This document shows positions 1 to 16,418 of a stretch of DNA of 16,418 nucleotides, piece by piece. This stretch comes from Breznakia blatticola (GTDB lineage Bacteria; Bacillota_I; Bacilli_A; Erysipelotrichales; Erysipelotrichaceae), in assembly GCF_004365815.1 (NCBI RefSeq), contig NZ_SODD01000052.1, forward strand, positions 1-16,418, given 5' to 3'. The translations under genes were made by a program, and so were the position numbers. Each line of letters begins with the position of its first letter. Within the stretch, counting starts at the first letter, position 1. The notes below the pieces were generated by a model. The model made no database searches. It was not told where the DNA came from and saw nothing but the letters and a program-made list of their open reading frames with translations.

Positions 1-89
1 CCTCTCCTTCAACTTTTGACTAGTTCTACTTTTTACTTTGCCAATTTCCATTGCAGTTTGAGGACTATATGCATGACTGCCCGTCACAC

Positions 90-114
90 AAAAAAGGAGA
101 GCTATTTACTCTCC
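90..114 (-). terminator. Rho-independent terminator downstream of the 131..1564 surface-protein gene
   Basis: On the minus strand: GGAGAG (101-96), 7-nt loop, CTCTCC (114-109 pairs with it), then a run of 6 T (plus-strand A run 90-95). It lies about 17 nt after the stop codon at 131-133. Confidence 0.6.
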
Positions 115-130
115 TAACATGTCGTATATT

Positions 131-1564
131 CTATTTGGTTTGTGTTGCTTTACGCTTTTTACTAATCACAAATCCAAGAATTGAAACACTTGAAATTGCA
201 AGTAGTGCATATAATGAAGAAACACTAGTTGTATCACCTGTACTTGGTGCTTTTCCTTCCTTACTTGAAAGACCTTTTTCAGGTGTTGCAACTTCACTTG
301 GACGTTGCGTTGTTTCCGTTAGTTTTCCAGGTACATAACGAATTGTAAAGTTTCCATATTGATTCACTCCACCAACTTCATTTACACCTGCTTTTTCAAC
401 TGCACGAAGAATCGTATTTCCTTGTGCATCTTTTTCACTGATGATAGTAAAGAATGAGTCACCTAATTCATTAACGATTAACTCTTTCATCGTTTCTTTT
501 GTTACTTCATCTACTCTGTCATATTCAGAAAAGTATGTAAGTAATGCATCTTCATCTAAACGAATTGTTGCTCTATAGTTTGATGTATTTGTTGCATCTT
601 GCACTTCAACAACGACTGGAATTGCTAAAATATCTATATTCATAAATTCTGTATAAACATTTGCTGAATCAAACAATGTTCCAGCACGCACTTTATATGA
701 TCCAACATTTGGATCTAGTAGATCATAAGCCTCATGATAAGAAACTCCATCGCGTTCTCCTGCTCTTTCATAATATGTCGATTGTGATTGCCAAATCGAA
801 CTAAAAACGACTAATGAAAAAACACTTTTATCTACAGCTTGTCCATTATAGTAACGTGCATAACTCTTATACATTAGTTCAGGACTTGGTTCGATAGCTT
901 TATCAGCACGAATACTGTAGTTAACTTCTGGCGTTACTGGATCATTTTTCTTAACCACAGCTTCATAATTTCCATTATTATCAAAATACCAATCAGATAA
1001 GTTTCCATAACTTACTTTATATGCTTTTAAGAAATCATTAATAAACTCTCCCCAAGTAAGATTATCACTTTTTAATTTGTATGTAGTCATACCATCTTCA
1101 ACATATGAACCAAGCCCAACAAATATATCATCTTTATGTGGAGCTACCCTAATTTCTTGTACATTATCTGCTAGTGGTAGATACACATGCATTCCTGGTA
1201 GAATTTTAGCATCTTTACTACTGTCATCTACAGCATACATTACATGATCAAAGGGTTGCACATAAATACTACCTGATGCAGAATGAAGCGATCCAGGAGT
1301 GTTATTTTCAACAATGCTTTGAATGCTACTCCAAGTCAATGTATCCCAGGTGCAACCTTGATTTTTTGCTAGTTCTACAAGAGAAAGCATTTCTGTTGTT
1401 TCAACACCTTGATCATCCCAATATGTAATATACATTACTTTTTGCTCATCCGTTAATTCTTGATCTATTTTCGCTAAAATGGAAACATTACACAATTGCA
1501 TCATTAATATAGCTACAAGTCCAAATACTATGGACGTTTTTAAAATATTTCTAATCTTTTTCAT
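131..1564 (-). CDS. Secreted, probably cell-wall or membrane-anchored surface protein of unknown function
   Basis: 477-aa ORF with an AGAGGG SD about 9 nt upstream of the ATG at 1564. N-terminal signal peptide (MKKIRNILKTSIVFGLVAILMM...). C-terminal tripartite anchor: APSTGD, then hydrophobic SLYALLAISSVSILGFVI, then basic tail SKKRKATQTK. No catalytic motif recognised. Confidence 0.8.
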   Translation of the reverse strand: MKKIRNILKTSIVFGLVAILMMQLCNVSILAKIDQELTDEQKVMYITYWDDQGVETTEMLSLVELAKNQGCTWDTLTWSSIQSIVENNTPGSLHSASGSIYVQPFDHVMYAVDDSSKDAKILPGMHVYLPLADNVQEIRVAPHKDDIFVGLGSYVEDGMTTYKLKSDNLTWGEFINDFLKAYKVSYGNLSDWYFDNNGNYEAVVKKNDPVTPEVNYSIRADKAIEPSPELMYKSYARYYNGQAVDKSVFSLVVFSSIWQSQSTYYERAGERDGVSYHEAYDLLDPNVGSYKVRAGTLFDSANVYTEFMNIDILAIPVVVEVQDATNTSNYRATIRLDEDALLTYFSEYDRVDEVTKETMKELIVNELGDSFFTIISEKDAQGNTILRAVEKAGVNEVGGVNQYGNFTIRYVPGKLTETTQRPSEVATPEKGLSSKEGKAPSTGDTTSVSSLYALLAISSVSILGFVISKKRKATQTK

Positions 1565-1653
1565 CTCTATTTGCCCTCTTTTAATTTAATATTTTCGTTT
1601 TACCGTGACATATCACTTTAATTCAAAATTGTTCATTTTTTCTTGTTATATCT

Positions 1654-1735
1654 TCCCTCCTACACACACTCATACTTTGAAAATAAAAAAACAGTTCAAA
1701 GTATTTCACAATTGAACTGCATTAATAAAGAAAAA
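1654..1735 (-). promoter_or_regulatory. Conserved 5'-leader block, copy 1: terminator-like hairpin, U-run, alternative helix and GUGUGUG-GGAGGG
   Basis: Roughly 85% identical by eye over about 80 nt to 4093..4168. Minus-strand RNA has CAGUUCAA(1719-1712)/UUGAACUG(1699-1692) followed by 7 U (1691-1685). An alternative helix AUACUUUGAA(1704-1695)/UUCAAAGUAU(1681-1672) overlaps the terminator 3' arm. GUGUGUGUAGGAGGG follows at 1670-1655. Here the GGAGGG is about 90 nt upstream of the real start at 1564. Confidence 0.55.
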
Positions 1736-1821
1736 TACAATAAAAAGATTCCTTTTATATTGCTTGGCTTTTCTATAATAAAAATCAATGAACTTCACAC
1801 ACCATAACCAGTAAAGTTTTT

Positions 1822-1881
1822 CCCTATTAACGCACACACTCGAACACGAATAGTTTTCGTGTTCTATATATTAATATTATA
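1822..1881 (-). promoter_or_regulatory. Promoter-proximal module, copy A: -10 box, 5' stem-loop and GUGUGUGCGUUAAUAGGG box
   Basis: TATAAT (rc of 1876-1881); no good -35 found. It is followed by hairpin GAACACGAA/UUCGUGUUC (1864-1842, 5-nt loop) and the box at 1839-1822. The box sequence recurs at 4274-4293 and 4719-4735. Confidence 0.45.
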
Positions 1882-2029
1882 CGATGCCTAAACATTAGTA
1901 AAGTTAGAAACAAGTCATATTATATAAAATTTGATATTTTCATGTATGTGTATATAGAAATATGAATTTACTAAAAACATCTAATAAATACATAAAACAT
2001 TCTTATTTTAAAGGTTTTTTCATAATTTA

Positions 2030-2059
2030 GAAAAAGCGTTACCCAAATGGATAACGCTT
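2030..2059 (-). terminator. Rho-independent terminator of the VWA adhesin gene
   Basis: Minus strand: AAGCGTTA (2059-2052), 10-nt loop, TAACGCTT (2041-2034), then TTTC. It starts about 40 nt after the stop at 2100-2102. Confidence 0.6.
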
Positions 2060-2099
2060 AAACACACACAACACAGTTTTAAACACATGATGTTATAGA

Positions 2100-4085
2100 C
2101 TAGTGGTTTCTATTTCTTTTTTGTTTGTATATTGATACCATCACTACTCCCGCTAGCAATACGATACATAGATATGCTTGTGCATGACTTGCATCATAAG
2201 TCGCTACTGAAGGCAGTGCTACTGGTGTAGCTGCTTTCGGTGTTGGCTTTGGCGTCGGTGTAGGTTTTGGATCTTCTTTTGGTGGATCAATATTTGGTAA
2301 TTCAACAATTTCCTTATAGTAGACTTTCACAACATTGTTTGCTTCATCTTTTTCTACCGCAAATGTAAATGCATCAAATGCTTTATCGTTTTTCACATGA
2401 GAGTCATATACATATTTTAATTTACCCGCTTGATCCATTAAGAAATCATGTCCAAGAACTTCAATTTTAACCATGTGTCCAATATCGACTGGTCCTAATA
2501 CATTCGGTTCTGTTTTACGAAGTTCTGCTTTTGCGATATCATCTTCATACGTATAGTGTTCTACACGATAGTTTTGTTTTGTACGAACAAACTTAAAGTA
2601 TGCATTTGTTACATTATTTTCTGTATAGTAGGTAATCTTCACTGGATCTACTTCACCAAAGAACTCATAGTAACCTGTACCATCTTCATTTGGAATTCGA
2701 TCAAGTATCGCTTTACCATCCGCAAAGTGTGCAGTATCAAATGCAACTTCTGGTTGATATACTTCACTTTGTCCAGTTACGAATTCTTGATTTGCAGCTA
2801 CTGGAGCAACACTTTGCATTTCATCAGCAAGAGGGTTTCCTTCTTCATCACACAACACACGGTTTAAACTGTATCCTCTAACATGTTGCCAGTACACTTG
2901 TGGGTTTGGACCTGATATTGCAAGTTGTGATTTTTCTTCATCATCAGCTGCATACGATAAATATACACCATCGTTTGCATGATCATTAATATCATACCAA
3001 CCTGGACCATCTACTAGTTCTTCATTGATTCGCACTTGGAATGTAACAGTTCCAGTAGCAGTTCCATTTGCATCTACACTCATTGCAATAGGTAAATCTT
3101 TAACAACTGTACGGCCATTTTCATTTACTACATACTCATCTAAGCCAATGACTTCAAATGGAGCTGGTACAACATCCGTAATTGTTGCTTTACGAGATTC
3201 AACAAGATCAGTGATATGCGTTTTAATATCTCCTAGAACTTTATCAACATTTCCTGTTGCTCCAACATAGTATAATGGTTCATCATTAATCTTTGACGCA
3301 TACGCTTTTAAGTTGTTCATTCCAGTATTGCCCGTTTGATTGTAGCCAATAGAGTAAATAGTTGCACCATTATTTTTCAATACATTTGCTTGTTGCTCTG
3401 CGTATTTATGAGGTGTTAGTCCTCCACCTCCACCTTCGTTTGTTACACCATCACAAAGTAATACAACAAAGTTATCTTTAGATGGATCCATATAGTTATT
3501 TGCAGCCGCAAATGCAGATCCAACATTCGTTGTTCCTCCTGTATTACCAAATATATTACTAAACGTGATGTTTCCATTCGCATCAGTAATTTGTGAAATA
3601 TCCGTAATTGGATTTGGAGTAAGTGAATTTGCAGCATATGCGAATTCAACTGCACGAATTGAGACACGACCTGCTAATCTTTGATCTGTAAGTAATGCTT
3701 CAGCAAAATCATTAGCTCCTGCTTTAGCACTTGTGTATGCAGTACCTGCCATACTTCCACTTTTATCCATAATGAAGATTACGTTTACTGCACCTGTAGT
3801 CGATTTTCTTCCTTTAACTGTTGCACCAAATGTAATGTCATATACACCTGGAACTTCTGTTTTTTTCACTTGTTTTACAACACTAGCTTCATCTAGTGCT
3901 GCTCCTAATATAACTCCTGTATTTTGATCCGGAATCACTGTTTCACTTTTACCAAGTGTTCCATTTGCTGGAGCATCAGTATTTGCTTTTATTTGCACCA
4001 TTGAACTTGTAAAGAATACGCCAATAGTTAATACGAATGTGAGAATCAAACTAAATATTTTCTGGGTACTATTTTTTCCTTTCAT
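2100..4085 (-). CDS. Von Willebrand factor A (VWA/MIDAS) domain surface adhesin
   Basis: The track ORF runs to 4109, but GGGAGGAA lies 6 nt upstream of the ATG at 4085, giving MKGKNSTQKIFSLILTFVLTIGVFF... (signal peptide). MIDAS motif DxSxS in VNVIFIMDKSGSM, and the downstream VVLLCDGVTNEG is typical of VWA. C-terminus has Pro/Thr/Lys-rich spacer PPKEDPKPTPTPKPTPKAATP, then LPSVAT, then hydrophobic YLCIVLLAGVVMVSI, then KQKRNRNH. Confidence 0.85.
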   Translation of the reverse strand: MKGKNSTQKIFSLILTFVLTIGVFFTSSMVQIKANTDAPANGTLGKSETVIPDQNTGVILGAALDEASVVKQVKKTEVPGVYDITFGATVKGRKSTTGAVNVIFIMDKSGSMAGTAYTSAKAGANDFAEALLTDQRLAGRVSIRAVEFAYAANSLTPNPITDISQITDANGNITFSNIFGNTGGTTNVGSAFAAANNYMDPSKDNFVVLLCDGVTNEGGGGGLTPHKYAEQQANVLKNNGATIYSIGYNQTGNTGMNNLKAYASKINDEPLYYVGATGNVDKVLGDIKTHITDLVESRKATITDVVPAPFEVIGLDEYVVNENGRTVVKDLPIAMSVDANGTATGTVTFQVRINEELVDGPGWYDINDHANDGVYLSYAADDEEKSQLAISGPNPQVYWQHVRGYSLNRVLCDEEGNPLADEMQSVAPVAANQEFVTGQSEVYQPEVAFDTAHFADGKAILDRIPNEDGTGYYEFFGEVDPVKITYYTENNVTNAYFKFVRTKQNYRVEHYTYEDDIAKAELRKTEPNVLGPVDIGHMVKIEVLGHDFLMDQAGKLKYVYDSHVKNDKAFDAFTFAVEKDEANNVVKVYYKEIVELPNIDPPKEDPKPTPTPKPTPKAATPVALPSVATYDASHAQAYLCIVLLAGVVMVSIYKQKRNRNH

Positions 4086-4092
4086 AGTTATT

Positions 4093-4168
4093 CCTCCCAA
4101 CACACACAAGTACTTTAAAACAAAAAACAGTTCAAAGTACTACACAAATGAACTGCATTAATAAAGTA
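4093..4168 (-). promoter_or_regulatory. Conserved 5'-leader block, copy 2: terminator-like hairpin, U-run, alternative helix and GUGUGUG-GGGAGG SD
   Basis: CAGUUCA(4155-4149)/UGAACUG(4134-4128) followed by UUUUUU (4127-4122). Alternative helix GUACUUUGAA(4140-4131)/UUUAAAGUAC(4119-4110). GUGUGUGUUGGGAGG (about 4108-4094) acts directly as the SD of the VWA gene. Confidence 0.55.
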
Positions 4169-4273
4169 TTAACTATGTAAAGAATCAATCAACAGGGAAA
4201 ATTATAGATGATTGATTGCGAATGGAATCATTCGCTTTGCATCAAAGAACAACACACAATCAATGACACACTA

Positions 4274-4358
4274 CCTTATTAACGCACACACACATTGAAT
4301 GGTTGAATACATTTGTATTCCACACTTTAATCATATTCAATTTTTTTTTGCTTGTAAA
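4274..4358 (-). promoter_or_regulatory. Promoter-proximal module, copy B: sigma-A-type promoter, 5' stem-loop and GUGUGUGCGUUAAUAAGG box
   Basis: TTTACA (rc of 4353-4358), 17-nt spacer, TATGAT (rc of 4330-4335). Palindrome GAATAC-AAAT-GTATTC lies at 4320-4305 and the box at 4293-4274. Confidence 0.55.
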
Positions 4359-4467
4359 TTGTTTAAAAAGCATTTTCTATATAAATATTACGCAAAATAA
4401 AGGTACTATTCTTAACTTCATATGAATATAATAAATTAATAATTATAAATAATTAAAATATCGCGAT

Positions 4468-4507
4468 GAAAAGGGCTAATCATCATTTTTTGATGTTCAC
4501 CCTTTTC
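4468..4507. terminator. Possible weak, bidirectional-looking terminator hairpin
   Basis: GAAAAGGG (4468-4475) pairs with CCCTTTTC (4500-4507). There is an inner CATCA/TGATG stem. The outer stem is A/U-rich and only modestly stable. Confidence 0.3.
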
Positions 4508-4718
4508 TATGTTAGCTATTTAGCTATTAGGTTTTATTGCGACAATGTAAAATCACCATACTTTTTTACTATTTCTTCACACTCACCTAAATGAAATACA
4601 CTAGTAAGAATAATTAAGATATAGTAATTACCACATTGAAGTAAGTCATGTGTTTGTTTCATAATTCAGATTCTGATTTTTCACATCAACACCGATGCAA
4701 AAACACAAGGATCCATCA

Positions 4719-4762
4719 CCTTATTAACGCACACAATGTATTTTGGACACAAATGTATCATA
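4719..4762 (-). repeat. Orphan third copy (C) of the promoter-proximal module, with no downstream conserved leader block or gene
   Basis: The box ccttattaacgcacaca (4719-4735) is identical to copy B. TATGAT (rc of 4757-4762), GTGTCC and AATACA align with copy B. No matching gcattaataaag partner or terminator block follows. Confidence 0.5.
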
Positions 4763-4786
4763 CATCTACATCATAATAGAGATTTC

Positions 4787-4827
4787 AAAAAAAACAAGTG
4801 TTAACCTTCGATAAAGTTTTGCACTTG
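4787..4827 (-). terminator. Rho-independent terminator of the mutS-mutL-miaA operon, overlapping the miaA stop
   Basis: Minus strand: CAAGTG (4827-4822) pairs with CACTTG (4800-4795), and the loop has further internal pairing. Eight T follow (plus-strand A run 4787-4794). Confidence 0.6.
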
Positions 4828-5715
4828 TTGTTGTATATCATCTTTTATATTTGGTTTGCGAATATCAAACCAATGAACATCCATTTGATTATTAAACCAT
4901 GTATATTGTCGCTTCGCGAAATTTCGCGTGTTTTTTTGAATAAGGCTGATAGTTTCTTCCATACTCGCTTCTTTTTGAAAATAACTTTGCCATTCTTTAT
5001 AACCAATACCACGCATACTTTGTAACGCGAAGGTTGTATCATCTTTCACAATATCCTGAAGTTCTTCAAGTAAGCCCATGTCCATCATCTTTACTACACG
5101 TGCATCAATTCGTTTGTATAGTTCACTACGTTCAACTGTTAATCCTAGTATATATGCATCATACAACATTTCATGATTTTGTTTTTGTAGGCGTTCACTT
5201 TTTTTATGACCAAGATGATTCATCATAAGGGCACGTTTGATGCGTCGAGTATTATTTGGGTGCAAAGCTTGTGCACTTTCTATATCTTCTTGTTTAAGAC
5301 GTTCATATAACTCTGTATCAGATAAACTATTCAGTAATTTACTATACGCTTCATCTTCTTGTTCTTCTTCAAACACATAATCATACAAAGCCGCTTTGAT
5401 ATATAATCCAGTACCTCCACAGATGATGGGAAGTTTTCCTTTTGCTTGAATTTCAGATATATATTTACGTGCTTGTTCTTGGAAGATTTTTACATTGTAT
5501 GTATCTTCATAGTCATAGCAATCCACTAAGTAGTGTGTAATACCATCCATTTCTTCGGGTGTAATTTTTGCACTACCAATACTTAGTTGTTTATATACTT
5601 GATAAGCATCACCACTAATGATTTCACCATTGAATTTCTTAGCTAATTCAATTGCCATCTTACTTTTTCCAACACCAGTTGGTCCAATCACAGCTAGTAC
5701 TTTTACTTTATCCAT
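4801..5715 (-). CDS. miaA: tRNA dimethylallyltransferase (tRNA isopentenyltransferase)
   Basis: 304 aa. P-loop VIGPTGVGKSK near the N-terminus, followed by EIISGDAYQVYKQLSIGSAKIT and HYLVD, which are typical MiaA motifs. Its start lies 1 nt after the mutL stop, matching the classical mutS-mutL-miaA order. Confidence 0.93.
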   Translation of the reverse strand: MDKVKVLAVIGPTGVGKSKMAIELAKKFNGEIISGDAYQVYKQLSIGSAKITPEEMDGITHYLVDCYDYEDTYNVKIFQEQARKYISEIQAKGKLPIICGGTGLYIKAALYDYVFEEEQEDEAYSKLLNSLSDTELYERLKQEDIESAQALHPNNTRRIKRALMMNHLGHKKSERLQKQNHEMLYDAYILGLTVERSELYKRIDARVVKMMDMGLLEELQDIVKDDTTFALQSMRGIGYKEWQSYFQKEASMEETISLIQKNTRNFAKRQYTWFNNQMDVHWFDIRKPNIKDDIQQQVQNFIEG

Positions 5716-5716
5716 A

Positions 5717-7558
5717 CTACTTCACCCGTAGAAAACTTTTCTCTAAGTCTTTCATTGTGTACTTAAGAAAAGTTGGTCGTCCATGCGGACAGTGGAAAGG
5801 CTGTTCACAATGCTCTAAATCACTAATGACTTGTTGCATCTCTGGCAAACTTAATGAACGATTGAAACGAATCGATGAGTGACATGCCATTGTTGCAAGT
5901 GCATGTTTACGTAAACTTTCAATGTCCACTTCTTCATTTTTAATATAGTAATCAACCATATCTTGTAAGAAGGCTTGTTCATCAATATATATTAACCACG
6001 TTGGAATGCTGCGCACCACAAAACTCGTATCCCCAAACACTTCAAATTGGATACCTAGTGGTTCCAATTTTTGATTTAGTGCATCCACACTTTGAATGGC
6101 TTGCAAAGTAGAAGTTAAAGTAATTGGCACAAGTAAATCCTGTTGGTCTTTTACTCCTGCTAATACTTTTTGTTTGATCACTTCAAAGTTATAGCGTTCT
6201 TGTGCAGCATGTTGATCAATGATATATAAACCATCTTCACCTTCTGCTAAGATATACGCTTTTTGCAGTTGGGCTAGTGCACGCATCGTTGGAAACGATG
6301 GATTTTTCACTTTCGCTGGTTCTGCTTTTTGTACTTCTGGACTACTTTGAACAATCACATCCACCACTTCTTCTTGTACTGGTATTTCTTCTACAATTTC
6401 TTCTTTTGGCAAGGTTGGCTTTTCGTATACAACAGTAGGCTCAGCTACTTTTGGTGTGATTGTTTCAGATTCGACATTTTGATATACAGGTACAACTGGT
6501 TTTTTAACTTCCTCAAATTGGAAGGTTGGCATTTCTACTTCCAGTTTTTCCTGTTTCACCACACGATTGACTTCCATCTTATCACGAAGAGCTTCTTGTA
6601 AAGTTTCCTTAATTAAAAACTCTAATTGCTTTTCTTTTGAGAAACGTACTTCCCATTTACTTGGGTGCACATTTACATCTACAAGTTGTGGGTCCATATT
6701 TATATGCAATACAACAATTGGATAACGTCCACTTGGGATATATGGACTGTATGCATCCATGATTGCTTTTTGTAGACGATACGAACGAATCATTCGATTG
6801 TTGATAAAAAACAACATGTAGTATTTTGTTGCTCTTGTTTGAAATGGTTGAACTGCATATCCATCGATTGCATAGTCATTATCTTTACCTTGCACTTCAA
6901 TTGCTGCTTTTGCTACTTCACGACCATAAATCAACATTAACACTTCCTGTATATTTCCATTTCCATTGCTTTGAAATACCATCTTGTCATCATGGAATAA
7001 GCTAAATGAGATGTTTGGATATGCTAATGCAAACTTTTGAATTACATCACTAATAAGTGAGAATTCATAACTTGCACTGCGTAAATGTTTAAATCGTGCA
7101 GGTGTTCTTTGAAATAAGTTCTTAACTGTAATTTGTGTTCCCTTTGGTGTCCCAATCGGTTTTGCTTGTAAGGTTTTCCCATAAGAGATTTCAACTAAAG
7201 TTCCATCAGTTCCATCATTTGTTTTTAATTCCACATGTGATACAGAGGAAATCGATGGTAAGGCTTCTCCACGAAATCCCATCGTCGAAATTTTCCAAAG
7301 ATCTTTTACATCTTTGATTTTACTTGTCGCATGACGTTCAAAGGCAAGGGTTGCATCTTGTGCACTCATTCCATCTCCATCATCCACAATCATCATCTCT
7401 TCAATTCCACCTTGGCGGACATGAATTTGAATCTTTGATGCATGGGCATCAATTGCATTTTCAACAAGTTCTTTAATGACTCCACTTGGTCGTTCAACAA
7501 CTTCTCCAGCTGCAATCATATTTGTTAAATGTGCATCTAATCTTTGAATTTTTGCCAT
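5717..7558 (-). CDS. mutL: DNA mismatch repair protein MutL (endonuclease-type)
   Basis: 613 aa. GHKL ATPase N-terminus (IAAGEVVERPSGVIKELVENAIDA, DDGDGM). C-terminal endonuclease motifs DQHAAQERYNFE and FHCPHGRPT. SD AGGAAAGGAG lies upstream of the ATG at 7558. Confidence 0.95.
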   Translation of the reverse strand: MAKIQRLDAHLTNMIAAGEVVERPSGVIKELVENAIDAHASKIQIHVRQGGIEEMMIVDDGDGMSAQDATLAFERHATSKIKDVKDLWKISTMGFRGEALPSISSVSHVELKTNDGTDGTLVEISYGKTLQAKPIGTPKGTQITVKNLFQRTPARFKHLRSASYEFSLISDVIQKFALAYPNISFSLFHDDKMVFQSNGNGNIQEVLMLIYGREVAKAAIEVQGKDNDYAIDGYAVQPFQTRATKYYMLFFINNRMIRSYRLQKAIMDAYSPYIPSGRYPIVVLHINMDPQLVDVNVHPSKWEVRFSKEKQLEFLIKETLQEALRDKMEVNRVVKQEKLEVEMPTFQFEEVKKPVVPVYQNVESETITPKVAEPTVVYEKPTLPKEEIVEEIPVQEEVVDVIVQSSPEVQKAEPAKVKNPSFPTMRALAQLQKAYILAEGEDGLYIIDQHAAQERYNFEVIKQKVLAGVKDQQDLLVPITLTSTLQAIQSVDALNQKLEPLGIQFEVFGDTSFVVRSIPTWLIYIDEQAFLQDMVDYYIKNEEVDIESLRKHALATMACHSSIRFNRSLSLPEMQQVISDLEHCEQPFHCPHGRPTFLKYTMKDLEKSFLRVK

Positions 7559-7571
7559 GCTGACTCCTTTC

Positions 7572-10112
7572 CTATTTTTTTAGTTCATTTAGAAACAACA
7601 AAGCTTCAATCGGTGTCATTTGTTCGACATTTGCCTGTTGTAATTTACGTAAGACTTCTGTTGCTTGATGATCTTCTTTAACCATCTCTTCTTGCATTTC
7701 TACATGTAAGTCAATTTCTTCTTTTTGCACGTTTGCTAATATTTGACTTGCTCGTTCAAGTAAACTATTTGGAAGTTTTGCAAGTCTAGCCACATTAACT
7801 CCATATGACTTATCTGCTTTTCCTGGTTTCATTTTGTATAAGAAGACAATCTCATCATCTTCTTCATCTACTGCAACTGTAATATTGCGAATACCATCAT
7901 AGGTATCTTCAAGTGAAGTTAGTTCATGATAGTGGGTAGAGAATAGTGTTTTTGCCTTGGTATGTTCATGTAAATACTCTAACATTGCATATGCTAAACT
8001 CATTCCATCATAAGTAGAAGTACCACGTCCAATTTCATCAAATAAAATCAGTGATGCATCGGTCGCATTTTGTAAAGCGTAATTTGCTTCCATCATTTCT
8101 ACCATGAATGTAGAATGACCACTCATGATATCATCACTTGCTCCAATACGCGTAAAGATCTTATCAAAGATTGGTAAGACACATTCTTTAGCAGGTACAT
8201 AACTTCCCATTTGTGCAAGAATTACCGTTAAGGCAACTTGACGCATAAAGGTTGATTTCCCACCCATGTTTGGTCCCGTGATAATCATAATGCTGTCATC
8301 CGCACTCATTTGTAAATCGTTAGTTACATAACGACTTTTCTTCATCATATCATTTAAAATTGGATGTGCATTTTCTACTAAGTGAATACGATTGTTGTTT
8401 TCAAAGACTGGACGAATGTATCCAGGTTTACTAGCAACTACACTTAAGGCATATAGCGCATCAATTTTCGCAATCGCACGTGCAAGTTGATGTATTTTTG
8501 GTAAGTATAAACGAATTTCATCAATCAACATTTGGTAAAGTTCATATTCACGACGTACACTTTTTTCTTTGGCATGTAAGATTTTATCTTCTAAATCTTT
8601 TAGTTCTTCACTAACAAAACGTTCTGCATTGGTTAGTGTTTGTTTACGTGTATAACCAAAATCATCTTTTAGTTTACTTAGATTTGCACTACTTACTTCA
8701 ATGTAGTAACCAAATACGCGGTTGTATCCAACTTTTAATGAGTTGATTCCTGTTTGTTCTTTTTCACGTAATTCCAAATCCAAAATGTACTGATTGGCTT
8801 CATTTTGAATCTTGCGATATTCATCAAGTTGACTATCATAACCATCCACAAAGATATGTCCATCTTTTGGATTATTACTCGCATCTTCCAACATGATTCC
8901 ATCTAGTTTTAGCGTTAAATCCACACAAGCATCCACTTGCACTTCTTGAATCATTTGCTTACAACCATTAAAGACTTCCAAAATTCTAGGAGCTGCAACT
9001 AATGTTGAAGTTAGACGACGAACATCTTGTGGGTTGGCATTACCATAAGCAATCTTTGCCCCTAGACGGTCCAAGTCATATACATCACTCAACTCTTCTT
9101 TTAATTCATCTTTTAAAATAAAATTATCATTTAAATATCCAATCGCATCTAAACGTTGGTTGATTTTTCCTTCATCGATTAATGGATATGAAATCCATTG
9201 TTTTAAACAACGTGCACCTAGTGCCGTTTTCGTATGATTTAAAAACCCAAATAAAGTTTGTGACTTACTGTTAACACGTAGTGGTTGTAATAACTCTAAA
9301 TTGGCTTTTGTTGAGAAATCCATTTGTAGATATGCATCATCTTCAAGCATTTCTACTTTACCTAAATGCGACATTTCACGTTTTTGTGTTGCTTCTAAAT
9401 AGTTTGTTAGCATCGCAAAACTCGTTTTGATGTGTACATCTTGAACATCTAATAAATCTTCATATGTTGCTTTTAAAGTAAGATCTTCTTCATAGGAAAG
9501 TGTCATCGTTCCATATTCTTCTAAACGTTTTTTCACCTTGCTATCTAGACTTTCACTCACGACGATTTCTTTTACGTTCATCGATAGTAACGTCATCTGT
9601 AATGTTTGAAAATCACGGTCGATACTTTTAGCAAGAACTTGCCCACAAGTCATCTCACAAAAGCATAATGCATATCCATATTTAAAATCGTAAATGGTTG
9701 CAAGATATACACCACTTTGATTTTCATTTGCTTCTTCCATAATCGTTCCAGGTGTAACGATTTTTACAACATCTCGTTTTACAATCTTACCTGCACTAGC
9801 TTCTTCTAGTTGTTCCACGATGGCAATCTTGTATCCTTTTTGTGTTAGACGTTGAATGTACCCAGTTGCTGCATGGTAAGGAATACCACACATTGGGACT
9901 CTTTCTTCTACCCCTGCATTACGTCCTGTTAATACTAAATCAAGTTCTTTACTTGCAACAATTGCATCATCAAAGAACATTTCATAAAAATCTCCCAAAC
10001 GATAAAAAACAATACAGTCTTGAAGTCCTTTTTTCACTTCTAAGTATTGCATCATCATTGGTGTATATTTCTTTTCTTTCACTTGTTTTTTTGAATTTTC
10101 CATATGTGACAT
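7572..10112 (-). CDS. mutS: DNA mismatch repair protein MutS
   Basis: 846 aa. N-terminal mismatch-binding region (TPMMMQYLEVK...FYRLGDFYEMFFDDA). Walker A GPNMGGKST, plus DEIGRGTSTYDG and the STHYHEL motif. The start could be ATG 10112 or ATG 10103; neither has a clear SD. Confidence 0.95.
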   Translation of the reverse strand: MSHMENSKKQVKEKKYTPMMMQYLEVKKGLQDCIVFYRLGDFYEMFFDDAIVASKELDLVLTGRNAGVEERVPMCGIPYHAATGYIQRLTQKGYKIAIVEQLEEASAGKIVKRDVVKIVTPGTIMEEANENQSGVYLATIYDFKYGYALCFCEMTCGQVLAKSIDRDFQTLQMTLLSMNVKEIVVSESLDSKVKKRLEEYGTMTLSYEEDLTLKATYEDLLDVQDVHIKTSFAMLTNYLEATQKREMSHLGKVEMLEDDAYLQMDFSTKANLELLQPLRVNSKSQTLFGFLNHTKTALGARCLKQWISYPLIDEGKINQRLDAIGYLNDNFILKDELKEELSDVYDLDRLGAKIAYGNANPQDVRRLTSTLVAAPRILEVFNGCKQMIQEVQVDACVDLTLKLDGIMLEDASNNPKDGHIFVDGYDSQLDEYRKIQNEANQYILDLELREKEQTGINSLKVGYNRVFGYYIEVSSANLSKLKDDFGYTRKQTLTNAERFVSEELKDLEDKILHAKEKSVRREYELYQMLIDEIRLYLPKIHQLARAIAKIDALYALSVVASKPGYIRPVFENNNRIHLVENAHPILNDMMKKSRYVTNDLQMSADDSIMIITGPNMGGKSTFMRQVALTVILAQMGSYVPAKECVLPIFDKIFTRIGASDDIMSGHSTFMVEMMEANYALQNATDASLILFDEIGRGTSTYDGMSLAYAMLEYLHEHTKAKTLFSTHYHELTSLEDTYDGIRNITVAVDEEDDEIVFLYKMKPGKADKSYGVNVARLAKLPNSLLERASQILANVQKEEIDLHVEMQEEMVKEDHQATEVLRKLQQANVEQMTPIEALLFLNELKK

Positions 10113-10160
10113 TATACCATATTCTATGTCAACTAAAAATTTTTAGTTTGTCGATTATAT

Positions 10161-10192
10161 AAAAAGTGACCCTGTATCATTAGAGTCACTTT
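10161..10192 (-). terminator. Intrinsic terminator ending a short transcription unit just upstream of mutS
   Basis: Minus strand: AAAGUGACUCU / AGGGUCACUUU, an 11-bp stem with one G-U pair and an 8-nt loop, followed by UU AUAUAAU. The U-run is partly shared with the stem base. Confidence 0.5.
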
Positions 10193-10337
10193 CATACCAA
10201 CCTCATAAACTTATTCATGATTCCTTCGTGTGTGTGGAAGATAGAGGAGGTTGGCGATATCCCCATTAGTTACCTAACAAGAAATATATCATATTACCAC
10301 CAGCCTAAAGGTATCATCGTCTACACAAATTATAACA
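10193..10337 (-). ncRNA. Candidate small RNA or mutS leader (unclassified)
   Basis: Extended -10 TGtTATAAT (rc of 10329-10337) lies about 130 nt upstream of the 10161-10192 terminator. No ORF with a credible RBS is present. Internal helix CCAACCUC(10249-10242)/GAGGUUGG(10205-10198). Contains CCUCCUCUAUCUUCCACACACAC. No known RNA family recognised. Confidence 0.3.
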
Positions 10338-10351
10338 CTCTATAATTAAAT

Positions 10352-10461
10352 AATCCTTTATTTCCACTGATTCATATAGTGCCTATAAAGTATATAAAAA
10401 AGACTATCGTTTCCGACAGTCCATGATTCATTAATCTTCTACGTAAGGTAGTGAACCCATT
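10352..10461. repeat. Direct repeat, left copy: relic of the rpsR 3' end plus terminator
   Basis: 110 bp aligning without gaps at an offset of 1363 bp to 11715-11824. There are 8 mismatches (10356, 10366-10368, 10378, 10420, 10453, 10456). On the minus strand it encodes ...GSLPYVED*, compared with the true rpsR end ...ALLPYVED*. Confidence 0.9.
10396..10421 (-). terminator. Terminator inside the left repeat; serves the three-gene cassette
   Basis: Minus strand: GACUGUCG-gaaa-CGAUAGUC (one G-U pair) followed by 6 U (plus-strand A run 10396-10401). Confidence 0.65.
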
Positions 10462-10512
10462 CTCCATTGTTCATAATATCACTCATTTTTTAATGAAGGA
10501 TAGTCCTACAAT

Positions 10513-10848
10513 TCATTCATCAGCAGTTGACGTTTTCCTCCAACAAATCGTATTCGCTAAAATTCCTACGATTACTATTATTCCGAATAATCCCCACGGA
10601 ATAATCCAAGAAATAGCCAAGGGCATTTCAAAGCGATTCAATGTTGCTACAGTCAAAATTACAGAAATAATGCTTGTGCCACCGCCCACAACGCGACAAA
10701 GTCTTTTTGCATTATATTTTTGCTTTTTTTCTTTGCTTAGCATATTGTATCCTGCAATTAAGAAACCACCTTTTCCCATTAGTAGAATAAAAGATATTAT
10801 AACGAGTATGACGACAAGTACCCAGCTTATCCAAAGTTGATCATTCAT
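10513..10848 (-). CDS. Small multi-pass membrane protein, resembling the DUF3784 family (LIAGYN motif)
   Basis: 111 aa with three hydrophobic segments. GKGGFLIAGYNMLSKEKKQKYNAKRLCR matches, from my memory, the AGYN(T)MSKEEKxKYD signature of DUF3784 proteins. AGGA lies about 9 nt upstream of the ATG. Confidence 0.7.
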   Translation of the reverse strand: MNDQLWISWVLVVILVIISFILLMGKGGFLIAGYNMLSKEKKQKYNAKRLCRVVGGGTSIISVILTVATLNRFEMPLAISWIIPWGLFGIIVIVGILANTICWRKTSTADE

Positions 10849-10862
10849 TTTTTTATATCCTA

Positions 10863-11306
10863 CTATTCTTCATTTTCATGCTTAGCATTATGCTTTATTT
10901 TTAGTATATAGGCAAGAAACACAACCATGAACAATATACCATAAATAATGCCTAATGCGCCATCAGTAATTTTTCCACTAGCAACTATCCTTACTTCTTC
11001 GATCACTAAATCGTAAATACAAGCTATGAGAGCAACAAAACCGAACAAACCAGAAAAGTATATCAAGTATTTTTGTTTTCTTTCTGTCAATGGGTATATG
11101 TCATAATAGATAAACTCGATACTGCACAACACGACAACGAGAAGGATAATTGTTAATTCTGCCCATTTGCCTGACGCCCACTCTATTCCACACGAATACA
11201 GTAGTGCGTTGATCAACAATAAGCCTACAAGCGAAAATAAGCCATGCTTAAATACATTTCCTCTTTTCAATAATTGGAGTTCATCCAAATGCTTTATTTC
11301 TTTCAT
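10863..11306 (-). CDS. Multi-pass membrane protein of unknown function
   Basis: 147 aa with about 4 predicted TM helices. GGGAGGA SD lies 7 nt upstream of the ATG at 11306, embedded in the end of the upstream XRE gene, so the two are probably co-transcribed. Confidence 0.75.
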   Translation of the reverse strand: MKEIKHLDELQLLKRGNVFKHGLFSLVGLLLINALLYSCGIEWASGKWAELTIILLVVVLCSIEFIYYDIYPLTERKQKYLIYFSGLFGFVALIACIYDLVIEEVRIVASGKITDGALGIIYGILFMVVFLAYILKIKHNAKHENEE

Positions 11307-11309
11307 TCT

Positions 11310-11507
11310 TTAATCCTCCCAAAATAATTCATCTAAGGTTTTCCCTAAGACCTTACAAATGTCAATGCAGAGTTTTACGGACGGATAATAGTCGCCTTTT
11401 TCAATAGCGTTCATTGTCTGTCGACTAACACCAATAGCTTCCGCTAAATCTTTTTGCGTCATATCAAGTGCAGCTCGTGCCGCTTTTACTTTTAGATTTT
11501 TTGCCAC
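11310..11507 (-). CDS. XRE-family helix-turn-helix transcriptional regulator
   Basis: The HTH core MTQKDLAEAIGVSRQTMNAIEKGDYYPSVKLCIDICKVLGKTLDELF is typical of small Cro/CI-type regulators. The track ORF extends to a TTG at 11531, but that codon directly abuts AAGGAG with zero spacing. GTG 11507, downstream of AAAGGTGGG, gives a family-typical protein of about 65 aa. The start remains uncertain. Confidence 0.8.
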   Translation of the reverse strand: MAKNLKVKAARAALDMTQKDLAEAIGVSRQTMNAIEKGDYYPSVKLCIDICKVLGKTLDELFWED

Positions 11508-11564
11508 AATGTGATCATTCCCACCTTTCAAACTCCTTAGTTTTTCGTTGATTACTACACATGA

Positions 11565-11605
11565 AGCATATCATATATAAAATATCGTGTCAAATAACTT
11601 TGACA
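11565..11605 (-). promoter_or_regulatory. Cassette promoter with a palindromic operator overlapping the -35
   Basis: TTGACA (rc of 11588-11593), 17-nt spacer, TATGCT (rc of 11565-11570). A perfect inverted repeat TGTCAAA-taac-TTTGACA spans 11588-11605 and is the likely binding site for the adjacent XRE repressor. Confidence 0.5.
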
Positions 11606-11714
11606 TTTATTAAAAATATATTTACATAATAGTTAAAATATTTTACTTTGTTTCTAATAAGGGCTATATGTCTTTTTGAAATTATAGGTTTTACTTATAA
11701 AAAAACAGCGTTAG

Positions 11715-11824
11715 AATCTTTTATTTCCGTCGATTCATATGGTGCCTATAAAGTATATAAAAAAGACTATCGTTTCCGACAGCCCATGATTCATTAATCT
11801 TCTACGTAAGGTAGTAAAGCCATT
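11715..11824. repeat. Direct repeat, right copy: functional rpsR 3' end plus terminator
   Basis: Partner of 10352-10461, with 102 of 110 positions identical. It covers the last 31 nt of rpsR (11794-11824) and 79 nt downstream of it. Confidence 0.9.
11759..11784 (-). terminator. rpsF-ssb-rpsR operon terminator
   Basis: Minus strand: GGCUGUCG-gaaa-CGAUAGUC followed by UUUUUU, about 10 nt after the rpsR stop. Confidence 0.65.
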
Positions 11825-12024
11825 TGGCGTGCGCGTTTAATTGCAGTAGCCAACATTCTTTGGTATTTCGCTTTTGTTCCTGTAACACGTCTAGGAATGA
11901 TTTTCCCGTTAGCTGAAATAAAGCGTCTTAACAATTCAACATCTTTGTAGTCGATTGTTTCAATTTTGTTTTTTGTAAAATAACAGATTTTTTTACGTCC
12001 AACTCTTTGTTTTTTAAAAGCCAT
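11794..12024 (-). CDS. rpsR: 30S ribosomal protein S18
   Basis: 76 aa. The stretch [60 protein letters not shown] is canonical S18. It is the last gene in the rpsF-ssb-rpsR order. Confidence 0.95.
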
Positions 12025-12040
12025 GATGTACTCCTTTCAC

Positions 12041-12505
12041 TTAAAATGGTAGATCATCACTTGCAATGTCTAATGTGTTTTCAAAGTCGTCTGCAACTGA
12101 TGATTGATTTTGATTAAAATCGTTTTGTGCAAACCCAGTTTGTGGTTGGTTTTGCGGAACATAAGGTTGTGCATGTGTTTGTGTACTTGCTCCCCTTGAT
12201 TCTAAGAAATCAAAGTTTTCAACCGTTACGTCTGTAGTATATACCGTTTTTCCATCTTGCCCTTGGTAAGAACCAGTCGTAATACGACCTTCTACACCAA
12301 TTAATGAACCTTTAGCTAAGTATTGGCTCATTACGTCTGCTTGTTTTCCCCATGCTGTACATGAAATAAAATCTGCATCCGGTTGTCCTTCTTGTTTGAA
12401 GCGACGGTTTACAGCAAGTGTAAAACGTACTACTGAAGTTCCAGATTGTGTTTTTCTTAGTTCTAAGTCTTTGGTAATTCTACCAGTTAATAAAACTTTA
12501 TTCAT
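12041..12505 (-). CDS. ssb: Single-stranded DNA-binding protein
   Basis: 154 aa. OB-fold N-terminus (MNKVLLTGRITKDLELRKTQSGTSVVRFTLAVNR...). Gln/Pro-rich disordered linker, then the acidic tip ...LDIASDDLPF. Confidence 0.95.
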   Translation of the reverse strand: MNKVLLTGRITKDLELRKTQSGTSVVRFTLAVNRRFKQEGQPDADFISCTAWGKQADVMSQYLAKGSLIGVEGRITTGSYQGQDGKTVYTTDVTVENFDFLESRGASTQTHAQPYVPQNQPQTGFAQNDFNQNQSSVADDFENTLDIASDDLPF

Positions 12506-12519
12506 AATCTGTTCCCTTC

Positions 12520-12813
12520 CTATTTCTCTTCATCAGTTTTTACGACTAAGAAACGAATTACATTAGAGTTAATGCGTGTTAAACGGTTGAACTCTGCGAT
12601 CGCTTCGTTTCCAGCTGTAACGTTAATTACATAGTAGAAACCTTTCGTCATGTGATTGATTTCATACGCGAACTCTCTGCTTCCCCATTCGTCAACTTTG
12701 TCAATGGTAGCACCGTTGTCAGTTAATGTTTTGTGAACTGATTCAACAACTTGTGCTCTAGCAGCATCATCTAATGATGCGTTCACGATGTACATAATCT
12801 CATATTTTCTCAT
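12520..12813 (-). CDS. rpsF: 30S ribosomal protein S6
   Basis: MRKYEIMYIVNASLDD... is canonical S6. The track ORF begins at a GTG at 12822, but GAAGGAGGTG lies 6 nt upstream of the ATG at 12813. Confidence 0.93.
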   Translation of the reverse strand: MRKYEIMYIVNASLDDAARAQVVESVHKTLTDNGATIDKVDEWGSREFAYEINHMTKGFYYVINVTAGNEAIAEFNRLTRINSNVIRFLVVKTDEEK

Positions 12814-12822
12814 TTTGTACAC

Positions 12823-12895
12823 CTCCTTCTGGTCTATTGGTTATCTTTTGACAAGATAACAAGGAGTAATCGAAATTACTCGCTAAGTAATGATA
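12823..12895 (-). promoter_or_regulatory. rpsF promoter and structured 5' UTR (possible S6:S18 autoregulatory leader)
   Basis: Candidate TATCAT -10 (rc of 12890-12895) with a weak TTGTTT -35 17 nt upstream. Two leader hairpins: GAGUAAU-uucg-AUUACUC (12881-12864) and GUUAUCUU-gucaa-AAGAUAAC (12860-12840). An S6:S18-binding rpsF leader is described in the literature, but I cannot verify consensus conformity by eye. Confidence 0.4.
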
Positions 12896-12998
12896 GCATT
12901 AAAAACCCTAAAAAACAAGGTTTTTATCAATTATTACTCGTCAATTACTGACGTTAATTTTGCATATACCGCATAACAACCATTCATTTTCAGTACCT

Positions 12999-13994
12999 TC
13001 AAAATGGCAAATCATCTTCAGATGACCACACACCATAATGCATTAGTTCATTCCCAAAATATATTGTAATTCTATACTCTCCAATTTTATTAATTAATTC
13101 TGTTAAACTACTTAGATCCAATTTATATCCGCACTTTTTTTCCACAATCATACATTTCCATTTCTTTGAGAAATTACCAATCTTCATATCAAAAGTTATT
13201 TCTGTGTTTCTTGCTTCAAAAGGATTTTCGATATTCATCAACACATCTACATCACTTAACGATACTCTTTTTACATAAGCTCTATCACTCATATTAAATA
13301 ACTCAAAACTGTTATTTATCGCAATTTTATTTTTGTATCTATCTAGAATTTTTTCGTCCTTCAAGAAGTTCACGAGTGTTGTGTAATCGGCATCAGATCT
13401 ACACCATATGTAATCCAAATAATCAAGTGATAATCTATGCGGAACAACAACCTCAGCATGTCTATGCTTTTTAATTTGATTCTTATCCTCATCCGGATTA
13501 ATTGCCCCATCATGATAAACTTTTTCAAAATCAATTCTCTTAAATTCTTCCAATGTAGACTGTAGATACATCTCTTTTGTTGCAAGCGATGTTCCAGAAA
13601 ATCTTACGTTCTCTTGAGCCAGTACATTCAAAGAGCGGAATACAAGAAATATTGGAACTGGAATATGCGCGCCTGTAAATTGTCGGCAGCTAATTGGCTT
13701 AAAACCCTCATTTATATATTGAGTTGGTGTCTTTGGACGAAAATATAATCGAACATATTTTGTGACTTCTTGATCCGTATTACTTATAACCTCTTCACTT
13801 GCATTCTCGTTTATCATTAGTTGATTTTCTTTACAATAATCCCTTGAGTACAAATTTCCACATTTTAATATAGAAACAATATTATCAATATTTGAAAAGT
13901 GATATAAATACTTAACCCACCACCTTTTACTTTCAGGTAAATACTTGAAAGCATTTTCTTCTAATACCTTCTTTATCTCATCTCTATCATCCAT
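12999..13994 (-). CDS. darT: DarT-like (DUF4433) ssDNA ADP-ribosyltransferase toxin with an extra ~110-aa C-terminal domain ending in an SSB-tail-like DDLPF
   Basis: DarT signature blocks: YLYHFSNIDNIVSILKCGNLYSR, YVRLYFRPKTPTQY, and HRHAEVVVPHRLSLDYLDYIWCRS (putative catalytic Glu in HAEVVV). The track ORF starts at 14009, but GGAG lies 7 nt upstream of the ATG at 13994 (MDDRDEIKK...). That start overlaps the upstream stop as ATGGATGA. The C-terminus is ...HYGVWSSEDDLPF*. Confidence 0.8.
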   Translation of the reverse strand: MDDRDEIKKVLEENAFKYLPESKRWWVKYLYHFSNIDNIVSILKCGNLYSRDYCKENQLMINENASEEVISNTDQEVTKYVRLYFRPKTPTQYINEGFKPISCRQFTGAHIPVPIFLVFRSLNVLAQENVRFSGTSLATKEMYLQSTLEEFKRIDFEKVYHDGAINPDEDKNQIKKHRHAEVVVPHRLSLDYLDYIWCRSDADYTTLVNFLKDEKILDRYKNKIAINNSFELFNMSDRAYVKRVSLSDVDVLMNIENPFEARNTEITFDMKIGNFSKKWKCMIVEKKCGYKLDLSSLTELINKIGEYRITIYFGNELMHYGVWSSEDDLPF

Positions 13995-14790
13995 TACATA
14001 TCTCCACATTCATAAAATCTTTTGACTGTGATGGAGTTATCTGGATAGCATCTATATATTTCTTCTTCTTAATACTAAACATTTTACAATGATCAATATT
14101 ATTTAAAACCTTTAATTTTTGAAGCACCACAGATTTAATTTCATAATCTTTAAAGTCAATATCATCTTCACTGACAAATCCTTTATTTGTAAGAGTTAAC
14201 CAAAAATGTTCCAGTTCATCTCTATTGTTCGCGAAAGTTTCACTGAACTTACTATTACTGTTTACAAAATAATCATAAAAGTTTGTAAACGAACTAATAT
14301 CAATATCATCAATAACAAGATTATTTTCAAGTTCATATTCTTTTGTGACGTCTATGTCTTTCTCATACACATAAATATCAATCGGCAAATTCGAAAGGTA
14401 GTTAATCATCATCTCTCGTACAATATTCCAATCTAAACCGCCATTGCCACACCCTAGTTTGGGAAATGCAATTGATGTTATGCCTTTCTCTTGATATGTA
14501 TCAACAAATTTTTCTAAACCTTTTTCAATATATTCATATTCAGATTTATTTCTCCAGTGTTTTTTTGTAGGAAAATTTAAAATCCATTTATCTGATTCCG
14601 TATATAAATACAGTTTCCCAATGTCAAACATGTTATTTTTACAAAAGTAATGGTACTTACTAAACATGTCTGGGTATTCTTTTTTAAATTTTGCAGCTAT
14701 GCCTTTACCCATAACTCCAACGGTATTTACTGTATTTACCAACACTTTTGCTGGAGAATTGAATAAATCACCTTGAACGAATGTTAACAT
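13987..14790 (-). CDS. darG: DarG-like macrodomain protein (putative ADP-ribosyl-DNA glycohydrolase antitoxin) with an uncharacterised C-terminal half
   Basis: MLTFVQGDLFNSPAKVLVNTVNTVGVMGKGIAAKFKKEYP, NFPTKKHWRNKS and SIAFPKLGCGNGGLDW match the DarG/TARG1-type macrodomain blocks, including the lysine in FPTK(K/R)HW. The track start TTG 14799 is replaced by ATG 14790, which lies downstream of GAAAGG. Confidence 0.8.
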   Translation of the reverse strand: MLTFVQGDLFNSPAKVLVNTVNTVGVMGKGIAAKFKKEYPDMFSKYHYFCKNNMFDIGKLYLYTESDKWILNFPTKKHWRNKSEYEYIEKGLEKFVDTYQEKGITSIAFPKLGCGNGGLDWNIVREMMINYLSNLPIDIYVYEKDIDVTKEYELENNLVIDDIDISSFTNFYDYFVNSNSKFSETFANNRDELEHFWLTLTNKGFVSEDDIDFKDYEIKSVVLQKLKVLNNIDHCKMFSIKKKKYIDAIQITPSQSKDFMNVEICNG

Positions 14791-14813
14791 ATATACCAAC
14801 CTTTCTTTTTTAT

Positions 14814-14822
14814 ATTATACCA
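14814..14822 (-). promoter_or_regulatory. Extended -10 promoter (TGgTATAAT) for the macrodomain/DarT-like pair
   Basis: The rc of 14814-14822 reads TGGTATAAT. It lies 23 nt upstream of the ATG at 14790 and just downstream of the ispD stop (14834). No strong -35 is present, as is common for extended -10 promoters. Confidence 0.5.
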
Positions 14823-14833
14823 TGGATATGGAA

Positions 14834-15475
14834 CTACTTAATATCTTCACCTGTTGTTATTTTACGATTTTTATAAGATCCAGGTATCACTTTAATCGGA
14901 CATGCACAGTATTTTTCTACTAGTTGTGCATCATCACTCCCAACAAATTTATCTTGTTTTGCGAGGCTATGACAATCACGAATGAGTCCTGCACTAAATG
15001 CTTGTGGTGTTTGTGCTGCTTGGTAATCTTCACGTTTTGGTGTACTGATAACAAGCCCATCTGCATCGACTTGTTTAATCGTGTCAGTAACTGGCACCAT
15101 TGGTAAGCATGCATCATATTCATCAAGTGTTTCTTTGATTTGATCAAGTAGTTGTTGATCAATATACGGTCGAGCTCCATCATGAATCATCACATGATCC
15201 TGATTTACCTTTTTTAGTCCACTTGCCACACTATCTTGACGCGTATCACCGCCAAGAACATACTCTACTTTATTTGCATGTACCAACTTCTCAAAATGTT
15301 CTTGTTCACCATCAGCAGTCACGATAATAATTTGTTTACAGTCTTCATCTGATGCAAAGACATCTACTGAATAATTGATAATCGCTTTTCCATCAATTTC
15401 ATGAAACACCTTGTTGTAAGCAAGTCCTGTTCTTTGACCTTTTCCTGCCGCAACAATAATCACACTATATTCCAT
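14834..15475 (-). CDS. ispD: 2-C-methyl-D-erythritol 4-phosphate cytidylyltransferase (IspD/TarI family)
   Basis: 213 aa. The N-terminal VIIVAAGKGQRTGLAYNKVF nucleotide-binding signature and HDGARPY are typical of IspD-family cytidylyltransferases. IspD and TarI cannot be told apart by eye. Confidence 0.85.
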   Translation of the reverse strand: MEYSVIIVAAGKGQRTGLAYNKVFHEIDGKAIINYSVDVFASDEDCKQIIIVTADGEQEHFEKLVHANKVEYVLGGDTRQDSVASGLKKVNQDHVMIHDGARPYIDQQLLDQIKETLDEYDACLPMVPVTDTIKQVDADGLVISTPKREDYQAAQTPQAFSAGLIRDCHSLAKQDKFVGSDDAQLVEKYCACPIKVIPGSYKNRKITTGEDIK

Positions 15476-15477
15476 AC

Positions 15478-16314
15478 TTACACTTCCTCATCACGTTGTT
15501 GGTGATTTAAATCTACGAGTTTATTTACAAGTGACATCTTTTCTAGGATTGTCGTACATAATTGTTCCATGTGACTTCCTTCTGTGTAGTCTGCTGGACT
15601 AATGAAGTCCACACGACGGTGTTGCAATAAATCCACAACTTTTTCTTTTTGTTGGTAAACAGCGATGCTTTGCCCACCATTGGTTTTTACTAATTTCATA
15701 CATGGCACATCCGTCAATCCATCTCCAATGTAAATCATATTACGGAAAGGAATTCGACGATTGCGATCTTCTAAATATTCATTTAGTTGCTCATCTTCAT
15801 TCATTTCTAAAACACCTTTATTGATGCGGAAGAGAAACTGGGTTTTGTTTGTGTAATTAACAGTTAATGCTGGCCAGTCCGCAACACCATTTTCATCATA
15901 GTGAAATTCACACGCATATATTTTCTTAAACTCATCATAGATACTTGTTCCTTCAATGATTTCGGTTAATCCACTTGAAATGATATAGTGCTCAATTTCT
16001 AAGCCAAGCTTTTCTCCGACTTCATTCATTCGTTTAAACCAAGTATCAACACCGGCAAATAACTCCACATTCTTTCCTTTTTCCACAAAGTCAGAACGAC
16101 GCACTGGCATACGTTTTGCTTTTGCCGCATGAATCATGTAGTACATATAGGAAATAATCCGATCCATTCCTTCTTCTTCAGCAATTTTTGTTACTTCTTG
16201 CCAAAATGTTGCAGCATCCATTCCAAGTCCAGGAATGAAACTGTATTCTTGCATATCTTTTGTACATAGCGTTTTATCAAAATCATACATAAACGCAACT
16301 ACTGGTTTTTTCAT
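15478..16314 (-). CDS. HAD-superfamily hydrolase/phosphatase
   Basis: HAD motif I in VVAFMYDFDKT (DxDxT). Motif IV-like IYIGDGLTDVPCM. The start is taken as ATG 16314 (MKKPVVAF...). The 33 upstream codons in the track ORF run through group II intron domains V/VI and are not coding. No clear SD lies before 16314. Confidence 0.8.
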   Translation of the reverse strand: MKKPVVAFMYDFDKTLCTKDMQEYSFIPGLGMDAATFWQEVTKIAEEEGMDRIISYMYYMIHAAKAKRMPVRRSDFVEKGKNVELFAGVDTWFKRMNEVGEKLGLEIEHYIISSGLTEIIEGTSIYDEFKKIYACEFHYDENGVADWPALTVNYTNKTQFLFRINKGVLEMNEDEQLNEYLEDRNRRIPFRNMIYIGDGLTDVPCMKLVKTNGGQSIAVYQQKEKVVDLLQHRRVDFISPADYTEGSHMEQLCTTILEKMSLVNKLVDLNHQQRDEEV

Positions 16315-16357
16315 AGTATTTTCGTCGAGTAGACAAATCTCGACATTCCTCCTCTCT

Positions 16358-16418
16358 ATGTGAAGGTTGTCTAATTCACCCCTCACAGAACCGTACGTGC
16401 GGTTTTCCCGCATACGGC
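16358..16418 (-). mobile_element. 3' end of a group II intron (domain V and domain VI), truncated by the window edge
   Basis: The minus strand reads GCCGUAU-GCGG-GAAAA-CCGC-ACGUACGGUUC (16418-16388). This matches the domain V consensus: the CCGUAU...ACGUACGGUUC arms, the 2-nt bulge, and a GAAA-type loop. A DVI-like hairpin GUGAGGGGUG...CAACCUUCAC follows, with an unpaired A 7-9 nt from a CAC/CAU end at about 16358-16360. Confidence 0.8.

Follow-up and report, generated by a model that had tools for sequence, protein, structure and literature searches.

An Insertion behind rpsR That Varies among Strains of Breznakia blatticola, Probably a Decayed Fragment of an ICE/IME-Type Element

Introduction

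In some strains of Breznakia blatticola, the 3′ end of rpsR, the gene for ribosomal protein S18, is found twice, once on each side of a small gene cassette. This arrangement raises the question of whether the cassette is a mobile element bounded by its attachment sites or a leftover of something larger. We analyzed the window, i.e., the whole 16,418 bp stretch of contig NZ_SODD01000052.1, together with related genomes and contigs. The reading we favor, at a probability of roughly 0.6, is that 1363 bp were inserted at the rpsR 3′ end in some strains and derive from the accessory region of a larger ICE/IME-type element, of which they are a decayed fragment that is no longer autonomous.

Results

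The Repeat Pair at rpsR

rpsR is the last gene of the rpsF-ssb-rpsR operon and ends here in CCTTACGTAGAAGATTAA. The features at the two gene ends are as follows.

11794..12024, minus strand: rpsR, ribosomal protein S18, 76 aa (PF01084, E 3e-28), ending ...MALLPYVED and stop
11715..11824, minus strand: rpsR-proximal repeat copy, made up of the last 9 rpsR codons, the stop codon, and 79 bp downstream
11764..11785, minus strand: intrinsic terminator in the proximal copy, now serving rpsF-ssb-rpsR (terminator scan; fold −13.7 kcal/mol, z −3.65)
10352..10461, minus strand: distal repeat copy, the native allele, made up of a dead rpsR 3′ end at 10431–10461 (...MGSLPYVED and stop) and 79 bp downstream
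10401..10422, minus strand: native rpsR terminator, now closing the cassette transcript (terminator scan; fold −14.3 kcal/mol, z −3.5)
7572..10112, minus strand: mutS, the right-hand neighbor (MutS domains I–V)

A repeat search finds a direct repeat of 110 nt at 10352–10461 and 11715–11824, with a spacing of 1363 bp and 93% identity. Our own count gives 102 matches and 8 mismatches in 110 gapless positions; blocks of 32 and 41 bp are identical. Read on the minus strand, the homology starts at AATGG and stops sharply at AAAGATT, so that these boundaries are exact. Each copy has a terminator with a 9-bp stem, a GAAA loop, and a T run. The 79 bp past the rpsR stop are species-specific sequence with no obvious function, and no gene lies ahead of the distal ...MGSLPYVED remnant. 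The repeat geometry is thus as given in the initial annotation, which had also assigned the real rpsR C-terminus and its terminator to the right copy, and a decayed end and a second terminator to the left copy. The PF01084 match, the translations, and the terminator scans and folds bear out both assignments.

When the left copy was BLASTed against the whole 2.46-Mb assembly, only two places were hit (E 3e-52 and 2e-41). Thus, the pair is not due to chance, and the search for further genomic copies that had been proposed turned up neither a third repeat copy nor an att-like copy in that assembly. Phage records gave no match to the repeat, IMG/VR gave none to the stop-codon core, and in the plasmid search only the XRE gene (see below) was matched, distantly. 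With a degenerate pattern, the rpsR C-terminal codon motif was found in 14 of 401 family genomes and was present twice only in the present one; as so few genomes have the motif, the scan had little power to reveal recurrent duplication of the rpsR end.

Direct repeats around an insert might also reflect mis-assembly, a tandem duplication of recent date, or transposition with duplication of the target site, and short-read graphs do break inside the repeat (L036, L038, L094). Contigs from other samples, L033 (16 samples) and L034, nevertheless run through the two copies into the sequence on either side. Each copy also has variants of its own, and the insert bears no relation to the flanking sequence. 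The Logan contigs of SRR8436184 are 100% identical to the window, with breaks confined to blocks common to both copies; runs SRR29082272 and SRR35247131 contain the insert as well. As for a transposon or IS, there is no transposase, and in 9000–13000 only two weak pairs of inverted repeats were found (70% and 78% complementary), neither of them at the insert ends. The repeat is 110 bp long and diverged; to our knowledge, a target duplication of that length is outside the range of transposons. We consider these explanations effectively refuted; the initial annotation had already taken the mismatches to argue against the first two.

Contents of the Insert and Their Relatives

The 1363-bp insert amounts to one repeat copy plus 1253 bp, in which the following features are found.

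11628..11714, minus strand: left-end spacer of the insert, 87 bp, with no homologue in other contexts of the cassette
11565..11605, minus strand: cassette promoter (TTGACA, 17 nt, TATGCT with TG) and a palindrome over the −35, with arms TGTCAAA and TTTGACA around GTTA (promoter scan, sequence)
11310..11507, minus strand: XRE-family HTH regulator, 65 aa, GTG start (PF01381, E 1e-16)
10863..11306, minus strand: membrane protein of 147 aa with about four hydrophobic segments, no family assignment
10513..10848, minus strand: DUF3784 membrane protein, 111 aa (PF12650, E 6e-19)
10457..10484, minus strand: remnant of a Cys_rich_KTR-type gene, with a ribosome-binding site and ATG AAC AAT GGA GAA TGG (similarity to the KTR start)

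The domain search and promoter scan agree with the earlier description of a promoter/operator, an XRE regulator, and two membrane proteins between the repeats. They agree as well on the lack of an integrase, transposase, or relaxase: a Pfam search of the three ORFs found no recombinase, transposase, relaxase, integration, excision, or conjugation domain, and 10462–11714 contains no other ORF with a domain of this kind. The 147-aa protein has no match in Pfam, NCBIfam, PADLOC, or PHROGs, and for neither membrane protein do PADLOC, PHROGs, or NCBIfam suggest a function. Between the DUF3784 stop and the repeat there is no convincing terminator (fold z −0.7). The XRE protein is most likely an autorepressor that would act on the palindrome TGTCAAAGTTATTTGACA over its own −35 and so govern the two membrane proteins.

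The regulator is 89–97% identical to counterparts in elements of other Firmicutes, and the promoter and palindrome are conserved in the module's other contexts. The 147-aa protein has 80 relatives, the nearest outside the present species being 80% identical. Relatives of the cassette (64–80%) are found only within ICE/IME-type elements of other Firmicutes. In Traorella massiliensis, their neighbors are ParB, Mob_Pre, TnpV, and a large serine recombinase. Those on metagenome contigs have TpcC/NlpC-P60/VirB4-like conjugation genes on one side and a sigma/HTH_16/serine-recombinase module on the other. We take this setting, from its gene order, to be the cargo slot of Tn916/Tn5397-type ICEs and of Tn4451-like IMEs with large serine recombinases. 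The homology of the module stops at set limits, about 11627 on one side and beyond 10511 on the other. The 87-bp spacer gave just chance-level AT-rich matches in 400 family genomes and nothing in phages, plasmids, or IMG/VR, and exact-pattern scans of JGI metagenome contigs found no match to either the insert's left end or the terminator. No donor of the cassette was found; the short contigs with the 80%-identical 147-aa protein (L089–L091) have no insert ends in common with it. The present genome, 401 family genomes, phages, plasmids, and IMG/VR likewise yielded no cognate integrase, no cognate or tandem element, and no attP-like copy.

The Distal Joint

In the relatives, DUF3784 is followed by a full Cys_rich_KTR gene (PF14205, E 1e-28). 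In the window, such a gene is cut short after six codons, which are fused to the rpsR remnant and end in an AATGG that is common to rpsR. The remnant matches the KTR start after DUF3784 in Traorella and metagenome IMEs at 24 of 30 positions, a score reached by 0 of 2000 shuffles, and the 21 nt preceding AATGG match in register at 15 positions (0 of 20,000 shuffles). For the joint between the KTR start and rpsR, the microhomology AATGG is certain; we infer its extension to AATGGCTTT, i.e., AATGG(CTTT), since the parent element was not found and the nearest cassette relatives are only 73–80% identical. Because a truncated KTR gene is fused at this microhomology, the distal boundary is best read as an illegitimate joint rather than a clean att site. 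The initial annotation had likened the repeats to attL and attR; direct repeats and an exact empty site (see the next section) do exist, and this joint leaves the two repeats as no more than candidates for an intact attL/attR pair.

Alleles among Strains

The rpsR-mutS site has three types of allele in the same or sister species. The cassette allele is found in the window, L033, L034, and L094, and an allele with a VWA gene in L029 and L030. An empty allele, consisting of rpsR, a single repeat copy, and mutS, is present in the same-species strains L028, L031, L032, L035, and L037; this is the single-repeat empty site that the earlier note had said to look for. Removal of the 1363 bp from L033 in silico gives L028 with 0 mismatches over 638 bp (−88 to +550), and a recombination breakpoint between the two lies at +550. 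The exchange is confined to a short interval.

11788..11814, minus strand: 27-bp exchange interval CTACCTTACGTAGAAGATTAATGAATC across the rpsR stop codon (distal counterpart 10425–10451); any cut inside regenerates L028 from L033

The interval obtained from the window sequence is similar to that derived from L033. Logan contig L094, which is exactly 1363 bp long, was considered as a circle and set aside: both of its ends coincide with a shared block of 30 bp, which we take as a graph break, and the contig fits a circle and the integrated form alike.

In L033 and L034, the proximal copy departs from the empty-site sequence at 9 positions, whereas the distal copy equals the empty-site single copy save for 1 base. 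That is, the rpsR-side allele differs from the empty-site allele and the distal copy is that allele, which suggests that the rpsR-side copy probably arrived with the insert. The proposal of an element carrying a replacement rpsR end therefore fares well as to the insert, which is exactly one period long, and as to the two alleles; the alleles make the direction of the event probable but do not by themselves set it. Gain or loss between L033 and L028 is not fixed by an outgroup, as the nearest other species has different sequence directly after the rpsR stop. The congeners G002 and G003 have other genes behind rpsR and no integrase there. In a three-way comparison of the left flank, differences were few and conflicting and revealed no import tract.

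At 4 variant positions, the window's distal copy agrees with the proximal copy, which may point to partial conversion or to allelic variation; it differs from L028 by about 9% in the 110-bp segment. Between the window and L033, the cassette is about 1.5% divergent and mutS about 3%, which fits long residence, not recent spread.

A one-step insertion during replication or repair would account for part of these data. A nascent strand would have left rpsR 79 bp past its stop, copied about 1.25 kb of a resident ICE, and returned 110 bp upstream at AATGG(CTTT), thereby duplicating the target, and the copies would have diverged later by mutation and allelic recombination. The microhomology at the distal joint and the nature of the insert, an internal ICE/IME accessory fragment with one end in a truncated gene, are as expected from such an event. 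Recombination is also frequent around the site, given the +550 breakpoint and the mosaic distal copy of the window, and strains diverge by up to about 9% in the 110-bp segment (window distal copy versus L028). The copies would have begun identical, yet in L033 the proximal copy holds 9 of the 10 differences when L028 is the reference; this requires an additional step of allelic replacement. The left junction, moreover, offers no parent sequence for a microhomology comparison. We judge the one-step route to be quite improbable.

Discussion

Origin of the Insertion

The most serious alternative to a decayed fragment is an intact mini-island, mobilizable in cis or in trans, i.e., a solitary CIME. 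The repeats would then be working attL and attR sites for a tyrosine integrase that targets the rpsR 3′ end, and an element outside this genome would excise and integrate the 1363-bp unit. The architecture is classical for such a unit: a ribosomal gene 3′ end, a restored coding end, a precise empty site, and an exchange within a short stop-codon interval near the gene-internal end of the identity block. Cargo CIMEs of 1.2–13 kb are common at rpsI, rpmG, and rplL of streptococci (PMC7563491), and in staphylococci the rpsR 3′ end, which serves SaPI4 and SscPIC2865 as attB (10.1101/2020.09.30.320143), is a proven integrase target; this makes an att origin of the repeats plausible. Elsewhere in the present genome there are two non-Xer-sized tyrosine recombinases and one large serine recombinase. 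The genome, however, yielded neither a cognate integrase element nor a third att-like copy, the rpsR-end motif is doubled in this one genome of the 14 that have it among 401, and the phage, plasmid, and IMG/VR searches were empty for core or repeat. At the distal exchange interval, the element DNA is reduced to a truncated gene, with the microhomology fusion about 10 nt away, so any arm-type sites there are gone. The identity block, furthermore, extends 79 bp beyond the stop into species-specific sequence, and the cassette's relatives are carried by serine-recombinase elements. Elements of that kind do not generate long repeats. We therefore consider a mobilizable island unlikely, and nothing was found in support of mobilization in trans, one of three options raised initially. 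The option of a decayed remnant fits best of the three, given the ICE/IME relatives and the truncated fourth gene at the insert end.

The decayed fragment would comprise the 87-bp left spacer, an autoregulated XRE gene, the two small membrane-protein genes, and six KTR codons. Its distal joint would have been made by microhomology-guided illegitimate recombination, for which two routes can be envisaged. In one, a deletion took away the rest of a larger element that formerly lay behind rpsR; in the other, an element-bearing chromosome exchanged with the empty allele through one homologous and one microhomology joint. A search of the genome, which is 97% complete, gave no ComEC domain (PF03772 Competence), with the control positive in 10 of 14 genomes, and this weakens the form of the exchange model that is based on transformation. 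Later gain or loss among strains may have proceeded via the repeats or flanking homology, with the L033/L028 exchange falling within the 27 bp across the stop codon. For this, the action of RecA on identical blocks of 26–41 bp would suffice; an integrase would be unnecessary, although possible.

A bolder version holds that the unit is a recombinase-free mobile cassette that uses the 110-bp rpsR end and terminator as a portable homology arm, entering and leaving the rpsR-mutS interval by host recombination or with an unsampled rpsR-specific integrase. We regard it as distinctly unlikely; if true, Erysipelotrichaceae would gain their first described solitary CIME-like element.

Implications

Read as a decayed fragment, the locus shows, at base-pair resolution, the accessory operon of a conjugative element becoming a stable part of a gut bacterium's chromosome beside an essential ribosomal operon. 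The insert brings its own gene end and terminator, so rpsR expression would be undisturbed, and the new operon, in turn, uses the native rpsR terminator. Long direct repeats at a housekeeping gene's 3′ end do not by themselves prove integrase att sites: here, one boundary is a microhomology joint, a point of caution for software that calls islands and CIMEs automatically. Occupied and empty alleles together form a natural pair for testing the role of the widespread XRE/147-aa/DUF3784 module.

Comparison with Known Systems

Streptococcal CIMEs and decayed ICE/IME remnants occupy the 3′ ends of rpsI, rpmG, rplL, fda, and tRNA-Lys genes, and CIMEs are thought to stem from ICEs or IMEs through deletion (PMC6323972, PMC7563491). 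The rpsR insert resembles them as a small cargo-only unit at a ribosomal gene 3′ end, with direct repeats and a restored gene end, and its three ORFs (HTH_3, no match, DUF3784) include no integration, excision, relaxase, or conjugation gene, the absence that marks a CIME. It differs in that the rpsR site in Erysipelotrichaceae has no known cognate integrase or att partner, in that the repeat is 110 bp long, is 7–9% diverged, and runs 79 bp beyond the gene, and in that one boundary is a microhomology joint within a truncated element gene, which leaves att status as a candidate only.

SaPI4 and SscPIC2865 are phage-inducible chromosomal islands of about 15 kb at the staphylococcal rpsR 3′ end, with a tyrosine integrase and a flanking 15-bp core AAAGAAGAACAATAA, and rpsR has been termed a hub for island integration (10.1101/2020.09.30.320143). 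The target gene, the 3′ end, and the restored reading frame are the same here. Unlike in those islands, there is no integrase in or beside the insert, the core AAAGAAGAACAATAA is absent, and the repeat measures 110 bp.

Homology-facilitated illegitimate recombination (HFIR) joins one end in extended homology and the other at a microhomology of 3–10 bp, so that foreign DNA is inserted beside a conserved anchor, with duplication or deletion of the target possible (PMC6382021). Its definition comes from naturally transformable bacteria (de Vries & Wackernagel 2002; Prudhomme et al. 2002, via PMC6382021). The rpsR insert is alike in having an illegitimate joint at AATGG beside a homologous anchor, the rpsF-ssb-rpsR side being >99% conserved between strains. 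In contrast to such hosts, the present genome yielded no ComEC domain; it follows that an HFIR-type entry would have been via conjugation or transduction, or else that an internal deletion took place instead.

Unlike Tn916/Tn5397/Tn4451-like elements, the window has no backbone gene and keeps the cargo operon alone, as part of the chromosome. On the favored reading, the locus is an ordinary relic of gene transfer.

The Duplicated rpsR End

The window carries an ungapped direct repeat, 10352–10461 and 11715–11824, with 8 mismatches in 110 positions at a spacing of 1363 bp, as the initial annotation had described. BLAST finds these two copies and no others in the 2.46-Mb assembly (E 3e-52 and 2e-41). 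Every gene of the region lies on the minus strand, in the following order.

Gene order around the repeat
First block, minus strand: HAD hydrolase, ispD, DarG-like macro-domain gene, DarT
Second block, minus strand: rpsF, ssb, rpsR
Third block (the cassette), minus strand: XRE regulator, 147-aa membrane protein, DUF3784 protein
Fourth block, minus strand: mutS, mutL, miaA, VWA surface-protein gene

The proximal copy (11715–11824) supplies the final nine codons and the stop of the genuine S18 gene. The distal copy (10352–10461), on the mutS side, encodes ...MGSLPYVED* without any gene ahead of it, and the translations bear out the earlier assignment of the right copy as the real rpsR end and the left as a decayed one. 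The terminator claimed for each copy is present in both and identical in type (9-bp stem, GAAA loop, T run), and the insert contains no recombinase, again as first read. The window takes in all of contig C52; at the contig end, 16324–16418 holds the 3′ portion of a group II intron (Rfam RF00029, 48.8 bits), truncated by that end.

Three States of the rpsR-mutS Interval

Among 22 contigs retrieved by exact-sequence look-up of the S18 protein, the interval is found empty, with the cassette, or with a VWA gene. The single-repeat empty site predicted for related strains exists at five loci, all of them from a single study (L028, L031, L032, L035 and L037), where rpsR and mutS are 327 bp apart with one repeat copy between them. 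Their flanks are 96–99% identical to the window, which places them in the same species. L033 (an NCBI assembly whose contig recurs in 16 samples), L034 and L094 hold the cassette flanked by two copies, at 97.5–98.3% identity to the window. The insert thus shows a precise presence/absence polymorphism. In the sister species G001 (locus L029) and in L030, a VWA surface-protein gene takes the cassette's place; sequence departs right from the first bases past the rpsR stop, with no duplication. This makes the interval a hot spot of gene gain in the genus. Both remaining species of the genus have rpsR and mutS apart from each other.

Three further observations concern these loci. The VWA protein (G001 L023:5112-6950, L029, L030) is about 600 aa long, with a proline-rich repeat and, at its C-terminus, a membrane anchor. 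The DarG-like/DarT pair (window 12938–14835) is a second strain-variable insertion, absent with exact boundaries from G001 and all empty-site strains and present in L036, which comes from the window's own sample. L094, a Logan contig of SRR29082272, is exactly one period long (1363 bp), running from a 30-bp block common to both copies up to the point where that block begins again; we attribute this length to a break in the assembly graph, and a circular form would yield the same contig.

Native and Probably Incoming Repeat Copies

In L033 and L034, the distal copy departs from the lone copy of the empty strains by just one base, which lies in the dead coding remnant, whereas the proximal copy differs from that lone copy at nine positions. 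Two different repeat alleles are therefore present, and the working one is joined to rpsR. If one 1363-bp period is taken out of L033, L028 results with 0 mismatches between 88 bp upstream and 550 bp downstream, provided that the cut falls inside a 27-bp interval, CTACCTTACGTAGAAGATTAATGAATC, spanning the stop codon. It follows that a single reciprocal exchange inside this interval separates the occupied from the empty allele; either state may have come first. L033 and L028 are identical over 638 bp around the site, then diverge abruptly (~3.5%) inside mutS, and this jump, ~550 bp past the rpsR stop, marks a recombination breakpoint near the insertion site.

The window's own distal copy combines four proximal-type variants with private changes, a mosaic compatible with gene conversion along a tract or with ordinary variation between alleles; over the 110-bp segment it diverges ~9% from L028. 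Between the window and L033 divergence is ~1.5% in the cassette versus ~3% in mutS, so the insert seems to have been in place for long rather than to have spread recently. The present copies share identical blocks of 32 and 41 bp, sufficient for occasional RecA-dependent loss.

The rpsF-ssb-rpsR transcript is predicted to stop at the proximal-copy terminator. The cassette has its own promoter, with a palindrome, TGTCAAA-GTTA-TTTGACA, over the -35. A terminator scan and folding revealed no convincing terminator between the DUF3784 stop and the repeat, and the cassette transcript is predicted to extend to the native rpsR terminator.

The Cassette as Mobile-Element Cargo

The 147-aa protein has 80 relatives in a large protein collection, the nearest outside the species being 80% identical. 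Every longer context recovered places the three cassette genes within a mobile element. Mob_Pre, ParB, a serine recombinase (562 aa, with DUF4368) and TnpV precede them in Traorella massiliensis (Erysipelotrichaceae) and in related metagenome contigs. Other contigs have VirB4-like, NlpC/P60 and TpcC conjugation genes on one side of them and a sigma/HTH_16/serine-recombinase block on the other, which is the cargo position of the Tn916 and Tn5397 ICEs. DNA homology to all element contexts begins at ~11627, close upstream of the promoter with its palindromic operator, and BLAST alignments stop at ~10511–10543, near the DUF3784 stop. The cassette is thus cargo of ICE/IME origin. None of the recovered element contexts has rpsR adjacent to the cassette relatives, and exact-pattern scans of JGI metagenome contigs for the insert's left end and terminator returned nothing. 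For the 87-bp spacer at the left end of the insert, 400 family genomes yielded just AT-rich matches of the level expected by chance.

The 65-aa XRE protein (11310–11507; L051–L057) is 89–97% identical across Lachnospiraceae, Oscillospiraceae, Emergencia and Erysipelotrichaceae, whereas its two membrane partners reach only 56–80%; the operator palindrome is likewise conserved. Neither membrane protein could be matched to a defence, phage or named family.

The Distal Joint and the Origin of the Insert

In the relatives, the gene after DUF3784 encodes a 63-aa Cys_rich_KTR (KTR) zinc-ribbon protein (PF14205, E 1e-28). The window and L033 retain its ribosome-binding site and its initial six codons, ATG AAC AAT GGA GAA TGG (10474–10457). 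The KTR start matches at 24 of 30 nt (a score reached by 0/2000 shuffles), and the 21 nt ahead of AATGG match at 15/21 in exact register (0/20000 shuffles). The switch from KTR-like to rpsR-like sequence is located on AATGGCTTT.

Sequences at the distal joint
KTR gene in relatives: GGAAATGGCTTTTATGCC
rpsR: GCCAAATGGCTTTACTACC
Junction in L033: GGAGAATGGCTTTGCTACC

AATGG is certainly common to the KTR gene and rpsR; CTTT would be common only if the KTR parent gene resembled the sequenced relatives. Because the switch falls on shared bases, the distal repeat ends, on its gene-internal side, at a microhomology-guided illegitimate joint, which truncated an element gene. The repeats had been likened to attL/attR: the precise empty site and the working gene end at rpsR fit that reading, but the distal boundary is not a clean att boundary.

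It is possible that the repeats nevertheless originated as integrase att sites, since integrases favour the 3′ ends of ribosomal protein genes as targets (PMC7563491) and rpsR itself is targeted by SaPI4-type islands (10.1101/2020.09.30.320143). Against this origin, neither a cognate element, an attP nor a third repeat copy was found in the own genome, 401 family genomes, phages, plasmids and IMG/VR; the identity block extends 79 bp beyond the stop into species-specific sequence; and the cassette relatives travel on serine-recombinase elements, and such elements do not generate long repeats.

We infer that a larger element formerly lay behind rpsR and that everything except 1.25 kb was lost. 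This loss could have proceeded by a deletion running from the KTR gene to the far end of an att-flanked element, where rpsR-derived sequence lay. Alternatively, an occupied chromosome may have exchanged with an empty allele, using homology at one joint and microhomology at the other, as in homology-facilitated illegitimate recombination, where the microhomologies span 3–10 bp (PMC6382021). Transformation as the means of this exchange is disfavoured, since the 97%-complete genome yields no match to the ComEC "Competence" domain (PF03772), while the control search matched 10/14 reference genomes. A third possibility is a one-step template-switch insertion followed by allelic replacement.

The duplicated rpsR end was thus soundly recognized, and its interpretation largely holds for a decayed mini-island, except at the microhomology boundary, which is its instructive feature. 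The insert, a decayed mini-island, belongs to a general kind that is already known; rpsR has been described as a target gene in staphylococci, and the bacterial family is new.
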